Shown here piece after piece: positions 1 to 64,000 of a stretch of DNA of 64,000 nt. Every line of letters begins with the position of its first letter. Within the stretch, counting starts at the first letter, position 1. A program made the translations under genes and the position numbers. The stretch is from Bacteroidota bacterium. Its GTDB lineage: Bacteria > Bacteroidota > Bacteroidia > B-17B0 > Aurantibacillaceae. The stretch lies in NCBI GenBank assembly GCA_029237825.1, contig JAQZBQ010000003.1, forward strand, positions 166,001 to 230,000. Reading direction: 5' to 3'. The notes under the pieces are model-generated. The model worked only from the letters and a program-made list of their open reading frames with translations, made no database searches and was not told the origin of the DNA.

Positions 1-157
1 ACCAAAACGATTCCTCGTCCCCTTGGAACGAAACAGGATGTTTAAGGAGAGATGAATTCATATTAACCAATGGGTGTTTTTTTGAACGTTTTCTCAGGAT
101 GGAATAACGGAAAAATTTAATGAGGGCCTGAAGCGGATGTGATTTGGCGTTTTTCAT
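1..157 (-). CDS. hypothetical protein, 5' part only (runs off left edge)
   Basis: Minus-strand ATG at 157-155 opens a frame (MKNAKSHPLQALIKFFRYSILRKRSKKHPLVNMNSS...) that stays open to position 2. It is absent from the ORF track because it has no stop in the window. No family recognised. Confidence 0.3.
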   Translation of the reverse strand, partial: MKNAKSHPLQALIKFFRYSILRKRSKKHPLVNMNSSLLKHPVSFQGDEESFW

Positions 158-500
158 ATGATATATTTTAGTTTTCTTCCGTAATATAGATTCAGAATTC
201 GCCACCTGTTTTCAAAGGAAATACTTTTACTCCAAATCTCCTAAAGTCTTTACGAAGCAAACATTCGTATTCGACTGACTCTTTCAAATTTAATGCAGCT
301 TTCAAACAAGTATGAAATTTATCGTTAAACGCCGTAATAGTAACGCCTAAATCAAACACATAATCTATTAGATATATACCAAACGAAAAATACCGATGGG
401 CCAGCTATAAAATTTGTGTTCTAAGCCTATTTTAACTCAAGTTAAACGAACAATCCATCCAAACATTTTATATGGACTCTACTTTTATAAAAAAAATGCC

Positions 501-1919
501 ATGAAGACAAAATTTATCCTATTTCTATTCATTTTTACTTTATCACTCATTTGTAATTCTCAGCCTTACTTCCAGAAAACCTATAATATGCCTCTAGACC
601 AGGAAGGTCAGGATGTATTACCAACGCCAGATGGCGGTTATATGGTTGTAGGGTATACTAACACAAGCATCCTGTATGATTGTGATCTAATGATCTTTAA
701 AACGGATGCCGCAGGCAATCAGCTATGGACAAAAACATACGGTGGTAACAAACCTGATTTTCCTTACCATATGCTTGCGACAAACGACGGTAATTATTTC
801 CTGGTGGGATATTCTCAGAGCTACGGAGGCGGCGACCTTGACATCTTATTACAAAAATTCGATCCTAACGGTAACCAAATATGGTTGAAAACCTATGGTG
901 GCTGGGGCAATGATTTTGCCCGTGATGTCATTGCAACCAACGATGGAAATTACATTATTATTGGATCATCAAACAGCCAGAGTACAACCGGGCAAAATGC
1001 TAATCTAATTAAAATTGACCCTGCTGGAAATGTTATCTGGAACAAAACATATGGTGGTCCTGCAAATGATCATGGCTGCAACATTAAACAGTGTTCAGAC
1101 GGAGGCTATATCATGCTTGGACAAACCTTCAGTTATGGTGTTGGTAATGGAGATGCCTGGTTGGTTAAACTTGATGCAAACGGTGACACCACTTGGACTA
1201 AAACCTTTGGCGGTGCCCAAAATGATGAAGGTATATCATTAACTGTAAATAATGATGATAGTTTCACTTTTATTATTCGTGACAGTAGTAACGTGGGACA
1301 GGATATAGACACTCGTATAATTAAGACGTCTCCTACCGGAAATATTATCTGGGACAAGACTTATGGCGGAAATAAGAAAGATACACCAAAAATGATTCAA
1401 AAAACTTCTGATGGAGGATACGTTGTTGCTGCCATTAGCCGGAGTTTTGGATGGATTAACCCCGATATGTGGATCTTAAAATTAAATAGTTCCGGGGATA
1501 CTACCTGGACAAGGCATTACGGAGGCAGTAATAACGAACATTGCTATACCGTAAGGGAGCTGTCCGATGGAAGTTATATTGCAGTTGGAAAAACTACAAG
1601 TTATGGCCCAACAATGGATCCCATTCTTTTAAAGATTAACTCAAACGGGAAAGTAACAGTGGGAGTGGAAGAACTGGCTCACAATTCATCGGTACTTTTA
1701 TACCCTAACCCCAACTCTGGACACATAAATATCGATTTAACAAGCTTTAAAGCAAAACGGATTACAGTCACAAACATACTTGGCGAAGAGGTATTTCGTA
1801 AAGACATTGACAATGAAACACAATTGGCTATCACACTTGATAATAGTACCGAAGGTGTGTATTTCTTAAAAAGTGAATCGGAAACTCAATCTGTAATTAA
1901 TAAATTCATTATAAACTAA
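501..1919 (+). CDS. secreted repeat (beta-propeller-like) protein with T9SS C-terminal sorting domain
   Basis: Track ORF 414..1919 trimmed to ATG 501 (MKTKFILFLFIFTLSLICNSQ, a signal peptide). Seven ~52-aa repeats each carry W-x-K-T-Y/F-G-G...D-G-x-Y...G. The C-terminus LYPNPNSGHINIDL...GVYFLK...INKFIIN fits the Por/T9SS sorting-domain pattern. Confidence 0.8.
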   Translation: MKTKFILFLFIFTLSLICNSQPYFQKTYNMPLDQEGQDVLPTPDGGYMVVGYTNTSILYDCDLMIFKTDAAGNQLWTKTYGGNKPDFPYHMLATNDGNYFLVGYSQSYGGGDLDILLQKFDPNGNQIWLKTYGGWGNDFARDVIATNDGNYIIIGSSNSQSTTGQNANLIKIDPAGNVIWNKTYGGPANDHGCNIKQCSDGGYIMLGQTFSYGVGNGDAWLVKLDANGDTTWTKTFGGAQNDEGISLTVNNDDSFTFIIRDSSNVGQDIDTRIIKTSPTGNIIWDKTYGGNKKDTPKMIQKTSDGGYVVAAISRSFGWINPDMWILKLNSSGDTTWTRHYGGSNNEHCYTVRELSDGSYIAVGKTTSYGPTMDPILLKINSNGKVTVGVEELAHNSSVLLYPNPNSGHINIDLTSFKAKRITVTNILGEEVFRKDIDNETQLAITLDNSTEGVYFLKSESETQSVINKFIIN

Positions 1920-1928
1920 AACACGCAT

Positions 1929-2345
1929 ATGAAATCAAAATTAATTTACATCCAGCTCTTCTTTTTAATTGCAACTATATTTATTCTTTCCTCATGTAAG
2001 AAAAAAGCCGGGCCAGGCGGGCAGGCCTCGGTTATAGGAAAGGTTTATGCATATGATTATGATAACACGTTTAACTATTTAATTTCCAAAGGATATTCTT
2101 CTGGGACAAAAGTATACATCGTATATGGCGACGAGAAGAATATCGGCAATACGGTTACTACTTCCATTGACGGGACCTTCGAATTTAAATACCTAACCAA
2201 AGGTCATTACAAAGTATACGCACTATCTGTTGATACCGCGTACCGGGTAAAAGGTAATGATACTGAAAACCCAGTCATAAAAGAATTTGACATCAAAGAC
2301 AAAAAACAAAAAGTAACCCTGGAAGATATTGTAATCAATAAATAG
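1929..2345 (+). CDS. lipoprotein with carboxypeptidase-regulatory-like beta-sandwich
   Basis: Signal peptide with lipobox (ILSSC). The motif TSIDGTFEFKYLTKGHYKVYA is typical of the CarboxypepD_reg-like fold. It starts 9 nt after the upstream cargo gene, so it is probably co-transcribed. Confidence 0.65.
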   Translation: MKSKLIYIQLFFLIATIFILSSCKKKAGPGGQASVIGKVYAYDYDNTFNYLISKGYSSGTKVYIVYGDEKNIGNTVTTSIDGTFEFKYLTKGHYKVYALSVDTAYRVKGNDTENPVIKEFDIKDKKQKVTLEDIVINK

Positions 2346-2394
2346 TGATCTAACACATTCTTTATTTCAGCTTTTTTAAAGCTTTAGTAAAGAT

Positions 2395-2428
2395 AAAAAG
2401 AGGCTGTCGGGGCGGCCTCTTTTTTTTA
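2395..2428. terminator. bidirectional intrinsic terminator
   Basis: GC-rich hairpin AGAGGC(2399-2404)...GCCTCT(2415-2420), preceded by an A-run and followed by a T-run. It lies between convergent genes 1929..2345 (+) and 2431..2682 (-). Confidence 0.75.
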
Positions 2429-2430
2429 TT

Positions 2431-2682
2431 TTAGCAAAATAAACTTTTAATACAAACCGGTTCAGCATATAAATGCAGACGATCATTTCCTGAATCGTAA
2501 ACCTCTATTTTTTCAATATCGTCGGAGAAAAGGTTTTTATAAACTTCGAGATATACCCCATTTAGAACCACTAAATGAATACGATATCCCAGATCATATA
2601 TAAATGATACGAGTTCGCCAAATTTGTACACCAGGAAAGACCTTGCAGAGAGATCCAGTAGATTGAAATACTTTAAATTCAT
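2431..2682 (-). CDS. hypothetical small protein (83 aa)
   Basis: Complete ORF bracketed by two strong terminator hairpins, so it forms its own transcription unit. No recognisable family. Confidence 0.4.
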   Translation of the reverse strand: MNLKYFNLLDLSARSFLVYKFGELVSFIYDLGYRIHLVVLNGVYLEVYKNLFSDDIEKIEVYDSGNDRLHLYAEPVCIKSLFC

Positions 2683-2804
2683 AGGGAAAATAAATTAAGT
2701 GAGACATTATATAAATTTACAAACATTTGGATTCTTATAAATCTAAAATTTGTGAATACTCTTTAAGAATTCATAAATCTTTAGTGGGAATACCACACTT
2801 TAAC

Positions 2805-2834
2805 AAAAAAAGGACCGCTGGCGGTCCTTTTTTT
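2805..2834. terminator. bidirectional intrinsic terminator
   Basis: AAAAAA-AGGACC(2811-2816)-GCTGGC-GGTCCT(2823-2828)-TTTTTT, located 50 nt downstream of the stop of 2884..5277 (-). Confidence 0.75.
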
Positions 2835-2883
2835 GGTCAATGTTAAATTCTTAATGCTAATTAATGAATGCTAAATAACAACG

Positions 2884-5277
2884 TTAGTCAGTTACAACGA
2901 TTTTCTCACGTATCAATTGATAGCTTCCTTTTCCGAAAGCAACATATAATCCTATTGGCAGATCAGTAATTGTATACGTGAAACCGTTAGAATTATCCAG
3001 AGAAAATTGTTTTATTACCTGGCCTAATTCATTTGTAAGGATATAAGTTACCTCCTCAGATGAAGAGAATTGTATTTTTCCAGAAGAAGGATTCGGGAAT
3101 ACCTTATAAAACCCGGCATTACTATTTGAACTAAGGCCGGTACATAAGTCCACTGTAATCGTTGAAGTATCTGTGTTACTACATAAATTAGCATCTGTAA
3201 AACTGTAAACGATATCAAACGTTCCCGTCCCCGCAGCACTCGGATCAAATACATTTCCTGTAACCGCCATGCCTGAATAGGTCCCGCCTGCAGGCGTAGC
3301 CGGATCAAGTGTTAAAGAATTAATAGTGACGCAAACTAAAGTCACAGACTGATTATATGTAACAGAAGGTAAAGAATTTCCTGAGATATTCAAGGTTTGA
3401 CTTGGAGAGGATCCACAGGTATTTGTTGCACTCACCATTAAAATTCCACCAGGAGCATCTGCCGTTAATGAAATAGTGTTGGTTGAACTTGCTCCGGCCC
3501 ACCCTGATGGCATGGTCCAGGTATAAGCTGTGGCGTTTATAATCGCTGGAACACTGTATGATGCCATTGCACCTTCACAAACAGTTGTTGAACCTGATAT
3601 TGCCGAAGGCATTACGGGTATTGTATTTACAGAAACAGTGACTATGGATGAAATTGCAGTACAGCCTAATGAATTTGTTACCGCGACAGAATAGTCTCCC
3701 GTTGCAGTAATTGTGGTAGTTTGTGTCGTTGCACCATTACTCCATAAATAATCAGGATAAACATCTGCACTTAAAGTTACTGAATTTCCTGAGCAAAATT
3801 CGAGCGGACCACTCGCGCTAACAATCGGATCGTTCATCTGACACAGTTTTAAAATAAATGCGTCGGCAATTCCATTCGACGTTACATTTGAAACACCTGC
3901 TCTTGGGTCAAAATCTACCGTATTATAAAAATAACCGGCAACAAACACATTGTACCATTGATCTACGTATATTGCAGCACCTTCGTCTAAACCAGGCCCA
4001 ACAAAACTTTTAGCCCACATGAAATTACCATTGGTACTGAGTTTACTAACAAAAATGTGAGGTTCAAGATTATAAACGCCCGATCCCGGATCGTAATCTG
4101 CAGTACCATTAGAAAATCCGGTTGTGTACACGTTACCGCTCTTATCAACGTCAATGGAGTATGCGTACTCACTCCCTGCGCTGCCGCCTAATTGTTTAAC
4201 CCAGATTAAAACGCCGGAAGGATCAAGTTTCATTACATACGAATCAGGGTCTGCAGGATTAGAAGTAGTTAAAGTTGTTGTGCCTGCGCCCGCTTCAAAA
4301 TCAACCAAACCTTTAAAAATACCGGAGCTGTAAATATTTCCCGCTTGATCGGTTACAACGGATGTACCTTTTCCGTAATCCTGAACTCCCTCAAAGGAAT
4401 TAGCCCAAAGTAAATTTCCTGACGGATCTAATTTTACAATATAAGCGTCATCGCCACCTAAGGATGTAAGATTCATTGTTCCAGCCGACGGGTCGAAGTC
4501 TGCTGTAGCGTAAAATCCGCCTGTTACAATGATATTTCCACTTAAATCTAAAGTAACAGCATTCGCAACATCTAACTGACTACCACCAAGGCCTTTTACC
4601 CAAAGAAAATTTCCTGCAGTATCCATTTTACAAACGAAGGCATCTGTATTTCCATTTGACGTTAAATTACTTACACCTGCGCCTGGATCAAAATCGACGG
4701 TATTATCAAAATTACCGACATAAACAAGTTGACCAGTTTTAGTGAGACTTATTGCCTTTCCGCTCTCACTGCCTGCACCACCTAACACTTTTGCCCACAC
4801 AAACGAACCAGCTGAATTCAATTTAAAAACAAAAATATCGTAACTGTTCGATGTTATTGTATAGGTACCAATTCCCGGATCAAAGTCTGTTGTGCCAACA
4901 TAATTCCCCGTAACGTAAACATTTCCTGCTGAGTCAACAGACATTGACCAGGGAGTATTAAACGTGTTTGATCCTCCGATTCCCTTTGCCCAAATAAAAT
5001 TTCCTGCGGGGTCCATTTTTGTAACAAAAATATCGGATGTACTTCCTGAAGTCATTTGAAATGTTCCTGGTCCTGGATCAAAATCAACTAAGCCAGTGTA
5101 AGCTCCAACCGTATAAATATTACCCCAATAATCGATTCCTATATCGTGGGAAACATCAGCCTGGGCTCCACCAACAGATTTTACCCATTGCAAATTTGCA
5201 TCCTGTGCTCTTAAATGAACGCTAACCAACAGGATAGGTATGGTTAGGATTTTAATTCTCTGTAAAAGTTTTTTCAT
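2884..5277 (-). CDS. SBBP-type beta-propeller repeat protein with Ig-like domains and T9SS C-terminal sorting domain
   Basis: Track ORF trimmed to ATG 5277 (MKKLLQRIKILTIPILLVSVHLRAQ, a signal peptide). It has about 9-10 repeats of the form D-x-x-G-N-x-Y-V-T-G-x-F-x-G-x-x-D-F-D-P-G-x-G...D-x-F-V-x-K, which matches the SBBP repeat pattern. Cys-containing Ig/PKD-like modules follow. The C-terminus is KVFPNPSSGKIQF...GLYVAF... Confidence 0.85.
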   Translation of the reverse strand: MKKLLQRIKILTIPILLVSVHLRAQDANLQWVKSVGGAQADVSHDIGIDYWGNIYTVGAYTGLVDFDPGPGTFQMTSGSTSDIFVTKMDPAGNFIWAKGIGGSNTFNTPWSMSVDSAGNVYVTGNYVGTTDFDPGIGTYTITSNSYDIFVFKLNSAGSFVWAKVLGGAGSESGKAISLTKTGQLVYVGNFDNTVDFDPGAGVSNLTSNGNTDAFVCKMDTAGNFLWVKGLGGSQLDVANAVTLDLSGNIIVTGGFYATADFDPSAGTMNLTSLGGDDAYIVKLDPSGNLLWANSFEGVQDYGKGTSVVTDQAGNIYSSGIFKGLVDFEAGAGTTTLTTSNPADPDSYVMKLDPSGVLIWVKQLGGSAGSEYAYSIDVDKSGNVYTTGFSNGTADYDPGSGVYNLEPHIFVSKLSTNGNFMWAKSFVGPGLDEGAAIYVDQWYNVFVAGYFYNTVDFDPRAGVSNVTSNGIADAFILKLCQMNDPIVSASGPLEFCSGNSVTLSADVYPDYLWSNGATTQTTTITATGDYSVAVTNSLGCTAISSIVTVSVNTIPVMPSAISGSTTVCEGAMASYSVPAIINATAYTWTMPSGWAGASSTNTISLTADAPGGILMVSATNTCGSSPSQTLNISGNSLPSVTYNQSVTLVCVTINSLTLDPATPAGGTYSGMAVTGNVFDPSAAGTGTFDIVYSFTDANLCSNTDTSTITVDLCTGLSSNSNAGFYKVFPNPSSGKIQFSSSEEVTYILTNELGQVIKQFSLDNSNGFTYTITDLPIGLYVAFGKGSYQLIREKIVVTD

Positions 5278-5590
5278 AGTAATAGTAAAATTCATAGTAG
5301 TTCGCTTTAATGGTGAATATTTTTGGGACTTAACGATTAAAATTAGGTCTTCAAAGATTTTTATCCCCATGTAATCGGCGTGTGCTGTTATTTAATAGCC
5401 GGGAAAAGCGAAGTATTTGGTATCGTGTAAGCGCATAAGCGAACCGATTTTAATTGGCAAAAATGAAGAACTTAATCGGTTAAAAGTCGCCACCCAAAAG
5501 ATAAGTGCAGCATTTCAATAGAATCATTTAATGAAATAGCTTATCAGCCTGTAATAGAATTATTAGAATGTACAAAAGAAAGCTGTTTGT

Positions 5591-5779
5591 TTATTTGCTT
5601 TGGATAAACTGTTTTAATATTTCAAGGTCCTGAATGTATTGGCTCCTGCTATCATTTAGCTTTGCTTTCGTATCCGGATCATCAATAAATGAAATCACAT
5701 CATTTAATGAAATAATCCGTTCATTGATTTTGGAGATTTTATCTAAAAGTTCTGCTTTGCTTAAGTTCTTGAAAGGCAT
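5591..5779 (-). CDS. hypothetical small helical protein (62 aa)
   Basis: Complete ORF with a charged, helical-looking sequence. It is separated from the upstream tRNA by a terminator. No family recognised. Confidence 0.35.
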   Translation of the reverse strand: MPFKNLSKAELLDKISKINERIISLNDVISFIDDPDTKAKLNDSRSQYIQDLEILKQFIQSK

Positions 5780-5872
5780 GAAACAAATATAATTATTTTA
5801 ATAAAGTTGATATTAGCCTTTAATTACTGAAACTTGGCTTCTCTAATTTTTCAAGGAATATTACGTTAAAGC

Positions 5873-5905
5873 AAAAAAAATCCTGTAAGAATTTAACTTA
5901 CAGGA
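5873..5905 (-). terminator. intrinsic terminator following tRNA-Glu
   Basis: Minus strand reads TCCTGTAAG-TTAAATT-CTTACAGGA followed by TTTTTTTT. It starts 15 nt downstream of the tRNA 3' CCA. Confidence 0.7.
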
Positions 5906-5919
5906 CCTTGCTACTTTGA

Positions 5920-5994
5920 TGGTAGCCCGTACGGGAATCGAACCCGTGTTTCGTCCGTGAAAGGGACGCGTCCTAACCCCTAGACGAACGGGCC
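5920..5994 (-). tRNA. tRNA-Glu (anticodon UUC)
   Basis: Reverse complement is GGCCCGTTCGTCTAGGGGTTAGGACGCGTCCCTTTCACGGACGAAACACGGGTTCGATTCCCGTACGGGCTACCA (75 nt). It folds as a cloverleaf: a 7-bp acceptor stem (G1-U72 wobble), anticodon stem CGTCC/GGACG with loop CTTTCAC, a GGTTCGATTCC T-arm, and an encoded CCA. Confidence 0.95.
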
Positions 5995-6031
5995 ATTATT
6001 TAAAAACCGAAGCTGATTAATTAATGGAGTG

Positions 6032-6061
6032 CAAATTTACTATAATTTTCTTATTTCCAAA
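6032..6061 (-). promoter_or_regulatory. candidate Bacteroidetes-type promoter for tRNA-Glu
   Basis: Minus strand reads TTTG (6061-6058), an 18-nt spacer, then TAAATTTG (6039-6032). This matches the Bacteroides -33 TTTG / -7 TAnnTTTG consensus and lies about 38 nt upstream of the mature tRNA 5' end. Confidence 0.3.
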
Positions 6062-6076
6062 AAAATATTTACAAAA

Positions 6077-7192
6077 TTAAGAAAAACTTTTGCGCCGGTA
6101 TTTTTCCACATTTCGTATAAGAATCCAATACAAACCAATGGCGAACAAAATTGACACAGAAACTACGGCATACCCGTAAAAGGCAATTAAATGCGTATTC
6201 TCAAAAAAATAAGTCCTGAATAAACTCACAACGATGTGATGACTGATATAGATTGAAAATGATAATTCACCAATGAACCGGTCGGCTTTATTATTCTTTA
6301 GAGCCTTAAATATGAATGGAATCGCCGCGAATACGAACAGGTAAAAGAAAAAGTTTTTGGTAGCTGCCTCACAAATTATTTCATCGTAAAAGAGAATTGT
6401 TGTTATAGTCAGCACTAACAACATATTTCCAAAGACATCGGGTATATTTTTATCTCTCAGCCACAAATAGACACGGTAACAGATGCTACCTGACAAAAAG
6501 AAAGCCAATTCAAAAGGGAAAAACCTGTATGTCCATGGATCGAAGGATAAATAATGTTTGGTTGAAAAATAGTACTTAGCACCGAATCCGGCTAACGCCA
6601 GCAAAACCTGCCAGGTAATTTCTTTCCGTACTAAAAACGGTGCAATCAGGTAAAACATAAATTCGATGCTGATTGTCCATGCTTGCGGCACAAGCAAATA
6701 CTGGTAACCAGTATGTTTATATGAAAGGACGTTGTAAGTGAGAACAGGTCTGCAACCTTCATCCAATCGCATAAAATAAAGTATATCCTGTCCCAAAACC
6801 ATAACATTTTCCAATATGAAGTAACATATTGTTAGCGGAGAAAGGCAGGCATGGTGATTTATGTATCGAAACAAGTAGTAACTCTGCCCCCAGCCAAAAT
6901 AACCGACCAATGAAAAGATTGCTGCCAAGATTAAAATTAACCAGTAAACCGGAAAAATCCGGAAGGCGCGACTTAAAATAAATCGTTTATAATTACCCGA
7001 GCCTGTATATTTTTCATTCAGGATCATTGCCATATAAAATCCCGATATCATGTAAAAGGATTCTACGGCCACCTGACCACCGCACATCCTTAATCCGAAA
7101 ATTTTGTAGGAATGGTATACAACAACGGCAATGGCCAATATAGTTCTTAAGGTTCCCAAGTTTTGTATTAAACAAAAAAACTGATAACTCAC
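6077..7192 (-). CDS. acyltransferase family 3 (integral membrane O-acyltransferase)
   Basis: N-terminal LRTILAIAVVVYHS motif and about 10 hydrophobic segments, typical of Acyl_transf_3. The first start is GTG at 7192; an alternative TTG lies at 7159. Confidence 0.8.
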   Translation of the reverse strand: MSYQFFCLIQNLGTLRTILAIAVVVYHSYKIFGLRMCGGQVAVESFYMISGFYMAMILNEKYTGSGNYKRFILSRAFRIFPVYWLILILAAIFSLVGYFGWGQSYYLFRYINHHACLSPLTICYFILENVMVLGQDILYFMRLDEGCRPVLTYNVLSYKHTGYQYLLVPQAWTISIEFMFYLIAPFLVRKEITWQVLLALAGFGAKYYFSTKHYLSFDPWTYRFFPFELAFFLSGSICYRVYLWLRDKNIPDVFGNMLLVLTITTILFYDEIICEAATKNFFFYLFVFAAIPFIFKALKNNKADRFIGELSFSIYISHHIVVSLFRTYFFENTHLIAFYGYAVVSVSILFAIGLYWILIRNVEKYRRKSFS

Positions 7193-7206
7193 GTTATCAG
7201 TTTTTT
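7174..7206 (-). terminator. intrinsic terminator after 7228..7896 (loop holds the GTG start of the next gene)
   Basis: Minus strand reads AAAAAA-CTGATAAC-GTGA-GTTATCAG-TTTTTTT: an 8-bp stem, a tetraloop and a 7-T tail, 28 nt after the TAG stop at 7228. Confidence 0.7.
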
Positions 7207-7227
7207 AGAAATTAAAGATAAATTTAA

Positions 7228-7896
7228 CTAATCAACTTTATTCATTACAGCTTTTGCAGCTTCAACCACTTTTTTCTGAGCATCAATTTCGCTCTTCTTT
7301 TTCACCTGTTCAGCTTCGTTTTTTGCGATATCTTCCTCCGCTTTTCTTATTTTAGCTTTGTAGTTTTCTATATCCGATTTAGAATTTTTATTTTCCTTTT
7401 CCAAATCCCGCTGGTTATCCTCCAGTTTAGTTAATACTTTTTCCTGGTCTTTTACCTTGTCTTCCATCGATTCTTTGGTAGTTTTTACAGCAAATTCCTT
7501 CAGCATCTTTTTTGCGCTGCTGTGTTTATCGCCATCTGATGACGATAAATACGCGCCACCTAAATCAAAGGCCACATGCATGGTAACTGTTTTAGCGGTT
7601 TTGTCTTCTTCAAACTTTGTATATACATCAACCGGATTATTTCCCCAATCTTTTATCAATACGTTGTCGCCAAAAATTTCCCCATTATCAGTTTTAACTT
7701 TTTCGTTTTTAAAGTTTTTTAAATAACTTTTCCATTTGCTTTCCACATCATCTTTAGATGCTTCATAAACCACAACAGAATACGCATTATGACTACCTGA
7801 AGAAAATTTTTGTGAACCATCCTTTACAGAAATCTTTTGCGCACTAGCCACAGTAAAGGAAAGAATCGCAGCAACGGTAAGAACTACATTTTTCAT
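7228..7896 (-). CDS. secreted hypothetical protein with C-terminal coiled coil
   Basis: Signal peptide MKNVVLTVAAILSFTVASAQ. The C-terminal ~90 aa are K/E-rich with heptad-like spacing. Confidence 0.6.
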   Translation of the reverse strand: MKNVVLTVAAILSFTVASAQKISVKDGSQKFSSGSHNAYSVVVYEASKDDVESKWKSYLKNFKNEKVKTDNGEIFGDNVLIKDWGNNPVDVYTKFEEDKTAKTVTMHVAFDLGGAYLSSSDGDKHSSAKKMLKEFAVKTTKESMEDKVKDQEKVLTKLEDNQRDLEKENKNSKSDIENYKAKIRKAEEDIAKNEAEQVKKKSEIDAQKKVVEAAKAVMNKVD

Positions 7897-7924
7897 AGTT
7901 TAAATTTAAAAATTTATAATTATC

Positions 7925-8494
7925 CTAATCTACATCGGTTACTCCTCCTGAAATTAAAAACTTCATAGCGTCAGCTCCATCTGTATTCAGGTACGTAATT
8001 TGTTCTTTCGGTACAATTATCAACCTACCCGAAAACGAATAAGAATAAGGTAAATATACTGCATATTTTTCTTTTATTCCCCATTCGGAAAGATCATCCT
8101 GGGTTATAAAGCCTATCTCCTGAACATTAGCCTGAGGATTTGTAAGCACAAGGACAGGCTTGGTAAACCGTCTTTTATTACCCATAAACGCGTTCATAAA
8201 ATCTTTAATCGGAGAATAGATATGACGCACCACTGGAATATTTTCCATTTTGCTTTCAAAGTATTCAAACAGTTTTTTAAAAATATATGACGAAGCTAAA
8301 AGCCCGAATATGGTGATAACGATAATCAAACACACTACAGAAATGACAGTATTTAGAGCAGGACTAGTAGTTACTGCAACAAAAGAAAAAAGTCCTTCAA
8401 AAAATTGAAAAATCTCAAAAAATACGATTACGGTAATACCAATGGGAATGAATAAAGCCAGGCCCTGCAAGAAATATTTTAGAAATTTATTCAT
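7925..8494 (-). CDS. DUF502 family membrane protein
   Basis: N-terminal LQGLALFIPIGITVIVF plus a second TM segment and a soluble C-terminal domain; length and layout are typical of DUF502. It overlaps hemF by 8 nt. Confidence 0.65.
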   Translation of the reverse strand: MNKFLKYFLQGLALFIPIGITVIVFFEIFQFFEGLFSFVAVTTSPALNTVISVVCLIIVITIFGLLASSYIFKKLFEYFESKMENIPVVRHIYSPIKDFMNAFMGNKRRFTKPVLVLTNPQANVQEIGFITQDDLSEWGIKEKYAVYLPYSYSFSGRLIIVPKEQITYLNTDGADAMKFLISGGVTDVD

Positions 8495-9413
8495 GGATCC
8501 AGTTTTGTCCTTTTTTTAATTTAAGAAGTGTTTTTTGTTCTTCAGATCCTTCTGCAACCTGGAAATTATAAAGCCAACCTGCAGTTGCCGGAAGGCTCAT
8601 TAGAATGGACTCTACCCTGCCATTTGTTTCCAAACCGAATTTAGTTCCTTTATCGTACACAAGGTTAAATTCAACATACCTGCCGCGTCGCAATAATTGC
8701 CATTGCTTTTGTTGGTCGTTAAAGGCATCACTTTTATGTTTATTCATCAATGATACATAAATAGGTGCGAATGCTTTTCCCACATCCTGCCAAAACGCAA
8801 AGTTTTCTTCAAAATTCAAATGTTCGTTATGATTTAAACGATCAAAAAATATCCCACCTATACCCCGTGTTTCCTTCCGGTGAGTAATATAAAAGTAATC
8901 ATCGGCCCAGGTTTTAAATTGGGAATAATAGGAAAAATGATGTTTGTCGCAAACCTCTTTGAGTCTTTGGTGAAAGAAGGAGGCGTCTTCGTCCACAATA
9001 TAATGCGGAGTTAAATCAATTCCTCCACCCAGCCATTTTGTACCATTACTCATTTCAAAGTAACGAATATTCATGTGAATAATCGGCACCATTGGACTTT
9101 TAGGATGAATAACAATCGACACACCGGTAGCAAAAAACGTACTTTCTGTTGCTGATCCCTGAGCCGGTAAACTGTGTTCTTTTTCCTTTACTAAAAAATC
9201 CGGAGTCTTCCCGCTCACAGCGGAAAACATAACACCTCCTTTTTCAATGACGTTACCGTTTTCAATCACACGCGATCTGCCGCCTCCCCCTTCTGGTCGG
9301 GTCCATGTATCTTCCTTGAATTTCCCTAATTCATCTTCTGCTTCGAGGGAAAGACAAATCGAATCCTGAAGCTGCTTAAGCCATTCCGAGATACTCTCTT
9401 TAGTTATTTCCAT
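8487..9413 (-). CDS. hemF: oxygen-dependent coproporphyrinogen III oxidase
   Basis: RPEGGGGRSRV motif, with HPKSPMVPIIHMNIRYFE and GGGIDLTPHY blocks characteristic of HemF. Confidence 0.9.
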   Translation of the reverse strand: MEITKESISEWLKQLQDSICLSLEAEDELGKFKEDTWTRPEGGGGRSRVIENGNVIEKGGVMFSAVSGKTPDFLVKEKEHSLPAQGSATESTFFATGVSIVIHPKSPMVPIIHMNIRYFEMSNGTKWLGGGIDLTPHYIVDEDASFFHQRLKEVCDKHHFSYYSQFKTWADDYFYITHRKETRGIGGIFFDRLNHNEHLNFEENFAFWQDVGKAFAPIYVSLMNKHKSDAFNDQQKQWQLLRRGRYVEFNLVYDKGTKFGLETNGRVESILMSLPATAGWLYNFQVAEGSEEQKTLLKLKKGQNWIHE

Positions 9414-11260
9414 CCGAGTTTTTGCAATTGGTAATCCGAGTACCTGTAAATATATACCGCCCGGTTTTCAAAACCCGTTTCCTCATCAGGCTGATAAAAT
9501 TTAAAGCCTGTGGAGAGGCCTTCCCACCGGTTTTTATCGAGGTTTAAGAAAGATTCAGGTCCCTGGGATTTAAGATTCAATAAATAATACATCGCAATAT
9601 CAAAACCCTGAAAATAATATTCGGACGGATCTGCCGTGTAAAAATTCTGGTATTCCTTTGTAAAGGCTATGTATACAGAATCCTTAACATTAATTTTATC
9701 CGAACTGGCAAAATGGAATTGAAGGGCGTTCAGGTAATCCTGGTCGAGGTTATCAATATTAGCGACACTGTTAAAGCCCATAAGTACGATTTCCTTTTTC
9801 TCGGAAAAGACATACAACTGGGTAATGAAATCCTGAAGGAATACCGGGTTATTGGTAAACAGAACAACTACATTTTTTTTGCCAGGCATATACGCATTTT
9901 TTACGCCAGCAATACCTTTCACTTCCACCACGGAGTCTGTTGCACTTTTCCCGTTTTTTAAAAGCATTTCATGATACCGTTCCTTGAATGCTTTTACGTA
10001 TTGATGATCTTTCGTTATAGAATTTACAATGATTATTTTTGAGTTTGCCACCAATGAGTCTACGCAATAATCCGCAAGGCTTTCTATTAGCGTGAACTGC
10101 GAAGGATTAACTTTACTGACAAGTGGGTTATTAAAAAGAATTTTGTTTTGCTGCGTAAGTGGAGAAACAACCGGAATTCCGTACAACTTTGCCCGGTTTG
10201 AAACCAGTTTAAAAACGTAAGCATATAAAGGCCCAAAAATAACATCCAGCGTTTTAAATTCTGATGTCTTACACATGGCTTCAATCTTAGAAGAATCACG
10301 GTCTTCCACATCGAAAACGTGGATATTTAATTCAAAATCCTTAGTATTTAAAGAATCTACGGCTTTTTTAAAACCGGCGTAAAAATCCAACGCTAATGAT
10401 TGAGTTTGTGGAAAGGCCGATTTGCTTTTAGCAAGATCATCAATATTAATATTATCGGTTTCCGAAAGTTTAAAGGGCAAAAACAGTCCGATATTATATT
10501 GTGCTTTTTTTGGCTTATGAAGCAATGTACTCTCTATAGCTACGTTTGAGCTAACAGTTTCAGATGAAACAACAGTTGGTAAATTGGCAATGGGCGAAGG
10601 TTTAACTGCAGTTCGTATTACCTGCCCCTGTCGGGTACCGTCTTTTAACTCAGGATTCAACTTAATTAAGTTTTCCTGCGAGATTTTTAACTTTTTTGAA
10701 ATACCATAAAGAGTTTCCCCCTGTTGAATCGTATAGGTTTCATAAAAAACGGAGGGTGCGACTGTTTGTGTGGCTGTTGATTTTACTACAGTTTTCTTTT
10801 TTTCTCCAACTACCAGGTACTCACCTTCTTTCAGTCCACTATGTAATGAAGGATTGTAGGAAGCAAGCTTCTTTTCATCTATTCCATATTTTTTGGAAAG
10901 CCCAAATATAGTTTCGCCTTTTGCGATTTTATGGTAAACAAACTTTGTCGTATCAATTGCCAATGATTGTTTTGGTAATAACGTTTCAAACGGAATTTTT
11001 AACTCCTGGCCTTGTTTTAGTCCATCGATGGCTTCATCGTTTTCCGCTAAAATGGAATTGACATCCATTTCATAAGTTTTTGCGATAGCATACAGGCTTT
11101 GACCTTTTTCTACCTTATGGATGTAGTATTTCTTGCCATTAATGGTTTCGATTCGTGAAGAACGGGTTTGCCCAAAACTCGCTCCTGATATCAGGAACAA
11201 AACAAGGGAAAGCGTTACTATGAAATATTTAGATTTGATTTTCTCCATTAACTTCTTCAA
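9404..11260 (-). CDS. LysM-repeat protein fused to periplasmic-binding-protein-like domain
   Basis: Signal peptide, then three LysM repeats (YIHKVEKGQSLYAIAKTY..., YHKIAKGETIFGLSKKY..., YTIQQGETLYGISKKL...), then a ~370-aa type-I PBP-like region. Confidence 0.8.
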   Translation of the reverse strand: MKKLMEKIKSKYFIVTLSLVLFLISGASFGQTRSSRIETINGKKYYIHKVEKGQSLYAIAKTYEMDVNSILAENDEAIDGLKQGQELKIPFETLLPKQSLAIDTTKFVYHKIAKGETIFGLSKKYGIDEKKLASYNPSLHSGLKEGEYLVVGEKKKTVVKSTATQTVAPSVFYETYTIQQGETLYGISKKLKISQENLIKLNPELKDGTRQGQVIRTAVKPSPIANLPTVVSSETVSSNVAIESTLLHKPKKAQYNIGLFLPFKLSETDNINIDDLAKSKSAFPQTQSLALDFYAGFKKAVDSLNTKDFELNIHVFDVEDRDSSKIEAMCKTSEFKTLDVIFGPLYAYVFKLVSNRAKLYGIPVVSPLTQQNKILFNNPLVSKVNPSQFTLIESLADYCVDSLVANSKIIIVNSITKDHQYVKAFKERYHEMLLKNGKSATDSVVEVKGIAGVKNAYMPGKKNVVVLFTNNPVFLQDFITQLYVFSEKKEIVLMGFNSVANIDNLDQDYLNALQFHFASSDKINVKDSVYIAFTKEYQNFYTADPSEYYFQGFDIAMYYLLNLKSQGPESFLNLDKNRWEGLSTGFKFYQPDEETGFENRAVYIYRYSDYQLQKLGWK

Positions 11261-11312
11261 ATAATCCTTAACAAGTAAATGCTATCTTATGGGTAGCCGC
11301 GGCTCAATTATT

Positions 11313-12842
11313 TTATTCCCACTCAATCGTAGCCGGAGGCTTTGAACTGATGTCATAAACAACCCTGTTTACGCCTTTCACTTTATTAATGATATCGTTT
11401 GAGACTTTAGCCAAAAATTCATATGGCAAATGACACCAATCTGCTGTCATTCCATCAGTGGAAGAAACCGCGCGCAAGGCAACAACTTTTTCATAGGTTC
11501 GTTCATCGCCCATTACACCCACGCTTTGAATAGGCAGTAAAATAGCTCCTGCCTGCCAAACCGAATCGTAAAGCCCTGCAGATTTTAAACTGTCGATAAA
11601 GATCGCATCTACCTCCTGAAGCAACTCAACTTTTTCAGCGGTAATGTCACCTAAAATACGGATAGCTAAGCCAGGTCCTGGAAAAGGATGTCTTCCAATA
11701 AGTGAATCCTCTATTCCCAAGGCCTTTCCTACCCTTCTTACTTCATCTTTAAATAAACTACGTAATGGTTCCACAACACTTAGCTTCATGTAATCCGGTA
11801 AGCCTCCCACATTGTGGTGGGATTTGATAGTTGCCGAAGGGCCATTTACAGAAAGACTCTCAATAACATCCGGATAAATTGTACCCTGTCCGAGCCATTT
11901 TGCATCGGTAATGGATTTTGATTCTTCGTCGAATACATCAATAAAGGCTTTTCCTATTGCTTTTCGTTTCGCTTCAGGGTCAGTGAGACCATTTAAGGCT
12001 TGATAAAAAAGCTGCTTTGCATCGACGCCTTTTACATTTAAACCCATGTTTTTATATGAATCCAAAACGTTTTCGAATTCATTTTTTCTTAACAATCCGT
12101 TGTCTACAAAAATACAATGAAGGTTTGCACCAATGGCTTTGTTTAATAAAACAGCAGCAACGCTGCTATCTACTCCACCTGATAATCCTAAAACAACTTT
12201 ATCAGAACCGAGTTTTTGTTTTAACTCCGAAATGGTTGTATCAATAAATGAATCTGATGTCCAGGTTCCCTTACAACCACAAATATCTTTTACAAAATTT
12301 TTAAGTAAATGAGCGCCTTCTAGTGAATGGTATACCTCCGGATGGAACTGAATACCCCAGGTTTGTTCACCATGAATGGCATATCCTGCAACTTTCACAT
12401 CATGCGTACTGGCAACGATTTTATAATGTTCCGGTACAGAAATAATTGTATCAGCATGACTCATCCAAACTTGGGAGTTGCTACTGATGCCTTTAAATAA
12501 ATCGTTCGAGGCATCTACAAAACTCAAATTAGCGCGTCCGTACTCGCGTGAATTGGATCTACCTACTTCTCCACCATAAAAATGTGAAAGTAATTGAGCG
12601 CCGTAACACACACCTAATAAGGGGAGTTTACCTTTAATATGGGCAATATCAGGATTTAATGGATCGTCCTGTCTGACACTATGTGGGCTTCCCGAAAGTA
12701 TAACACCTTTAATATTAGGAGTGATCTCAGGGATTTTGTTGTATGGATGAATTTCGCAGTAGACATTTAATTCCCTTACACGACGGGCTATTAATTGAGT
12801 GAACTGTGAACCAAAATCGAGGATTAAAATTTGTTCTTGCAT
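11313..12842 (-). CDS. guaA: GMP synthase (glutamine-hydrolysing)
   Basis: GATase domain ([16 protein letters not shown]) and ATP-PPase SGGVDSS motif, ending in the C-terminal IEWE. Trimmed to ATG 12842 ([13 protein letters not shown]). Confidence 0.95.
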
Positions 12843-12917
12843 AATAGCTAACAAAGATAGGGAACTAATTTGTTATTAGCGACAGAGAAAAGAAATGAAA
12901 TGAAATATTCCTTTGTG

Positions 12918-13025
12918 CTAATCTTTGCTCTTCATGAATCTAACAAGGGTATAGATTCCTAGACCAAAAATACCGGCTATAAATAATAGGATAAAATAAT
13001 CACTTAATTCCAGAGACGATTTCAT
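12918..13025 (-). CDS. possible 35-aa single-pass membrane micro-protein
   Basis: Below the track cutoff. Read by hand as ATG at 13025, MKSSLELSDYFILLFIAGIFGLGIYTLVRFMKSKD, with TAG at 12920-12918. It starts 3 nt after the LuxR-type regulator stop, in the same frame. Confidence 0.25.
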   Translation of the reverse strand: MKSSLELSDYFILLFIAGIFGLGIYTLVRFMKSKD

Positions 13026-13028
13026 GGC

Positions 13029-13682
13029 TTAGGCAACCAATAGATTGTTCTTCACAGCAAACATCACTATTCCGGCTGTGTTTGGAATATCTAATTTAGT
13101 CATGATATTTTTACGGTGTGTATTTACCGTATGCGTGCTTAATTCTAATTTATCCGCAATGAGTTTATTGGATAACCCTTCAGATATCAATCGAATTACA
13201 TCCAATTCACGATCTGTAATACCTAGGCCCTGACATGATATTTTATCAAGAACCGGCCTAGAAACATCCGCCGTATTGCTTGAAAGGAAATAAGCAACTT
13301 TCCCACACAAGAACCTCTCTCCATTATATGTGGCGTGTAATGCCTCAATAATCTCTTCTTTATCGCATTCCTTCAATAAATAGCTTCTAATTCCGGCATC
13401 CAGGGCCCCCTGCATTTCTGCACGGCTTAAATAATCGGTAATTGCCAAAACCTGAAGGCGTTTAAATGTTTTAGTGATAAATGAAATTTGTTTTGCGCTT
13501 AGCCCAAATGACTGAAAATCAAGAACAAGAATCTTCGGTTTGCTTTTTCGGATGCAGGATAGCAAATTCTCAAAGCACTCATCTTCGGTATAATCCACTT
13601 CAAAATTTGATGATGTATTTAACAACGTAAAAAGACCTAATCTGCTCAGGTAATTTTTATCAGCTATTAGTACAGAAATCAT
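13029..13682 (-). CDS. NarL/FixJ (LuxR-type) response regulator
   Basis: REC domain (acceptor Asp in ILVLDF, T in LAIT, K in YLLK) plus a C-terminal LuxR HTH (TDRELDVIRLISEGLSNKLIADKLELSTHTVNTHRKNIMTKL). The N-terminal acidic pair reads A-D, not D-D. Confidence 0.8.
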   Translation of the reverse strand: MISVLIADKNYLSRLGLFTLLNTSSNFEVDYTEDECFENLLSCIRKSKPKILVLDFQSFGLSAKQISFITKTFKRLQVLAITDYLSRAEMQGALDAGIRSYLLKECDKEEIIEALHATYNGERFLCGKVAYFLSSNTADVSRPVLDKISCQGLGITDRELDVIRLISEGLSNKLIADKLELSTHTVNTHRKNIMTKLDIPNTAGIVMFAVKNNLLVA

Positions 13683-13772
13683 TTCGACGCTTATTTAGAT
13701 TAATTTTAAACAAAGATACATGCTCAGAGGTAAATTCAAAATTTTTATTTCAAAAATTATTAAAAACGAACA

Positions 13773-14354
13773 TTAATTCCATTTTCTAAATCCAATCTTA
13801 AATCCAGCATTTAAAATAACATTAGGCATTGAATGACTGGCGGAAAAAAGATGTGTATAAGCAACCTGAACAGTGGGATAAAGTCCTACAAAACTATCCT
13901 TTATGAGAGATCTAAAAACATAACCCGCTTCTACGTTATATCCTGAACTATGCATAATGTGGGGATTTGTACCACCTATGGACGAGCCGGTGTGAGTAAG
14001 AAATTCTCCAATCATAACCTGATGTCCGTGTGCACCGCCAACACCCGCATACAAACCCTTGATCAAACTGAATCGATAGGTAAGAGTGATTAGAGTTCCC
14101 TGTTGCTCAGGGTTTCGAATGTATAATTCTTTCACTCTTACATCAATTGAGCTTGGCCGTCCGAAGGCATAAAAAAAGGTTCCGAAACTTCCATAAACAC
14201 CTAGCATCGGCGAATTATGATGTTGGGTTCCTCCGGCAATACCAATATCAATGTAATTTTTATGCTGATTATTAAATTGAGAGATAAGTTTAGCCGGAAT
14301 GATATTTAAACATATCAGGCCAGTAACAATAAACACACGCTTCACGCTTTTCAT
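13773..14354 (-). CDS. hypothetical exported protein, possible small outer-membrane beta-barrel
   Basis: Signal peptide, alternating hydrophobic/G-rich strands and an aromatic-rich C-terminus (GFKIGFRKWN). No family recognised. Confidence 0.45.
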   Translation of the reverse strand: MKSVKRVFIVTGLICLNIIPAKLISQFNNQHKNYIDIGIAGGTQHHNSPMLGVYGSFGTFFYAFGRPSSIDVRVKELYIRNPEQQGTLITLTYRFSLIKGLYAGVGGAHGHQVMIGEFLTHTGSSIGGTNPHIMHSSGYNVEAGYVFRSLIKDSFVGLYPTVQVAYTHLFSASHSMPNVILNAGFKIGFRKWN

Positions 14355-14589
14355 AAGGGTAGATTTTAGATTTACGTAGAGTGCTTACATATAACCGGTA
14401 TGTTTAAAAAAAATAATTGCCTCTCTATAAAAGAAAGTTCGAATTCCTTACATTAAATACGCTCGAAGTTTTAGCTGTAGAATGTAACGGTAGTAATAAT
14501 CCGACCAACACACAATTTTTGGATCGAAGTGGCTCCGCAATATTCTTCGGATCGATCCTTTGTGATTATAATGAATAATTTTCTTAAAG

Positions 14590-15510
14590 TTACAGGGAAA
14601 TCATTTTTCCTTCAATAGCGAGTTCAGTATTTGGAAACACAGGACGTGCCTCGTCAAGAAATTCATCCAAGTTACCGTAACGCGCTGAGAAATGACCGAG
14701 TAATAATTGCTTGACATTTGCCTTAGCAGCTATTTCTGCAGCCTGTTTTGCCGTGCTATGAAATGTTTGTTTTGCACGGTCTTTCTTATTTTCAAGGAAG
14801 GTAGATTCATGGTAAAGAAGATCAACATCCTCGATATCACTCGATAGTTCTTCAAAATACCTTGTATCGCTGCAAAACGCATAACTTCTGCCTTTAACAG
14901 GATCGAGTGTCAGCATTTCGTTTTTAATTATATTCCCTGAATTATCCACTGCATCAAAACCCTGTTTTAACTTATGGATCTCTGCAAAGGACACATCATA
15001 TTTTTCAAGTTTATACTTATCAATGTTTCTTGGGAAGGGTTTTTCCCTGAACAGAAAACCAGTGGTTTTTATTCTATGTTTTAGTGGAATACTGTAAACT
15101 TCAACTTTTTCGTCCTGCCAAATTAATTGTTTGGTACTATGTTGGGTTTGAACAAATTTCAATGGATACCCTAATTGCGTTTCTGAGTGTTTATGGATTA
15201 GACCAATAATATCTTCAAGCTCTGCAGGACCATACACGGTTAATTCATTTTTACGGCCAAGCAAATGCATGCTCGCAATTAGACCCGGAAGTCCTAAAAA
15301 ATGATCCCCATGCAGGTGACTTATGAAAATATGGTTTACACTTTGAAAACGTGCTTTATATTTCCTTAATTGCATCTGAGTTCCTTCGCCGCAATCAATT
15401 AAAAAAAACCGCTCAGCTATGTTCAATAACTGAGCGGTAGGGTTACGGTTGGAAGTTGGCGTTGCCGCACTGCTTCCTAATATTAAAAGTTCGAAGGTTT
15501 GAATGGCCAT
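14590..15510 (-). CDS. rnz: ribonuclease Z
   Basis: N-terminal LLILGSSAATPT..RNPTAQLL, the HLHGDH metallo-beta-lactamase motif, and length typical of short-form RNase Z. Confidence 0.9.
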   Translation of the reverse strand: MAIQTFELLILGSSAATPTSNRNPTAQLLNIAERFFLIDCGEGTQMQLRKYKARFQSVNHIFISHLHGDHFLGLPGLIASMHLLGRKNELTVYGPAELEDIIGLIHKHSETQLGYPLKFVQTQHSTKQLIWQDEKVEVYSIPLKHRIKTTGFLFREKPFPRNIDKYKLEKYDVSFAEIHKLKQGFDAVDNSGNIIKNEMLTLDPVKGRSYAFCSDTRYFEELSSDIEDVDLLYHESTFLENKKDRAKQTFHSTAKQAAEIAAKANVKQLLLGHFSARYGNLDEFLDEARPVFPNTELAIEGKMISL

Positions 15511-15529
15511 TACCTCCGAAAAATAATGA

Positions 15530-16375
15530 TTAATTATTAATTACCATCATTCGTTTCGTTGTAATGGCATTTTTATACTTTAAAGAATAGATATAAGTTC
15601 CACTGACAAGGTTCCCTGCATTAATAGAGACTTTGTTTTCGCCTGGTACCGTTTTTACCGATTGCTGCGTAACAACTGAACCAAGCAAATTATACACCGT
15701 GATAGTGGCCAGGTCTTCACCTTCTACATAAAATAGTACTTCCGTATAATCCGAAAAGGGATTTGGCACATTTTGGTATAAAGCCATTTTGTCCTTGCCA
15801 ATGTCACGCAAGCCTGTTGTTGTTGCGGGTAAAATATTAATAATATAATATTTTAAGACCTGACTACTTACCAGACTTCCTCCGGACACATTAGGAGTAT
15901 TTGGACACGATACGAAAGTTGGTGTCGCATAGGCTTCAACATTAAACGAGAGAGTGTAACTTCCAGCCACGGTTGGTGTTCCGTAAATACTGGCGCAATT
16001 ATTCGCATTCCCCGGAAATTTTAAGGAAGGGGATCCGTTTACAGTTCCATTAGATACAGCACTAGTTGAAGAGCCAAGCTGTAAACCCGGAGGAAAATTA
16101 TAATTCACTGTCCCACTTGGAGTTGAGAGGACGAAGCGGTTAAAGCACATCGTAACTCCACTTGCTGAAGTGTCTTTAGGCACCTTTACGGTAATATTTT
16201 GTACATAGGGCTGTCCAACAACACCAGAAATAAAATTGGTGGCACTGTCTGGCCAAACTCCAATTTTGTTACTGGCAATAAAGGTTGGATTTAAAGAACA
16301 GGTTGGCACTGTTTGAGCCCATGCAGACATAAAGGTTGCTGAAATCGCAATAATAGAAAGGTAAATTTTTTTCAT
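15530..16375 (-). CDS. T9SS C-terminal-domain secreted protein
   Basis: Signal peptide. The C-terminus LYQNVPNPFSDYTEVLFYV...GTYIYSLKY...MMVINN fits the T9SS sorting domain. Confidence 0.8.
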   Translation of the reverse strand: MKKIYLSIIAISATFMSAWAQTVPTCSLNPTFIASNKIGVWPDSATNFISGVVGQPYVQNITVKVPKDTSASGVTMCFNRFVLSTPSGTVNYNFPPGLQLGSSTSAVSNGTVNGSPSLKFPGNANNCASIYGTPTVAGSYTLSFNVEAYATPTFVSCPNTPNVSGGSLVSSQVLKYYIINILPATTTGLRDIGKDKMALYQNVPNPFSDYTEVLFYVEGEDLATITVYNLLGSVVTQQSVKTVPGENKVSINAGNLVSGTYIYSLKYKNAITTKRMMVINN

Positions 16376-16489
16376 AGGAGATTATTAAGTTTATAATTGC
16401 TGCTAAATAATTAAAGCAAAATTAAACTTAATTTTTGCCTCGAAAAAGTTTTAACATTCAGATAATCCCAAGTTTTAAACAGGTATCAG

Positions 16490-17413
16490 CTATTGGCGAC
16501 CGGCTAATAAAAACATCACTGCCATACGAATAGCTACCCCATTTTCAACCTGGTCAAGGATGATCGATTGGCTGCAATCAGCTACTTCACTCGTGATTTC
16601 TACACCCCGGTTAATTGGCCCGGGATGCATGATCAGGATTTTTTTTGAAAGAGAATCGAGTAATGTTTTATCCAAACCGTACAACATTGTATATTCGCGA
16701 ATTGAAGGAAAAAATTTAATATCCTGTCGCTCTAGTTGGATGCGCAACATATTGGCTACATCACACCATTCTAATGTTTTACGGAGATCTGTTTCAACTT
16801 TAACGCCGAGACTTTCTATGTATTTAGGAATCAAAGTAATAGGTCCGCAAACTTTTACCTCCGCTCCAAGCTTTTGAAGACAAAAAATATTAGATAATGC
16901 AACGCGTGAATGAAGGATATCTCCTACGATGGCAATCTTCTTCCCCTTCAAATCCCCAATTTTCTCTTGCATCGAAAACGCATCGAGCAATGCCTGGGTC
17001 GGATGCTCATGGGCGCCATCTCCCGCATTCACAATTTTTGATTTAACTTTACGAGACAAAAACTCTGCCGCCCCGGCACTGGAATGCCTCATCACAACCA
17101 TATCCACCTTCATGGCCAGGATGTTATTTACTGTGTCAATTAGTGTTTCGCCCTTTTTAACTGAGGAGGATGCTGCTGAAAAATTTACCACGTCGGCACT
17201 GAGCCGTTTTTGTGCCAACTCAAATGATAGGCGCGTACGGGTTGAGTTTTCAAAAAATAAATTAGCTACGGTTAAATCCCGCAGTGAAGGAACTTTTTTT
17301 ATGGGCCGGTTGATGACTTCTTTAAAACTCTTAGCGGTCTCTAAAATTAACTCAATATCATTTTTAGTGATATATTTTATTCCTAATAGATGATTGACGC
17401 TTAGATTACTCAT
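16490..17413 (-). CDS. pyrB: aspartate carbamoyltransferase catalytic subunit
   Basis: STRTRLSFE, HEHPTQALLD and HPGPINRGVEI motifs. Confidence 0.95.
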   Translation of the reverse strand: MSNLSVNHLLGIKYITKNDIELILETAKSFKEVINRPIKKVPSLRDLTVANLFFENSTRTRLSFELAQKRLSADVVNFSAASSSVKKGETLIDTVNNILAMKVDMVVMRHSSAGAAEFLSRKVKSKIVNAGDGAHEHPTQALLDAFSMQEKIGDLKGKKIAIVGDILHSRVALSNIFCLQKLGAEVKVCGPITLIPKYIESLGVKVETDLRKTLEWCDVANMLRIQLERQDIKFFPSIREYTMLYGLDKTLLDSLSKKILIMHPGPINRGVEITSEVADCSQSIILDQVENGVAIRMAVMFLLAGRQ

Positions 17414-17416
17414 ATT

Positions 17417-17923
17417 TTACAAATATCTTTCTTTAATAACATTCACATGATGTTGGGCGTGGCCACAAATAAAATATCCAAGTGACAACACGTTTGTTTC
17501 CCCGGAAGCCATGTTGCCTTTTAACAACAACTGTTTTTCGGCTAACTGCCTAAACATTAATATTGTAGATAGCCTCACTGAATCAAACTCATCCATTAAG
17601 AGCTGCATATTTGTTTCGGTAAGATTTGCATTGGCGGCATATAAATTTTCATCAAATCCAGGTAATAATTGAGCATCTCCCCTGGCAAAACGTAACGCAC
17701 GGTAACTTAAAATGCGTTCTGTATCAATAATATGATTTATAACTTGTTTAACTGTCCATTTACCTTCATCATAAAAGTGATTCACTTTTAATCGTGGAAT
17801 TGACTCCATAAAATCCAGGGTGGACTGGTGATTGGATTTCAAAGCAGAGATGACATCAGTTTCCGGAATTAAATCAATGTACTTTATGAAATACGGTATG
17901 TGATCTTTAACTAATGGTCTCAT
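17417..17923 (-). CDS. DinB family protein
   Basis: Four-helix-bundle-sized protein with His-containing motifs (VINHIIDTE, GHAQHH) typical of the DinB/YfiT superfamily. Confidence 0.7.
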   Translation of the reverse strand: MRPLVKDHIPYFIKYIDLIPETDVISALKSNHQSTLDFMESIPRLKVNHFYDEGKWTVKQVINHIIDTERILSYRALRFARGDAQLLPGFDENLYAANANLTETNMQLLMDEFDSVRLSTILMFRQLAEKQLLLKGNMASGETNVLSLGYFICGHAQHHVNVIKERYL

Positions 17924-17924
17924 T

Positions 17925-18455
17925 TTATTTATCGATTAATGTTACTCGGTCTTTTTTATCGGTTTCTTTCCATTCAACTTTAACATTTTGAGTTTCGATT
18001 GAATCAATAATCAAGCCCGTATATTTTGCCTGAATAGGTACATGCCTGCTAAAACGCCTGTCAACCAAAACTAAAAGTTCAACATCTATTGGCCTTCCGA
18101 ATGCCAGCATAGCGTCTAATCCCGCCCTGATGGTTCTGCCGGTAAACAACACGTCGTCCACCAAAATCACATTTTTATCCTCAATGATGAAATCAATGTT
18201 GGTACGGTTAGGAATTAATTCCTTCTTACGAAAATCATCACGATAAAAAGTAATATCAAGATCACCGCAATCAACTTTTTTATTAAGAATACCTTCCAGT
18301 AATTTTTGAATGCGGTGGGCTAAATAAATTCCGCGTGGCTGCAGACCAATTATCACCGTGTTACTGAAATCATTATGAACTTCAATTAACTGATAGCAAA
18401 GGCGGGTGAGTGTAACTTCTAATTGTTTATTTTCTAATAAAACTCTAGGCTTCAC
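17925..18455 (-). CDS. pyrR: bifunctional pyr operon regulator / uracil phosphoribosyltransferase PyrR
   Basis: PRTase motif VILVDDVLFTGRTIRA; length and N-terminus typical of PyrR. Confidence 0.9.
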   Translation of the reverse strand: MKPRVLLENKQLEVTLTRLCYQLIEVHNDFSNTVIIGLQPRGIYLAHRIQKLLEGILNKKVDCGDLDITFYRDDFRKKELIPNRTNIDFIIEDKNVILVDDVLFTGRTIRAGLDAMLAFGRPIDVELLVLVDRRFSRHVPIQAKYTGLIIDSIETQNVKVEWKETDKKDRVTLIDK

Positions 18456-18539
18456 CTTAAAACGTTATTTGAATTTTTACCGTGATCGTGTTTAAATTTA
18501 GAGTTATAATCTCAAACAACCAAAACTTCATTTCAAGTA

Positions 18540-19811
18540 TTAAGACATAAAAATAGTCTGTGTTCTGTCAGGCCCAATAGAAACAATACTAATTGGAACT
18601 TCAACCAGTTTCTCAATATAATTAATATAATCTGTAAGCTCTTGTGGTAAAGAGGTTTTTGATGTCATTTTTGTTAAGTCAACATTCCATCCTTTCAGCT
18701 CTTCGTAAACGGGGGTCACATCTGAAGGCTCGATGCTATAAGGAAGGTAATCGATTTTTTCGCCCTTATGAAGGTAATGTGTACATACCTGCAAAGTATC
18801 AAAATCAGATAAAATATCGGCCTTCATCATCATTAGTTCGGTAACACCGTTAATAGCAATAGCGTACTTCAAAGCCGGAATATCCAACCATCCACAACGG
18901 CGTGGCCTGCCGGTTGTTGCTCCAAATTCACGACCAACCTGACGCATTTTCTCCCCCACTTCATTATCCAGTTCAGTGGGAAACGGTCCGCTTCCGACGC
19001 GTGTACAATAGGCTTTAAAAATTCCGATTACATTTCCAATCCGGTTAGGTGCAATACCCAAACCGTTGCAGGCCCCGGCACAAATAGTGTTAGAAGAAGT
19101 TACAAACGGATATGAACCGAAATCAATATCTAATAACGAGCCCTGAGCACCTTCCGCTAATATCTTTTGGCCTTTTTTGATGGCATCATTGATGAAATGT
19201 TCACTATCAATAAATGTCAGCTTTTTTAATTCTTCAATTGCTTCGAAGAAAGCTGGTTCAAGATCGGCTAAATTATAACTGTAATTATGGAATTCTAAAA
19301 TTTGCTTATGCTTTTCAACAAGCGCTTTATATTTATCCTTAAAGTTTACTCCTTCAACATCCCCAACACGCAAACCATTACGGCCGGTTTTGTCCATATA
19401 CGTCGGACCGATACCTTTAAGCGTAGAACCGATTTTATCCTTTCCTTTGGCTGCTTCGCTTGCCGCGTCAATTAGTCGATGTGTTGGTAAAATTAAGTGG
19501 GCGCGTTTACTGATTACCAGTTTCTTTTTAACATCCACACCCATCGCGGTTAATGCGTCAATTTCTTTTTTAAAAATTACTGGATCTATCACCACTCCGT
19601 TTCCTACAACGTTCAAGGCAGTTGGATGAAAAATTCCACTGGGAATCGTATGTAAAACATGTTTAATACCATTAAATTCCAAAGTATGCCCTGCGTTTGG
19701 TCCGCCCTGAAAACGGGCAATGATATCGTATTTTGGAGTTAAAACGTCAACAATTTTACCTTTTCCTTCGTCGCCCCATTGCAGGCCTAATAGTACATCC
19801 GCTTTGATCAT
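18540..19811 (-). CDS. purA: adenylosuccinate synthase
   Basis: GLQWGDEGKGKIVD P-loop, GTTGRPRRCGW and full-length conservation. Confidence 0.95.
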   Translation of the reverse strand: MIKADVLLGLQWGDEGKGKIVDVLTPKYDIIARFQGGPNAGHTLEFNGIKHVLHTIPSGIFHPTALNVVGNGVVIDPVIFKKEIDALTAMGVDVKKKLVISKRAHLILPTHRLIDAASEAAKGKDKIGSTLKGIGPTYMDKTGRNGLRVGDVEGVNFKDKYKALVEKHKQILEFHNYSYNLADLEPAFFEAIEELKKLTFIDSEHFINDAIKKGQKILAEGAQGSLLDIDFGSYPFVTSSNTICAGACNGLGIAPNRIGNVIGIFKAYCTRVGSGPFPTELDNEVGEKMRQVGREFGATTGRPRRCGWLDIPALKYAIAINGVTELMMMKADILSDFDTLQVCTHYLHKGEKIDYLPYSIEPSDVTPVYEELKGWNVDLTKMTSKTSLPQELTDYINYIEKLVEVPISIVSIGPDRTQTIFMS

Positions 19812-19929
19812 AATTTTACACTTTTGTTGAAAGCTTTCAAATTTACAATTAAGCCAGAATTATCCGGGAATAACAAATTAACAATTCGTCGTTTTTTGAA
19901 CAAAACAAATTAATTATACCCGAGAATTT

Positions 19930-20691
19930 TTAAATTTTTACCTGAAGGCCATCGTATGCCAGTTCTATAAAAGAAGGTAACTCCTTCGATACTTCGTCGT
20001 GAAATCCTAATTGATGTGAAATATGAGTAAAATAAGCTTTTTCAGGATTGAATTCTTTCATCAGGTCAATTGCCTGTTGAAAGGTAAAATGCGAAACATG
20101 TTCCTCTTTACGAAGCGCGTTCACAACGATGATCCTGGAACCCCTTATTTTTTGCTTCTCATGTTCAGTAATATAATTCGCATCGGTGATATAGGTAAAA
20201 TCGTTGATACGGTATGCCTTAACCGGAAGGCGGTAATGCAACACATCAATTGGAATTAATTCAATATCATTAATATTAAAATGTTCATTGGTAATTGTAT
20301 GCAAATCAATTTCAGGGATTCCAGGATATTTATCATCCGAAAATATATAGTGGAATTCTCTTTTTAATGCCTCCTGAACTCTTAACGAAGCGTACACAGG
20401 CATTCGCATCCGGTTAAAAAAATTAAACGCTTTAACTTCGTCTAAACCAGCAATGTGGTCCTTATGTTCATGTGTAAAGACGACAGCATCCAGCGATTTC
20501 ACATTTTGCCTTAACATTTGTTGCCTGAAATCCGGACCTGAATCAATAACAACTGCTGTGGTTTCACTTTCAATAAGGATTGACGAACGAAGGCGGTTAT
20601 CTTTTGGGTTTTTAGAATGACAAACCGAACATTCACAACAAATTATGGGAACGCCCTGCGAAGTGCCGGTACCTAAAAACGTAACTTTCAT
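19930..20691 (-). CDS. MBL-fold metallo-hydrolase (PhnP-like)
   Basis: HEHKDH metal motif, an N-terminal Cys cluster (CCECSVCHS) and ~250 aa, as in PhnP-type phosphodiesterases. Confidence 0.8.
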   Translation of the reverse strand: MKVTFLGTGTSQGVPIICCECSVCHSKNPKDNRLRSSILIESETTAVVIDSGPDFRQQMLRQNVKSLDAVVFTHEHKDHIAGLDEVKAFNFFNRMRMPVYASLRVQEALKREFHYIFSDDKYPGIPEIDLHTITNEHFNINDIELIPIDVLHYRLPVKAYRINDFTYITDANYITEHEKQKIRGSRIIVVNALRKEEHVSHFTFQQAIDLMKEFNPEKAYFTHISHQLGFHDEVSKELPSFIELAYDGLQVKI

Positions 20692-21335
20692 CAGTGATTA
20701 TTAATCAATCTAATATAAACATCCTGGTTTAACAATCCTAAAACCAAGATAAATAATATTCCAAACATAGCACCCCAAAAGTGCGCCTCATGCCCTATTC
20801 TATCAACCGAATCGCTTCCTGTATTTCGCTTGCTGAGGTAATAACTTATTCCCAGGTACAAAACGCCAAACACCCATGCCGGCATTGGAATAAAAAAGAA
20901 ACCCAATTGCGATAACGGGGAACACGTTATAAAACTAAAAATTAGCGCGTTCACAGCGCCGCTCGCTCCTAATGATGTATAATCGTCAACATCCTTATTT
21001 TTAAAATATTCTGAAATTGAAGAGGCATATATGGCACCAGTATACAGCAAAATGAAAAATGCCATTCCCAATTTATAATTTGGTTCACCTACTTCCCCCA
21101 GTAATATTGGAAGGACCTGCTTTTCTACGATGGGACCAAACATCCATAAAGCGTACATATTAAATGCCAAATGCAGATAATCGCCATGAAGAAAAGCATG
21201 GCTTAGAAAACGGTAGTGTTGGTTGCCGTATTTAATCGAATAGGGATGAAAAATGTATTTATACTTGATGTCATGATTATTCATGGCATACAAAGAAAAT
21301 CCAACAGTGAGTATTAAAATTGCGTAAGTAATCAT
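20691..21335 (-). CDS. rhomboid family intramembrane serine protease
   Basis: HAFLHGDYLHLAFNMYAL and GASGAV catalytic motifs, six TM segments. Confidence 0.8.
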   Translation of the reverse strand: MITYAILILTVGFSLYAMNNHDIKYKYIFHPYSIKYGNQHYRFLSHAFLHGDYLHLAFNMYALWMFGPIVEKQVLPILLGEVGEPNYKLGMAFFILLYTGAIYASSISEYFKNKDVDDYTSLGASGAVNALIFSFITCSPLSQLGFFFIPMPAWVFGVLYLGISYYLSKRNTGSDSVDRIGHEAHFWGAMFGILFILVLGLLNQDVYIRLINNH

Positions 21336-21402
21336 AATGAAGGATTGTATCTATTCGCTAATATACACATCACAATGCCAGATTTGTCATAAAACAAAAA
21401 AA

Positions 21403-21687
21403 TTACATTTCGTATAAACTCCAGGCCTCAGGTTTATCGTCGAAAAGTATTTTCGTCTTTGCCCAAACACCGGAAAATAATTCCGATTTCCTGTAATTTT
21501 CCAAATACTCCGGTTCGTCCCAGATACTCAATGTAAAAAAAATACAGGGATTGTTAATGTCCTGTAACAATTCCACATGCCGACACCCTTCCATTGCGGA
21601 TATTAAACTTTTACTGGCATTAAAAATATCCTTAAAGCGTTCAACCGAATCACTTTTAAATGTCATTTTTACAAATCTCTTAATCAT
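21403..21687 (-). CDS. ABM-domain (antibiotic biosynthesis monooxygenase-like) protein
   Basis: 94-aa ferredoxin-like dimeric alpha-beta barrel pattern (FTLSIWDEPEYLENYRKSELF). It overlaps the upstream gene by 8 nt. Confidence 0.55.
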   Translation of the reverse strand: MIKRFVKMTFKSDSVERFKDIFNASKSLISAMEGCRHVELLQDINNPCIFFTLSIWDEPEYLENYRKSELFSGVWAKTKILFDDKPEAWSLYEM

Positions 21688-22498
21688 AAATGTCTACAAT
21701 AATCCGATCTATTTTATACTTGTTTAAAAGGTTTGGCTTCATAGCTACCTTATTTGCCGACTGGCCCAACAATGAGATTTCTAAAAAATTCATTGAATTG
21801 AAAAAACATACAACGTCGCCGATTTTCACATCATCATAGGTATTATGCAATTTGGTGACATTGTAAGATGGTAAAGCAATTGAAAACCGCTTGCCACCCA
21901 CATGTTTTTCAAATTCATCTTTTGTTATACTCGTAATGAGGTTTCCGAAATCATCTTCGTAGAGAACCATGCCCTGCAAGTTTCCCGGAGTTGAAAAGCT
22001 TTCGAATGCATACAACTTGCAATATTCTCCTGTCATGGAAGAAAACTCTTCCAACGGAACACCGTTTAAAATCTTATTGGCTACGTCTGTAAAAATGTCC
22101 CTTAAATAAAAGGAATGTTGTTTTGCATCTTCAAAATATAACTGGTAAACGGTTTCATTAAAATTTTTATCCAGAAGGGTGAATAAACCGTTATCCGGAC
22201 AAACAATATACTGTCCATTGAATTTGGAAAGAAGGTATCGGGTATTGTCAACGGCAAGATTAGCAATGGTTTCGGAAGAATTCAAAAACTTAATCGCAAA
22301 TAAATGAATTGTATCTTCAGGGAAATATGGCAAGGCGCTCTTCAACGCAAATGCACCTTCATTATGAGCGTGAGGTTTTACATCGCAAGCAAGATCAACA
22401 ATTTTTGCGCCTGGCTGAAATTTAAAAAGCATGCCTTTTACCATAGCCAGATAAGGGTCGCGGTAACCCAAATCAGTGGTTATAGTAATGATTGACAT
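21680..22498 (-). CDS. SAM hydroxide adenosyltransferase family protein (DUF62, chlorinase/fluorinase-like)
   Basis: Trimmed to ATG 22498. The N-terminus MSIITITTDLGYRDPYLAMVKGML matches the family signature. Confidence 0.8.
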   Translation of the reverse strand: MSIITITTDLGYRDPYLAMVKGMLFKFQPGAKIVDLACDVKPHAHNEGAFALKSALPYFPEDTIHLFAIKFLNSSETIANLAVDNTRYLLSKFNGQYIVCPDNGLFTLLDKNFNETVYQLYFEDAKQHSFYLRDIFTDVANKILNGVPLEEFSSMTGEYCKLYAFESFSTPGNLQGMVLYEDDFGNLITSITKDEFEKHVGGKRFSIALPSYNVTKLHNTYDDVKIGDVVCFFNSMNFLEISLLGQSANKVAMKPNLLNKYKIDRIIVDIYD

Positions 22499-22606
22499 CT
22501 TGAAAACTTTATTTACTTTACTCGAAAGTAAGTAATAATTTAGGCTCACTTTTTATATAAAAAAGTTATTGATTAACACGATTATTAACATAAACATATT
22601 AGGACC

Positions 22607-23566
22607 TTGATCGAAAAAACAATTACCCTGGATAGCGTTGAACCTGTTGAAATTTATGGCGTAAACGACGTTAAACTCAATGTCATTAAAAAATATTTTC
22701 CCAAACTTAAAATTATTGCCCGGGGTTATTCAATTAAAGTATTGGGTGATGTGGAAGACATTGCATTTTTTGAAAAAAAATTGAACATGATGGTTGACTA
22801 CTATCATAAAAACGGGCTCTTAACCGACACAGTTATAGAACGCCTGCTCGGACAAACGGGTGATAATATTTTACATGCTAAAGAAGAAGCTACCGGTTCG
22901 GATATCATTGTCTTTGGCAATAACGGCCTGGTAATTAAAGCCCGTACGGATAACCAACGAAAAATGATGCAGTCGGTTTACAAAAGCGATATGCTTTTTG
23001 CTGTTGGTCCCGCAGGTACTGGTAAAACGTACACGGCAGTTGCGTTAGCCGTCAGAGCACTTAAAAATAAGGAAGTTAAACGTATTATCTTGACTAGGCC
23101 CGCAGTTGAAGCCGGCGAAAATTTAGGTTTTTTACCTGGCGATTTAAAAGAGAAGCTTGATCCTTACATGCAACCCTTATATGACGCACTATATGACATG
23201 GTGCCCCTGGATAAATTAAATCAATACATCGAGGCAAAAATCATTCAGATTGCCCCATTGGCATTTATGCGGGGAAGAACTCTGGATAACGCATTTGTGA
23301 TTCTGGACGAAGCTCAGAATACTACGGAAAGCCAAATGAAAATGTTTTTAACACGTATGGGCGCTAATGCTAAGTTTATCATAACAGGTGACATGACACA
23401 AATTGACCTGCCAAGGAACCAAACCTCTGGACTAGCCCAGGCGGTTCGTTTGCTCAAAAAAACAGACGGCATTGATATTGTTGAACTTACCACTATCGAT
23501 GTAATCAGGCACCGACTGGTTAAGGCCATCATTGAAAAATACGAGTCAGACAGTATTAAGAAGTAA
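22607..23566 (+). CDS. phoH: PhoH family ATPase
   Basis: Walker A GPAGTGKTY, ILDEAQN and GDMTQIDLP motifs. TTG start (no upstream in-frame ATG). Confidence 0.9.
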   Translation: MIEKTITLDSVEPVEIYGVNDVKLNVIKKYFPKLKIIARGYSIKVLGDVEDIAFFEKKLNMMVDYYHKNGLLTDTVIERLLGQTGDNILHAKEEATGSDIIVFGNNGLVIKARTDNQRKMMQSVYKSDMLFAVGPAGTGKTYTAVALAVRALKNKEVKRIILTRPAVEAGENLGFLPGDLKEKLDPYMQPLYDALYDMVPLDKLNQYIEAKIIQIAPLAFMRGRTLDNAFVILDEAQNTTESQMKMFLTRMGANAKFIITGDMTQIDLPRNQTSGLAQAVRLLKKTDGIDIVELTTIDVIRHRLVKAIIEKYESDSIKK

Positions 23567-23620
23567 CATTTTCAAAAACGGTCTCATTCATTATAGTTGT
23601 TTTCATCACATTTATAAAAC

Positions 23621-23947
23621 ATGACTATTAGCAACGCACAAAAGGAAATTGACAATTGGATCAAACAACACGGTGTTAGGTATTTCAGCGAATTAACCAA
23701 TATGGCAATATTGACGGAAGAAGTAGGTGAAGTTTCCCGCATTATTGCACGTCGCTATGGAGAACAAAGTGAAAAGGAATCCGATAAAAATAAGGACCTT
23801 GGTGATGAGCTGGCGGATGTATTATTTGTTATCATATGTTTGGCTAATCAAACTGGCATAGATTTGGAAGAAGCTCTTAAAAGAAATCTGGAAAAAAAGA
23901 CGGCGAGGGACTCAGAAAGACATTGGAATAACGATAAATTGAAGTAA
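23621..23947 (+). CDS. MazG-like nucleotide pyrophosphohydrolase
   Basis: EEVGEV...LGDELADVLFVIICLAN metal-binding EExxE/D pattern; ~108 aa. Confidence 0.8.
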   Translation: MTISNAQKEIDNWIKQHGVRYFSELTNMAILTEEVGEVSRIIARRYGEQSEKESDKNKDLGDELADVLFVIICLANQTGIDLEEALKRNLEKKTARDSERHWNNDKLK

Positions 23948-23992
23948 TCCCAGTGTCATCTTTTAGTTGTCTCAAGTTAAACATTAAGAAAA

Positions 23993-25129
23993 TTGGCAAA
24001 ACTTTTATTCATATTCTTTGTTTGCAGCGCATCATTTTTATTCTCCCAGAATAATCTTATTAAGGTAGACCAAAGTGATAAAGATATTGGAGTTGTAGAA
24101 AATATCTATAAGATCAAAGTTGACTATATTCTTCAAAATAATCAGGAGAAAAACCTATACTTATTGAGAGCGGATGCGTTAAAAGGGATTACCATTCACA
24201 CTTCAAAAAAAACGATCCGACCAAAGGATACTGCTCTTTTAGTAATTGAGTTTGTTCCTCAAAAGACAGGTAAATTCAATGAATATGTTAATCTTGTAAC
24301 AAGCGCAGAAGGAACTCCTTTTAAATTATCATTATCAGGGAACATCAAATCTATTAAGACAGACGATAAAACCGCCTGCTTTTATTTCAAAAAGCCAAAC
24401 AATGCGGGTGTTAAAATCACAGAACCTATTGTTGTGGTAGAATCAACAAAACCGAGGGATGTTTCTAACCGTATCCCGGACCATACAGTAAATATTGAAA
24501 ATAAAAAGCCCGAAGTAAATGTGGAAACGAAACCTGTTGATACCAAAGATGAAGCCCTTCTTGACGATAAGCTTTATAAAGCAAACAACATTATTTTTTT
24601 AGTAGACGTATCCAATTCAATGAAGGACACTAATAAATTAAAATTAATGCAGGTTGCGCTACATGATTTGATTGACGTCCTCCGGCCAAAAGATCGGATA
24701 ACATTTATCACTTATGCTGATTCAGTTAGAATTATAAAAGGCGGAACTAACGGGAACCACAAAAAAGAACTTCACGAAGTCGTAGACAAATTAAAAGCAA
24801 AAGGACTTACTAAAGGAAACAAAGCAATATTATTCAGTCTTGATGTGGCCATCACCAACTACATCCCCAATGGGAACAATCAAATCATTTTAGCTACGGA
24901 TGGGAAATTCAGGTTTTATCCAGATGATCAAAAACTTTATAAAATCAAACAAGGCGAAAAATCAATAAAATTATCGACAATAGCGTTTGGGAATGATAAG
25001 GAAGCGATTAAGAATCTTAAAGATATCGCTGAAATTGGAAATGGCAATTTCATTCACATTAAATCTCGTGAGAAAGCAAAAGAACAATTGTTAAATGAAA
25101 TCAAGAAAAATAGCATGATTAATCAATAA
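23993..25129 (+). CDS. exported VWA domain protein with N-terminal Ig-like (DUF1573-like) module
   Basis: Signal peptide after a TTG start. MIDAS motif FLVDVSNSM and ILATDG. Confidence 0.75.
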   Translation: MAKLLFIFFVCSASFLFSQNNLIKVDQSDKDIGVVENIYKIKVDYILQNNQEKNLYLLRADALKGITIHTSKKTIRPKDTALLVIEFVPQKTGKFNEYVNLVTSAEGTPFKLSLSGNIKSIKTDDKTACFYFKKPNNAGVKITEPIVVVESTKPRDVSNRIPDHTVNIENKKPEVNVETKPVDTKDEALLDDKLYKANNIIFLVDVSNSMKDTNKLKLMQVALHDLIDVLRPKDRITFITYADSVRIIKGGTNGNHKKELHEVVDKLKAKGLTKGNKAILFSLDVAITNYIPNGNNQIILATDGKFRFYPDDQKLYKIKQGEKSIKLSTIAFGNDKEAIKNLKDIAEIGNGNFIHIKSREKAKEQLLNEIKKNSMINQ

Positions 25130-25223
25130 AAAATATTTTGATACTGATGTTTGTTAAAAATCAGATTTTGAATGTACTTTCCCAAAATAATTTATCTTTG
25201 AGTAAACTAAATCTTAAACACAT

Positions 25224-26288
25224 ATGAAAAAACTCTACTTTATTTTTTTTACCGCTTTCCTTTCAGGTCAAATCGACGCGCAAACTTATACGTTAACGTC
25301 ATCCAATCATCAACCAATCGTGGGAGATTCCTATGGTGCATTAACTGTTGATACAAATTCTACGCCTTTGCCAATGCATATTTCGGGAGCGGGAGTTACC
25401 TGGAGCATTACTGCTTTAACTCTTACAGATTCAATTGTTGCCTTAAATACGTTTTCAACGGCAGCTACCTATTCAAATTCGGCAAACTATGCCAACACCA
25501 ATCTCGTACAATACGATTCAACCACTACTACTTACTTTAATTCATCTACAAATATGGTTGAACTAACCGGGGTTGATGCAGGTCAATTTGATTTGAATTA
25601 CAATGCAGGCAATGCTACCATCGCTATGTATCCAATGGCTTTCGGTTTTTCTAACACAGATAACACCGTTGGAGGAGACATGAGTGTGGTAACGCCTTTT
25701 GGTCCAGCTACGGGGACTTTTACAGGAACAGTAACTACCCAGGTTGACGGCACGGGGACTTTAAACCTTAATAACATTTCGGTATTTAACAATTGTGTTC
25801 GTTTAGCGACCATGCAAAACATTCTTTTTGATTTGGCTACTCCTTTAGGTCAAATGGCTGGTATCCTAGATCAAACCACGTATAACTTTTACAACAGCTC
25901 GTCTAAATTCCCCTTGTTTTCAGTAACTTATTTCCATGTTCAGGTTCCCGATGCCGGAATAGATCAGGGACAAGCGCAGGTAACAATACTTTCTTCGGTT
26001 GCTATTGGTGTTAAAGAAAATTCTGAAAAGGAAATTCTTTTCAAAGCGTATCCAAATCCTGCAAGCGATGAAGTGCAACTACATTTTGTTATAGCAAAAA
26101 ATGAATCTTATACCTTCGAAATTGTAAATGCAATTGGTCAGGTTGTAAAAACGGTATCCATGCCAAATCTTCATATGGGAATGTATAATGAAACAATCAA
26201 TACATCAGATTTAAGGGCGGGAATATACACCATTAAAGTTACCGGAACATCTTCTCATGGTACCGAAAAACTTGTGATACAAAAATAG
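25224..26288 (+). CDS. T9SS C-terminal-domain secreted protein
   Basis: Signal peptide. The C-terminus FKAYPNPASDEVQLHF...GIYTIKV...LVIQK fits the T9SS sorting domain. Confidence 0.8.
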   Translation: MKKLYFIFFTAFLSGQIDAQTYTLTSSNHQPIVGDSYGALTVDTNSTPLPMHISGAGVTWSITALTLTDSIVALNTFSTAATYSNSANYANTNLVQYDSTTTTYFNSSTNMVELTGVDAGQFDLNYNAGNATIAMYPMAFGFSNTDNTVGGDMSVVTPFGPATGTFTGTVTTQVDGTGTLNLNNISVFNNCVRLATMQNILFDLATPLGQMAGILDQTTYNFYNSSSKFPLFSVTYFHVQVPDAGIDQGQAQVTILSSVAIGVKENSEKEILFKAYPNPASDEVQLHFVIAKNESYTFEIVNAIGQVVKTVSMPNLHMGMYNETINTSDLRAGIYTIKVTGTSSHGTEKLVIQK

Positions 26289-26306
26289 TTTTAACCGTGT
26301 GATTTT

Positions 26307-26339
26307 AAAAAACGCCTTAGTTCCCTAAGGCGTTTTTTT
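26307..26339. terminator. bidirectional intrinsic terminator
   Basis: AAAA-AACGCCTTAG-TTCC-CTAAGGCGTT-TTTTT between convergent genes 25224..26288 (+) and 26344..27057 (-). Confidence 0.75.
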
Positions 26340-26343
26340 ATGA

Positions 26344-27057
26344 TTAAAGTTGATATTCCCTATATTCTCCGGGCTTTAAACCATCCAGCCTGATCGAGTC
26401 AATCCGCACCCGAATTAATCTGGCGACCTGGTAACCTAACGCTTTGCACATACGGCGTATTTGCCGGTTTTTGCCCTCTTTTAAAATAATCCGGAACTCA
26501 AACTCTGAAAGCTTTTCAACTTTACAAGCCTGCGTTTTACAGATCATAATATCGACACCATTCCCCATTTTGATAATGAATTCGTCGGAAATTGGTTTGT
26601 TTACAGTAACAAGGTATTCTTTTTCTTTTTCCTTGATTGGACTAGACAAACTTTGAATGTACTTGCCATCATTTGATAAGAGCAATAAGCCTTCAGATTC
26701 TTTATCAAGCCGTCCCGCATAGCCTAAATGCTTATCAAATTTAAAAACAGTGGTGAGGTTGTCCTTTATCAATTGATTATTGGTTGTTTCAATTCCTCTC
26801 GGTTTATAACACGCTATGTAGGTAAAGGGGGTATTCGGCTTTAACAAATTGTCGTCAAGATAAATATCCCATGTTTCGTTAAATTCAATATTCTCTGTAA
26901 TAACTGATCCATTAACTTTCAATCGTCGGTGTTCAATGGCACGAATTGCCTCCTTATTAGTGAAGCCCAATCGATGCACCAGGAAATACTTTATATTGAG
27001 ACGGAAACTCACACGAATGACTTTCCGGCAATAATATCTTTTTTTCGCTGAACTCAC
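26344..27057 (-). CDS. RsuA/RluF-family rRNA pseudouridine synthase
   Basis: S4-like N-terminus and the catalytic GRLDKESEGLLLLSNDG motif. Only a GTG start is available at 27057, so the exact start is uncertain. Confidence 0.85.
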   Translation of the reverse strand: MSSAKKRYYCRKVIRVSFRLNIKYFLVHRLGFTNKEAIRAIEHRRLKVNGSVITENIEFNETWDIYLDDNLLKPNTPFTYIACYKPRGIETTNNQLIKDNLTTVFKFDKHLGYAGRLDKESEGLLLLSNDGKYIQSLSSPIKEKEKEYLVTVNKPISDEFIIKMGNGVDIMICKTQACKVEKLSEFEFRIILKEGKNRQIRRMCKALGYQVARLIRVRIDSIRLDGLKPGEYREYQL

Positions 27058-27108
27058 AAAAATTCTCCCAATTGGGCTTTATTTATTAAGTTTGCAAGTC
27101 TAAAAACT

Positions 27109-27687
27109 ATGGAAAAAACCTATTTCGTTCACCCTTCGGCATTCGTAGATGAAGGCTGCCATATTGGAAAAGGAACTAAAATCTGGCATTTCAGTCATAT
27201 CATGCCCGACTGTACTCTTGGGGAGAATTGCAATATCGGGCAGAACGTTGTGGTTTCTCCAGGGGTAGTATTAGGAAAGAATGTGAAAGTTCAAAATAAT
27301 GTCTCCATTTATACCGGAGTAATCTGTGATGATGACGTATTTCTTGGTCCTTCTATGGTATTTACAAATGTGATTAACCCCCGCAGTGCTGTCAACCGTA
27401 AATCTGAATATGCTAAAACCCATGTAGGCAGGGGCGCAAGTATTGGGGCAAACGCAACAATTGTGTGTGGCCATGACATTGGCGAATTTGCGTTTATCGG
27501 TGCGGGTGCGGTTGTTACCAAAACTGTACCAGCATTTGCGTTAGTTGTAGGTAATCCATCAAGACAAATTGGGTGGATGAGTGAGTTTGGACACCGCTTG
27601 GAATTTGACAGCAACGGTAGTGCAACCTGCAAAGAAAGCGGACAGACTTATAAAATAGAAAATAATACCGTTAGAAGAATTTCTTAA
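27109..27687 (+). CDS. hexapeptide-repeat N-acetyltransferase, WbpD-like (UDP-2-acetamido-3-amino-2,3-dideoxy-glucuronate N-acetyltransferase type)
   Basis: Left-handed beta-helix repeats with GTKIWHFSHI and VVGNPSRQIGWMS blocks, as in WbpD/WlbB. TAAGTTTG (27087-27094) upstream fits the TAnnTTTG -7 box. Confidence 0.8.
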   Translation: MEKTYFVHPSAFVDEGCHIGKGTKIWHFSHIMPDCTLGENCNIGQNVVVSPGVVLGKNVKVQNNVSIYTGVICDDDVFLGPSMVFTNVINPRSAVNRKSEYAKTHVGRGASIGANATIVCGHDIGEFAFIGAGAVVTKTVPAFALVVGNPSRQIGWMSEFGHRLEFDSNGSATCKESGQTYKIENNTVRRIS

Positions 27688-27688
27688 A

Positions 27689-28720
27689 ATGACAAAAATA
27701 AAATTCGGAGTAATTGGCCAGGGCCATATTGGCAAGCGGCACGCTGAAATGGTACGCCGAAACCCAAATTGTGAATTGGTTGCGGTTTGTGATATCGCAC
27801 CAAAAGATAAATTAGGACTTGAGAATCTTCAGGAAAAACTTTATAATACTGTTGAAGATTTATTAAAGAACCATCCTGAAATTGAAGTGGTGAATGTTTG
27901 TACGCCAAATGGTTTACACGCTGAACATTCACTTAAAGCGCTTGAAGCTAATAAGCATGTGGTAGTGGAAAAACCGATGGCGCTAAGTAAAGCCGATTGC
28001 GAAAAAATAATTTATAAAGCGTTAGACCAAAGTAAAACCGTTTTTTGTGTGATGCAAAACCGGTATTCGCCACCGAGTGTTTGGTTAAAAGAAATGGTGG
28101 AGAAAAAAACAATCGGTGATGTTTACATGGTTCAATTAAATTGCTATTGGAACCGTGACGAACGTTACTATAAAGCCGGAGGATGGAAAGGCACGCAGGA
28201 TCTGGACGGAGGAACACTATTCACTCAGTTCTCTCATTGGATAGATATCATGTATTGGTTGTTTGGAGATATTAAAGACATTCAGGCAAAGTTTGCCGAT
28301 TTTAATCACCAGAATTCCACAGCATTTGAGGATAGCGGATTTGTGAGTTTTAATTTCGTGAATGGTGGAATGGGAAGCATTAATTATTCTACAGCTGTGT
28401 GGGATAAAAATTTAGAATCATCGCTGACTATTGTGGGAAGTAAAGGAAGTATTAAGGTTGGAGGACAGTATATGGACCAGGTGGATGTATGTAATATTAA
28501 AGACTATGAAATGCCGGTCCTAGCAGAAACCAATCCTGCAAACGATTACGGAGCTTATAAAGGTTCGGCTAATAACCATCATAATGTAATTGAAAACGTC
28601 GTTGATACCATTACCGGCAAAACAAAAATTACAACCAACGCGTTGGAAGGTTTAAAAGTAGTAGACATCATTGAACGCATTTACCAGTTACGCCCTGAAT
28701 CCGTATTAAAAACAAAATAA
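27689..28720 (+). CDS. Gfo/Idh/MocA family oxidoreductase, WbpB-like
   Basis: N-terminal Rossmann FGVIGQGHIGKRH and EKPMA motif. It starts 1 nt after the acetyltransferase stop. Confidence 0.8.
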   Translation: MTKIKFGVIGQGHIGKRHAEMVRRNPNCELVAVCDIAPKDKLGLENLQEKLYNTVEDLLKNHPEIEVVNVCTPNGLHAEHSLKALEANKHVVVEKPMALSKADCEKIIYKALDQSKTVFCVMQNRYSPPSVWLKEMVEKKTIGDVYMVQLNCYWNRDERYYKAGGWKGTQDLDGGTLFTQFSHWIDIMYWLFGDIKDIQAKFADFNHQNSTAFEDSGFVSFNFVNGGMGSINYSTAVWDKNLESSLTIVGSKGSIKVGGQYMDQVDVCNIKDYEMPVLAETNPANDYGAYKGSANNHHNVIENVVDTITGKTKITTNALEGLKVVDIIERIYQLRPESVLKTK

Positions 28721-28729
28721 AATAATTTT

Positions 28730-30022
28730 ATGGGAATTTATAAAGACATCATTGAAAAGAAAGCTACTGTGGCTGTTATTGGTTTAGGGTATGTTGGTTT
28801 ACCCATTGCTTTAGCTTTTGCAAAAAAAGTGAAAGTGATTGGCTTTGACATCAACGCAAAGCGCGTTGAATTGATGAACAAGGGTATTGACCCCAGTAAT
28901 GAGTTAACCAAAAAAGATTTTGCTAATTCTGATATTACATTTACACATAAGCTGGAAGATTTAAAGAAAGCCAAATTCTTTATTATAGCGGTACCAACTC
29001 CTATTGATGAACATAACTTACCTGATTTAAAGCCGCTCATTGGCGCTACTACAACCGTTGGAAAAGTATTAAAGAAAGGTGATTATGTGGTATATGAATC
29101 TACCGTTTATCCTGGTTGTACCGAGGACGATTGCATTCCGGTATTGGAGCGTGAATCAAAACTCAAATTTGTTAAAGATTTTAAAGTAGGATATTCGCCA
29201 GAGCGGATTAATCCTGGTGATAAAGAACACACCATCACCAAAATCCTGAAAATTGTTTCCGGTTGTGATAAGGAAAGTTTGGAAGAAATTGCAAAAACCT
29301 ACGAAATTATCGTAGAGCCGGGCACGCACCGGGCTTCCAGTATTAAGGTAGCCGAAGCAGCTAAAATTATTGAAAACACACAACGTGATGTGAACATTGC
29401 TTTGATGAATGAATTATCAATCATCTTTAATAAAATGAACATTAATACGTACGACGTCCTGGAAGCAGCGGGAACGAAATGGAATTTTTTAAAGTTTTTC
29501 CCTGGTTTAGTGGGAGGCCATTGCATCGGAGTGGATCCGTATTATTTAACATATAAGGCAGAATCGCTGGGCTACCACGCGCGAGTAATCAATAGCGGGC
29601 GCTACGTGAATGACAGTATGGGGTTCTATGTAGCCAAAAACTGCGTCAAAAAAATTATCGCGGCGGGGAAAAATATTTCCAAGTCTAAAGTTTTGATTAT
29701 GGGAGCTACATTTAAAGAAGACGTAAGCGATATCCGCAACAGTAAAGTGGCTGATATTGTAAAAGAATTAAAATCTTTTGGTGTTAAGGTTGAAATTGTT
29801 GACCCGCATGCCGATAGCGACGAATTGAAACATGAATACGGGTTTGGACTAAATAAACTCGCTAAAGGTTATGATGGTGTAATTGTAGCAGTTAATCATA
29901 AAGAATATAAAGTTCTGGATGAAAAATTCTTTAAGTCCATTCTTTCAAATAAAGGCGTAATGGTTGACATTAAAGGAATGTATAAAAACAAAATAAAAGG
30001 CTTAACATACTGGAGCTTGTAA
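28730..30022 (+). CDS. UDP-N-acetyl-hexosamine 6-dehydrogenase (nucleotide-sugar dehydrogenase, WbpA/TviB-like)
   Basis: VAVIGLGYVGLP Rossmann motif, catalytic GGHCIG, ~430 aa. Confidence 0.85.
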   Translation: MGIYKDIIEKKATVAVIGLGYVGLPIALAFAKKVKVIGFDINAKRVELMNKGIDPSNELTKKDFANSDITFTHKLEDLKKAKFFIIAVPTPIDEHNLPDLKPLIGATTTVGKVLKKGDYVVYESTVYPGCTEDDCIPVLERESKLKFVKDFKVGYSPERINPGDKEHTITKILKIVSGCDKESLEEIAKTYEIIVEPGTHRASSIKVAEAAKIIENTQRDVNIALMNELSIIFNKMNINTYDVLEAAGTKWNFLKFFPGLVGGHCIGVDPYYLTYKAESLGYHARVINSGRYVNDSMGFYVAKNCVKKIIAAGKNISKSKVLIMGATFKEDVSDIRNSKVADIVKELKSFGVKVEIVDPHADSDELKHEYGFGLNKLAKGYDGVIVAVNHKEYKVLDEKFFKSILSNKGVMVDIKGMYKNKIKGLTYWSL

Positions 30023-30119
30023 CGATTAACTATAAATGATTCAGGATTTAAGAGATAAGTTATCTCAACTCTTTTATCATTTGCATTCATTCTTTATCCT
30101 ATAAATAAAAAAATATACC

Positions 30120-30773
30120 TTGTCCTACAAACTAAGCGGATTAAACCCTGAACAGCAAATACTATTGAATGATGGGAAACTTCTGCCTTTAATGGAAGAA
30201 TTCTATACCATTCAGGGGGAAGGTTTTAACACGGGTAAAGCCGCATATTTTATAAGGATTGGAGGTTGTGACGTGGGATGCCACTGGTGCGATGTAAAAG
30301 AAAGCTGGGACGCAAGTCTTCATCCTTTAACCACCACAGAAACAATTTTACACCATGTACTGGAAAGTAAAACGCCTGCTGTTGTTATTACCGGTGGTGA
30401 ACCATTGATTTATAATTTGGTGTACTTAACCGGACTTTTAAAACAGAACAACATCCAAACATACATTGAAACTTCAGGAGCATATCCATTAAGCGGTTCA
30501 TGGGATTGGATTTGTTTATCTCCGAAAAAAACGATGCTTCCAAAGGAGGAAAATTATAAAGCTGCTCATGAATTAAAGATCATCGTTTTTAATAAACATG
30601 ATTTTATCTGGGCCGAGGAGCAGGCTTCAAAAGTAGGTAATGAGTGCCATTTATATTTACAACCAGAATGGAGCAAACGCAATGAAATTACACCATTAAT
30701 TGTGGAATATGTAAAGAATCATCCCAAATGGATGATTTCCCTTCAAACGCACAAGTATATTGATATTCCTTAA
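30120..30773 (+). CDS. queE: 7-carboxy-7-deazaguanine synthase (radical SAM)
   Basis: MEEFYTIQGEG...IRIGGCDVGCHWCD (CxxxCxxC). TTG start at 30120; an alternative ATG lies at 30192. Confidence 0.85.
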   Translation: MSYKLSGLNPEQQILLNDGKLLPLMEEFYTIQGEGFNTGKAAYFIRIGGCDVGCHWCDVKESWDASLHPLTTTETILHHVLESKTPAVVITGGEPLIYNLVYLTGLLKQNNIQTYIETSGAYPLSGSWDWICLSPKKTMLPKEENYKAAHELKIIVFNKHDFIWAEEQASKVGNECHLYLQPEWSKRNEITPLIVEYVKNHPKWMISLQTHKYIDIP

Positions 30774-30917
30774 TCAATATAAAATCTGGGAAACATATTT
30801 AAGAGTGCCGCGCACAAAGAATAGGCTGGTCAGTTAACGAACTCGTTTGTTTAGCCACCAAAAAGGATTTACGTTCGCACCCATTCCTCCAGAAACTATA
30901 ATTATTATATTTGATCA

Positions 30918-31862
30918 ATGAAAAAAATTCTTTGCATTGATTCCAATCATGATGTTCTTCATGAAACACTTATTCGTGCAGGGTTCCATTGCGACCTGTG
31001 GTGGAATAAAACAAAAGAAGAATTGATTCAACTCATCCCAATGTATGATGGAATTGTAATTCGCAGTAAATTTAAAATTACAAAAGACATCATTGATTCA
31101 GCACCAAATTTAAAAATCATAGGACGTGTGGGAGCCGGTATGGAGAACATTGATGTTGAATACGCCAGTAGTAAAGGCATTACCTGCCTGAGTGCGCCTG
31201 AAGGAAACAAGGATGCGGTAGGAGAACATGCACTAGGTATGCTGTTAATGCTTATGAATAATTTGAAACGTGCAGATGATGAAGTCAGGAACGGGATCTG
31301 GAGAAGGGCAGAAAACCGGGGCCATGAAATTGGCGGAAAAACCGTGGCAATTATTGGGTTTGGCAATATGGGCTCTGCATTCGCAAAAAAGCTTATGGGC
31401 TTTGATTGCTCCATCCTGGTACATGATAAGTATAAAACTAATATCAGTGATACGTGTGTTTCAGAAGCCACGTTAGAACGGATTTTCCTGGAGGCAGATA
31501 TTGTGAGTATCCATTTGCCGTATAATTCAGAAACTAAAAACTACATTAACGAATCGTTTTTGCGCTCTTTCAAAAAAAACATCTACGTGATCAATACCGC
31601 ACGCGGGCAATGCTTAAACACGTCCGACCTGGTTAATCAAATACAAAATGGCAAAGTTATAGGTGCTTGCCTCGATGTGTTAGAATACGAATCCGTTTCA
31701 TTTGAAAACCTGGACACGTCCATCCTACCCGCGCCTATGCAATATCTGCTAAAAAGTAATAAAGTGGTCCTAACCCCACACATTGCGGGCTGGACGCATG
31801 AATCCAATTATAAAATGAGTAAGATCATCGCCGAAAAGATGATTCAATCCTTTAATGCTTGA
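30918..31862 (+). CDS. D-isomer-specific 2-hydroxyacid dehydrogenase family (PGDH-like)
   Basis: NAD-binding IIGFGNMGSAFAKK, with catalytic R/E/H context (NTARG...TPHIAG). Confidence 0.8.
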   Translation: MKKILCIDSNHDVLHETLIRAGFHCDLWWNKTKEELIQLIPMYDGIVIRSKFKITKDIIDSAPNLKIIGRVGAGMENIDVEYASSKGITCLSAPEGNKDAVGEHALGMLLMLMNNLKRADDEVRNGIWRRAENRGHEIGGKTVAIIGFGNMGSAFAKKLMGFDCSILVHDKYKTNISDTCVSEATLERIFLEADIVSIHLPYNSETKNYINESFLRSFKKNIYVINTARGQCLNTSDLVNQIQNGKVIGACLDVLEYESVSFENLDTSILPAPMQYLLKSNKVVLTPHIAGWTHESNYKMSKIIAEKMIQSFNA

Positions 31863-31870
31863 ATAAAATT

Positions 31871-32518
31871 ATGAGAATACGCGCACTATTTCTATTAATC
31901 CTGGTATGTATTTTTGCATCCTGTGCAACCAGATTACCCGTAGAAAAAGGCGATTTTAACGAAACCAACCTTGTGGAATTAGTAAAAGTAGATTCCACTT
32001 TGCGTTTGGATATTAGGTATGCTACGGCTAACAACTTTGCAAAACAAGCTGTTTATAAGGAGGCGCGTGCCTTTCTGCAAAAAGATGCCGCTGAATCATT
32101 AAAGAAAGCGAATGCGTTACTGAAGCCACTAGGATACGGATTACTTGTTTTTGATGCCTACAGGCCGTGGGACGTTACAAAATTATTTTATGATATCACA
32201 TCAAAAGAAAATAAAAAGTTTGTGGCCCATCCCAAAGAAGGTTCGCGGCATAACAGAGGTTGTGCGGTTGACGTGACATTATATGATTTGAAAACGGGAA
32301 AAGAGGTAGCCATGCCTGGCGAATATGATGAAATGACCGAACGGTCGTATATTGATTACGCAGGCGGCACCGAGGAGCAAAGGAAACTCCGGGACTTATT
32401 AATCGCCACAATGCAGAGCGTAGATTTTACCGTGTATAAATATGAATGGTGGCACTTCGACCACAAAGACTGGAAAAAATATAGGATAACGAATAAACCG
32501 TTCTCTGAAATAAAATAA
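31871..32518 (+). CDS. D-alanyl-D-alanine dipeptidase (M15D, VanX/DdpX-like) lipoprotein
   Basis: SRHNRGCAVDVTL and WWHFD zinc-site motifs. Trimmed to ATG 31871, giving MRIRALFLLILVCIFASC (lipobox). Confidence 0.85.
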   Translation: MRIRALFLLILVCIFASCATRLPVEKGDFNETNLVELVKVDSTLRLDIRYATANNFAKQAVYKEARAFLQKDAAESLKKANALLKPLGYGLLVFDAYRPWDVTKLFYDITSKENKKFVAHPKEGSRHNRGCAVDVTLYDLKTGKEVAMPGEYDEMTERSYIDYAGGTEEQRKLRDLLIATMQSVDFTVYKYEWWHFDHKDWKKYRITNKPFSEIK

Positions 32519-32571
32519 GTATTGCCTATATCAACACAACACAGTATCTTTCCGTCCTTAAAATACACTTT

Positions 32572-33123
32572 ATGGCTACTACATCCGATCTTTCAAGAAA
32601 CGCATTTATCCGGTACAATAACGAATTACTTCAGATATTAGACTACGATCATATTACTCCCGGGAAAGGCAATGCCATTTATTCCTGCAAATGCCGGAAT
32701 GTTGAAACATGTAAACAAAGTGAGGTTCGGTTTCGTTCCGGTGAAAAAGTTGATCTCATAAGAGTAGATGAACATGAAATGCAGTACCTGTTTACTGAAG
32801 GAGATTTTTTGGTTTGTATGAATCAGGAAACATACGACCAAATGCATATCCCTAAAATCTTATTTGCTGATAGCATCCAGTTTTTGCAGGAGGGTATGAT
32901 TTTAAAAATTCGGTTTGACGAAAATGAAAAGCCATTAAACGGTTCACTTCCTCAGTATATTGAGCTGGAAGTAACCTATACAGAAGAAGGCGTGAAAGGA
33001 AAATCTGTAAAAACTGCTGAGGTTGGAAATGGTATTAAAATTCAGGTCCCTGTTTTCGTTGTTATTGGTGACAAATTAAAGATCAATACTGAAACGGGGG
33101 AATATGTTGAAAGGGTGAAATAA
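32572..33123 (+). CDS. efp: elongation factor P
   Basis: N-terminal ...ITPGKGNA... loop and the three-domain length typical of EF-P. Confidence 0.95.
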   Translation: MATTSDLSRNAFIRYNNELLQILDYDHITPGKGNAIYSCKCRNVETCKQSEVRFRSGEKVDLIRVDEHEMQYLFTEGDFLVCMNQETYDQMHIPKILFADSIQFLQEGMILKIRFDENEKPLNGSLPQYIELEVTYTEEGVKGKSVKTAEVGNGIKIQVPVFVVIGDKLKINTETGEYVERVK

Positions 33124-33555
33124 TTACCTCTTCTGTTTACTTTGATTCTGGATCACGCGACCTGTTCCAAAATTTGATTTTCTGATTTCATCAAGCCAGG
33201 CTAAAGCTTCGATTTCTGTATGAAAAGTCTTGGTAGGAATTGCTGGCCTATTTACTTTCACATAAGCATTCACAATAAATCGTATTGGAAGTGATTTTAT
33301 ACAAATTGCATTAGCGATGATTCCGGCAGCTGCAATACGTTCTGCAACGTATTCCCGTACCCCTGGCGTCGCAGTAAAACCGTCATTTGTTTGGGTTAAT
33401 AAAAAGTACTTTTTACCAGCGGTAAGTTTTTTAATTGCCTTCAATAATTCTTCCGCATCCTTTATTTCAAAATCAATATCATCAAAAAGAATAATCTTCA
33501 TCAGGTCTTCGCTTTCAACGCAAAGTTCGGCGCAAGAAATCTTTATTTGATTCAT
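33124..33555 (-). CDS. SpoIIAA/STAS-like small protein (paralogue 1)
   Basis: Shares its pattern with the neighbouring ORF: ...T..ar.y.Ae...aaAi...SL.iR...N......P.K.F..E.EA..WL. The terminal A-x-x-W-L is reminiscent of the SpoIIAA-like (STAS/SEC14-like) family. Confidence 0.5.
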   Translation of the reverse strand: MNQIKISCAELCVESEDLMKIILFDDIDFEIKDAEELLKAIKKLTAGKKYFLLTQTNDGFTATPGVREYVAERIAAAGIIANAICIKSLPIRFIVNAYVKVNRPAIPTKTFHTEIEALAWLDEIRKSNFGTGRVIQNQSKQKR

Positions 33556-33569
33556 GACAAAATATTCAT

Positions 33570-33956
33570 TTATTTTTTAAAAGTTCTCAGCCAATTTCGG
33601 GCAGCTTCTTCATTTGAAAACATTTTAAATGGAACAAGTTGCTTATAAAACACATTAAAAAAATTTACCATAATCCGAATAGCCAGTGAATTACTGATAA
33701 TTGCAGCAGCAATAAAATAATCCGACCCGTTTTCTGCAGCAAATACCCTCGCTTCATCAGTCATGGTACTATCCTGTACATCAATAATCTCCAACACTTT
33801 GTTATTCGGACCTATTCCCAGAGCCTTATAGGCTTCAAAACAGGCTTTTACTTCTTCAAGATCCATTTCCGCTCCATGAGAAGGCTTTAAAATCAATATT
33901 CCCTCATCATCAAGTAAGATCTCGTTCCATTTGGTATTGATTCTGTTTGCTACCAT
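33570..33956 (-). CDS. SpoIIAA/STAS-like small protein (paralogue 2)
   Basis: Same pattern as 33124..33555 (TDEARVFAAENG...AAAIISNSLAIRIMVNFF...PFKMFSNEEAARNWL). Confidence 0.5.
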   Translation of the reverse strand: MVANRINTKWNEILLDDEGILILKPSHGAEMDLEEVKACFEAYKALGIGPNNKVLEIIDVQDSTMTDEARVFAAENGSDYFIAAAIISNSLAIRIMVNFFNVFYKQLVPFKMFSNEEAARNWLRTFKK

Positions 33957-34029
33957 TACAGTATCTAAGTTAAGAACAATATAATATTTAACCTAGAAAA
34001 AAGTTGAATCCATCGATAATAAAAACAAG

Positions 34030-36351
34030 TTAATCTTTTTTCAAATATTTTCGGGTTGCTAACGTAAATTTTATGTCAGCATAGGAAACATTATCTCCTA
34101 GAGCCTGCTTTATAACAGAACCGGATCCTGTTTCGTGTGCGATCGCATACTTTAAAATTTTATCATAAATATCCTTCGAAACAAAGCGGGTAACAGGTAT
34201 CAAACCTAAACTCACAAAATGGGACAAATGGTTTTCTATAGTCCCCATGGTTAGGCTGCGCTCCACAGCAATCTCTTCTATGGGTTTACCCTGTTGAAAT
34301 AATTCATAAGTAATCGCCTTAGTGTCTTTTTTGCTTTTCTTTTCACTTTTTAATTTCGGAGATTTTACCTTGGATCCTGATTTATTACCTTTTTTAATCG
34401 ACCGTTCTCCTCTTTTCTCTTCAAACGCAAGTTTTTCAGTGAGTGCCTGCGTTTGCTGCACGATTTCCATTCGTTCCAACTGACTTACCTGCCGGTTTGC
34501 TGACATCTTATTTAGTTCCTTCCCATTAAGAACATGATCGATCACTAAAGAAAATTTATCCAGGAGTGTCAGCTGTTTGTAAATTAAACCTTCGAGTTCA
34601 AGCAATTCTTCAAGATATGCTTTTACTTGTTTTTCGTCTTTTATGCCTTCACTCTGCTGAAGAATGTTTTTTGACATTTCCTTCAAAACGGGATAAAAGT
34701 AATTCTTGGCTGCTGCATGCCTTTCAGCAATCAGGTTAAGAAAACCTTCCTTTCTCTCGTCAAAAATCAGCTGCAATTGATTACAGAATTTCTCTGCATG
34801 AAACCTTAACGGATCAAGTTTTGTAACCCACTCTTCGGCCGATGGTAAATTTTTTTGCTTCACAGACCGGTTTTCAGACATGGTATAACTACTTAAGTGC
34901 GTCTTGAAACTTTTAAATAACCAAACAAAATCATATGTTTTTAAAATGTACCCTTTTAAAAATAAGACCGTTTCCTGATCAATAAGCTGCTTTAATTCTT
35001 CACTTTTTGGTATGCCTTCAGAATATTCTTTTAGCGTTTTATCCTGAGAAAGAGCAGTAAACTGAAGCGGTGAAGTCAATATTAATCCATTCAAGGATTT
35101 TAACCTGGATAAAGCAACATACACTTGCCCGGGCGCAAAAGCACGATTAATATCCAAAATGGCTTTCTCAAATGTGAGACCCTGGCTTTTATGAACGGTG
35201 ATAGCCCAGGCAAGTTTTATCGGATATTGAACAAAAGTTCCAATATCCTTTTCATCCACGTCATTAGTCACCGGATTCAATTCGTACTTGATATTTCGCC
35301 ATTGATACGTTTCCAGTAAAAAGGGCTTTGATCCGTCTTTAAAATCTATTTCAATAGAATTTTCGGTTAACGTTGAAACTACACCAATTTTACCATTAAA
35401 ATACTGCTGTCTTCCACTCATGTCATTTTTAATGAACATAATTTGTGCACCAACCTTTAATTCAAGCATAGCATCAACCGGATATGCATGTTCGCTAAAA
35501 TCACCCTCTACCTGAGCATAAAAGAAAAACGATTTTCCATTAAGTTTTTGTAATGCTGTTTTGTTAATTGAATCAGCTTTAAAATTATGTGTGGTTAATG
35601 TTATAGTGTTTAAAGATGGCTTTAATTCAGCATCAGGTAGGTAATGGCGATTCAACAAATCGATGTCGCTTTGTGTGACTGTATTATTTCGAAGATTGTT
35701 TAAAAGATCAATAAAAACAGAATCAGATTGCCTGTAAATCTTATCTAATTCAATGTAAAGCGGTCTGTTATTCCTTAGTACAAGCGCATCAAAAAAATAA
35801 ATACTATTATAATAGTTGTTCATAATTCGCCATTCCTCCTCTTTTACAACAGGAGGTAATTGCATTAAATCACCAATAAACAAAACCTGAACACCACCAA
35901 AAGGTTTATGTTGTTGCCGCCGAATGCTTCTCAAAACAAAATCAATTGTATCCAGCAAATCCGCACGAAGCATACTTACTTCATCGATAACCAACAATTC
36001 TAACTCCTGCAATAACCGGCGTTTTTGTTCACGCATGTTTAAATGCTTCACCAAGGTATGAGGGGTATTAATTTTTACCTGGAAATTATCGATCCTAAAA
36101 GAACTATCAGGAATAAATAAACCAAAAGGAATTCCGAACTGTGAATGAATTGTAACACCTCCTGCATTAATAGCGGCAATGCCGGTTGGCGCGACAATAA
36201 TGGCATTCTTGTGAGTGTGATCGATAATATTCCTAAGAAATGTCGTTTTCCCGGTTCCTGCTTTACCGGTTAAAAAAACACACCGATTAGTTTGGTTGAT
36301 ACATTTTGCTGCAAGTTCTGCCGGACTAATTTCTCTTACCTCATTTTCCAT
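34030..36351 (-). CDS. pif1: Pif1/RecD-like SF1B DNA helicase with C-terminal helix-turn-helix
   Basis: Walker A GKAGTGKTT, Walker B LVIDEVSM, plus VHKSQGLTF and VALSR motifs. A Lys-rich linker and an HTH-like tail follow, as in Bacteroides Pif1-type proteins. Confidence 0.85.
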   Translation of the reverse strand: MENEVREISPAELAAKCINQTNRCVFLTGKAGTGKTTFLRNIIDHTHKNAIIVAPTGIAAINAGGVTIHSQFGIPFGLFIPDSSFRIDNFQVKINTPHTLVKHLNMREQKRRLLQELELLVIDEVSMLRADLLDTIDFVLRSIRRQQHKPFGGVQVLFIGDLMQLPPVVKEEEWRIMNNYYNSIYFFDALVLRNNRPLYIELDKIYRQSDSVFIDLLNNLRNNTVTQSDIDLLNRHYLPDAELKPSLNTITLTTHNFKADSINKTALQKLNGKSFFFYAQVEGDFSEHAYPVDAMLELKVGAQIMFIKNDMSGRQQYFNGKIGVVSTLTENSIEIDFKDGSKPFLLETYQWRNIKYELNPVTNDVDEKDIGTFVQYPIKLAWAITVHKSQGLTFEKAILDINRAFAPGQVYVALSRLKSLNGLILTSPLQFTALSQDKTLKEYSEGIPKSEELKQLIDQETVLFLKGYILKTYDFVWLFKSFKTHLSSYTMSENRSVKQKNLPSAEEWVTKLDPLRFHAEKFCNQLQLIFDERKEGFLNLIAERHAAAKNYFYPVLKEMSKNILQQSEGIKDEKQVKAYLEELLELEGLIYKQLTLLDKFSLVIDHVLNGKELNKMSANRQVSQLERMEIVQQTQALTEKLAFEEKRGERSIKKGNKSGSKVKSPKLKSEKKSKKDTKAITYELFQQGKPIEEIAVERSLTMGTIENHLSHFVSLGLIPVTRFVSKDIYDKILKYAIAHETGSGSVIKQALGDNVSYADIKFTLATRKYLKKD

Positions 36352-36460
36352 TACTTGAGTAAAAGTAATCTTTTACGAAATACAAGTTGAAATTTGTTAA
36401 ATAGTTAATATTTAGTACCTTGCTTTCTTATTGTGTAACACTTACTTTAATTAAAATACT

Positions 36461-39400
36461 ATGAGTGAACGAATACTTAGAGCCTTAATGCAAATGTTTG
36501 CCATCATTGCAAAAGTAGATGGAATTAGCAATACGGGTCGTTCTATTGTTGAGTCATTTTTAAAACAGCAATTAAATAAGGAACAGGTAGAAAAATACCT
36601 TCTTATTTTTGACGAGTACATTGAAGCGCAACAGGCAGGTTCTAAGAAAAAAGACGGTTCAGCTAAGCGAACTTCCTTGAACTCAGTAAAAGTATTAAAA
36701 ATTTGCACGCAGATAAATCAGGAACTGGAGCAACCACAAAAAGTTATTGTTTTAATCAGGCTTTTAGAATTCATTTATTCCTCTGACGAAATTTCTGAAC
36801 AGGAAAACGAATTTGTAGTAACAGTTGCCGACACCTTTAACATTTCAATAGAGGAGTTTAACCAGTTAAGAGCGTTTGTAGAAGATACAGCGGAGAAAAT
36901 CCCTAATACTCCGAATATTCTCGTAATTAATAACAAAGAGAATGGTTACGGAAACGCATGCAAACACATTTACTGCGATACTCTGACTTCGGACGTGCGG
37001 GTTATTCAGATTGACAGTGTGGGAATGTACGCATTAAGAATTTACGGTAACATTGAACTACAGTTAAATGGCCAGGGAATTTCAAAAGACCGCATCCATA
37101 TTTTAACGCCAGGATCGTCACTAAGAAATTCAAGGGTTAAACCGATATATTATAGCGATATTATTGGCAGGTTCCTTGCCGATAGTTCCAAGGCACGCAT
37201 TTCATTTGAAGCAAAGAATATCGAATACAAATTCAAAGGGGGCAAATTAGGATTACGGAACATTAATATTCGCGAAGAAAGTGGTAAACTGATCGGAATT
37301 ATGGGTGGATCAGGTGCAGGGAAATCCACACTTCTTAACGTTTTAAACGGGGTTGAAACCCCAAGCAGTGGACAGGTTTTAATCAATGGTAAAAATATTC
37401 ATGTCGAGAAAAAATTTGTTGAGGGTGTAATTGGTCATGTGACACAGGACGACTTGCTCATTGAAGAACTTACCGTTTACCAGAATCTTTTCTACAACGC
37501 AAAATTGTGTTTTGGTAACCTATCAGACGAAGAAATTGCAAAAAAATGCCATGCCTTATTAGCGGATTTAGGACTTTCTGAAACAAAGGATTTAAAAGTT
37601 GGCTCACCCTTGGAAAAGACTATTTCCGGTGGACAGCGGAAACGGTTAAATATTGGCTTGGAGTTGATTCGCGAACCTTCAGTATTATACGTAGATGAGC
37701 CAACATCGGGGCTTTCTTCAAGGGATTCTGAAAATATTATGGACCTTTTAAAAGAATTATCTTTAAAAGGCAAGCTTATTTTTGTGGTAATTCACCAGCC
37801 TTCTTCAGACATTTTTAAGATGTTTGATAAACTTCAGATTCTTGATGTAGGCGGGTATCCAATATATTATGGTAATCCGGTTGATGCGGTGTCGTATTTT
37901 AAAACACTGGTACAGCATGTAAATGCTGAAGAGAGTGAATGCTGGAACTGTGGTAATGTGAATCCGGAATTAATTTTCAATATTATAGAAAGCAAAGTAT
38001 TGGATGAATACGGTAACCTTACGCATAACCGTAAAACGAGTCCGAGTGAGTGGAATAAAAGTTATGTAGAAAGAATTGAATCGACTATTGGTGAAATTAA
38101 TCACCAGGATGAAATTCCGGAAGCCATATTTAAAATTCCCAATGCATTTCAGCAATTTAAGGTTTTTATTACCAGAGATGTAAAAAGTAAACTCACCAAT
38201 ACGCAATACTTGTTGATTAACTTTATTGAAGCACCTCTACTTGCTTTTATTCTGGCTTATCTCATCCGCTTTTATAATACAGATGCCGAAAATACTAAAG
38301 GATACATTTATCGGGAAAACGAGAATATGCCCGCTTATATGTTCATGTCAGTTGTTGTTGCGTTATTTATTGGTTTAACCGTTTCTGCAGAAGAAATCAT
38401 CCGTGACCGTAAGATCAGGAAACGTGAGTCGTTTTTAAATTTAAGCAAAGGCAGTTATTTGTGGAGTAAGATCATCATCATGTTTGTTTTATCTGCTATT
38501 CAAACCCTCACCTTTGTCATTGTAGGTAACTCCATTTTAGATGTAAACGGAATGCTAACGGATTACTGGATGGTTTTATTCACCGCATCCTGTTTTGCCA
38601 ATATGTTGGGTTTAAATATTTCGAGCGCATTTAACAGTGCAGTTACCATCTATATCTTAATTCCTTTCCTCATTATTCCTCAATTATTGTTGGCTGGTGT
38701 TGTTGTTAAATTTGACAAGTTAAATCCCACCCTGGCTAAGCAGGGAGGCGTTCCCATGGCTGGCGAAGTAATGGCAAGTCGTTGGGCTTTTGAAGCTTTA
38801 GCGGTTAACCAGTTTAAAGCCAATAAGTATCAGAAAAACTATTACAAGTTCCACAAGGCTATCAGTATTGCTTCCTATAAAAAAGTGTATTGGATTCCGG
38901 AACTTCAAAATAAAATGACAAAAATTGAAGGCTTAATGCTGAAAGCAGATTTGAATAAAAATGATCTGGATAAAGACTTCACCCTACTTAAAAATGAACT
39001 CTTAAAAGAACAGGCTTTCTTAAAAAACAAATATATTTTTGAAAATATTGATAAACTGAATCCGAAGGATTATGATCATAACATTGCGGTATCGTTAAAA
39101 AATTTCCTTGCCAAAATTAATGAGCACTACATCAACTATGAAAACAAAGCCAGAAAACAGGAAGATGAAGTAACTCAAAAGCTAATTAAACAATTAGGTA
39201 ACGACAAATTTATTGCTTTACGTGATGACTATACCAACGAAGCTTTAGACCAGTTTATGTTAAACAGTAATGACCTTGGTGATCGTTGTTTAGAACACGA
39301 CGGAAGATTGATTCAGCGGATTGATCCCATATACCTTGATCCCATGGAATCTAATTTAGGAGCAGCACATTTTTACGCCCCTAATAAACGCTTTATGGGT

Positions 39401-39535
39401 AAACTGTTTCCAACTTATTGGTTCAATATTTCAGTAATTTGGCTTATGAGTATTTCATTAATGGTAATGCTGTACTTCGATGTATTTAAAAAGATCCTGG
39501 ATTTCTTAGGCAACATCAGTTTTTCAAAAAAATAA
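36461..39535 (+). CDS. ABC-G-type transporter fusion: TerB-like N-domain, beta-rich linker, NBD, ABC-2 permease, coiled-coil tail with terminal TM
   Basis: Residues 1-145 look TerB/DjlA-N-like (MQMFAIIAKVDG...). The NBD has Walker A GGSGAGKST, signature SGGQRKRLNIG and Walker B LYVDEPTSGL. Six TM segments lie at about aa 575-780. The K/E/N-rich C-terminal ~240 aa end in one TM (WFNISVIWLMSISLMVMLYF). Confidence 0.85.
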   Translation: MSERILRALMQMFAIIAKVDGISNTGRSIVESFLKQQLNKEQVEKYLLIFDEYIEAQQAGSKKKDGSAKRTSLNSVKVLKICTQINQELEQPQKVIVLIRLLEFIYSSDEISEQENEFVVTVADTFNISIEEFNQLRAFVEDTAEKIPNTPNILVINNKENGYGNACKHIYCDTLTSDVRVIQIDSVGMYALRIYGNIELQLNGQGISKDRIHILTPGSSLRNSRVKPIYYSDIIGRFLADSSKARISFEAKNIEYKFKGGKLGLRNINIREESGKLIGIMGGSGAGKSTLLNVLNGVETPSSGQVLINGKNIHVEKKFVEGVIGHVTQDDLLIEELTVYQNLFYNAKLCFGNLSDEEIAKKCHALLADLGLSETKDLKVGSPLEKTISGGQRKRLNIGLELIREPSVLYVDEPTSGLSSRDSENIMDLLKELSLKGKLIFVVIHQPSSDIFKMFDKLQILDVGGYPIYYGNPVDAVSYFKTLVQHVNAEESECWNCGNVNPELIFNIIESKVLDEYGNLTHNRKTSPSEWNKSYVERIESTIGEINHQDEIPEAIFKIPNAFQQFKVFITRDVKSKLTNTQYLLINFIEAPLLAFILAYLIRFYNTDAENTKGYIYRENENMPAYMFMSVVVALFIGLTVSAEEIIRDRKIRKRESFLNLSKGSYLWSKIIIMFVLSAIQTLTFVIVGNSILDVNGMLTDYWMVLFTASCFANMLGLNISSAFNSAVTIYILIPFLIIPQLLLAGVVVKFDKLNPTLAKQGGVPMAGEVMASRWAFEALAVNQFKANKYQKNYYKFHKAISIASYKKVYWIPELQNKMTKIEGLMLKADLNKNDLDKDFTLLKNELLKEQAFLKNKYIFENIDKLNPKDYDHNIAVSLKNFLAKINEHYINYENKARKQEDEVTQKLIKQLGNDKFIALRDDYTNEALDQFMLNSNDLGDRCLEHDGRLIQRIDPIYLDPMESNLGAAHFYAPNKRFMGKLFPTYWFNISVIWLMSISLMVMLYFDVFKKILDFLGNISFSKK

Positions 39536-39592
39536 CTTGAAGTCACTCGTTTATGGACTTAAGCTCCTAAATATTTTTCTTTTTAACTAACT

Positions 39593-40447
39593 TTGTTTAA
39601 CAAAAACACCCCTAGGGTTGTTGTAAAAAACCTATCTTTGTCCGTCTTGAAAAAATTTTCAGTATACTTTATCATTTTCTGTACAATCGCTTTTATAAGC
39701 TGCGACGGTTATAACCGTTTATTGAAGAGTTCCAATTATGAATTAAAACTGGAAAGGGCTCAGGAATATTATAAAAAAGGGAATTATGTGAAAGCAACAG
39801 CCTTGTTTGAAGAGTTAATTCCTGTATACAAAGGTACCGACAAGGCCGAAGAGATTTATTATTACTTTTCGTACTGCAATTATTATCAGGGCGATTATGC
39901 ACTTTCCCAATACCATTTTAAGAACTATTACAGAAGTTTTCCAATGGGTAAACATGCAGAGGAATGTTTGTTTATGAACGCCTATTGTTATTACTTGAAT
40001 TCACCGGTGTATAAATTGGATCAAACCGATACCAAAAATGCGATGGCTGAACTTCAAAACTTTATTGATTTGTATCCTGAAAGTTCTAGAATTGACTCAT
40101 GCAACAAAATTAATGATGTTTTGAGGGGAAAACTGGAACAAAAGGAGCGTGACATTACAAATCAATACTATAATATTGGTGATTACAAAGCAGCCATTGC
40201 GTCCTGTATTAATTTTACCAAGGATTTTCCCGAGTCTCGCTTTATTGATGAAATCATGTACACTCAAATTAATTCATACTACCTTTTAGCGATTAATAGC
40301 CTGGAAACCAAAAAGGTAGAAAGATTAAATTTAGCTATGGAAAGTTATTTAAAATTAGTAGATTTGTATCCTAAAAGCAGTTATTTGCCCAAAGCAGAAT
40401 CTGTTTATGAGAGTTGTGTGAAAATAAAAAGTAATCTTAATCAATAG
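39593..40447 (+). CDS. bamD: outer membrane protein assembly factor BamD (TPR lipoprotein)
   Basis: Lipobox FISC, TPR-like repeats and the conserved Bacteroidetes position upstream of rpoZ-coaBC. The start is uncertain: TTG 39593, or TTG 39647 giving MKKFSVYFIIFCTIAFISC. Confidence 0.8.
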   Translation: MFNKNTPRVVVKNLSLSVLKKFSVYFIIFCTIAFISCDGYNRLLKSSNYELKLERAQEYYKKGNYVKATALFEELIPVYKGTDKAEEIYYYFSYCNYYQGDYALSQYHFKNYYRSFPMGKHAEECLFMNAYCYYLNSPVYKLDQTDTKNAMAELQNFIDLYPESSRIDSCNKINDVLRGKLEQKERDITNQYYNIGDYKAAIASCINFTKDFPESRFIDEIMYTQINSYYLLAINSLETKKVERLNLAMESYLKLVDLYPKSSYLPKAESVYESCVKIKSNLNQ

Positions 40448-40453
40448 TTAAAA

Positions 40454-40780
40454 ATGGATTTTAAAAAAACAAACGCAGAACCTAGTACTGTAACACGTGA
40501 TATTAGAAGGTTTGATGGCCCAACCGGGAATATTTATGAATCAATCTCTATTATATCAAAACGTGCTAATCAGATTAGTTCTGAGATGAAAGAAGAATTA
40601 TCTGCAAAATTAGCTGAGTTTGCCAGTCATTCCGATAACCTGGAGGAGATTTTTGAAAACCGTGAACAAATTGAAATTTCGAAATTTTACGAAAAATTAC
40701 CGAAACCGTCTTTAATCTCAATCAATGAGTTTTTAGAAGACAAAACCTATTACCGCAACCCAGCTAAAGAAGAAAAATAG
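40454..40780 (+). CDS. rpoZ: DNA-directed RNA polymerase subunit omega
   Basis: NIYESISIISKRANQI core of the Rpb6/omega fold, in the conserved position between bamD and coaBC. Confidence 0.7.
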   Translation: MDFKKTNAEPSTVTRDIRRFDGPTGNIYESISIISKRANQISSEMKEELSAKLAEFASHSDNLEEIFENREQIEISKFYEKLPKPSLISINEFLEDKTYYRNPAKEEK

Positions 40781-40803
40781 CATTCGTTTTCATTTTAAAT
40801 ATT

Positions 40804-40840
40804 AAACCCATCCACCATTTTGGCAGATGGGTTTTTAATT
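40804..40840 (+). terminator. intrinsic terminator after rpoZ
   Basis: AAACCCATC (40804-40812), a 13-nt loop, then GATGGGTTT (40826-40834) followed by TTAATTTTT. It overlaps the TTG-extended start of the coaBC ORF, which argues for the ATG at 40844. Confidence 0.65.
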
Positions 40841-40843
40841 TTT

Positions 40844-42049
40844 ATGTCATTAAAAAACAAACATATTCTTCTTGGAATTACTGGTGGAATTGCTGCCTAT
40901 AAATGTGCGCATTTAGTTCGTCTTTTTTTAAAAGAAGGCGCGCACGTTAAAATAGTAATGACTAAATCTGCGGAAGATTTTGTAACTGCTAAAACGCTTT
41001 CGGTTCTAAGTAAAAATGAAGTCGTTAGCGATTTTTTTGACAAAGATGATAACTGGAACAATCACGTTGCCCTTGCCGAGTGGGCCGATTCGGTAGTTAT
41101 TGCGCCGTTAACGGCTAATACACTTGGCAAATTTGCCCACGGATTATGTGATAATATAGTAACGGCGTGTTATTTATCGGCCAGAAACAAAGTTTTTGTT
41201 GCTCCCGCTATGGATCTCGATATGTACCAGCATCCTACAACCAAACATAATCTTGACTGCTTAAGGAAAAACGGGAATATCATAATACCCGCTGAAAATG
41301 GCGAATTAGCGAGCGGATTATCGGGTGAAGGACGTATGGCTGAACCTGAGACAATCATTGAATATGTTAAGCACTTTTTTATCAACGACCTTCCTTTAAG
41401 CGGCAGAAAGGTATTAGTTAACGCAGGGCCTACTTACGAGGCCATCGACCCTGTTCGCTTTGTTGGAAACCGTTCGTCGGGGAAAATGGGTGTTGCATTG
41501 GCAGATGAATTTGCAAAAGCCGGCGCTCAGGTCACGTTAATTTTAGGACCCTCTCATCAACGCCCGACAGAGAAATCAGTTACGATGATTGCCATCGAAA
41601 GTGCCGATGAAATGTTAACCCAATGTCTTAGTATTTTTGACGGAATAGATATTGCCATCCTCTCCGCTGCAGTTGCCGATTATAGACCTAAAGATGTTGC
41701 GACTTCTAAAATAAAAAAATCAGATGAATCGCTTATCCTGGAACTCGTTAAAACTACCGACATCCTTGCAACGCTGGGTAAAAAAAAGAAGAAACAACTG
41801 TTAGCTGGATTTGCATTAGAAACAGACCATGTGATTGAATATGCTAAAGAAAAAATAGCGAAAAAAAATCTGGATTTTATTGTAGCAAATTCTGCCAGCG
41901 AAGCAGGAAGCGGTTTCGCAGTGGACACCAATCGCATAACTATTATTGATAAACACAATAAATTGTATAATTTTGAGTTAAAAAACAAGCAGGAAGTGGC
42001 GAAAGACATCGTGCATTTTACTCTTAACTATTTAAAAACGCATGATTAA
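40844..42049 (+). CDS. coaBC: bifunctional phosphopantothenoylcysteine decarboxylase / phosphopantothenate-cysteine ligase
   Basis: N-terminal flavoprotein ILLGITGGIAAYK and PAMD/N motifs, with the C-terminal CoaB FVGNRSSGKMG motif. Confidence 0.9.
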   Translation: MSLKNKHILLGITGGIAAYKCAHLVRLFLKEGAHVKIVMTKSAEDFVTAKTLSVLSKNEVVSDFFDKDDNWNNHVALAEWADSVVIAPLTANTLGKFAHGLCDNIVTACYLSARNKVFVAPAMDLDMYQHPTTKHNLDCLRKNGNIIIPAENGELASGLSGEGRMAEPETIIEYVKHFFINDLPLSGRKVLVNAGPTYEAIDPVRFVGNRSSGKMGVALADEFAKAGAQVTLILGPSHQRPTEKSVTMIAIESADEMLTQCLSIFDGIDIAILSAAVADYRPKDVATSKIKKSDESLILELVKTTDILATLGKKKKKQLLAGFALETDHVIEYAKEKIAKKNLDFIVANSASEAGSGFAVDTNRITIIDKHNKLYNFELKNKQEVAKDIVHFTLNYLKTHD

Positions 42050-42941
42050 ATATATTTTTGTTTTTCTTTTATTTCTGAATTACAATTTCTTCATGGCACA
42101 GGAACTTAACTGCCAGGTCAGTGTGGTTTCTCCCCAAATCCAGGGAACAACAGAGAAGCAGATTTTTGAGCAATTACAAAAATCTATTTTTGAATTCATG
42201 AATAATACCAAATGGACAAAAGATAATTTTACGACCGCTGAAAGGATTGACTGCTCTATTCTTATTAACGTGACACAAAAAGCCGGTACAGACGATTATC
42301 GGGCAACCATTCAGATTCAAAGCCGCAGGCCTGTGTTCAAAAGCTCTTATTTTTCTCCAACGTTCAATTACATTGATGAGAATTTTGCGTTCAGATACCA
42401 ACAATTTCAACAACTTGAATTCAATCTTAATACCTTCTCAAACAACATTACATCGGTATTAGCATATTACGCGTACATCATTATCGCGCATGATTATGAT
42501 TCATTCTCGAACCTTGGGGGTACAGAGTATTTTCAGAAAGCCCAAACCATAGTATCCAACGCACAAAGCGCTGCAGAAAGTGGGTGGAAATCATTTGAAA
42601 GTAATAAAAACCGGTATTGGATTGCCGAAAATGCCTTGCAGCCAGTGTTTCAACCAATACGGGAATGTATGTATAAATACCACCGTTTAGGTTTAGATAT
42701 CATGAATGAAAAACCCGATGAAGGAAGAAAGGAAATATTAAAATCAACAGAATTATTACTTGGGGTTTACCGCAACAGACCGGCCTCTTTTATCATGGAA
42801 CTGTTTTTTGACGCTAAAACTGACGAATTGGTAAACATCTTTTCAAAAGGCTTTCCAGATGAAAAAGCAAAAATAGTTGAAACATTAACAACGGTTGACC
42901 CGGCTAATTCTACAAAATATTTCAAAATTCAGGGGAACTAA
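42042..42941 (+). CDS. DUF4835-like exported protein
   Basis: Signal peptide ...NFFMAQELN, ~300 aa, in the conserved Bacteroidetes position immediately after coaBC (8-nt overlap). Confidence 0.6.
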   Translation: MIKYIFVFLLFLNYNFFMAQELNCQVSVVSPQIQGTTEKQIFEQLQKSIFEFMNNTKWTKDNFTTAERIDCSILINVTQKAGTDDYRATIQIQSRRPVFKSSYFSPTFNYIDENFAFRYQQFQQLEFNLNTFSNNITSVLAYYAYIIIAHDYDSFSNLGGTEYFQKAQTIVSNAQSAAESGWKSFESNKNRYWIAENALQPVFQPIRECMYKYHRLGLDIMNEKPDEGRKEILKSTELLLGVYRNRPASFIMELFFDAKTDELVNIFSKGFPDEKAKIVETLTTVDPANSTKYFKIQGN

Positions 42942-42966
42942 TTTCTTTTATCTTCGCACTTATTCT

Positions 42967-43944
42967 ATGAAATCATTAATACTTACTCTTTCCATTTTTG
43001 CGCTTACCCTCACCAATTTTGCACAGGAAAAATCAGAGGCTATAAAGCTCGTTGAAAATTCGCTGGCTGTAAAAGATATTACGGTAGATTCTGCCAAGTT
43101 CTGGAAAATAGGCGGTGTAGTGTCGCTCAATGGCCAACAGGTTTCTTTAACTAACTGGTCGGCTGGAGGAAATAATTCTGTTTCACTTGCCGGATTAGTA
43201 AATGTGTTTGCTAAATACAAAAAAGGAAAAATAAATTGGGAAACCAATTTGGATTTGGGTTACGGGGTTATCAACCAGGGTGACGCTAAAAAATGGTGGA
43301 AGAATGACGATAAAATTCAGTTCTCAACCAAATTTGGCAGAGAATTGAAAAAACATTGGTACCTGGCTATGCTGGCTGATTTCCGCACACAATTCACAAA
43401 CGGATATAATTATCCGAACGATTCAGTCTATATATCAAAATTCATGGCACCTGCCTACGGACTGGCGGCTATAGGTTTCGACTATAAACCAAATGATAAT
43501 TTTTCTCTATTACTTTCTCCGGTAACCGGAAAATTTACCTATGTGATTGATGACAGCCTAGCAAAATATGGTGCCTTTGGCGTTCAAAAAGAAATCAGAG
43601 ATCCTAATGACGGCAGAATTACACAACGCTATTTAACACATCGCGAAGAATTTGGTGCCTATTTGAAAATGCAGTATCAGACAAAAGTGATGGAAAATGT
43701 TACGTTCCAAACGGTGCTTGAATTGTTTTCCAACTATTTTTATAACCCCGAAAACATTGATGTGAACTGGTCGACCCTTACGACCCTAAAAGTGAATAAA
43801 TACATTTCGGCGACCCTAACAACGCAATTAATTTATGACGATGATATCAAGGTGTTAAGAACTTCAGGTGATCAAAAAGGTACTGTAGGGCCTGACGTGC
43901 AATTTAAACAGGTACTTGGAGTTGGATTCTCATATAAATTCTAA
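42967..43944 (+). CDS. outer-membrane protein (DUF3078-like)
   Basis: Trimmed to ATG 42967 (MKSLILTLSIFALTLTNFAQE). Contains LNGQQVSLTNWSAGGNNS, with beta-strand-rich sequence ending GVGFSYKF. Confidence 0.55.
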   Translation: MKSLILTLSIFALTLTNFAQEKSEAIKLVENSLAVKDITVDSAKFWKIGGVVSLNGQQVSLTNWSAGGNNSVSLAGLVNVFAKYKKGKINWETNLDLGYGVINQGDAKKWWKNDDKIQFSTKFGRELKKHWYLAMLADFRTQFTNGYNYPNDSVYISKFMAPAYGLAAIGFDYKPNDNFSLLLSPVTGKFTYVIDDSLAKYGAFGVQKEIRDPNDGRITQRYLTHREEFGAYLKMQYQTKVMENVTFQTVLELFSNYFYNPENIDVNWSTLTTLKVNKYISATLTTQLIYDDDIKVLRTSGDQKGTVGPDVQFKQVLGVGFSYKF

Positions 43945-43962
43945 TCCTAAATAAGATTGGGT

Positions 43963-43992
43963 AAAAGAGGCCGCACTTGCGGCCTCTTTTAT
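43963..43992. terminator. bidirectional intrinsic terminator
   Basis: AAAGAGGCCGC-ACTT-GCGGCCTCTTT with flanking A and T runs, between convergent genes 42967..43944 (+) and 44001..45557 (-). Confidence 0.8.
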
Positions 43993-44000
43993 TTGATTAG

Positions 44001-45557
44001 TTATTTTGCTGACAGAGTTATGTAAGGAATGATCATCTCCTCCAAACTTACACCACCGTGCTGGAAAGTATTTTTATAATACTGTACATAATGATTGAAG
44101 TTGTTGGGATATGCGAAAAATTTATCTTCTCTCGCAAATATATAACGCGTGCTTACATTTTGTTTTGGTAAAAACGCATCCGCCGGATTTTTGATTTCAA
44201 ACACTTCTTTTGGATTATAATCAAGTGCCCTACCCTGCTTATATCGTAAATTGGTGTTCACGCTTTTATCACCCACCACTTTGGTAGGTTCTTTAACGTG
44301 AACCGTTCCATGATCGGTTGTAATAACCATTTTAGCTCCTTTGGAGGCGATGAATTTAATCATATCAAGCAGAGGAGAATGTTCAAACCACGACACTGTA
44401 AGGCTACGGTAAGCAGGTTCATCATCTGCCAGTTCACGAATCATTTCTAATTCAGTACGAGCGTGGCTGAGCATATCTACAAAATTATATACAATCACAT
44501 TGAGCTTATTGTTCATCAAATTACTCATATTCTCAGAAAGCTTTTTACCTGCAGCAAAATTGGTGATCTTGTTATAACTGGTTTTTATATCTTTCCCTAA
44601 GCGCTTTATTTGAGCATTTAAGAAATCTTCTTCATGCATGTTCTTTCCGCCTTCATCTTCATCGTTTTTCCACCAGTCGGGATGACGTTTTTCCATTTCA
44701 CTCGGCAACAATCCTGAAAACAACGCGTTTCTGGCATATTGTGTGGCAGACGGTAAAATACTAAAAAACAATTCTTCGCTATCTACTCTGAAATAATCCT
44801 GAATAATCGGTTGGATCATTTTCCATTGGTCATATCTTAAATTATCAATAACTACTAAAAAGGTGCAGGCATTGTTATCAAAATGACTAAAAAATTTATT
44901 TTTTAATAACGTATGACTCATTGTGGGTACATTGGTACTTGATCCATTAAGCCAGCTTATGTAATTTTTCTCAATGAATTTAAAGAATTGAAGGTTTGCA
45001 TCGGCTTTCTGCATTTTTAAAACTTCAAGCATTCCCTTGTCCTGATTTTTATCTATTTCCAATTCCCAATACACAATTTTTTTGAAAACTTCCTGCCATT
45101 CCTGCCAGTTAAGATTATCGGATAACGTCATGCCGATTTCACGAAATTCTTTACGGTATTCGGTATTGGTTTTTTCTGATACCAGGCGCTTGTTATCCAG
45201 CGTTTTTTTCAATGACAAGAGTATCTGATTAGGATTAACCGGCTTAATCAGGTAATCTGCAATTTTACTACCAATTGCATCTTCCATGATATATTCTTCT
45301 TCACTCTTCGTGATCATTATAACAGGCAGATCTGATTTTAACTGTTTAATTTTCGTTAACGCCTCCAGTCCGGAAATTCCAGGCATATTTTCGTCAAGAA
45401 GCACTGCTGATAAATCATTGGTTTCTTTTACGATATCTATGGCTTCATCTCCGCTTAACGCGGTTACAATTTCATAGCCTTTACTGTTTAAAAATAAAAT
45501 GTGTGGTTTTAGCAGATCAATCTCGTCATCCGCCCAAAGAATAGTTATTTTGTCCAT
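44001..45557 (-). CDS. porX: response regulator with PglZ/alkaline-phosphatase-superfamily output domain (PorX-like)
   Basis: REC domain (ILWADDEIDLLKP..., acceptor D in VLLDENMPG) fused to a ~380-aa PglZ-type domain. At 518 aa, the architecture matches the T9SS regulator PorX. Confidence 0.75.
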   Translation of the reverse strand: MDKITILWADDEIDLLKPHILFLNSKGYEIVTALSGDEAIDIVKETNDLSAVLLDENMPGISGLEALTKIKQLKSDLPVIMITKSEEEYIMEDAIGSKIADYLIKPVNPNQILLSLKKTLDNKRLVSEKTNTEYRKEFREIGMTLSDNLNWQEWQEVFKKIVYWELEIDKNQDKGMLEVLKMQKADANLQFFKFIEKNYISWLNGSSTNVPTMSHTLLKNKFFSHFDNNACTFLVVIDNLRYDQWKMIQPIIQDYFRVDSEELFFSILPSATQYARNALFSGLLPSEMEKRHPDWWKNDEDEGGKNMHEEDFLNAQIKRLGKDIKTSYNKITNFAAGKKLSENMSNLMNNKLNVIVYNFVDMLSHARTELEMIRELADDEPAYRSLTVSWFEHSPLLDMIKFIASKGAKMVITTDHGTVHVKEPTKVVGDKSVNTNLRYKQGRALDYNPKEVFEIKNPADAFLPKQNVSTRYIFAREDKFFAYPNNFNHYVQYYKNTFQHGGVSLEEMIIPYITLSAK

Positions 45558-45607
45558 AAACTGAGTTTCATTTAATACGTTCCGAATGGGTGTTTATTGT
45601 GGCAATA

Positions 45608-46306
45608 TTAACAATTAATTGCAGCAAAAGCATTACATGCAAATAACCCGGCAGTTTCAGTGCGTAACCTGCTTTTACCAAAAGTTACAGGTTGGAATCC
45701 CGCTGTTAATGCCATGGAAATTTCGTCCTTAGAAAAATCGCCTTCCGGCCCAATTAGCACTGTAAAACTTTGGCCAACTGTGATAAACTCCTTCAATATC
45801 CTTTTTTCCTCCTCGACACAATGTGCTATTAATTTTATTCCTGTTGATTCTTTTTTTAAAAATTCTTTGAAATCAATCAGCGGGTTTAAAACGGGAAGGT
45901 AAGCTTGCTGACTCTGTTTAACGGCTGCTTCTGCAACTTTCCGCAAACGCTCCTCCTTAACGATGGTGCGCTCAGAATTTTTACACCGAATTAAAGAAAT
46001 TTCGTCAATACCAATTTCAACTGCCTTTTCTACAAACCATTCCGTACGTTCTATATTCTTGGTGGGGGCAATTGCAATATGAAGGTGGTAGTTCCTGGAA
46101 GGTTTTATAAGTTCTTTTGAAACTAACGATACTGCACATTGTTTTGCGTGGGCCGCTTCTATTTTACCAACCGCCACTGTTCCGTTACCATCGATTACGC
46201 GAATTATGTCGCCAACTTTATGTCGCAACACCTTCACGCAATGCAGCGATTCGTCTTCATTCAGAATGGCAGACATGTTCTGTATAATTCCAAAAAATGT
46301 GTTCAT
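45608..46306 (-). CDS. rsmE: 16S rRNA (uracil1498-N3)-methyltransferase
   Basis: PUA-like N-terminus (HCVKVLRHKVGD) and SPOUT C-terminus (IGPEGDFS...LRTETA). Confidence 0.85.
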   Translation of the reverse strand: MNTFFGIIQNMSAILNEDESLHCVKVLRHKVGDIIRVIDGNGTVAVGKIEAAHAKQCAVSLVSKELIKPSRNYHLHIAIAPTKNIERTEWFVEKAVEIGIDEISLIRCKNSERTIVKEERLRKVAEAAVKQSQQAYLPVLNPLIDFKEFLKKESTGIKLIAHCVEEEKRILKEFITVGQSFTVLIGPEGDFSKDEISMALTAGFQPVTFGKSRLRTETAGLFACNAFAAINC

Positions 46307-46450
46307 CTTAGAACCAAATTAAAATTCGAATATACGCACGAATAGGGTAACAATATTATCTTCCCTAATCATAAGTTCACAAAAAATATATTTTTATTCG
46401 TCGTATCTTTACAACCCCGCTTCACTATAAATTGTAAACCAAAACCAGCC

Positions 46451-47041
46451 TTGAATTATTTAGCACATAGTTTTTTATCATACAATAAACCGGAACTTAT
46501 TATTGGTAACTTTATTGCGGATTCACTCCAGGGAAATCAGTTTGAGGGATTGACGGAAGGTATAGTACAAGGTGTTCGGTTGCATCGTAAAATTGACTCT
46601 TTTACAGATTCTCATCCAGTTTATTTAACCAGCAAACATAAGTTTAGGAAAGACTTTGACAAGTACAGCGGTGTGCTTATGGATATCATTTATGATCATT
46701 TTCTAGCGCGTAATTTTCATGAATATTCGGATAAAAATCTTCAGGATTATGCTAGCTACATTTACTACCTTTTAAAAGATCATTACCAATTCCTACCTGA
46801 AAATGCCAAACGCTTTTATGGTTATATGACCGAGCGAAACATTCTTTTCCATTATTCCACGCTTGATGGAATTGAATCGGTATTAACCCATTTAAGTCAC
46901 CGCATCCGGCACCGGTTTGAATTGCAACGAGCCATACCAATTTTAGAGAAGGAATATGATGTGATTCACGAAGAATTCCGTGTTTTCTTTGATGATCTTC
47001 AAGCGTTTTGCAAAATGCAGCCAGAACTTACCGGTGAATAA
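46451..47041 (+). CDS. acpH: acyl carrier protein phosphodiesterase
   Basis: It aligns from residue 1 with the AcpH N-terminus (xNYLAHSFLS...HRKIDSFTDSH...DHFLA). The start codon is TTG, with no in-frame ATG between it and the upstream stop at 46343. Confidence 0.85.
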   Translation: MNYLAHSFLSYNKPELIIGNFIADSLQGNQFEGLTEGIVQGVRLHRKIDSFTDSHPVYLTSKHKFRKDFDKYSGVLMDIIYDHFLARNFHEYSDKNLQDYASYIYYLLKDHYQFLPENAKRFYGYMTERNILFHYSTLDGIESVLTHLSHRIRHRFELQRAIPILEKEYDVIHEEFRVFFDDLQAFCKMQPELTGE

Positions 47042-47105
47042 ATTGCTGTTTTTTATTCATGCAAATTAGTACCTTTGCACCCAAATTTTCTTGAACCAAT
47101 CAATA

Positions 47106-48116
47106 ATGATTACAACTGATTTAGCAATAATTGGAGCCGGACCTGTAGGTTTATTTGCCATTTTTGAAGCAGGACTTTTAAAGATGCGTTGCCACTTGAT
47201 TGACTATTTGCCTCAGGCCGGAGGACAGTTATCGGAGATCTATCCAAAAAAACCTATATACGATATTCCAGGTTATCCCAGTGTGTTAGCTCAGGAACTG
47301 ATTGATAATTTATTAGAACAAGCAGAACCTTTTCATCCAACCTATACGTTTGGTGAACGCATAGAAACCCTTGAAAAGCGCGATGAGCGGGATTTTTTAT
47401 TGACTACCAATTTAGGCACCCAAATTCAGGCAAAGGTAGTTGTAATTGCCGGCGGATTAGGCTGTTTTGAGCCACGAAAACCAGAAGTATCAGGCTTGGC
47501 GCAATTTGAGAACGGGAAAGGCATCAACTATATGATTCTTGACCCCGAAAAATACCGTGGCCAACGAATGATCATAGCCGGTGGTGGTGATAGCGCATTG
47601 GATTGGGCGATTTATTTAAGTGAAGTGTGTTCTGAATTGACTTTGGTTCATAGAAGTGAATCCTTCCGTGGAGCTCCTGACAGCGTAAATAAAGTGATGA
47701 AACTTGCCGAAGAAGGGAAGATTAAACTATTTTTAAATACAAATTTACAAACGGTGAACGGTAAAGATCGTTTGGAAACCGTTTCCATGGTAAACACAAA
47801 AACCCATGAATTACAGGTGGTTCATACCGATCATCTTATTCCACTGTTTGGATTAAGCCCGAAACTGGGACCCATTGAAAACTTTGGATTAAACATTGAT
47901 AAGAGCGCTATCGTGGTAAACACAGACGATTATTCAACAAACATCGAAGGCATTTATGCTATTGGCGATATCAACACTTATAAAAATAAATTAAAACTGA
48001 TACTTTGTGGTTTCCATGAGGCTGCTCTCATGAGTCATAGCGCCTACAAATACATTAACCCAGGTGTGAAATATACGATGAAGTACACAACTGTACAGGG
48101 CGTAAATGAATTTTAA
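47106..48116 (+). CDS. thioredoxin-reductase-like ferredoxin-NADP+ reductase
   Basis: IIGAGPVGLFA and GGGDSALDWA dinucleotide motifs and ~335 aa. Trimmed to ATG 47106. TACCTTTG (47070-47077) upstream fits the TAnnTTTG -7 box. Confidence 0.85.
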   Translation: MITTDLAIIGAGPVGLFAIFEAGLLKMRCHLIDYLPQAGGQLSEIYPKKPIYDIPGYPSVLAQELIDNLLEQAEPFHPTYTFGERIETLEKRDERDFLLTTNLGTQIQAKVVVIAGGLGCFEPRKPEVSGLAQFENGKGINYMILDPEKYRGQRMIIAGGGDSALDWAIYLSEVCSELTLVHRSESFRGAPDSVNKVMKLAEEGKIKLFLNTNLQTVNGKDRLETVSMVNTKTHELQVVHTDHLIPLFGLSPKLGPIENFGLNIDKSAIVVNTDDYSTNIEGIYAIGDINTYKNKLKLILCGFHEAALMSHSAYKYINPGVKYTMKYTTVQGVNEF

Positions 48117-48147
48117 TTTACTCTGAAATTGCTTAAAAAGACCAAAC

Positions 48148-48474
48148 ATGACAGATATTAAAATCAATATTCACAACCCTGACCAAACCCTTACTACCTT
48201 AGAAGCACCAACGGATATGGGCTTAAGTCTGATGGAGTTTTTAAAAGGAAACGATTACGATATCCTTGCAACTTGTGGAGGTATGGCACTATGCGCAACT
48301 TGCCATGTAAGTGTAATAAATGGCTTTGAAAAATTATCTGAAATTTCGGATGATGAATATGCAATGCTCGACACATTGCCTAATATTACAGAAACGTCTC
48401 GTTTAAGTTGCCAGTTGAAATTAGCGGAAAACATGGATAATATTACGGTTAAATTAATGGGCGACGGTAATTAA
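48148..48474 (+). CDS. fdx: adrenodoxin-type 2Fe-2S ferredoxin
   Basis: Cys pattern C-x5-C-x2-C (CGGMALCATC) plus the distal Cys in LSCQL; 108 aa. Confidence 0.85.
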   Translation: MTDIKINIHNPDQTLTTLEAPTDMGLSLMEFLKGNDYDILATCGGMALCATCHVSVINGFEKLSEISDDEYAMLDTLPNITETSRLSCQLKLAENMDNITVKLMGDGN

Positions 48475-48499
48475 TAAGCCCTTGTTTTTAAATTCTCCG

Positions 48500-50275
48500 T
48501 TATCTATTATCCATTTCTGATTCACAGGATTTTTTTACATACGACCCGGGCGCGTTTTCCAGAATAGGATAAAATTTATTTCCGAGTTTTTTTCTGGCGG
48601 GAACCTTTTTACCGGAATGTTTTGATAAGCTCTCATAATAGGAATTCCACCAACTTCCTTCGCGATACTTCGCAGTTTTTTTCCAGGCCTCATAATTGCC
48701 TTTAAGTTCACCATCGGTCCAATAACCATATTTATTTTTTGCAGGAGGATTAATGGCGCCCATTACATGACCGGAGCCCCCAAGAATGAATTCAACGGGC
48801 CCGCTAACCATCCGTGTGGTTATAAATACTGTTGACGCTGGTGATATATAGTCTTCGGTAAACCCAATTACAAATACCGGGCAACTAATTTTGCCTATAT
48901 CAATTGGATATCCAGATACTGTTAACGCGTTTTTACGGCTTAATCCGTTTTCCAGAATTATACGGTGGATATAATATTTGTACATTTCACCGGGTAAATT
49001 GGTATTGTCGTTTGTCCAGTACAACACATCGAAAGCCGTCGGTTTTAAGCCCTTCAGGTAATTGTTTACCGCATAGTTCCAAATCAAGTCATGGGAACGA
49101 ATAAGGTTAAACGCCAGTTCCATATTATGACCGTTTAGCAAGCCATTATGCAGTAGTTCTCCCCTATCCAGTTTTTTTACCAATGCTTCATCAATTACAT
49201 TTCCCATAGGGCCAACATCTATAAAATCGATCATGGCAGCCAAAAAGGTAGCAGTATTGATGGGATCCTTATCGCCTTGGTTTTCAAGAATGGCAGCAGC
49301 AACACTCAACAAGGTACCGCCGAGGCAATAGCCAAAGGTGTTAATTTTATCAACATCAGAAATTTCTTTAGCTACCTCAATTGCTTTCAATGCACCCAAC
49401 TCCACATAATCATCGAAACTTAAATGCGAGGTTTCAGGACAAGGATTGCGCCATGAAATCATAAACACAGTAAATCCTTTATCCACTAAAAACTTAACCA
49501 GCGAATTGTGTGCCTGTAAATCGAGTATATAAAATTTATTGATCCAGGGCGGGATCATCAGTATTGGTTTTTCAAAAACGGTATCTGTAGTTGGCGAATA
49601 TTGTATAAGTTGAATAAGTTGGTTTTCAAAAATTACGGCGCCAGGCGATGTGGCTAAATTTACACCTACCTCAAAGGCTGACTCATCGGTTTGTGTAATC
49701 TGGCCTTTCTCGATGTCTTTAATCAAATTTTTAAACCCTTGAAACAGGCTTTTACCATGTGTTTCTATGGCTGTTTTCTGAACTTCCGGATTAGTAGGTA
49801 AAAAATTTGCCGGCGAAAACAGATCCATAAAATGCTGGTTGTAAAACGCCATTTTTTTACGCGCTTTATAACCAATTTCAATTTCAGAAATAATGCGTTC
49901 CGCAAGTCTTTCTGTGATCAGATAATTCTGCCGGATAAAATCAAAATATGGAATGTTCCATTCCGTTGCTGTAAAACGTTTATCATTTTTTTTTGCAATA
50001 TCCTTGAAAGTACATTCTTCATCTGGATTAATAAATACTGAATTCCATATTCTTTGTTGGCAGCCGAGGTAATCCAGCCACAAACCATACACTTTCTGCA
50101 TTTCATGTGGATTGATCGCAATTTTTGACAAAAAATTGAAATAGGTAATTGCAATGGAACGGCTGTCGTGCTGGTACCCTTTAAAGTTTTTAAAAAAATC
50201 GGCCCATAATTTTACACCGGCATTATTCATTCCGGTAACTATTTCTGTGGGATTAAACTCTGCGCTGCTTTCCAT
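48500..50275 (-). CDS. phaC: class I poly(R)-hydroxyalkanoate synthase
   Basis: Lipase-box GYCLGG and the PhaC N-terminal domain. At ~590 aa, the length is typical of class I synthases. Confidence 0.9.
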   Translation of the reverse strand: MESSAEFNPTEIVTGMNNAGVKLWADFFKNFKGYQHDSRSIAITYFNFLSKIAINPHEMQKVYGLWLDYLGCQQRIWNSVFINPDEECTFKDIAKKNDKRFTATEWNIPYFDFIRQNYLITERLAERIISEIEIGYKARKKMAFYNQHFMDLFSPANFLPTNPEVQKTAIETHGKSLFQGFKNLIKDIEKGQITQTDESAFEVGVNLATSPGAVIFENQLIQLIQYSPTTDTVFEKPILMIPPWINKFYILDLQAHNSLVKFLVDKGFTVFMISWRNPCPETSHLSFDDYVELGALKAIEVAKEISDVDKINTFGYCLGGTLLSVAAAILENQGDKDPINTATFLAAMIDFIDVGPMGNVIDEALVKKLDRGELLHNGLLNGHNMELAFNLIRSHDLIWNYAVNNYLKGLKPTAFDVLYWTNDNTNLPGEMYKYYIHRIILENGLSRKNALTVSGYPIDIGKISCPVFVIGFTEDYISPASTVFITTRMVSGPVEFILGGSGHVMGAINPPAKNKYGYWTDGELKGNYEAWKKTAKYREGSWWNSYYESLSKHSGKKVPARKKLGNKFYPILENAPGSYVKKSCESEMDNR

Positions 50276-50293
50276 AAATCACTTCATAACAAA

Positions 50294-50314
50294 GCCCGGG
50301 CGATGAACCCGGGC
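50294..50314 (-). terminator. GC-rich intergenic hairpin (possible partial terminator/attenuator between phasin-like gene and phaC)
   Basis: GCCCGGG-7 nt-CCCGGGC. On the minus strand it is followed by TTTGTTAT. It lies between the stop at 50333 and the phaC start at 50275. Confidence 0.35.
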
Positions 50315-50332
50315 CTCCTTACTAAATCCTGA

Positions 50333-51007
50333 TTAATTGTGTACTGTTACTTTTTGGTTTTTTTTCACCTCATTTTCTTGGGTGTTACCATTTTTTGAAA
50401 ATTTGTCTGCTGTCTCTTCTTTCGTTTTTACAGCCTTAGCGGTATCTGCCCAAATTTGTTTGTTTAAATCAAACAGCTCATTCAACTGGTTGCTAAACTC
50501 TTTCTGTAAGTCTTTATTAATTTCCACTGTATTTTCAACCCTCTTATTATAAGATTCAATCATCGTTTTAACCAATTTTTGCGTGGCTTCAAATTCCTTT
50601 TCAATGGCTTGCTGATATTTTTCATTGATACTAGCCCAATCAATGTTTCCATTATCTAGTTTACGAGAAAAACTATTAAACAGGTTTTGATTATACTCAG
50701 TTATTTGCTGAAAGGTCTTTTCAAAAGGATTGTTACCTACTCCAAAATTAGTGAATGGAATGGAACCTGGTTTTAAAGGACCGTTTAAGAACAAGTCGGA
50801 ATATCCTTTCATAGGATTCCATACATTTTTGTTACTCTCACTGTTAAATGAATTAAACAAATTTCCGTAAAAACCGGAAACAAGGTTCAATTGTTTTTTA
50901 TAAAGATCAGTCATAGAATTAGTGACTTCATTTAACCATTGGTTGATCACTTTTGTGCTTTCCTGTAAAGTTTCATTCGCATTAGATGTTGAGTTGGTTG
51001 TTTCCAT
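50333..51007 (-). CDS. hypothetical helical protein, possible phasin (PHA granule-associated)
   Basis: No signal peptide or TM. The sequence is N/K/E/Q-rich and predicted helical. It lies directly upstream of, and co-oriented with, phaC. The function is inferred from position only. Confidence 0.4.
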   Translation of the reverse strand: METTNSTSNANETLQESTKVINQWLNEVTNSMTDLYKKQLNLVSGFYGNLFNSFNSESNKNVWNPMKGYSDLFLNGPLKPGSIPFTNFGVGNNPFEKTFQQITEYNQNLFNSFSRKLDNGNIDWASINEKYQQAIEKEFEATQKLVKTMIESYNKRVENTVEINKDLQKEFSNQLNELFDLNKQIWADTAKAVKTKEETADKFSKNGNTQENEVKKNQKVTVHN

Positions 51008-51165
51008 TAGTTTTTTTGGATTAAAATTTTAATAAAATGGGTTTAATAATGAGACTCTAAAGAACAGGATTATTCAAAGAATAGCCCTTACACTCATCCA
51101 TAGATTTCTATGCAAAAATCAAAGATGGGGAGATGGGAATAAACCAATAAAGGATAATTAAACAC

Positions 51166-51897
51166 TTAATTCGCTCTTGAAGGCTCATCGTCGTCCTTAT
51201 ATTTATTGTAATCCAGTGTATTCCCCCAGAAATTCATTTGCTGTTTAATCCATGCTTTTCTGGTACTCACATAATTACTGGCCGGATTGGCCTTTAATCG
51301 CAGTGGATTGGGAAGAATAGCCGCAATCGCCGCGGCTTCATCCTTATTGAGTTTTTTTGCTGGTTTTCTAAACCAGTGTCGCGATGCAGCTTCTGCACCA
51401 TAAATACCTGGTCCCATTTCAATGCTATTCAAATACACCTCCATAATGCGCTCTTTACTCCAGAATAGCTCAATTAATAATGTAAACCATGCCTCAAATG
51501 CTTTCCTTAAGTAACTTCTCCCCTGCCATAAAAATACATTTTTGGCAGTCTGTTGTGTGATGGTGGATCCACCACGGAAACGCTTTCCCTCCTCATTCTC
51601 TTTCATTGCTTTTTTGATGGCACCTAAATCAAATCCAAAATGTTTTAAATAATTTTGATCCTCGCTGCATACAACCGCCAATTGAAGCTTTGGTGAAATT
51701 TCATCCAGGGGAACCCAGTCATGTTCCAAAACAACACCTTTCCCGTCTCCAATTTGTTCTATATTACGAATTATCATTAAAGGAGTTAGAGGCACCGGCA
51801 ACCATCGGTACAAAACCACAGAAATAACCGAGACAATTACGAACACTAAAAAAATTCTCCAGGCTATTCCAAAAAGCTTTCCAAACAATTTTATCAT
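51166..51897 (-). CDS. mtgA: monofunctional biosynthetic peptidoglycan transglycosylase
   Basis: N-terminal TM anchor, with the GT51 motifs SEDQNYLKHFGFD and GGSTITQQTAKN. Confidence 0.9.
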   Translation of the reverse strand: MIKLFGKLFGIAWRIFLVFVIVSVISVVLYRWLPVPLTPLMIIRNIEQIGDGKGVVLEHDWVPLDEISPKLQLAVVCSEDQNYLKHFGFDLGAIKKAMKENEEGKRFRGGSTITQQTAKNVFLWQGRSYLRKAFEAWFTLLIELFWSKERIMEVYLNSIEMGPGIYGAEAASRHWFRKPAKKLNKDEAAAIAAILPNPLRLKANPASNYVSTRKAWIKQQMNFWGNTLDYNKYKDDDEPSRAN

Positions 51898-51975
51898 AAA
51901 AGAGTAAAACTATTCTATTTATTTCCCTTAAGTTTGCCCCCATACAAATTTTAACAACACCGTGCTATTAATAAC

Positions 51976-52470
51976 ATGAGTAAACGATCAACCTATATCA
52001 TTCTCATCATCGCTATCCTTGGAGTAATCGGCCTATACTACTACAATAAATATAGAGTAGCCCCGGTTTTACAGATACCAGCACTAGATGTTGTGTCAGA
52101 TGATGGAAATCCTTTTACTATTTCTTCACTAAAAGGAAAAAAAGTAATTATTAGTTTTTATGCTTCTTGGTGTCCCCCGTGCAGGGAGGAACTAAAAGTT
52201 CTGAGCAAAATAAAAAATGATAAACTTTCGGATATCGAGATACTTGCAATTACCGATGAAGGAATTGACAAAATGATTGCCTTTAGGAACGGGAAACAGT
52301 ATCCTTTTACATTCTTAACACTTAAAGCACCCTTCTCAACAATCGGTATCAATTCAATACCTGTGACTTATTTGTTAAATACAAATGGCGAAATCGTTTA
52401 TAATAATGTAGGCTATATTGACTGGGAAGACGAATCAACACTATCGCATTTAAAAGCCTTGATGGATTAA
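51976..52470 (+). CDS. TlpA/ResA-like thiol-disulfide oxidoreductase
   Basis: N-terminal TM anchor and thioredoxin-fold WCPPC active site. Confidence 0.8.
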   Translation: MSKRSTYIILIIAILGVIGLYYYNKYRVAPVLQIPALDVVSDDGNPFTISSLKGKKVIISFYASWCPPCREELKVLSKIKNDKLSDIEILAITDEGIDKMIAFRNGKQYPFTFLTLKAPFSTIGINSIPVTYLLNTNGEIVYNNVGYIDWEDESTLSHLKALMD

Positions 52471-52531
52471 TTGAAATCTTTGCTTAAGCACTTTTTATTA
52501 AATATATTTAAAGACCCTTTTATTTAAGAAT

Positions 52532-53938
52532 ATGACGAAAATTAAATTTGGAACCGACGGCTGGAGAGCAATCATCGCAGAAGATTTTACAGTTGAAAAT
52601 GTTGCCAGGGTAACAGAAGCAACCGCTGTATGGCTAAAGAAAAACTTTGAAAAGCCAACGGTTGTGGTTGGGCATGATTGCCGTTTTGGAGGTGAATTAT
52701 TTGCACAAACAGTGGCAAAAGTGCTTGTTGCAAACAACATTCAAGTATTTCTGGCAAAAGGATTTGTCAGTACACCTATGATTTCCTTGGGTACTGTTAG
52801 GCATAAAGCGAGCCTTGGAATCATCATAACGGCGTCGCATAACCCTCCTGCATATAACGGGTATAAACTAAAAGGCCATTACGGCGGACCGTTAGGCCCG
52901 GAAAAAGTTCAGGAAATTGAAGATATCATTCCGGAACAAAGTGCTGTAAACCTTAATACGGTTGATTTAAAATCGGCTGAAGAAAAAGGCCTAATGGAAA
53001 TTACACCATTGGAAGACATGTATGTAAAGCATGTTGAGGATAATTTTGACATTGCGGCGATCAAAAAATCCGGTCTGAAATTCGCGTATGATAGTATGTA
53101 CGGCGCAGGTCAGCGTGTTATGTTCCGTTTGTTTCCCGAAATTGTTCATTTGCACAATGACTATAATCCAGGTTTTAAAGGGCAGGCACCTGAACCAATC
53201 CATAAAAATTTAACTGAATTCTCAAATCTGATCAAAACCAGCGGGAATATTGATTGCGGATTGGTTACAGATGGCGATGCAGATCGTATTGGGCTTTACG
53301 ATCATCAAGGAAATTTCGTTGACTCCCATCACATCATTTTACTATTGATTCATTACCTGAAGAAATACAAAGGGATGGACGGAAAAGTATGTACCGCATT
53401 CAGCTCTACCGTAAAAATCAAGAACATGTGCGATCATTACAATCTTCCATTGGACGTTGTTAAGATTGGCTTCAAATACATCTGTAATATTATGATTACT
53501 GAAGATGTACTGGTTGGTGGAGAAGAAAGCGGTGGAATTGCTATCAAAGGCCATATTCCGGAACGCGATGGTATCTGGATGGGACTCGTGCTTTGGGAGT
53601 TCATGGCAAAAACAGGAAAAAAATTGACTGAGCTCATCGACGAAGTGTATGCTATTACCGGGCCTTTTTCATTTGAACGAAATGACCTCGCAATAACCGA
53701 AGACCTGAAGAACAAAATTGTGGCGAACTGTAAAAATAATCACTACAAAGAATTTGGGAAATACAAGGTACAACGCGTTGATGACCTTGACGGATTTAAA
53801 TTTTTTATAGATGACAATACCTGGACTATGATTCGTGCTTCGGGGACAGAGCCGGTTCTCAGAACTTATGCTGAAGCATCAACCAAGGAGAAAGCTTTTG
53901 ACATTCTTGCAGAGGTAAAGAAAGTTCTACTGAACTAA
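52532..53938 (+). CDS. phosphoglucomutase/phosphomannomutase family protein
   Basis: Active-site TASHNPPAYNGYK, metal loop TDGDADR and sugar loop GGEESGG. Confidence 0.85.
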   Translation: MTKIKFGTDGWRAIIAEDFTVENVARVTEATAVWLKKNFEKPTVVVGHDCRFGGELFAQTVAKVLVANNIQVFLAKGFVSTPMISLGTVRHKASLGIIITASHNPPAYNGYKLKGHYGGPLGPEKVQEIEDIIPEQSAVNLNTVDLKSAEEKGLMEITPLEDMYVKHVEDNFDIAAIKKSGLKFAYDSMYGAGQRVMFRLFPEIVHLHNDYNPGFKGQAPEPIHKNLTEFSNLIKTSGNIDCGLVTDGDADRIGLYDHQGNFVDSHHIILLLIHYLKKYKGMDGKVCTAFSSTVKIKNMCDHYNLPLDVVKIGFKYICNIMITEDVLVGGEESGGIAIKGHIPERDGIWMGLVLWEFMAKTGKKLTELIDEVYAITGPFSFERNDLAITEDLKNKIVANCKNNHYKEFGKYKVQRVDDLDGFKFFIDDNTWTMIRASGTEPVLRTYAEASTKEKAFDILAEVKKVLLN

Positions 53939-53962
53939 CTATTATTTTGAAAATTAGAATAT

Positions 53963-53991
53963 GCCCGGCTATCAAAAGTCCGGGCTTTTTT
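53963..53991 (+). terminator. intrinsic terminator
   Basis: GCCCGG-11 nt-CCGGGC followed by TTTTTT, 25 nt after the stop at 53938. Confidence 0.7.
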
Positions 53992-54032
53992 AATCGGTTA
54001 TTTTGCTTACTTTTCTGACTTGAAATTCTTCC

Positions 54033-56891
54033 ATGATACCTTTCCTTCAGTACATTGCACAGTATGTTTTTCAGCACCACACACATAGTACTGAACAACT
54101 TTGTATTGTACTTCCGAATAAAAGGGGGGCACTGTATTTAAAACAACACCTTGCTAATGTTTTTCAAAAAACCATTTGGCTACCGGCAATTATCAGTGCC
54201 GAAGAACTTGTAGCTGAACTATCGGGTTTACAACAAGCGGATAGCATTGATCTTATCTGTGATTTGTACACCGTTTATACCGAAGAGTTAAAAGAAAAAG
54301 CAGAACCGTTTGATGCCTTTGCAAAATGGGGCACTCTCATGCTTCAGGATTTTAATGAAGCAGATCGGTATCTGGTAGACACAAACGCGCTTTACCAGAA
54401 TTTAAAGGAAATAAGGGAGATTGAGAACTGGAGTCTCAATGCAGAAAACTTAACAACTACCCAACAGGACTATGTGAATTTTATGCACCAAATGGGAACC
54501 ATTTACCATGGGTTCATAAAGGTGTTGCTAGCTAAAAGACAGGCGTATCAAGGATTGATGTACCGGAAAGCGGTCGAACAATTTGAAAATTCACAATACA
54601 TATACCAATTTGAAAAAATTCTGGTTTGTGGTTTTAACGCACTTAATAAAGCGGAAACTTTCATTTTTTCGGAACTGGTAAAAATGAAAAAGGCGGTCAT
54701 AATATATGATGCCGACAATTATTATGTAAAGAATGAAAGTTACGAAGCGGGTTTATTTTTAAGAAAAAACCTAAGTCATAATTGGTTAAACACAAATCGT
54801 GTTATTGGAGATTATTTTAAAGAAATTCCCAAACATATTGACATTGTTGCTGTTCCAAAACAAGTTGGACAAGCTCAGGTAGTTTCCCATCAATTACAAA
54901 AATGGCTTAACGAAGGAAAATCGTTAAATAAAATGGCAGTGGTACTTGCCGATGAAAGTTTGCTGTTCCCTATTCTGAATCAATTACCAAAAGAAGTAGA
55001 ACATGTTAACATCACAATGGAGTATCCATTACGCCTATCACCGATTTATGATTTAATGGAGAATCTGATCAACCTTCATCAGTCAACGCAAAAAGCCGGA
55101 ATGGGCAGTAGTTATTATTTCGCGGACGTGTTTAAAATTCTGCAAAATTCATTATTTAAAAAATATTACCGGTCATTCGATGGTGGGATCCCTCTTCAAA
55201 TGATTATTCAGCGCATCATTGATAAAAACTACGTTTGGATCAACAACAAAGTTCTTTCAGACTTGTTTGAATCTAATTATTTGCACATCTCTGAATTGTT
55301 TGCGCCATGGGAAAACTCAACTAAGGGCATCAACGCTCTTGCCAAAATAATTGATCTCTTTAATTCTTCAGAAAAAGAAGAATTGAAATTATCTGCTACT
55401 GAAAAAGAATACCTACATGTATTTACAAAGTATTTCAACCGCCTTCTATCGCTTGTAACATCCCATTCATTCCTGAATTCCTTAATCACTTTAAAAAGCC
55501 TTTACAAACAAATTATTGGCTCGGCTTCTGTACCTTTTATTGGTGAGCCGTTACGTGGACTGCAAATAATGGGAGTTTTGGAAACTCGGACACTTGATTT
55601 CGAGAACATTATGATATTGGGAGTTAACGAAGGAGTTTTACCATCCGGGAAATCCGCGAACTCTTTTATACCAAATGATTTAAAACGTTTTCATGGAATG
55701 CCATTATATGGCGACAAGGATGCTATATATGCTTATCATTTTTATCGCTTATTACAAAGAGCGTCCAATGTTTTAATTACCTATAATACCGAACACAGTG
55801 TATTAGGCTCAGGGGAAAAGAGCCGATTTATAACTCAATTACAATTTGAATTACAACGCTATCATTCAGCCCATACCATAACAGAAAAAATGCTCAGCGG
55901 GGATTCACTTCCTGCAAGCTCACGTAACGTCATTGCAATTTCAAAAACGGATCTGAACCTGGCTCCTATCCTTTATAAGTTGAATACGGATTCTCAGTTC
56001 ACGGGATTAAGCCCGAGCGCACTAATAACTTATAAGGATTGCGCTCTGCGTTTCTTTTTCAGATATGGTGTTGGTATTAAAGAAACCGAGGACGTTGAAG
56101 AAAGTGCTGAAGCGAACACACAGGGCTCAATTTTGCATGAATCGTTAGAATTACTCTACCAGCCTTTTATTGGAAGGGTGTTAACGGAAAACGATATTAA
56201 AAGCTGTATGCAAAAAACTGAAGAGACGGTAAACCAGGTTTTCCAAAAATATTTCAGCCAAAAAGAAAGTCAGTTTGGGAAAAACTATTTACAGAGACGG
56301 GTTTTATATGAATACGTTAATAAATTGCTCAAAAATGACATCAAGCTTATACAAGATTCTAAAAAAAATAATGAACTACTGAGCCTTATTGATTTGGAAA
56401 GGAACTTATCAGCCACCATCACCTTGTTTGTTAATGGCGCAACAACGCTTATCTATCTGAAAGGCTCAGCGGATCGCATCGAGAGACTTGGTCAAAAGAT
56501 CCGGATTATTGATTATAAATCTTCATTAAAATCGGAAGATAAGTTTAAGTTTACCAATTTTAATGATCTGTTTAAAAATTCACAGTACAATAAAATGCTT
56601 CAGTTGTTTACGTATGCATGGCTCGTAGTAAAGAATAAACTGGCCAAACCAGAAGAGCTACAACCCTGTATCATTCCTTTTAAAAAATTTGAAGAACAGC
56701 CAAAATTCATCCTCGAAGATAAAAAAGGTGGCGGTATTTTAGAATTTACTGATCAACTGCTGACTGAATTTGAAACATACCTCAAACAACATATAACTGA
56801 AATGCTCGATCCATCCACCTCGTTTTCACAAACCGATGACGAAGAGCAGTGTGAATATTGCGCCTACTCCGCTATCTGCAATGTAAGGTAA
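54033..56891 (+). CDS. AddB-like PD-(D/E)XK nuclease family protein with C-terminal Fe-S cysteines
   Basis: C-terminal nuclease motif (GSADRIE...IRIIDYKS). Four Cys residues are arranged as in AddB/Cas4-type clusters (C in YKDCALRFF, plus CEYCAYSAIC). The N-terminal inactivated-helicase-like region lacks a Walker A motif. Confidence 0.75.
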   Translation: MIPFLQYIAQYVFQHHTHSTEQLCIVLPNKRGALYLKQHLANVFQKTIWLPAIISAEELVAELSGLQQADSIDLICDLYTVYTEELKEKAEPFDAFAKWGTLMLQDFNEADRYLVDTNALYQNLKEIREIENWSLNAENLTTTQQDYVNFMHQMGTIYHGFIKVLLAKRQAYQGLMYRKAVEQFENSQYIYQFEKILVCGFNALNKAETFIFSELVKMKKAVIIYDADNYYVKNESYEAGLFLRKNLSHNWLNTNRVIGDYFKEIPKHIDIVAVPKQVGQAQVVSHQLQKWLNEGKSLNKMAVVLADESLLFPILNQLPKEVEHVNITMEYPLRLSPIYDLMENLINLHQSTQKAGMGSSYYFADVFKILQNSLFKKYYRSFDGGIPLQMIIQRIIDKNYVWINNKVLSDLFESNYLHISELFAPWENSTKGINALAKIIDLFNSSEKEELKLSATEKEYLHVFTKYFNRLLSLVTSHSFLNSLITLKSLYKQIIGSASVPFIGEPLRGLQIMGVLETRTLDFENIMILGVNEGVLPSGKSANSFIPNDLKRFHGMPLYGDKDAIYAYHFYRLLQRASNVLITYNTEHSVLGSGEKSRFITQLQFELQRYHSAHTITEKMLSGDSLPASSRNVIAISKTDLNLAPILYKLNTDSQFTGLSPSALITYKDCALRFFFRYGVGIKETEDVEESAEANTQGSILHESLELLYQPFIGRVLTENDIKSCMQKTEETVNQVFQKYFSQKESQFGKNYLQRRVLYEYVNKLLKNDIKLIQDSKKNNELLSLIDLERNLSATITLFVNGATTLIYLKGSADRIERLGQKIRIIDYKSSLKSEDKFKFTNFNDLFKNSQYNKMLQLFTYAWLVVKNKLAKPEELQPCIIPFKKFEEQPKFILEDKKGGGILEFTDQLLTEFETYLKQHITEMLDPSTSFSQTDDEEQCEYCAYSAICNVR

Positions 56892-56973
56892 TAGTTGGTT
56901 AACAGCAATATGTTTATAAAATAGAATCAAACTGCCTTATGTTGAGGCGATGAGCATTAATTTTATTTCATTA

Positions 56974-57957
56974 ATGAAAAAATCCGCTCAACCCATCGTT
57001 TATTTAAAAAAATCATTCCTTCTCATTTTACTGATTTTCTCAGGTTTATCAAGTTTTTCCCAGGAAATAACTGTGGATTTCGAAGGTCGTGTCACGCATG
57101 ATAACGCCAGTTTGTCGGAAGTTATCGTACAGGTATTGCAAAATGGCAAACTGATGACAACGTTCAAAACAAACCATACCGGCAATTATAACATTTATTT
57201 ACCACTGGGAAACGATTACCTTATATCCATTTCTAAGAATGACTATGTACAGAAATACTTTAGCGTAAGTACAAAAGGTATCCCGCAAGAACAGGCAGGC
57301 ATAAAATTTCCCGCTATTAAAGCGGATGTTGATCTACTAAAGTATTATGAAGGTGTTGATTATTCTATGTTTAATGAACCCATTACTAAATTTTACTATA
57401 ATAAGCGCAAAGATAACTTCGATTACGATAAGGAGCATTTAAAAGCAAAAATGCAGGCCATGAAATTGGTAAAGGAAGCCGAAAAGAAAGCCATTCAACT
57501 GGCGATTCAAAAAAATGAAAACAAACAAAAAGAATTAAGTTCCAATTTAGGAGTAATCGCCCAGGCAAAACGCGAAGCACTCAATGATGAAAAGAAAGCA
57601 CTTGATGAAAAATTAGCAAAGGAAAGCCTCATGTTGAAATTAATTGAAGAGGAAAACAAAACTTTATTCAGCAGAAATAAAGATGAAGTTCAGCTCAATA
57701 TCGTAGCTGCAGATAAAAACGTCGCACAACACATTATTGACAAAAAAGTGAATGCTTTGGTTTCAAAATATAAACAGGGTGTTACGGAAGAGCGCCGGGA
57801 AGGCGATGGAATTATCATAATTACCAGGGTATTAGTTCGTGAAGAAGAAGCCTGGGTATACGAAAAGAAAATATTTAACTGGGGTGGTGTAGCTTACTTT
57901 CGCGACAAGCAACGTATTACTGCCAGCACCTTCCACCAGGAAACAGCCGGGCGTTAA
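56974..57957 (+). CDS. hypothetical exported protein with carboxypeptidase-regulatory-like domain and coiled coil
   Basis: Trimmed to ATG 56974 (MKKSAQPIVYLKKSFLLILLIFSGLSSFSQE). GRVTHDNASLSEVIVQVLQNGK...TNHTGNYNIYL is CarboxypepD_reg-like, with a K/E-rich central helix. Confidence 0.55.
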   Translation: MKKSAQPIVYLKKSFLLILLIFSGLSSFSQEITVDFEGRVTHDNASLSEVIVQVLQNGKLMTTFKTNHTGNYNIYLPLGNDYLISISKNDYVQKYFSVSTKGIPQEQAGIKFPAIKADVDLLKYYEGVDYSMFNEPITKFYYNKRKDNFDYDKEHLKAKMQAMKLVKEAEKKAIQLAIQKNENKQKELSSNLGVIAQAKREALNDEKKALDEKLAKESLMLKLIEEENKTLFSRNKDEVQLNIVAADKNVAQHIIDKKVNALVSKYKQGVTEERREGDGIIIITRVLVREEEAWVYEKKIFNWGGVAYFRDKQRITASTFHQETAGR

Positions 57958-57984
57958 TTTAACCGCGTTATTAATAATATTCTT

Positions 57985-58422
57985 ATGTTAGCTAGGCAAA
58001 TAAATATATTGTATGTCGACGACGAAAAACATAACCTCGAGGCATTTAAAAGTACCTTCCGTAGAGATTACACTATTTTCATAGCTAACTCTGCTGAAGA
58101 AGCTAAAAATATTCTAAACAAAGAAGATATTCACATATTAATTACAGATCAAAGGATGCCTGTAAAATCAGGAACAGAGTTGTTATCGGAAGCCATTAAA
58201 AAATATCCTGACCAAATTCGTATAATTTTAACAGGATATTCCGATGTTAAAGCACTAATAGACGCGATTAACAGGGGTCATGTTTATTATTATATGGAAA
58301 AACCATGGGATGAAGTCAAGCTTAGGGAAGTTATAGATCATGGCTTTAAGGCCTTTGATTTACGAAGAAAAGAAAAAGAGTTGTTATCGAAAATAGAGTT
58401 GCTGCAAAAAAAACTACTCTAG
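57985..58422 (+). CDS. stand-alone receiver-domain response regulator
   Basis: ILYVDDEKHNLEAF, acceptor D in LITDQRMP, plus TGY and EKPW motifs. No output domain. Confidence 0.8.
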   Translation: MLARQINILYVDDEKHNLEAFKSTFRRDYTIFIANSAEEAKNILNKEDIHILITDQRMPVKSGTELLSEAIKKYPDQIRIILTGYSDVKALIDAINRGHVYYYMEKPWDEVKLREVIDHGFKAFDLRRKEKELLSKIELLQKKLL

Positions 58423-58474
58423 TATTCATTCTTGTGTCATTTTCAAGAATAATACCGCATCTTTGCCACGATAA

Positions 58475-59371
58475 ATGACATCTAATTTTAAAGCGCATAT
58501 TTCGTTGTTTACCGCCCAGGTAATTTACGCGCTGAATTATTCCATCGCTAAAGACCTTATGCCAAACCATATCAAACCTTTTGGACTTGTAATGCTGAGG
58601 ATAACAGGTGCGTGCATTCTGTTTTGGCTTGTCTCATTGTTTACTAAGCCTGAAAAATTAGAAAAAGGAGATTTATTAAAACTCATGTTACTGGCTGTAT
58701 TTGGCGTAGCAGTGAATCAGGTATTTTTTATCTGGGGACTTAACCTTACCAAACCTATCAATTCTGCTATTATCATGGTAAGCAATCCTATTGCAGTTGT
58801 AATATTCACAATAATAGTTTTTAAGGAACGGCTAACCATCGTTAAGTTAACCGGTCTTGGGCTTGGCGTGATAGGCGCTCTAACCTTACTTCTGTTTAAA
58901 GCACACGGGTCATTTGCTATTGGAAGTGAAACCGTTGCCGGTGACTTAATGACTTTGCTAAACTCACTTTCATGGGCTGTTTTTGTTGTGATGGCAAAAC
59001 CTTATATGCAAAAATATCAAACCGTTACCGTAATGAAATGGATTTTTCTGTTTGGTTTCCTATATGTCTGCCCGATGGGAATGCCCGATTTATTTGATGT
59101 AAAATGGAGTGATCTCACTGCACAAATAGTGTTTGCAATGGCTTTCGTAGTTGTAGCCACAACTTTTCTAGCATATTTCTTAAACACGTATGCCTTGAAA
59201 ACATTAAGCTCGTCTATTGTAAGCATGTATATTTACCTCCAGCCTTTTCTCGCAACTTTGATTGCAATTTTATTAGGAAAAGATGAGTTAACCTTAATCA
59301 AAATCATTTCAGGAACATTAATTATTGCGGGAGTATATTTGGCCAGTCTAAAAAATAAGGCACTTGTCTAA
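58475..59371 (+). CDS. DMT superfamily (EamA-like) transporter
   Basis: Ten TM segments in two EamA-type halves. Confidence 0.8.
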   Translation: MTSNFKAHISLFTAQVIYALNYSIAKDLMPNHIKPFGLVMLRITGACILFWLVSLFTKPEKLEKGDLLKLMLLAVFGVAVNQVFFIWGLNLTKPINSAIIMVSNPIAVVIFTIIVFKERLTIVKLTGLGLGVIGALTLLLFKAHGSFAIGSETVAGDLMTLLNSLSWAVFVVMAKPYMQKYQTVTVMKWIFLFGFLYVCPMGMPDLFDVKWSDLTAQIVFAMAFVVVATTFLAYFLNTYALKTLSSSIVSMYIYLQPFLATLIAILLGKDELTLIKIISGTLIIAGVYLASLKNKALV

Positions 59372-59451
59372 AAAAAAGACACCGCCGGGTTAAAAATTAT
59401 AAATTAGATATCGGTAATAAATCTTAATTTTAAAAAAATTCCAATCCATTT

Positions 59452-60102
59452 ATGATTCATATTTTATCTGAACAGAATTCAATTTTTAACCAATATGTGG
59501 CTGAGCTGCGTGATATCAATATCCAGAAAGACAGCATGCGTTTCCGCAAAAATCTGGAACGCATTGGGGAGATCCTGAGTTATGAAATTTCAAAGACGAT
59601 GGATTACGTTAAAAGGGAAACAACAACACCACTTGGAATTGCAGAAACGAGTCATTTAGTTGAACAACCGGTAATCGCTACAATTTTAAGAGCTGGATTA
59701 CCAATGCATTTAGGTGTTTTAAATTATTTTGATAATGCCGAAAATGCTTTTATTTCTGCATACAGAAGACATCATAAAGATAATTCATTTGACATTCATG
59801 TAGAGTATGTATCAAGTCCTAACCTTGATGGAAAAACGCTCATACTTTGTGATCCTATGATTGCCACCGGAGCTTCCATTGTACTGGCATATAAAGCTAT
59901 ACTTGCGAAAGGCACTCCAAAACACGTTCATATTCTTTCGGCTATTAGCAGTAAAGAAGGAATTGATCATGTAAGAGCTACCATGCCCACAAAAGATTTT
60001 ACGATTTGGTGCGGCGCCATAGACGAAGAATTAACTGCACATTCCTACATCGTTCCTGGTTTAGGCGACGCCGGTGACTTAGCTTTTGGAGAGAAGATTT
60101 AA
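59452..60102 (+). CDS. upp: uracil phosphoribosyltransferase
   Basis: PRPP motif LILCDPMIATGAS and C-terminal YIVPGLGDAGDLAFG. Confidence 0.95.
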   Translation: MIHILSEQNSIFNQYVAELRDINIQKDSMRFRKNLERIGEILSYEISKTMDYVKRETTTPLGIAETSHLVEQPVIATILRAGLPMHLGVLNYFDNAENAFISAYRRHHKDNSFDIHVEYVSSPNLDGKTLILCDPMIATGASIVLAYKAILAKGTPKHVHILSAISSKEGIDHVRATMPTKDFTIWCGAIDEELTAHSYIVPGLGDAGDLAFGEKI

Positions 60103-60121
60103 TTTACTGTGAATCTAAATA

Positions 60122-60601
60122 ATGGATAGTACTGAGATTTTAAAGTTCATATCGGCTGCACTGGCCAATACCGTTTCGCTCTCAAAAATCGGAATTCCAA
60201 CGGTAATTGCTCTTTACAAATCTAACTATGTGATGGCTTTACTGAGCAGTTGCTTCGGTGCAATACTAGGTACTGTCGTATTTACTTACGTTTTTGCCGG
60301 GTTATTAAAATGGTGGGAACGTGTTAAAGAAGGCATGTTCACTTCCAAGCATCCAAAAAAAATATTTACCAAATTCAATAGGCGCGTCATCCGTGTTAAA
60401 AACCGTTTTGGTTTGATTGGAATTGCCATGTTGACACCAATTTTACTTTCCATACCCATTGGAGCATTTTTGGCAGAACGTTTCTACAAACATAAAGGTA
60501 AAGTAATTTTGTATTTAAGCTTAGCGTCGATTTTCTGGTGCTTCACCCTTTACTTTTCCTATCTCTACTTTTACGATAGTTTTAAATCCTGGTTAAATTA
60601 A
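60122..60601 (+). CDS. hypothetical small membrane protein
   Basis: Four hydrophobic segments. No family recognised. Its stop codon abuts the stop of the convergent gene. Confidence 0.5.
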   Translation: MDSTEILKFISAALANTVSLSKIGIPTVIALYKSNYVMALLSSCFGAILGTVVFTYVFAGLLKWWERVKEGMFTSKHPKKIFTKFNRRVIRVKNRFGLIGIAMLTPILLSIPIGAFLAERFYKHKGKVILYLSLASIFWCFTLYFSYLYFYDSFKSWLN

Positions 60602-61570
60602 TTACAATTTCAGGAATTTCAATTGCTGGAAACTTACTCCATCTTTAATAATCACACTATATACTCCGGGTTGGAAACAGGACACGTCAATAACAGTTTG
60701 ATCAGAGGATGTTTCGCTCAAAAGGACTTTTCCTAAAATCGAACATACTTCATAATTAAAAACTGACCCCGCTTTCCTCCGCAAAATTAACTTGTCTTCA
60801 GCCGGATTCGGGTATATCGATACACTTTCATTTCCCAACTCGTCCACTCCTACAGGCATTTGGTTAATCACACCCACCGCGTCAAGATCGAAACCACCAT
60901 TTCCAAATCCTGTTGGCCAGGGATCATTAATCTTATTTTTGTGTCGATCGCGACTACAGTACTGATCCTGGAGTGACCCAACAACATCCACAATTTTTAC
61001 GTGAGTAATTGCCTGTTTATTCAGTAATAAATTATCAGGGATGTCGTCTAAATCAAACGGTGTCCCAAAACCTCCCCTGTATTTACCTGCCAGATTATTA
61101 ATTTTTGTAGCGTCCGTAAGTCCAAAACTCCAGGTTTGTGTTACCGTATCACTATTGCTGGTGGCCGGGAACCTAAAAAAAGTTCCTCCGTCGCTGCTCA
61201 CCTCTACAAATGCCAGTTCGAGAAATGCATCATCAAAACCATTTTCAAACACTGCAAAATCCGGTCCAGCACCATTGATAACCGGCGTAGCAAAAGTTAA
61301 AATGGCTGAACCTCCATCGCCAAGGCAAACAACGCCTCCATAATCGGCAATGCCTATCGCAAGGGATGCGTCGCCCACGTCGGTATAACCAAGTGACGGA
61401 TTAGAAACATCCTGAAAACCCCGGTTTACGATACAACCTGTAGCCCAGGACTTAAAAGCTGAACTATCCAACGACATTGCCGTTGATCCAGGCTGACCTG
61501 TAGGTGGTGCAAATTGCGCATTCACAGTCAACTGAACTACCAAAAAGATTCTGCAAAAAACAGATTTCAT
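60602..61570 (-). CDS. T9SS C-terminal-domain secreted protein of unknown function, downstream of a cobalamin riboswitch
   Basis: Signal peptide MKSVFCRIFLVVQLTVNAQ. A ~230-aa domain carries GPDFAVFENGFDDAFLELAFVEVSSDGG. The C-terminus SIYPNPAEDKLIL...GVYSVIIKDG...LKFLKL fits the T9SS sorting domain. The ATG at 61570 lies 56 nt after the riboswitch aptamer. Confidence 0.8.
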   Translation of the reverse strand: MKSVFCRIFLVVQLTVNAQFAPPTGQPGSTAMSLDSSAFKSWATGCIVNRGFQDVSNPSLGYTDVGDASLAIGIADYGGVVCLGDGGSAILTFATPVINGAGPDFAVFENGFDDAFLELAFVEVSSDGGTFFRFPATSNSDTVTQTWSFGLTDATKINNLAGKYRGGFGTPFDLDDIPDNLLLNKQAITHVKIVDVVGSLQDQYCSRDRHKNKINDPWPTGFGNGGFDLDAVGVINQMPVGVDELGNESVSIYPNPAEDKLILRRKAGSVFNYEVCSILGKVLLSETSSDQTVIDVSCFQPGVYSVIIKDGVSFQQLKFLKL

Positions 61571-61624
61571 AAAAAAGACACAATGCCTTTATGAGTTTAT
61601 GTCCCGAACCCAAACATTGATTTA

Positions 61625-61765
61625 TTGGCAGGTCTTCTGACTTGTTCTACTATGCGCCTTCCCGATCAAATCAGTGGCGTTTTGGCATAGTACTAATTGA
61701 ACGTTACAGCTGCGGGTACAGTACCGGACTTACACCGGTTTCCCTTTCCAACAGGGGCAAAGATA
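61625..61765 (-). promoter_or_regulatory. cobalamin (adenosylcobalamin-type) riboswitch
   Basis: The minus strand contains three conserved elements. The first is GGAAAGGGAAACCGGTGTAAGTCCGGTACTGTACCCGCAGCTGTAA (61749->61704). The second is the B12-box-like GCCACTGATTTGATCGGGAAGGC (61678->61656). The third is GTCAGAAGACCTGCC (61641->61627). Their order and spacing match the conserved core of the cobalamin riboswitch class, as in the E. coli btuB leader. Recognised by eye; no covariance-model search was run. Confidence 0.85.
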
Positions 61766-61870
61766 TAAAAAAATTGAATTTCTGTAATATTTATAACTTC
61801 TGCCACAAAGTCTTAAATAACAATGGCATAATAATCGTGTATATTGCGTAACTAATATTTACGTGATCGT

Positions 61871-64000
61871 ATGATTTTCTTAAAAGATTCTGAAAAAATG
61901 CCCTTTGACCCTATGATTGACGAGGATAGTGATTTTATTCCTTTGTTAACTGCGGAAGATGAAGATAACATGCATGCCGAGAAAATTCCGGATGTACTGT
62001 CAATTTTACCGCTACGGAATACGGTGTTATTTCCAGGAGTAGTTATCCCTATTACTGTTGGCAGAGACAAGTCTATTAGTTTAATAAAAGAGGCTTATAA
62101 AGGGGATAGAACCATCGGTGTGGTTGCCCAAAAAAATGATTCCATTGAAGATCCTCAACAGGACGATTTAAACGCAGTTGGTACCGTGGCCCAGATCATT
62201 AAAATGCTGCGCATGCCGGATGGCAATACAACGGTTATTATTCAAGGAAAAAAACGTTTCAGGATAAAGGAATTTACCCAGTCTGAGCCATATTACCGTG
62301 CTAAAACTGAACGCTTTGAAGAGACACGTCCTGAGAAAAACGACGAAGAGTTTCAGGCAATTGTGTCAACGTTAAAGGATACAGCGTTATTGATCATTCA
62401 AAAATCCCAGCACATTCCTACTGAAGCGGGGTTTGCGCTTAACAATATCGAGAGCCAGAACTTCATGGTAAACTTCATATCCTCCAATATGAACGCCAGT
62501 TCGGCTGAAAAACAAAGAATGCTAGAAGTTCCCAGCTTAAAAGACCGGGCAACGATGGTATTGGCCCATCTTACCAAAGACCTGCACATGCTGGAACTGA
62601 AAAACCAGATACAGGATAAGGTTAAAGTGGATTTGGATAAACAACAACGCGATTACTTTTTGCACCAGCAAATAAAAACCATTCAGGAAGAGCTGGGGGA
62701 AAAAGGTAACGAACAGGAATTTGAAGAATTACGGGCCCGCGCGAAAACTAAAAAATGGAGTAAAGAAATTGGTGACATATTTGAAAAGCAAATGCACAAA
62801 TTGTCACGCATGAATCCAAATTCGCCTGAATTCGGCGTTCAAACCAATTACCTGGAACTTCTATTGGATTTGCCCTGGGGCGAATACACCGTTGATAATT
62901 TTGATCTGAAACACGCGGAAATGACTTTAAACCACGATCATTTTGGTTTAGAAAAAGTGAAGGAACGTATTTTGGAACACCTGGCAGTTTTAAAATTGAA
63001 GGGAGATTTAAAAGCTCCGATACTTTGCCTTTACGGTCCTCCGGGTGTGGGAAAAACCTCTCTTGGAAAAAGTATTGCCAAAGCTTTAAACAGAAAATAT
63101 GTTAGAATGGCTTTGGGCGGATTGAAAGATGAAAGCGAAATCCGCGGGCATCGGAAAACTTATATTGGCGCAATGCCAGGGCGAGTTTTACAGAATTTGA
63201 AAAAGGTGCAGTCGTCCAATCCGGTGTTTATTCTGGATGAAATTGATAAGGTAGGAAATGATTTTCATGGCGACCCTTCGTCTGCCCTATTGGAAGTATT
63301 GGACCCTGAACAAAATTCAACATTCTATGATAATTTCCTGGAAAATGATTATGACCTGAGTAAAATATTATTCATAGCTACCTGCAACAACTTATCCTCC
63401 ATACAGCCTGCTTTACGGGACAGGATGGAGATAATTGATGTAAGTGGATACACTGTTGAGGAAAAAATAGAAATTGCCAAACAACATTTGTTATCCAAGC
63501 AAATTGAAGACAATGGATTAAAGAAATCACAGCTGAAGCTTTCGGATAAGCAACTGGAATTTATCATTGAAAATTATACAGCAGAAAGTGGAGTGCGTCA
63601 TTTAGAAAAACGCATTTCAAAGATTGCCCGTTATGTTGCGGTGCATGTGGTAAAAAAAGAGCCACTTCCTAAAATTAACGAGGAGACGATCGCTAAGATT
63701 CTTGGTCCGTCACATGAAAAAGCGAAATACCAGGGAAATGATGTACCCGGTGTTGTTACAGGACTTGCGTGGACCCAGGTTGGAGGTGATATTCTATACA
63801 TTGAAACGAGCTTATCTAAAGGTAAAGGTGGTAAACTAACCCTGACAGGTAATCTGGGTGAGGTAATGAAAGAAAGTGCCACGCTTGCATTGGAATTCAT
63901 TAAAGCCCATAATGAAGAATTCAATATCGATGCTGAGGTTTTTGAAAATTATAACATCCACATTCATGTGCCGGAAGGTGCTACCCCAAAAGACGGGCCA
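61871..64000 (+). CDS. lon: ATP-dependent Lon protease (N-terminal ~710 codons; continues past window end)
   Basis: Not in the ORF track because it has no stop in the window. Hand translation gives ...IPDVLSILPLRNTVLFPGVVIPITVGRDKSISLIKEAY... (LON N-domain), and Walker A GPPGVGKTSLGKSIA near 63040. The frame is open from 61856 to 64000. The start is ATG 61871 or the in-frame ATG 61898. Confidence 0.95.
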   Translation, partial: MIFLKDSEKMPFDPMIDEDSDFIPLLTAEDEDNMHAEKIPDVLSILPLRNTVLFPGVVIPITVGRDKSISLIKEAYKGDRTIGVVAQKNDSIEDPQQDDLNAVGTVAQIIKMLRMPDGNTTVIIQGKKRFRIKEFTQSEPYYRAKTERFEETRPEKNDEEFQAIVSTLKDTALLIIQKSQHIPTEAGFALNNIESQNFMVNFISSNMNASSAEKQRMLEVPSLKDRATMVLAHLTKDLHMLELKNQIQDKVKVDLDKQQRDYFLHQQIKTIQEELGEKGNEQEFEELRARAKTKKWSKEIGDIFEKQMHKLSRMNPNSPEFGVQTNYLELLLDLPWGEYTVDNFDLKHAEMTLNHDHFGLEKVKERILEHLAVLKLKGDLKAPILCLYGPPGVGKTSLGKSIAKALNRKYVRMALGGLKDESEIRGHRKTYIGAMPGRVLQNLKKVQSSNPVFILDEIDKVGNDFHGDPSSALLEVLDPEQNSTFYDNFLENDYDLSKILFIATCNNLSSIQPALRDRMEIIDVSGYTVEEKIEIAKQHLLSKQIEDNGLKKSQLKLSDKQLEFIIENYTAESGVRHLEKRISKIARYVAVHVVKKEPLPKINEETIAKILGPSHEKAKYQGNDVPGVVTGLAWTQVGGDILYIETSLSKGKGGKLTLTGNLGEVMKESATLALEFIKAHNEEFNIDAEVFENYNIHIHVPEGATPKDGP

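Follow-up and report, generated by a model that had tools for sequence, protein, structure and literature searches.

A riboswitch-preceded candidate T9SS cargo protein of environmental Bacteroidota, putatively a diverged BtuH relative involved in corrinoid acquisition

Towards the end of the window (the whole 64,000-nucleotide stretch of Bacteroidota DNA analysed here), a cobalamin riboswitch precedes a gene for a 322-aa protein, identical to the MAG Bacteroidota hypothetical protein K0R26_1011. The locus comprises the following features.

60122-60601, forward strand: convergent ORF for a 159-aa membrane protein, its stop codon abutting the stop of the 322-aa gene (60602-60604)
60602..61570, reverse strand: coding sequence of the 322-aa protein, with ATG start, predicted to contain a signal peptide, a BtuH-like domain and a T9SS type A sorting domain
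60605..60817, reverse strand: T9SS type A C-terminal sorting domain, residues 252-322 (PF18962 and TIGR04183)
60851..61516, reverse strand: predicted BtuH-like domain, residues 19 to about 240 (AF2 model, family profile and hhalign)
61187..61342, reverse strand: core motif of this domain, residues 77-128, GVVCLGDGGSAILTFATPVINGAGPDFAVFENGFDDAFLELAFVEVSSDG, which aligns with BtuH1 residues 65-116
61517..61570, reverse strand: signal peptide, residues 1-18, by inspection; predicted cleavage between VNA and QF, leaving an N-terminal Gln
61571-61576, reverse strand: U-tract abutting the AUG, after the stem-loop
61581..61619, reverse strand: conserved stem-loop of the expression platform, CAAUGUUU ... 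AAAGGCAUUG around a hairpin (RNAalifold)
61610..61777, reverse strand: cobalamin riboswitch aptamer, RF00174 (cmscan, full model positions 1-189)
61758..61765, reverse strand: candidate Bacteroidota -7 element TAtcTTTG (consensus TAnnTTTG), read from the sequence

The upstream neighbour, lon, is divergent, and this arrangement, combined with the stop-to-stop junction with the convergent ORF, makes the 322-aa gene a monocistronic unit. The preliminary description of this DNA had reported the same convergent layout with no co-transcribed transporter, and its account of the ORF (a signal peptide, an unassigned domain of about 230 aa and a T9SS sorting domain) is exactly what we find. Control of lon by the riboswitch was ruled out, since lon is divergent and on the opposite strand. 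The stand-alone unit (divergent lon, riboswitch and gene, convergent 159-aa gene, upp) is syntenic in several species-level MAGs. More broadly, 16 loci in which a riboswitch directly precedes a gene of the same family could be resolved, and 13 of them have a convergent gene downstream. In the whole window, tblastn (E<=0.01) detected no BtuB-like, DUF4465, DUF5074, BtuH or BtuK sequences, and a Pfam search of 20 window ORFs of at least 299 aa detected no TonB-dependent receptor, FecCD or periplasmic binding protein families. The earlier statement that the window lacks a TonB-dependent receptor agrees with both searches, and its companion statement on btuFCD holds within these 20 ORFs. Type A sorting domains also occur in two other proteins of the window (501-1919 and 25224-26288), a hint, if an indirect one, of T9SS machinery in the host.

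The aptamer scores 87.3 bits (E 3.5e-20; cmscan, Rfam), for a gathering score of 31.5, and lies 39 nt upstream of the ATG, on the same strand as the gene. TAnnTTTG is the Bacteroides -7 promoter consensus, and it is kept at the equivalent place in orthologous leaders (alignment A2). We therefore read the copy in this leader as a putative promoter -7 element; a -33 element was not found beside it. At its 5' end the Rfam match probably extends beyond the aptamer into the promoter. RNAalifold on nine orthologous leaders (alignment A8) gave 17 pairs in total, 14 of them inside the expression-platform stem-loop, with compensatory changes at five pairs. Folded as a single sequence, the leader was no better than shuffles (z 0.28), and a simple terminator scan found no terminator on the riboswitch strand. 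The platform is thus no evident terminator, and it may act either by termination or by occluding the start site. Reporter assays in Bacteroides thetaiotaomicron showed that cobalamin riboswitches repress expression when B12 is present (PMC12751083). By analogy, the riboswitch before the 322-aa gene would be an OFF switch and the gene B12-repressed.

Both ends of the protein carry predicted export signals. The N-terminus, MKSVFCRIFLVVQLTVNA followed by QF, reads by inspection as a signal peptidase I signal, the predicted Sec signal having a basic n-region, a hydrophobic h-region and a cleavage site between VNA and Q; Q19-F20 is invariant in 35 orthologues (alignment A1). Unlike SPII lipoproteins, the protein and its orthologues have no conserved lipobox Cys at the N-terminus. 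At the C-terminus, PF18962 matches residues 252-312 with 40.3 bits (cutoff 27, E 4.1e-10) and TIGR04183 matches with 35.8 bits (cutoff 23, E 5.7e-9), and every PDB profile match in this region is a sorting domain (8glk, 8glj, 5jvk). We infer from these signals that the protein is exported via the T9SS.

Between the two signals, residues 19-245 have no Pfam or NCBIfam match at E<=1, the sorting domain being the only match of the protein. Membership in DUF4465 (BtuJ, PF14717) or DUF5074 (BtuG, PF16819) was rejected, as neither was matched at E<=1, and no hydrolase or other enzyme family was matched in Pfam, NCBIfam or the PDB. Searches of the PDB with the N-terminal domain returned no match, either by single-sequence phmmer or with a 38-sequence profile. 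The gene is no oddity of one genome; it belongs to a very large family, with 1,796 clusters at 50% identity and matches to the domain in at least 578 species genomes. The family ranges over Flavobacteriales, Chitinophagales, Sphingobacteriales, non-Bacteroides Bacteroidales and beyond, and is carried mainly by environmental and non-Bacteroides Bacteroidota. Nine acidic or Asn residues (D85, E109, N110, E118, E123, D195, D216, D228 and D230) are invariant in the 35 orthologues of alignment A1, and the motifs NDPWPT and GGFDLDAVG are invariant and the family's own.

Profile comparison connects this family with the cobamide-binding BtuH proteins, which are represented in B. thetaiotaomicron by BtuH1 (BT_1488), BtuH2 (BT_1956) and the H-domain of BtuG1 (BT_1490), with structures 7BIZ and 8BLW. 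When aligned by hhalign with a 46-sequence BtuH alignment, the family gave a probability of 92-94% and E-values of 1e-7 to 5e-7 over about 50 columns, against 0.029 for the best of 100 column-shuffled profiles and 0.2 for a reversed profile. The shared core reads VSLGxGG...I.N..G.DF.I..N.F....E...V.VS.D (hhalign 93%). It is flanked on both sides by collinear, weaker and independent matches (P 0.005 and 0.016), and an N-terminal PAPGQ and a C-terminal FDLDD...L..I.FVKV are likewise common to both and collinear. A PDB search with a 96-sequence profile retrieved the BtuG1 H-domain (8blw_B residues 428-472, E 0.003-0.007) as the sole match other than sorting domains. The supported similarity spans about 50 of some 225 residues. 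Identity of about 30%, confined to the core, explains why HMMER and BLAST do not connect the family and BtuH; the published BtuH census relied on BLASTX in gut genomes (PMC8941943). In a homologous-protein search, a 45-residue BtuG1 fragment found nothing as a single query; in a search for related loci, a two-row self-alignment of it retrieved B. thetaiotaomicron locus 1. Taken at the level of sequence, the evidence supports the domain of about 225 aa as a remote, diverged homologue of BtuH.

N110, F112 and E118 align with N399, F401 and E406 of BtuH2, three residues of its metal and nucleotide-loop site that the family thus shares. All three are invariant in the 35 close orthologues (A1), and in the 96-sequence alignment A3 E118 is invariant and N110 and F112 are kept in at least 90%. 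In BtuH2, N399 and E406 serve as ligands in the Ca/Na site by which the phosphate of B12 is held (numbering via PMC13616437). Another metal ligand, D522, falls in a segment without counterpart in the family. The match of S582/E584, which also belong to this site, with D228/D230 (GEVSTEV vs GGFDLDAV) was made by eye and is not a reliable alignment; hhalign gave no signal for GGFDLDAVG against the BtuH segment. Among the corrin contacts Q333, H476, Y510, F334, F401, Y475 and W577, only F401 (F112 here) is conserved, with Q333 partly conserved as the GQ of FAPPxGQ. The segment bearing Y475, H476 and Y510, an insert of about 90 residues in BtuH, has no counterpart, and the family has a shorter, unrelated segment in its place.

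A first AF2 run on the full-length protein with 35 close orthologues (pLDDT 57) was superseded by a run on the domain alone with 96 diverse sequences, which gave a model with pLDDT 96.1 and pTM 0.92. Its best Foldseek match in the PDB was 8blw_B, which contains the H-domain, at a weak level (E 1.6e-3, TM 0.26, rmsd 19.7); 7BIZ, the BtuH2 structure of high resolution, ranked outside the top 50. Generic jelly rolls of the galactose-binding-like type (CBM32, F5/8 type C, APC10) scored about equal to 8blw_B, with probabilities of 0.9-0.99 and TM-scores of only 0.3-0.5.

We examined 80 family loci from distinct species, locating riboswitches by nhmmer with Rfam spot checks, which recovered one aptamer that nhmmer had missed (L030). 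A co-oriented cobalamin riboswitch is present in 61 of the 80, always on the strand of the family gene and either directly upstream of it or heading an operon. The recurrent operon consists of the riboswitch, btuB (a TonB-dependent receptor), a DUF4465 gene with a sorting domain, the family gene and a DUF5074 gene that matches B. thetaiotaomicron BtuG1. In about half of the loci the family gene lies inside such btuB/DUF4465/DUF5074 operons, and btuB occurs in the same gene string in about 40 of the 80. DUF4465 corresponds to BtuJ, a proven B12 binder (PMC13616437), and the order mirrors BtuJ2-BtuH2-(BtuL)-BtuG2 of B. thetaiotaomicron, as deduced from the gene numbers BT_1957 to BT_1954. The DUF4465 proteins of these loci also bear T9SS sorting domains and are encoded immediately upstream of the family gene or fused to it, as in protein P0127, which joins DUF4465, the family domain and a sorting domain. 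Of the 19 loci lacking a detected riboswitch, eight have upstream sequence that is too short or truncated (L014, L034, L045, L046, L052, L059, L067, L068), three adjoin BtuB-like and/or BtuG-like (DUF5074) genes (L073, L078, L082) and one (L071) has cobT-cobS-cobC after the family gene. Seven or eight loci have no B12 link within 6 kb (L019-21, L047, L075, L081, L064), with only a generic TonB-dependent receptor upstream in L064. In all, more than 80% of the informative loci link the family to a riboswitch or to B12 genes, and these loci span many lineages.

Like BtuH, members of the family are predicted to be extracytoplasmic and occur in riboswitch loci beside BtuJ-like and BtuG-like genes. 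BtuH, however, has a lipoprotein signal, whereas the 322-aa protein combines an SPI signal with a T9SS type A sorting domain, and in the clade of the 322-aa gene, unlike BtuH, the riboswitch-controlled unit stands alone. The jelly-roll B12 binders of the BtuJ type (DUF4465, PF14717) are likewise accessory extracellular proteins of B12 loci, but form a separate family. A further parallel is offered by the hemin-binding protein HBP35 of Porphyromonas gingivalis, a nutrient-binding T9SS type A cargo. Cargo of this kind shares the succession of signal peptide, ligand-binding domain and C-terminal sorting domain, and the same logic of scavenging a cofactor through the T9SS; its ligand and fold differ, and we know of no riboswitch control in HBP35-type cargo.

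We favour, with a probability of about 0.68, the view that the product of the 322-aa gene is an accessory protein of corrinoid acquisition, repressed by B12 and exported by the T9SS, with a cargo domain that would be homologous to the cobamide-binding domain of BtuH but diverged from it. Low intracellular cobamide would allow expression through the riboswitch leader. The pre-protein would cross the inner membrane by Sec, be cleaved after A18 and, directed by its type A sorting domain, pass through the type IX secretion system, to be released or attached to the surface. It would then capture cobamides outside the cell, the retained acidic metal site probably engaging the nucleotide-loop phosphate as in BtuH2, and hand them to an outer-membrane BtuG/BtuB transporter whose genes would lie elsewhere in the genome. 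This partner is hypothetical, because the window contains no btuB or btuG. The preliminary description had already suggested, from one pairing of a riboswitch with a gene, corrinoid capture delivered by type IX secretion. That suggestion gains support from the frequency of riboswitches among the family loci, the btuB/DUF4465/DUF5074 operons, the DUF4465 fusions and the predicted BtuH homology. Orthologues do keep company with riboswitches and B12 loci, the opposite outcome, which it had named as a refutation, being absent; the profile searches it proposed lead to BtuH as a remote homologue and to no confident match with an unrelated enzyme family. Its remark that such a route is uncharacterised needs narrowing: accessory B12 proteins are already known as the lipoproteins BtuH, BtuJ and BtuG, while no paper linking the T9SS to B12 accessory proteins was found in the literature searched.

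The same genomic linkage would be expected of a protein that belongs to the B12-uptake system and binds no corrinoid, acting as an extracellular adaptor or scaffold, for instance by docking BtuJ-like (DUF4465) binders to BtuG/BtuB or by opening the BtuG lid. Most of the BtuH corrin-contact residues lack a counterpart here, the family usually adjoins or is fused to a DUF4465 binder, and B. thetaiotaomicron BtuK2 provides a precedent for a non-binding paralogue of a binder (PMC13616437). We nevertheless regard an adaptor as unlikely, since the form that stands alone under a riboswitch, without a partner gene in its vicinity, has been kept across species and the residues that match the B12-phosphate metal site of BtuH are invariant. 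The wealth of invariant Asp, Glu and Asn residues could instead be taken for a catalytic metal site, that of an extracellular enzyme which frees cobamides from carrier proteins or remodels them, and the locus with cobT-cobS-cobC salvage genes would fit such a role. This seems quite improbable to us: the database searches gave no enzyme match, the structural neighbours are binding modules and BtuH, the one homologue recovered, is a binder whose corresponding acidic residues hold Ca and Na in structural or ligand-bridging roles.

Those structural neighbours, with their high Foldseek probabilities, would suit a secreted, Ca-dependent carbohydrate-binding or adhesin module with a galactose-binding-like jelly roll, unrelated to B12, for which the riboswitch would be incidental or indirect; the minority of family loci without any B12 context points the same way. 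Their TM-scores are low, however, and such a module would leave the riboswitch and B12-gene linkage of most informative loci unexplained, as well as the DUF4465 fusions and the specific BtuH profile homology. We consider it very improbable indeed.

In soils, in waters and in guts, the scavenging of cobamides shapes competition, and the mechanism of extracellular capture is known almost entirely from the lipoproteins of B. thetaiotaomicron (BtuG, H, J and K). The family described here is very large and unannotated, and it appears to be tied to the B12 regulon, remotely related to BtuH and routed to the T9SS. A BtuH relative that is preceded by a riboswitch and predicted to be exported suggests that the B12-scavenging proteins of many environmental Bacteroidota probably leave the cell through the T9SS and do without lipid anchors. 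If the corrinoid-acquisition reading is correct, the BtuH fold family would reach far outside the gut, the T9SS would gain a role in vitamin nutrition, the same scaffold would carry a second, divergent solution to the corrinoid pocket, and thousands of 'hypothetical T9SS sorting domain-containing proteins' would become annotatable. A bolder extension, which we hold to be doubtful, is that the whole extracellular cobamide-capture tier of environmental Bacteroidota (BtuH-like, BtuJ-like/DUF4465 and DUF4430 proteins) leaves the cell through the T9SS and not in lipoprotein form. The stand-alone member would then be a released, soluble and diffusible 'corrinophore' with a pocket unlike that of BtuH, sequestering cobamides at a distance and returning them to BtuBG; it would be the protein counterpart, for vitamin B12, of siderophores and hemophores.

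Some members of the family also gave sub-threshold matches (E 2e-4 to 3e-4) to NF033170, the LIC_13355 lipoproteins of Leptospira, a family of unknown function. The same core and the C-terminal half are matched, at about 20 bits for a cutoff of 120, and these matches suggest a wider superfamily.

Every element in the preliminary description of the window gene (a signal peptide, an unassigned domain, a T9SS sorting domain, a cobalamin riboswitch and a monocistronic unit) was recovered by open reading frame calling, by Rfam and Pfam/NCBIfam searches and, for the signal peptide, by inspection. The gene and its leader comprise the following features:

60602-61570, minus strand, window gene, 322 aa (open reading frame call)
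61581-61619, minus strand, conserved two-tier stem-loop (compensatory changes at five pairs, nine orthologous leaders)
61610-61777, minus strand, complete cobalamin riboswitch aptamer RF00174 (Rfam, 87.3 bits, E 3.5e-20)
61758-61765, minus strand, candidate Bacteroidota -7 box TAtcTTTG, resembling the conserved TAnnTTTG-type element

The sole Pfam/NCBIfam match of the window protein is a T9SS type A sorting domain (residues 252-322), and its N-terminus, MKSVFCRIFLVVQLTVNA followed by QF, looks by inspection like a signal peptidase I signal. Together with the type A sorting domain, the Sec signal and the invariant Gln that starts the mature chain indicate T9SS export of the predicted protein, which would be either released or anchored. 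Two further type A sorting-domain proteins are encoded in the window, so that the host appears to use T9SS cargo widely:

501-1919, plus strand, T9SS type A sorting-domain protein, 472 aa, with a faint DUF5122 beta-propeller hint
25224-26288, plus strand, T9SS type A sorting-domain protein, 354 aa

Apart from this hint, the cargo domains of both are unannotated.

The stop codon of the window gene touches that of a convergent ORF, encoding a 159-aa membrane protein to which the Pfam scan assigned no family, and the upstream gene, lon, is divergent; the unit is therefore monocistronic. As initially proposed, no transporter is co-transcribed with it. Tblastn searches of the 64-kb window with BtuB, DUF4465, DUF5074, DUF4430, BtuH, BtuJ and BtuK queries returned sorting-domain similarity only, and Pfam scans of 20 larger window ORFs found no TonB-dependent receptor or BtuC/BtuF-type families. 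The Pfam scans identified three genes unrelated to the window gene:

34030-36351, minus strand, PIF1-like helicase with an HTH_40 domain
44001-45557, minus strand, response regulator with a PglZ domain
48500-50275, minus strand, PhaC-type polyhydroxyalkanoate synthase

The standalone layout of the window gene (divergent lon, riboswitch and gene, convergent 159-aa gene, upp) is syntenic in several species-level MAGs, and a convergent gene lies downstream in 13 of the 16 standalone loci that could be resolved. The block spans 61571-64000 and 59452-60601 in the window and was also observed in loci L004-L015.

The aptamer ends 39 nt before the ATG of the window gene, on the same strand. The 5' end of the Rfam match (61758-61777) overlaps the TAnnTTTG-type element, which resembles the Bacteroidota -7 consensus of Bacteroides promoters. 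The true aptamer probably begins a few nucleotides downstream of 61758, and Rfam's P1 pairing over 61758-61777 is doubtful. The U-tract following the leader stem-loop reaches the AUG, and transcription termination or start-site occlusion may be the mode of control. By analogy with cobalamin riboswitch reporters in B. thetaiotaomicron (PMC12751083), we infer that B12 represses the window gene.

The window protein is identical to a hypothetical protein of a Bacteroidota MAG. Its best 120 relatives in a word-indexed search, all of about 326 aa and 56-64% identical to it, carry no annotation beyond 'T9SS type A sorting domain-containing protein' or 'hypothetical'. When residues 18-245 were used as the query of an exhaustive phmmer search of 1.84 billion cluster representatives, 1,796 clusters passed E<=1e-3, of which 716 also passed E<=1e-30. 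In most representatives the cargo domain is followed by the sorting domain, and some are longer proteins (500-2,200 aa) that end in the cargo domain. In a scan limited to one genome for each species, at least 578 family loci were confirmed. The best 80, retained for context analysis, originate from Chitinophagales, Sphingobacteriales, Flavobacteriales (including the isolate Mesonia ostreae), non-Bacteroides Bacteroidales, Saprospiraceae and one Chlorobiota-labelled MAG. One representative, P0121 (565 aa), has two tandem cargo-domain copies before a single T9SS sorting domain.

With an nhmmer profile of ten aptamers confirmed by Rfam, plus Rfam itself, we detected a cobalamin riboswitch in 61 of these 80 loci, always on the strand of the family gene, and three layouts recur. 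The riboswitch lies directly upstream of the family gene, at 40-140 nt, in 19 loci, among them every close orthologue of the window gene. In about 28 others (e.g. L016) it precedes a TonB-dependent receptor (~610-670 aa), a DUF4465 protein with a T9SS sorting domain, the family gene and a DUF5074 beta-propeller. In about 12, it precedes a DUF4465 or DUF4430 protein with a sorting domain and then the family gene, with DUF5074 and/or btuB downstream. The DUF4430 arrangement was seen in seven loci of Bacteroidales MAGs (L027, L028, L060, L062, L063, L070 and L074); DUF4430 is the transcobalamin-like beta-domain family, and its sorting-domain protein may be another T9SS-delivered B12 binder. BtuG1 of B. 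thetaiotaomicron matches DUF5074 in a family scan, and DUF4465 corresponds to BtuJ, a family with proven high-affinity binding of B12 (PMC13616437). DUF4465, cargo domain and sorting domain are fused in proteins such as P0127. In another representative, P0152 (561 aa), the order is cargo domain, PEP-CTERM motif, DUF4465 domain; this points to members outside Bacteroidota using a different surface-sorting signal, or could reflect two adjacent genes merged by gene calling.

Among the 19 loci in which no riboswitch was detected, the upstream sequence is too short or truncated to tell in eight, and BtuB-like and/or BtuG-like (DUF5074) genes are adjacent in three. In another, L071 (5974-9288) from the complete genome of Bacteroidetes bacterium UKL13-3, the family member directly precedes cobT (DBI_PRT), cobS and a histidine-phosphatase (cobC-like) gene. 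The remaining seven have no B12 link within 6 kb, one of them (L064) having a generic TonB-dependent receptor upstream. Among them, three Chitinophaga-like MAG loci, L019, L020 and L021, have neither riboswitch nor B12 genes within 6 kb; their family members have an M17 aminopeptidase and a 1,185-aa protein bearing a caspase (C14) domain as neighbours, and may form a sub-branch that is expressed constitutively or serves another role. A 4HBT thioesterase gene precedes the family member in L071 and follows it in L027.

Profile searches provided a remote match of the cargo domain to the BtuH family. B. thetaiotaomicron locus 1 was recovered from gut metagenome contigs (L085); its BtuH1 matches the BtuH2 structure 7BIZ (E 2e-61), has no Pfam match and hits only chance-level NCBIfam models. 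Against an alignment of 46 BtuH sequences, profile-profile comparison of the window family gave a probability of 92-94% (E 1e-7 to 5e-7) over a core of ~50 residues. The real score was 55.9; the best of 100 column-shuffled BtuH profiles scored 21.5 (E 0.029), and the reversed profile gave E 0.2. The significant core reads VVSLGDGG-A-LTF--PI-NG-G-DFAVFEN-F-D-FLELAFVEVSSDG in the window family and YVSLGAFGGYITVK-P--I-N--GYDFGI-GN-F-GSSEPGIVWVS-D in BtuH. Once the core is left out, the top-scoring local alignments on its N-terminal and C-terminal sides are the collinear ones (FAPPxGQ with YxPAPGQF, P 0.005; PFDLDDI...L...ITHVKI with NxFDLDDAVD...L..IxFVKV, P 0.016).

The AlphaFold2 model of the domain, from 96 diverse sequences, is confident and mostly beta (pLDDT 96.1, pTM 0.92). 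Foldseek found no strong match to it in the PDB, and 7BIZ is absent from the top 50. The top match, 8blw_B from the B. thetaiotaomicron BtuB1-BtuG1 complex, is weak (E 1.6e-3, TM 0.26). The same chain was reached independently by the family HMMER profile, for which its residues 428-472 are the sole PDB match outside sorting domains (E 0.003-0.007). These residues lie within the ~250-residue C-terminal extension of BtuG1 that is homologous to BtuH2 (PMC10404256).

Based on the BtuH1-7BIZ match and a published residue list (PMC13616437), the counterparts of BtuH2 N399, F401 and E406 in the window protein are N110, F112 and E118. In BtuH2, N399 and E406 provide two of the ligands of the Ca/Na site bridging to the B12 phosphate, and the aromatic F401 contacts the corrin (PMC13616437). 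None of the three positions varies among the 35 close orthologues. In the broader alignment of 96 sequences E118 is still invariant, and N110 and F112 each reach at least 90% conservation. Conversely, the BtuH segment with Y475, H476, Y510 and D522 has no counterpart in the window family, and the equivalence of S582/E584 with D228/D230 is proposed by eye only; both points, and the absence of 7BIZ from the top 50 Foldseek matches, weaken the case for a BtuH-type pocket. Core homology and genomic context fit BtuH membership; the corrin-contact residues and lipoprotein anchor do not. The metal site is matched at N399 and E406 and lacks a counterpart of D522, and the fold may be shared. We conclude that the cargo domain is homologous to the BtuH scaffold but diverged, its ligand-facing region having been remodelled, and is not an orthodox BtuH.

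The family-wide riboswitch linkage and the remote BtuH homology lend support to the initial proposal of T9SS-delivered corrinoid capture. We estimate a probability of about two in three that the window protein captures cobamides outside the cell and hands them to a BtuG/BtuB transporter encoded elsewhere. In a B12-poor cell, the leader would permit expression, and the protein, once exported by the T9SS, would bind cobamide and pass it on. A non-binding adaptor role within the same pathway would share the riboswitch linkage and sit easily with the missing corrin-contact segment; next to the conserved metal-site residues N110 and E118, it seems unlikely. An enzyme acting on corrinoid sources is quite improbable for a protein with a BtuH-like core. 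The Foldseek matches ranking after 8blw_B are galactose-binding-like jelly rolls (CBM32, F5/8 type C, APC10; TM 0.3-0.5), which might suggest an unrelated carbohydrate-binding or adhesin role; set against the riboswitch-linked loci, such a role is very hard to credit. Extracellular capture with hand-off could extend to a secreted, diffusible protein 'corrinophore' tier delivered by the T9SS in environmental Bacteroidota, a possibility that we consider doubtful.

The accessory B12 proteins of B. thetaiotaomicron, BtuG, BtuH, BtuJ, BtuK and BtuL, are all lipoproteins (PMC13616437, PMC12751083, PMC8941943, PMC10404256). Full-text searches linking the T9SS with B12 uptake and its riboswitches, and a look for secretion in the DUF4465 paper, gave no description of T9SS-delivered B12 accessory proteins. 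The published BtuH census relied on BLASTX within gut genomes (PMC8941943) and would not reach the window family. The finding is not a new kind of system, but a widespread BtuH-like protein with altered traits: compared with BtuH, the family differs in export, pocket region and taxa, and in the window clade the gene forms a separate transcription unit under riboswitch control. Sub-threshold similarity (E 2e-4 to 0.055) to NF033170, the LIC_13355 family of Leptospira lipoproteins, was observed over the core and C-terminal half of the window protein and of members in L016 (6258-7235) and L083 (6001-6975), and these families may belong to a wider superfamily.

Follow-up and report, generated by a model that had tools for sequence, protein, structure and literature searches.

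A classical cobalamin riboswitch with a conserved P13 platform upstream of a gene for a T9SS-sorted candidate corrinoid-capture protein in environmental Bacteroidota

In Bacteroides thetaiotaomicron, BtuJ (DUF4465), BtuG and BtuH are surface corrinoid-binding lipoproteins whose genes are repressed by cobalamin riboswitches, and the btu riboswitches of Bacteroides have been reported to repress translation (PMC13616437). In the cobalamin riboswitch clan, ligand-dependent docking of loop L5 onto loop L13 is an established regulatory step, and a short J1/13 linker favours this docking (PMC5028336). Translation in Bacteroidota does not rely on Shine-Dalgarno pairing, and the primary sigma factor of the phylum recognizes a -7 box, TAnnTTTG, which lies at -12..-5 relative to the transcription starts mapped in Flavobacterium psychrophilum (PMC9723704). 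Here we analysed a 64-kb stretch of Bacteroidota DNA (the window), near one end of which a cobalamin riboswitch stands in the leader of a single gene. The cobalamin riboswitch class is well known and the RNA is an ordinary one by itself; its larger value is as a pointer to a widespread, unannotated, T9SS-sorted protein family embedded in B12-uptake operons.

An Rfam scan (cmscan) of the whole window gave exactly two matches above threshold, one to RF00174 (Cobalamin) at 61610..61777 on the minus strand and one to a tRNA gene (5923..5994, minus strand, 61.3 bits), whose anticodon loop, CUUUCAC as read by eye, suggests tRNA-Glu(UUC). The RF00174 match scored 87.3 bits, where the gathering score is 31.5 (E = 3.5e-20), spans the full model (positions 1-189) and is far above chance. 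The first-pass annotation had assigned the cobalamin class on the basis of three minus-strand elements, and the RF00174 cutoff comparison that it had proposed as a check thus came out clearly on its side. All three elements are present on the minus strand: the core GGAAAGGGAAACCGGTGTAAGTCCGGTACTGTACCCGCAGCTGTAA at 61749..61704, the string GCCACTGATTTGATCGGGAAGGC at 61678..61656, within which the B12 box region GCCACUG...GGGAAGGC with helices P9/P10 was recognized in the sequence, the Rfam match and the alignments (61656..61678), and the string GTCAGAAGACCTGCC at 61641..61627, which carries the GACCUGCC element (61634..61627) seen both in the sequence and in the Rfam alignment. The core, the B12 box and the GACCUGCC element stand in the canonical order for RF00174, and the window RNA shows every computationally testable defining feature of the classical cobalamin riboswitch family. 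Judged from its sequence, the RNA is a genuine cobalamin riboswitch; it belongs to the classical RF00174 type and has the B12-box peripheral extension. The 300-nt gap in which it had been placed is real (61571..61870, between the ATG of the downstream gene at 61570 and the start of lon at 61871), and the earlier description of this gap as richer in GC than its flanks was correct relative to the adjacent promoter and platform DNA (0.31-0.37, compared with about 0.41-0.43 for the aptamer) but not relative to the flanking coding sequence, which reaches 0.50. The distance from the aptamer end to the ATG, previously put at 56 nt, is actually 53 nt, with the 3' strand of P1 ending at 61624, so that the riboswitch lies in the 5' leader on the same strand as the gene. 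Overall, the evidence supports the earlier interpretation, and the corrections concern extent only.

The Rfam alignment places the 5' strand of P1 on UUUAUAUCUUUGC, where it forms four non-canonical pairs in what we read as promoter DNA. A putative -7 box of the Bacteroidota sigma-A type, TATCTTTG (61758..61765, minus strand; consensus TAnnTTTG), recognized from its recurrence in orthologs, lies 5 nt upstream of the strand GUUGG (61752..61748), which pairs with CCAAU (61628..61624) to form a P1 of only 5-6 bp. Among loci of the direct type, 21 of 23 carry a TAnnTTT[GA] box that ends 3-5 nt before the GUUGG of P1, and the ortholog alignment shows a near-invariant TAT(A/C/T)TTTG followed after 3-5 nt by GUUGG. 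Compensatory changes occur in this helix, namely GUCGG/CCGAU in locus L012 and a G-C to A-U replacement in L015 and L018. A P2 hairpin is still present in the relatives L025 and L028 (around 5790-5830), where GUUGGAA and AAGGGAA flank it, which confirms GUUGG as the 5' strand of P1. Given the -7 box and the covariation of P1, the first approximately 24 nt of the Rfam match (61777..61754) are probably promoter DNA, not P1 or RNA. From the box at 61765..61758 and the known -12..-5 placement of such boxes, transcription is predicted to start at about 61753, 1 nt before GUUGG, and the RNA most likely runs from there to the AUG at 61570. A sigma-70 promoter scan found nothing on the minus strand, and the sigma-70 model does not apply to Bacteroidota.

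On its other side the gap borders lon (61871..64000, plus strand), a divergent gene that runs past the end of the window and is supported by the Pfam domains LON_substr_bdg, AAA and Lon_C and by a JGI call of 805 aa. A motif at 61800..61812 (plus strand CTGCCACAAAGTC, minus strand GACTTTGTGGCAG) lies 59 nt upstream of the lon ATG, and 18 related loci have the GACTTTGTGGCAG motif 55-60 nt ahead of lon. We considered it as a -33 or other regulatory element of the riboswitch promoter and rejected this, since it stays with lon even where the riboswitch-controlled gene is 1-2 kb away; for the same reason GACTTTGTGGCAG/CTGCCACAAAGTC is assigned to the lon upstream region, as a putative promoter or regulatory element. 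Between this motif and the riboswitch -7 box lies a further stretch of 16 nt, TTATAAATATTACAGA (61781..61796, minus strand), which is near-identical in the window and its closest relatives (L001, L004 and L006) and could be a -33/UP region or could just reflect recent common ancestry.

The aptamer proper occupies 61624..61752 on the minus strand, with P1 enclosing P3-P6 and the peripheral extension that carries the B12 box, as delimited by minimum-free-energy (MFE) folding and covariation. Folded alone, 61753..61617 gave an MFE structure (-37.2 kcal/mol) with exactly the architecture expected, in which P1, P3, P4, P5 and P6 are accompanied by a peripheral extension bearing the B12-box hairpins, unlike the MFE of the whole 251-nt region, which was uninformative (z = -0.75). 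The P2 hairpin is absent from the window copy, where the Rfam alignment has 2 nt in place of 14 model positions. For the comparative analysis, the structure was written onto a MAFFT alignment of 12 sequences and converted into a covariance model of aptamer plus platform (R1); the 12 seed sequences all have a 4-nt J1/3, and MAFFT mis-registered P1 where J1/3 is 3 nt. In a 60-sequence alignment derived from the model, 94.7% of cells pair, a percentage inflated by the fitting of this alignment to the model structure, and both sides have changed in 42 of 55 pairs, compared with 16-26 pairs and 28-50% of cells in slid controls; none of 500 shuffles reached the observed values. The B12-box region helices (helices 10 and 11) were among those scored. 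The unfitted MAFFT alignment of the 12 sequences gave a consistent picture, with 97.3% pairing and 17 pairs changing on both sides against 2-4 in slid controls, and in the two alignments the orthologous regions thus show the compensatory changes that the first-pass annotation had proposed to look for. The 5' half of the aptamer is degenerate in L007 (5787-5830; GUUUUAGAAGGAAUG...GGUAUCAGUCC), which had the lowest Rfam score (62 bits), and L002 (5830-5880) carries an insertion of about 44 nt in the loop of the B12-box hairpin.

Downstream of P1, the sequence is conserved to the same degree as the aptamer. A 4-nt J1/13 linker, AAAU (61620..61623, minus strand; AAAU or AAAC in close orthologs), leads into the expression platform, a two-tier P13 hairpin at 61581..61619 that is supported by covariation and by folds of the orthologs. 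Its lower helix is CAAUGUUU/AAAGGCAUUG, its upper helix is GGGUU/AACUC, and its loop L13 is CGGGACAUA (61606..61598), with CGGG at 61606..61603. In the 60-sequence alignment, all pairs of the two P13 helices changed on both sides (7/7 in helix 13 and 6/6 in helix 14), and above the freely covarying upper helix the loop CGGGA(A/C) is invariant. This conserved P13/L13 platform, which extends to 61581 and had been left unresolved by the earlier reading, belongs to the functional unit. P13 ends 10 nt before the AUG (61570..61568), and the intervening leader is U-rich (UGUCUUUUUU; 61568..61580 including the AUG) and has no Shine-Dalgarno sequence in the window; across 11 orthologs the leader is variable, A/U-rich and 8-13 nt long. 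Loop L5 of the aptamer, UACCCG (61713..61718, minus strand), is invariant among close orthologs, and its CCCG (61716..61713) is complementary to the CGGG of L13 (61606..61603). The two loops have both become CGCG in L041/L045, and an operon-type locus, L059, shows the same change independently; these are few independent events, and such a co-change is the compensatory signature of the predicted L5-L13 kissing loop. Among operon-type loci (L027, L071, L038 and L055), some L13 loops (CGUGGA, CGGAGA) are unpaired with L5 in the consensus register. L13 loops of the GGAG type co-occur with a U replacing the A before CCC in L5, which suggests that the kissing-loop register may be shifted in these copies.

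The linkage between the RNA and the gene family was assessed in 80 genomic loci from Bacteroidota MAGs. RF00174 was found directly upstream of the gene in all 11 orthologous loci tested with Rfam (62-92 bits). A strict regular expression for the core found just 21 of the 80 loci, and R1, used in its place, matched upstream on the same strand in 59. In the DNA covered, the remaining 21 loci had no cobalamin riboswitch by R1 or Rfam, and about seven of these have little upstream DNA; riboswitch control is not common to all members of the gene family. Riboswitch-free loci (e.g. L032, L039, L040, L044, L051, L054, L063 and L069) have different neighbourhoods.

Collectively, we consider the following explanation of the locus likely as a whole. 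The region from about 61753 to 61571 on the minus strand would be the 5' leader of gene 60602..61570, with transcription probably starting 1-2 nt before GUUGG from the sigma-A TAnnTTTG promoter. A corrinoid, probably adenosylcobalamin, would bind the four-way-junction aptamer, upon which L5 (CCCG) would dock onto L13 (CGGG) of P13. Tethered to P1 by just 4 nt, P13 would then be locked in a compact tertiary complex, reaching to 10 nt from the AUG and occluding the A-rich upstream region (about -11 to -50) needed by the 30S subunit on this Shine-Dalgarno-independent mRNA. Plentiful B12 would thus repress translation of the single downstream gene, whose product, secreted by the type IX system, would probably be located at the cell surface and most likely have a role in corrinoid capture. 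Class membership, the covarying secondary structure, the complementarity of L5 and L13 and the conserved linkage of RNA and gene are shown by the analysis; the transcription start, the ligand, the sign and translational level of regulation and the function of the protein are inferred. Two points weigh against this account: P1 is short, and L13, about 35 nt upstream of the AUG, cannot hold a ribosome-binding site as it does in env8HyCbl, so that the block of initiation by docking is a proposed step. The locus nevertheless illustrates well a kissing-loop platform in a phylum where Shine-Dalgarno sequences are not used.

Three other accounts were weighed, one of which makes the RNA resemblance incidental and the plus-strand frame at 61642..61851, antisense to the riboswitch, a real small gene. 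The plus strand is indeed open there for 69 codons from a TTG start, as a mechanical ORF list shows. Against a gene stand the RF00174 E-value given above and the substitutions in the region, which follow compensatory base pairs; in orthologs, moreover, the antisense frame is interrupted or shifted, the longest frame over the riboswitch ranging from 25 to 370 codons at shifting positions among 22 orthologous loci. The frame has no Pfam match, and the JGI gene calls on the source contig (Ga0456371_00000099, 320 kb) include none in the gap. We give next to no credence to a gene at this position, in agreement with the first-pass annotation, which had called the frame spurious; it is not conserved and is not a gene. 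The RNA mainly serves to correct the annotation in this respect, by exposing a spurious frame in the gap, and it assigns the downstream gene to the B12 regulon.

The other two accounts accept the riboswitch and differ over what it does. Control could be exerted on transcription or mRNA level, through an intrinsic terminator or through Rho- or RNase-dependent mRNA loss. A run of six U (61576..61571) does follow a possible weak 5-bp hairpin, GACAU/GUGUC, just before the AUG, and cobalamin riboswitches can alter mRNA abundance besides ribosome loading (PMC5028336). However, the terminator scan of the minus strand was empty, the U tract and hairpin are missing from many orthologs (no U run is present in L004, L006, L009 or L003/L005), and conservation in the platform falls on P13/L13 and not on a terminator; the first-pass annotation, too, had been unable to recognize a canonical one. 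We regard control at this level as unlikely, and because no terminator is conserved, translational repression is preferred as the best-supported mechanism, which makes the leaning of the first-pass annotation towards translational control reasonable. Alternatively, the window copy might be an ON switch, in which a ligand-free fold pairing CAUAAAGGCA with UGUCUUUUUUAUG hides the AUG and L5-L13 docking favours P13 and frees it. The isolated window platform (61550..61625) indeed has such a fold as its MFE, in which AUGUUU pairs with GGGACAU and hides the GGG of L13 while CAUAAAGGCA pairs with UGUCUUUUUUAUG and hides the AUG (P(unpaired AUG) = 0.06), P13 by itself is weak in the window (-1.6 kcal/mol), and activating corrinoid riboswitches exist (PMC10327014). 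Since the window platform MFE pairs both the L13 GGG and the AUG, the sign of regulation cannot be read from thermodynamics. Yet this alternative fold is specific to the window, whereas about 13 of the 19 orthologs folded gave the two-tier P13 as their MFE, mostly with a largely unpaired leader (-12..-1). All characterised riboswitch-controlled B12-uptake genes in Bacteroidota are repressed by B12 (PMC13616437), and inducing a scavenging protein when B12 is abundant would make little physiological sense. An ON switch is, in our judgement, very improbable, and repression of translation by B12 is retained as the predicted mode of control.

The regulated gene (60602..61570, minus strand) encodes a protein of 322 aa with a signal peptide, an N-terminal domain (N-domain) and a T9SS type A C-terminal sorting domain. 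The gene forms a unit of its own because it is convergent with a 159-aa ORF (60122..60601, plus strand) without a Pfam match, which probably encodes a membrane protein; the stop codons of the two abut at 60601/60602 with no spacer. The sorting domain, at residues 252-312, matched PF18962 (Por_Secre_tail, E = 4e-10) and TIGR04183 (E = 6e-9), each above its cutoff, and residues 2-15 form an N-terminal helix in the AF2 model, so that the signal peptide and sorting domain by which T9SS type A cargo is recognized are both present. Between them lies an unannotated N-domain of about 230 aa (about residues 19-245), for which Pfam and NCBIfam gave no match, these databases recognizing the sorting domain only, and for which profile searches of PDB sequences found no relative, their matches likewise being confined to the sorting domain. 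An AlphaFold model built from a 150-sequence alignment (pLDDT 89.3) consists of a beta-sandwich domain followed by the sorting domain; an earlier run with 39 close homologs reached a pLDDT of 65 and was discarded. The 50 listed Foldseek matches in the PDB were generic two-beta-sandwich structures (the N-terminal region of beta-glucuronidase, TMq about 0.2, rmsd >14 Å) and included the solved T9SS C-terminal domains 8GLK_D and 8QB1_A, with no specific structural relative of the N-domain among them. The 322-aa product has >8000 database relatives, and the best 120 listed bear only the names "hypothetical", "secretion protein" or "T9SS type A sorting domain-containing", with no functional name. 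The N-domain family is large: clustering at 50% identity gives 1796 clusters at E<=1e-3 and 718 at E<=1e-30. T9SS proteins of very large size (1100-2200 aa) likewise contain the N-domain.

The genomic surroundings of this family point to B12. Homologs of BtuB, DUF4465 or BtuG stand on the same strand as the gene in 32 of 79 loci, and in 17 of those 32 the order behind the riboswitch is BtuB, DUF4465, X and BtuG, X being the present family. The propeller gene of these operons matches the solved BtuG structures 8BMX and 8BMY/8BMZ (E = 5e-63 to 4e-61), and the matches of the DUF4465 gene are to solved DUF4465/BtuJ structures, 9I2L among them. The N-domain is moreover found fused to such partners, in the arrangements DUF4465 + X + C-terminal domain (P0160, P0171, P0247 and P0253), DUF5074, a BtuG-like propeller, + X + C-terminal domain (P0298) and DUF4430 + X + C-terminal domain (P0244), and in P0160 the two parts are joined precisely where the mature window protein begins. 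DUF4430 is what we take to be the transcobalamin-like C-terminal domain family. The fusion partners DUF4465 (BtuJ-like) and BtuG-like propeller are known corrinoid binders, and the third, DUF4430, is B12-associated. P0285, P0301 and P0337 were noted together with these fusions and the very large T9SS proteins.

The N-domain itself shows no detectable homology to the described corrinoid binders in the comparisons made. It gave no Pfam match to DUF4465 (PF14717) at E<=1, and an hhalign comparison with the operon DUF4465 profile returned a probability of 0.3%; nor did it match in Pfam the DUF5074 or YncE-like seven-bladed propeller of BtuG, the AF2 model being a beta-sandwich plus C-terminal domain. 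No BtuG, BtuH, BtuJ or BtuK chain appeared in the PDB-sequence search at E<=10 or among the 50 listed Foldseek matches, and the BtuH2 C-terminal domain (7BIZ) appeared neither in the PDB-sequence profile search at the same threshold nor in the same 50 matches, so that a very remote similarity to it may exist among matches of lower rank. A full-text literature search on T9SS together with BtuG or B12 uptake turned up no description of a T9SS-sorted B12-binding family. The 322-aa protein is thus a candidate for corrinoid capture at the cell surface, a role that the associations described above motivate well. Whether the riboswitch-controlled gene represents an undescribed corrinoid-capture family of environmental Bacteroidota, with a beta-sandwich of about 230 aa displayed by T9SS alongside BtuB, BtuJ-like proteins and BtuG, we hold to be evenly balanced; this reading is drawn by association only, from the riboswitch in 59 of 80 loci, the BtuB-DUF4465-X-BtuG operons, the fusions and the 1796 clusters. 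If the N-domain does bind corrinoids, the recently described multiprotein cobamide relay of gut Bacteroides would extend to environmental Bacteroidota with a different anchoring.

Compared with the described systems, the window RNA agrees with the classical adenosylcobalamin type of RF00174, exemplified by the E. coli btuB leader, in its full-model match, its GGGAA...GGUG...CUG.ACCCGCAGCUGUAA core, its B12 box and GACCUGCC element, and its four-way junction with a peripheral extension. Unlike the RF00174 model, it has no P2, and its P1 is just 5-6 bp long and begins at about +1/+2 of the transcript, counted from the predicted start. With env8HyCbl (Polaski et al. 2016, PMC5028336) it shares a P13 loop complementary to L5, a short J1/13 and no obligatory terminator, and, as in that system, translational repression is expected. 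However, env8HyCbl belongs to a variant class without the peripheral extension and has its ribosome-binding site in L13, whereas in the window RNA L13 caps a two-tier hairpin some 35 nt ahead of the AUG, and there is no Shine-Dalgarno sequence. The missing P2, the short P1 at the 5' end and a two-tier P13 suited to Shine-Dalgarno-independent initiation are variations within the known class.

The RNA belongs to the same cobalamin class as the B. thetaiotaomicron btu riboswitches, which repress BtuB and surface-exposed corrinoid-binding proteins (PMC13616437). In contrast to those systems, the window riboswitch controls one gene, the cargo carries a T9SS sorting domain in place of a lipoprotein signal, and the organisms concerned are environmental Bacteroidota known from MAGs. 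Although the window N-domain has no detectable homology to BtuJ (DUF4465), BtuH or BtuG, the family shares with them the same riboswitch regulon and operon neighbourhood. Operons of related MAGs contain the present family in the order btuB-btuJ-like-X-btuG, and the fusions of the N-domain with DUF4465 and with BtuG-like propellers parallel the known BtuGH fusion.
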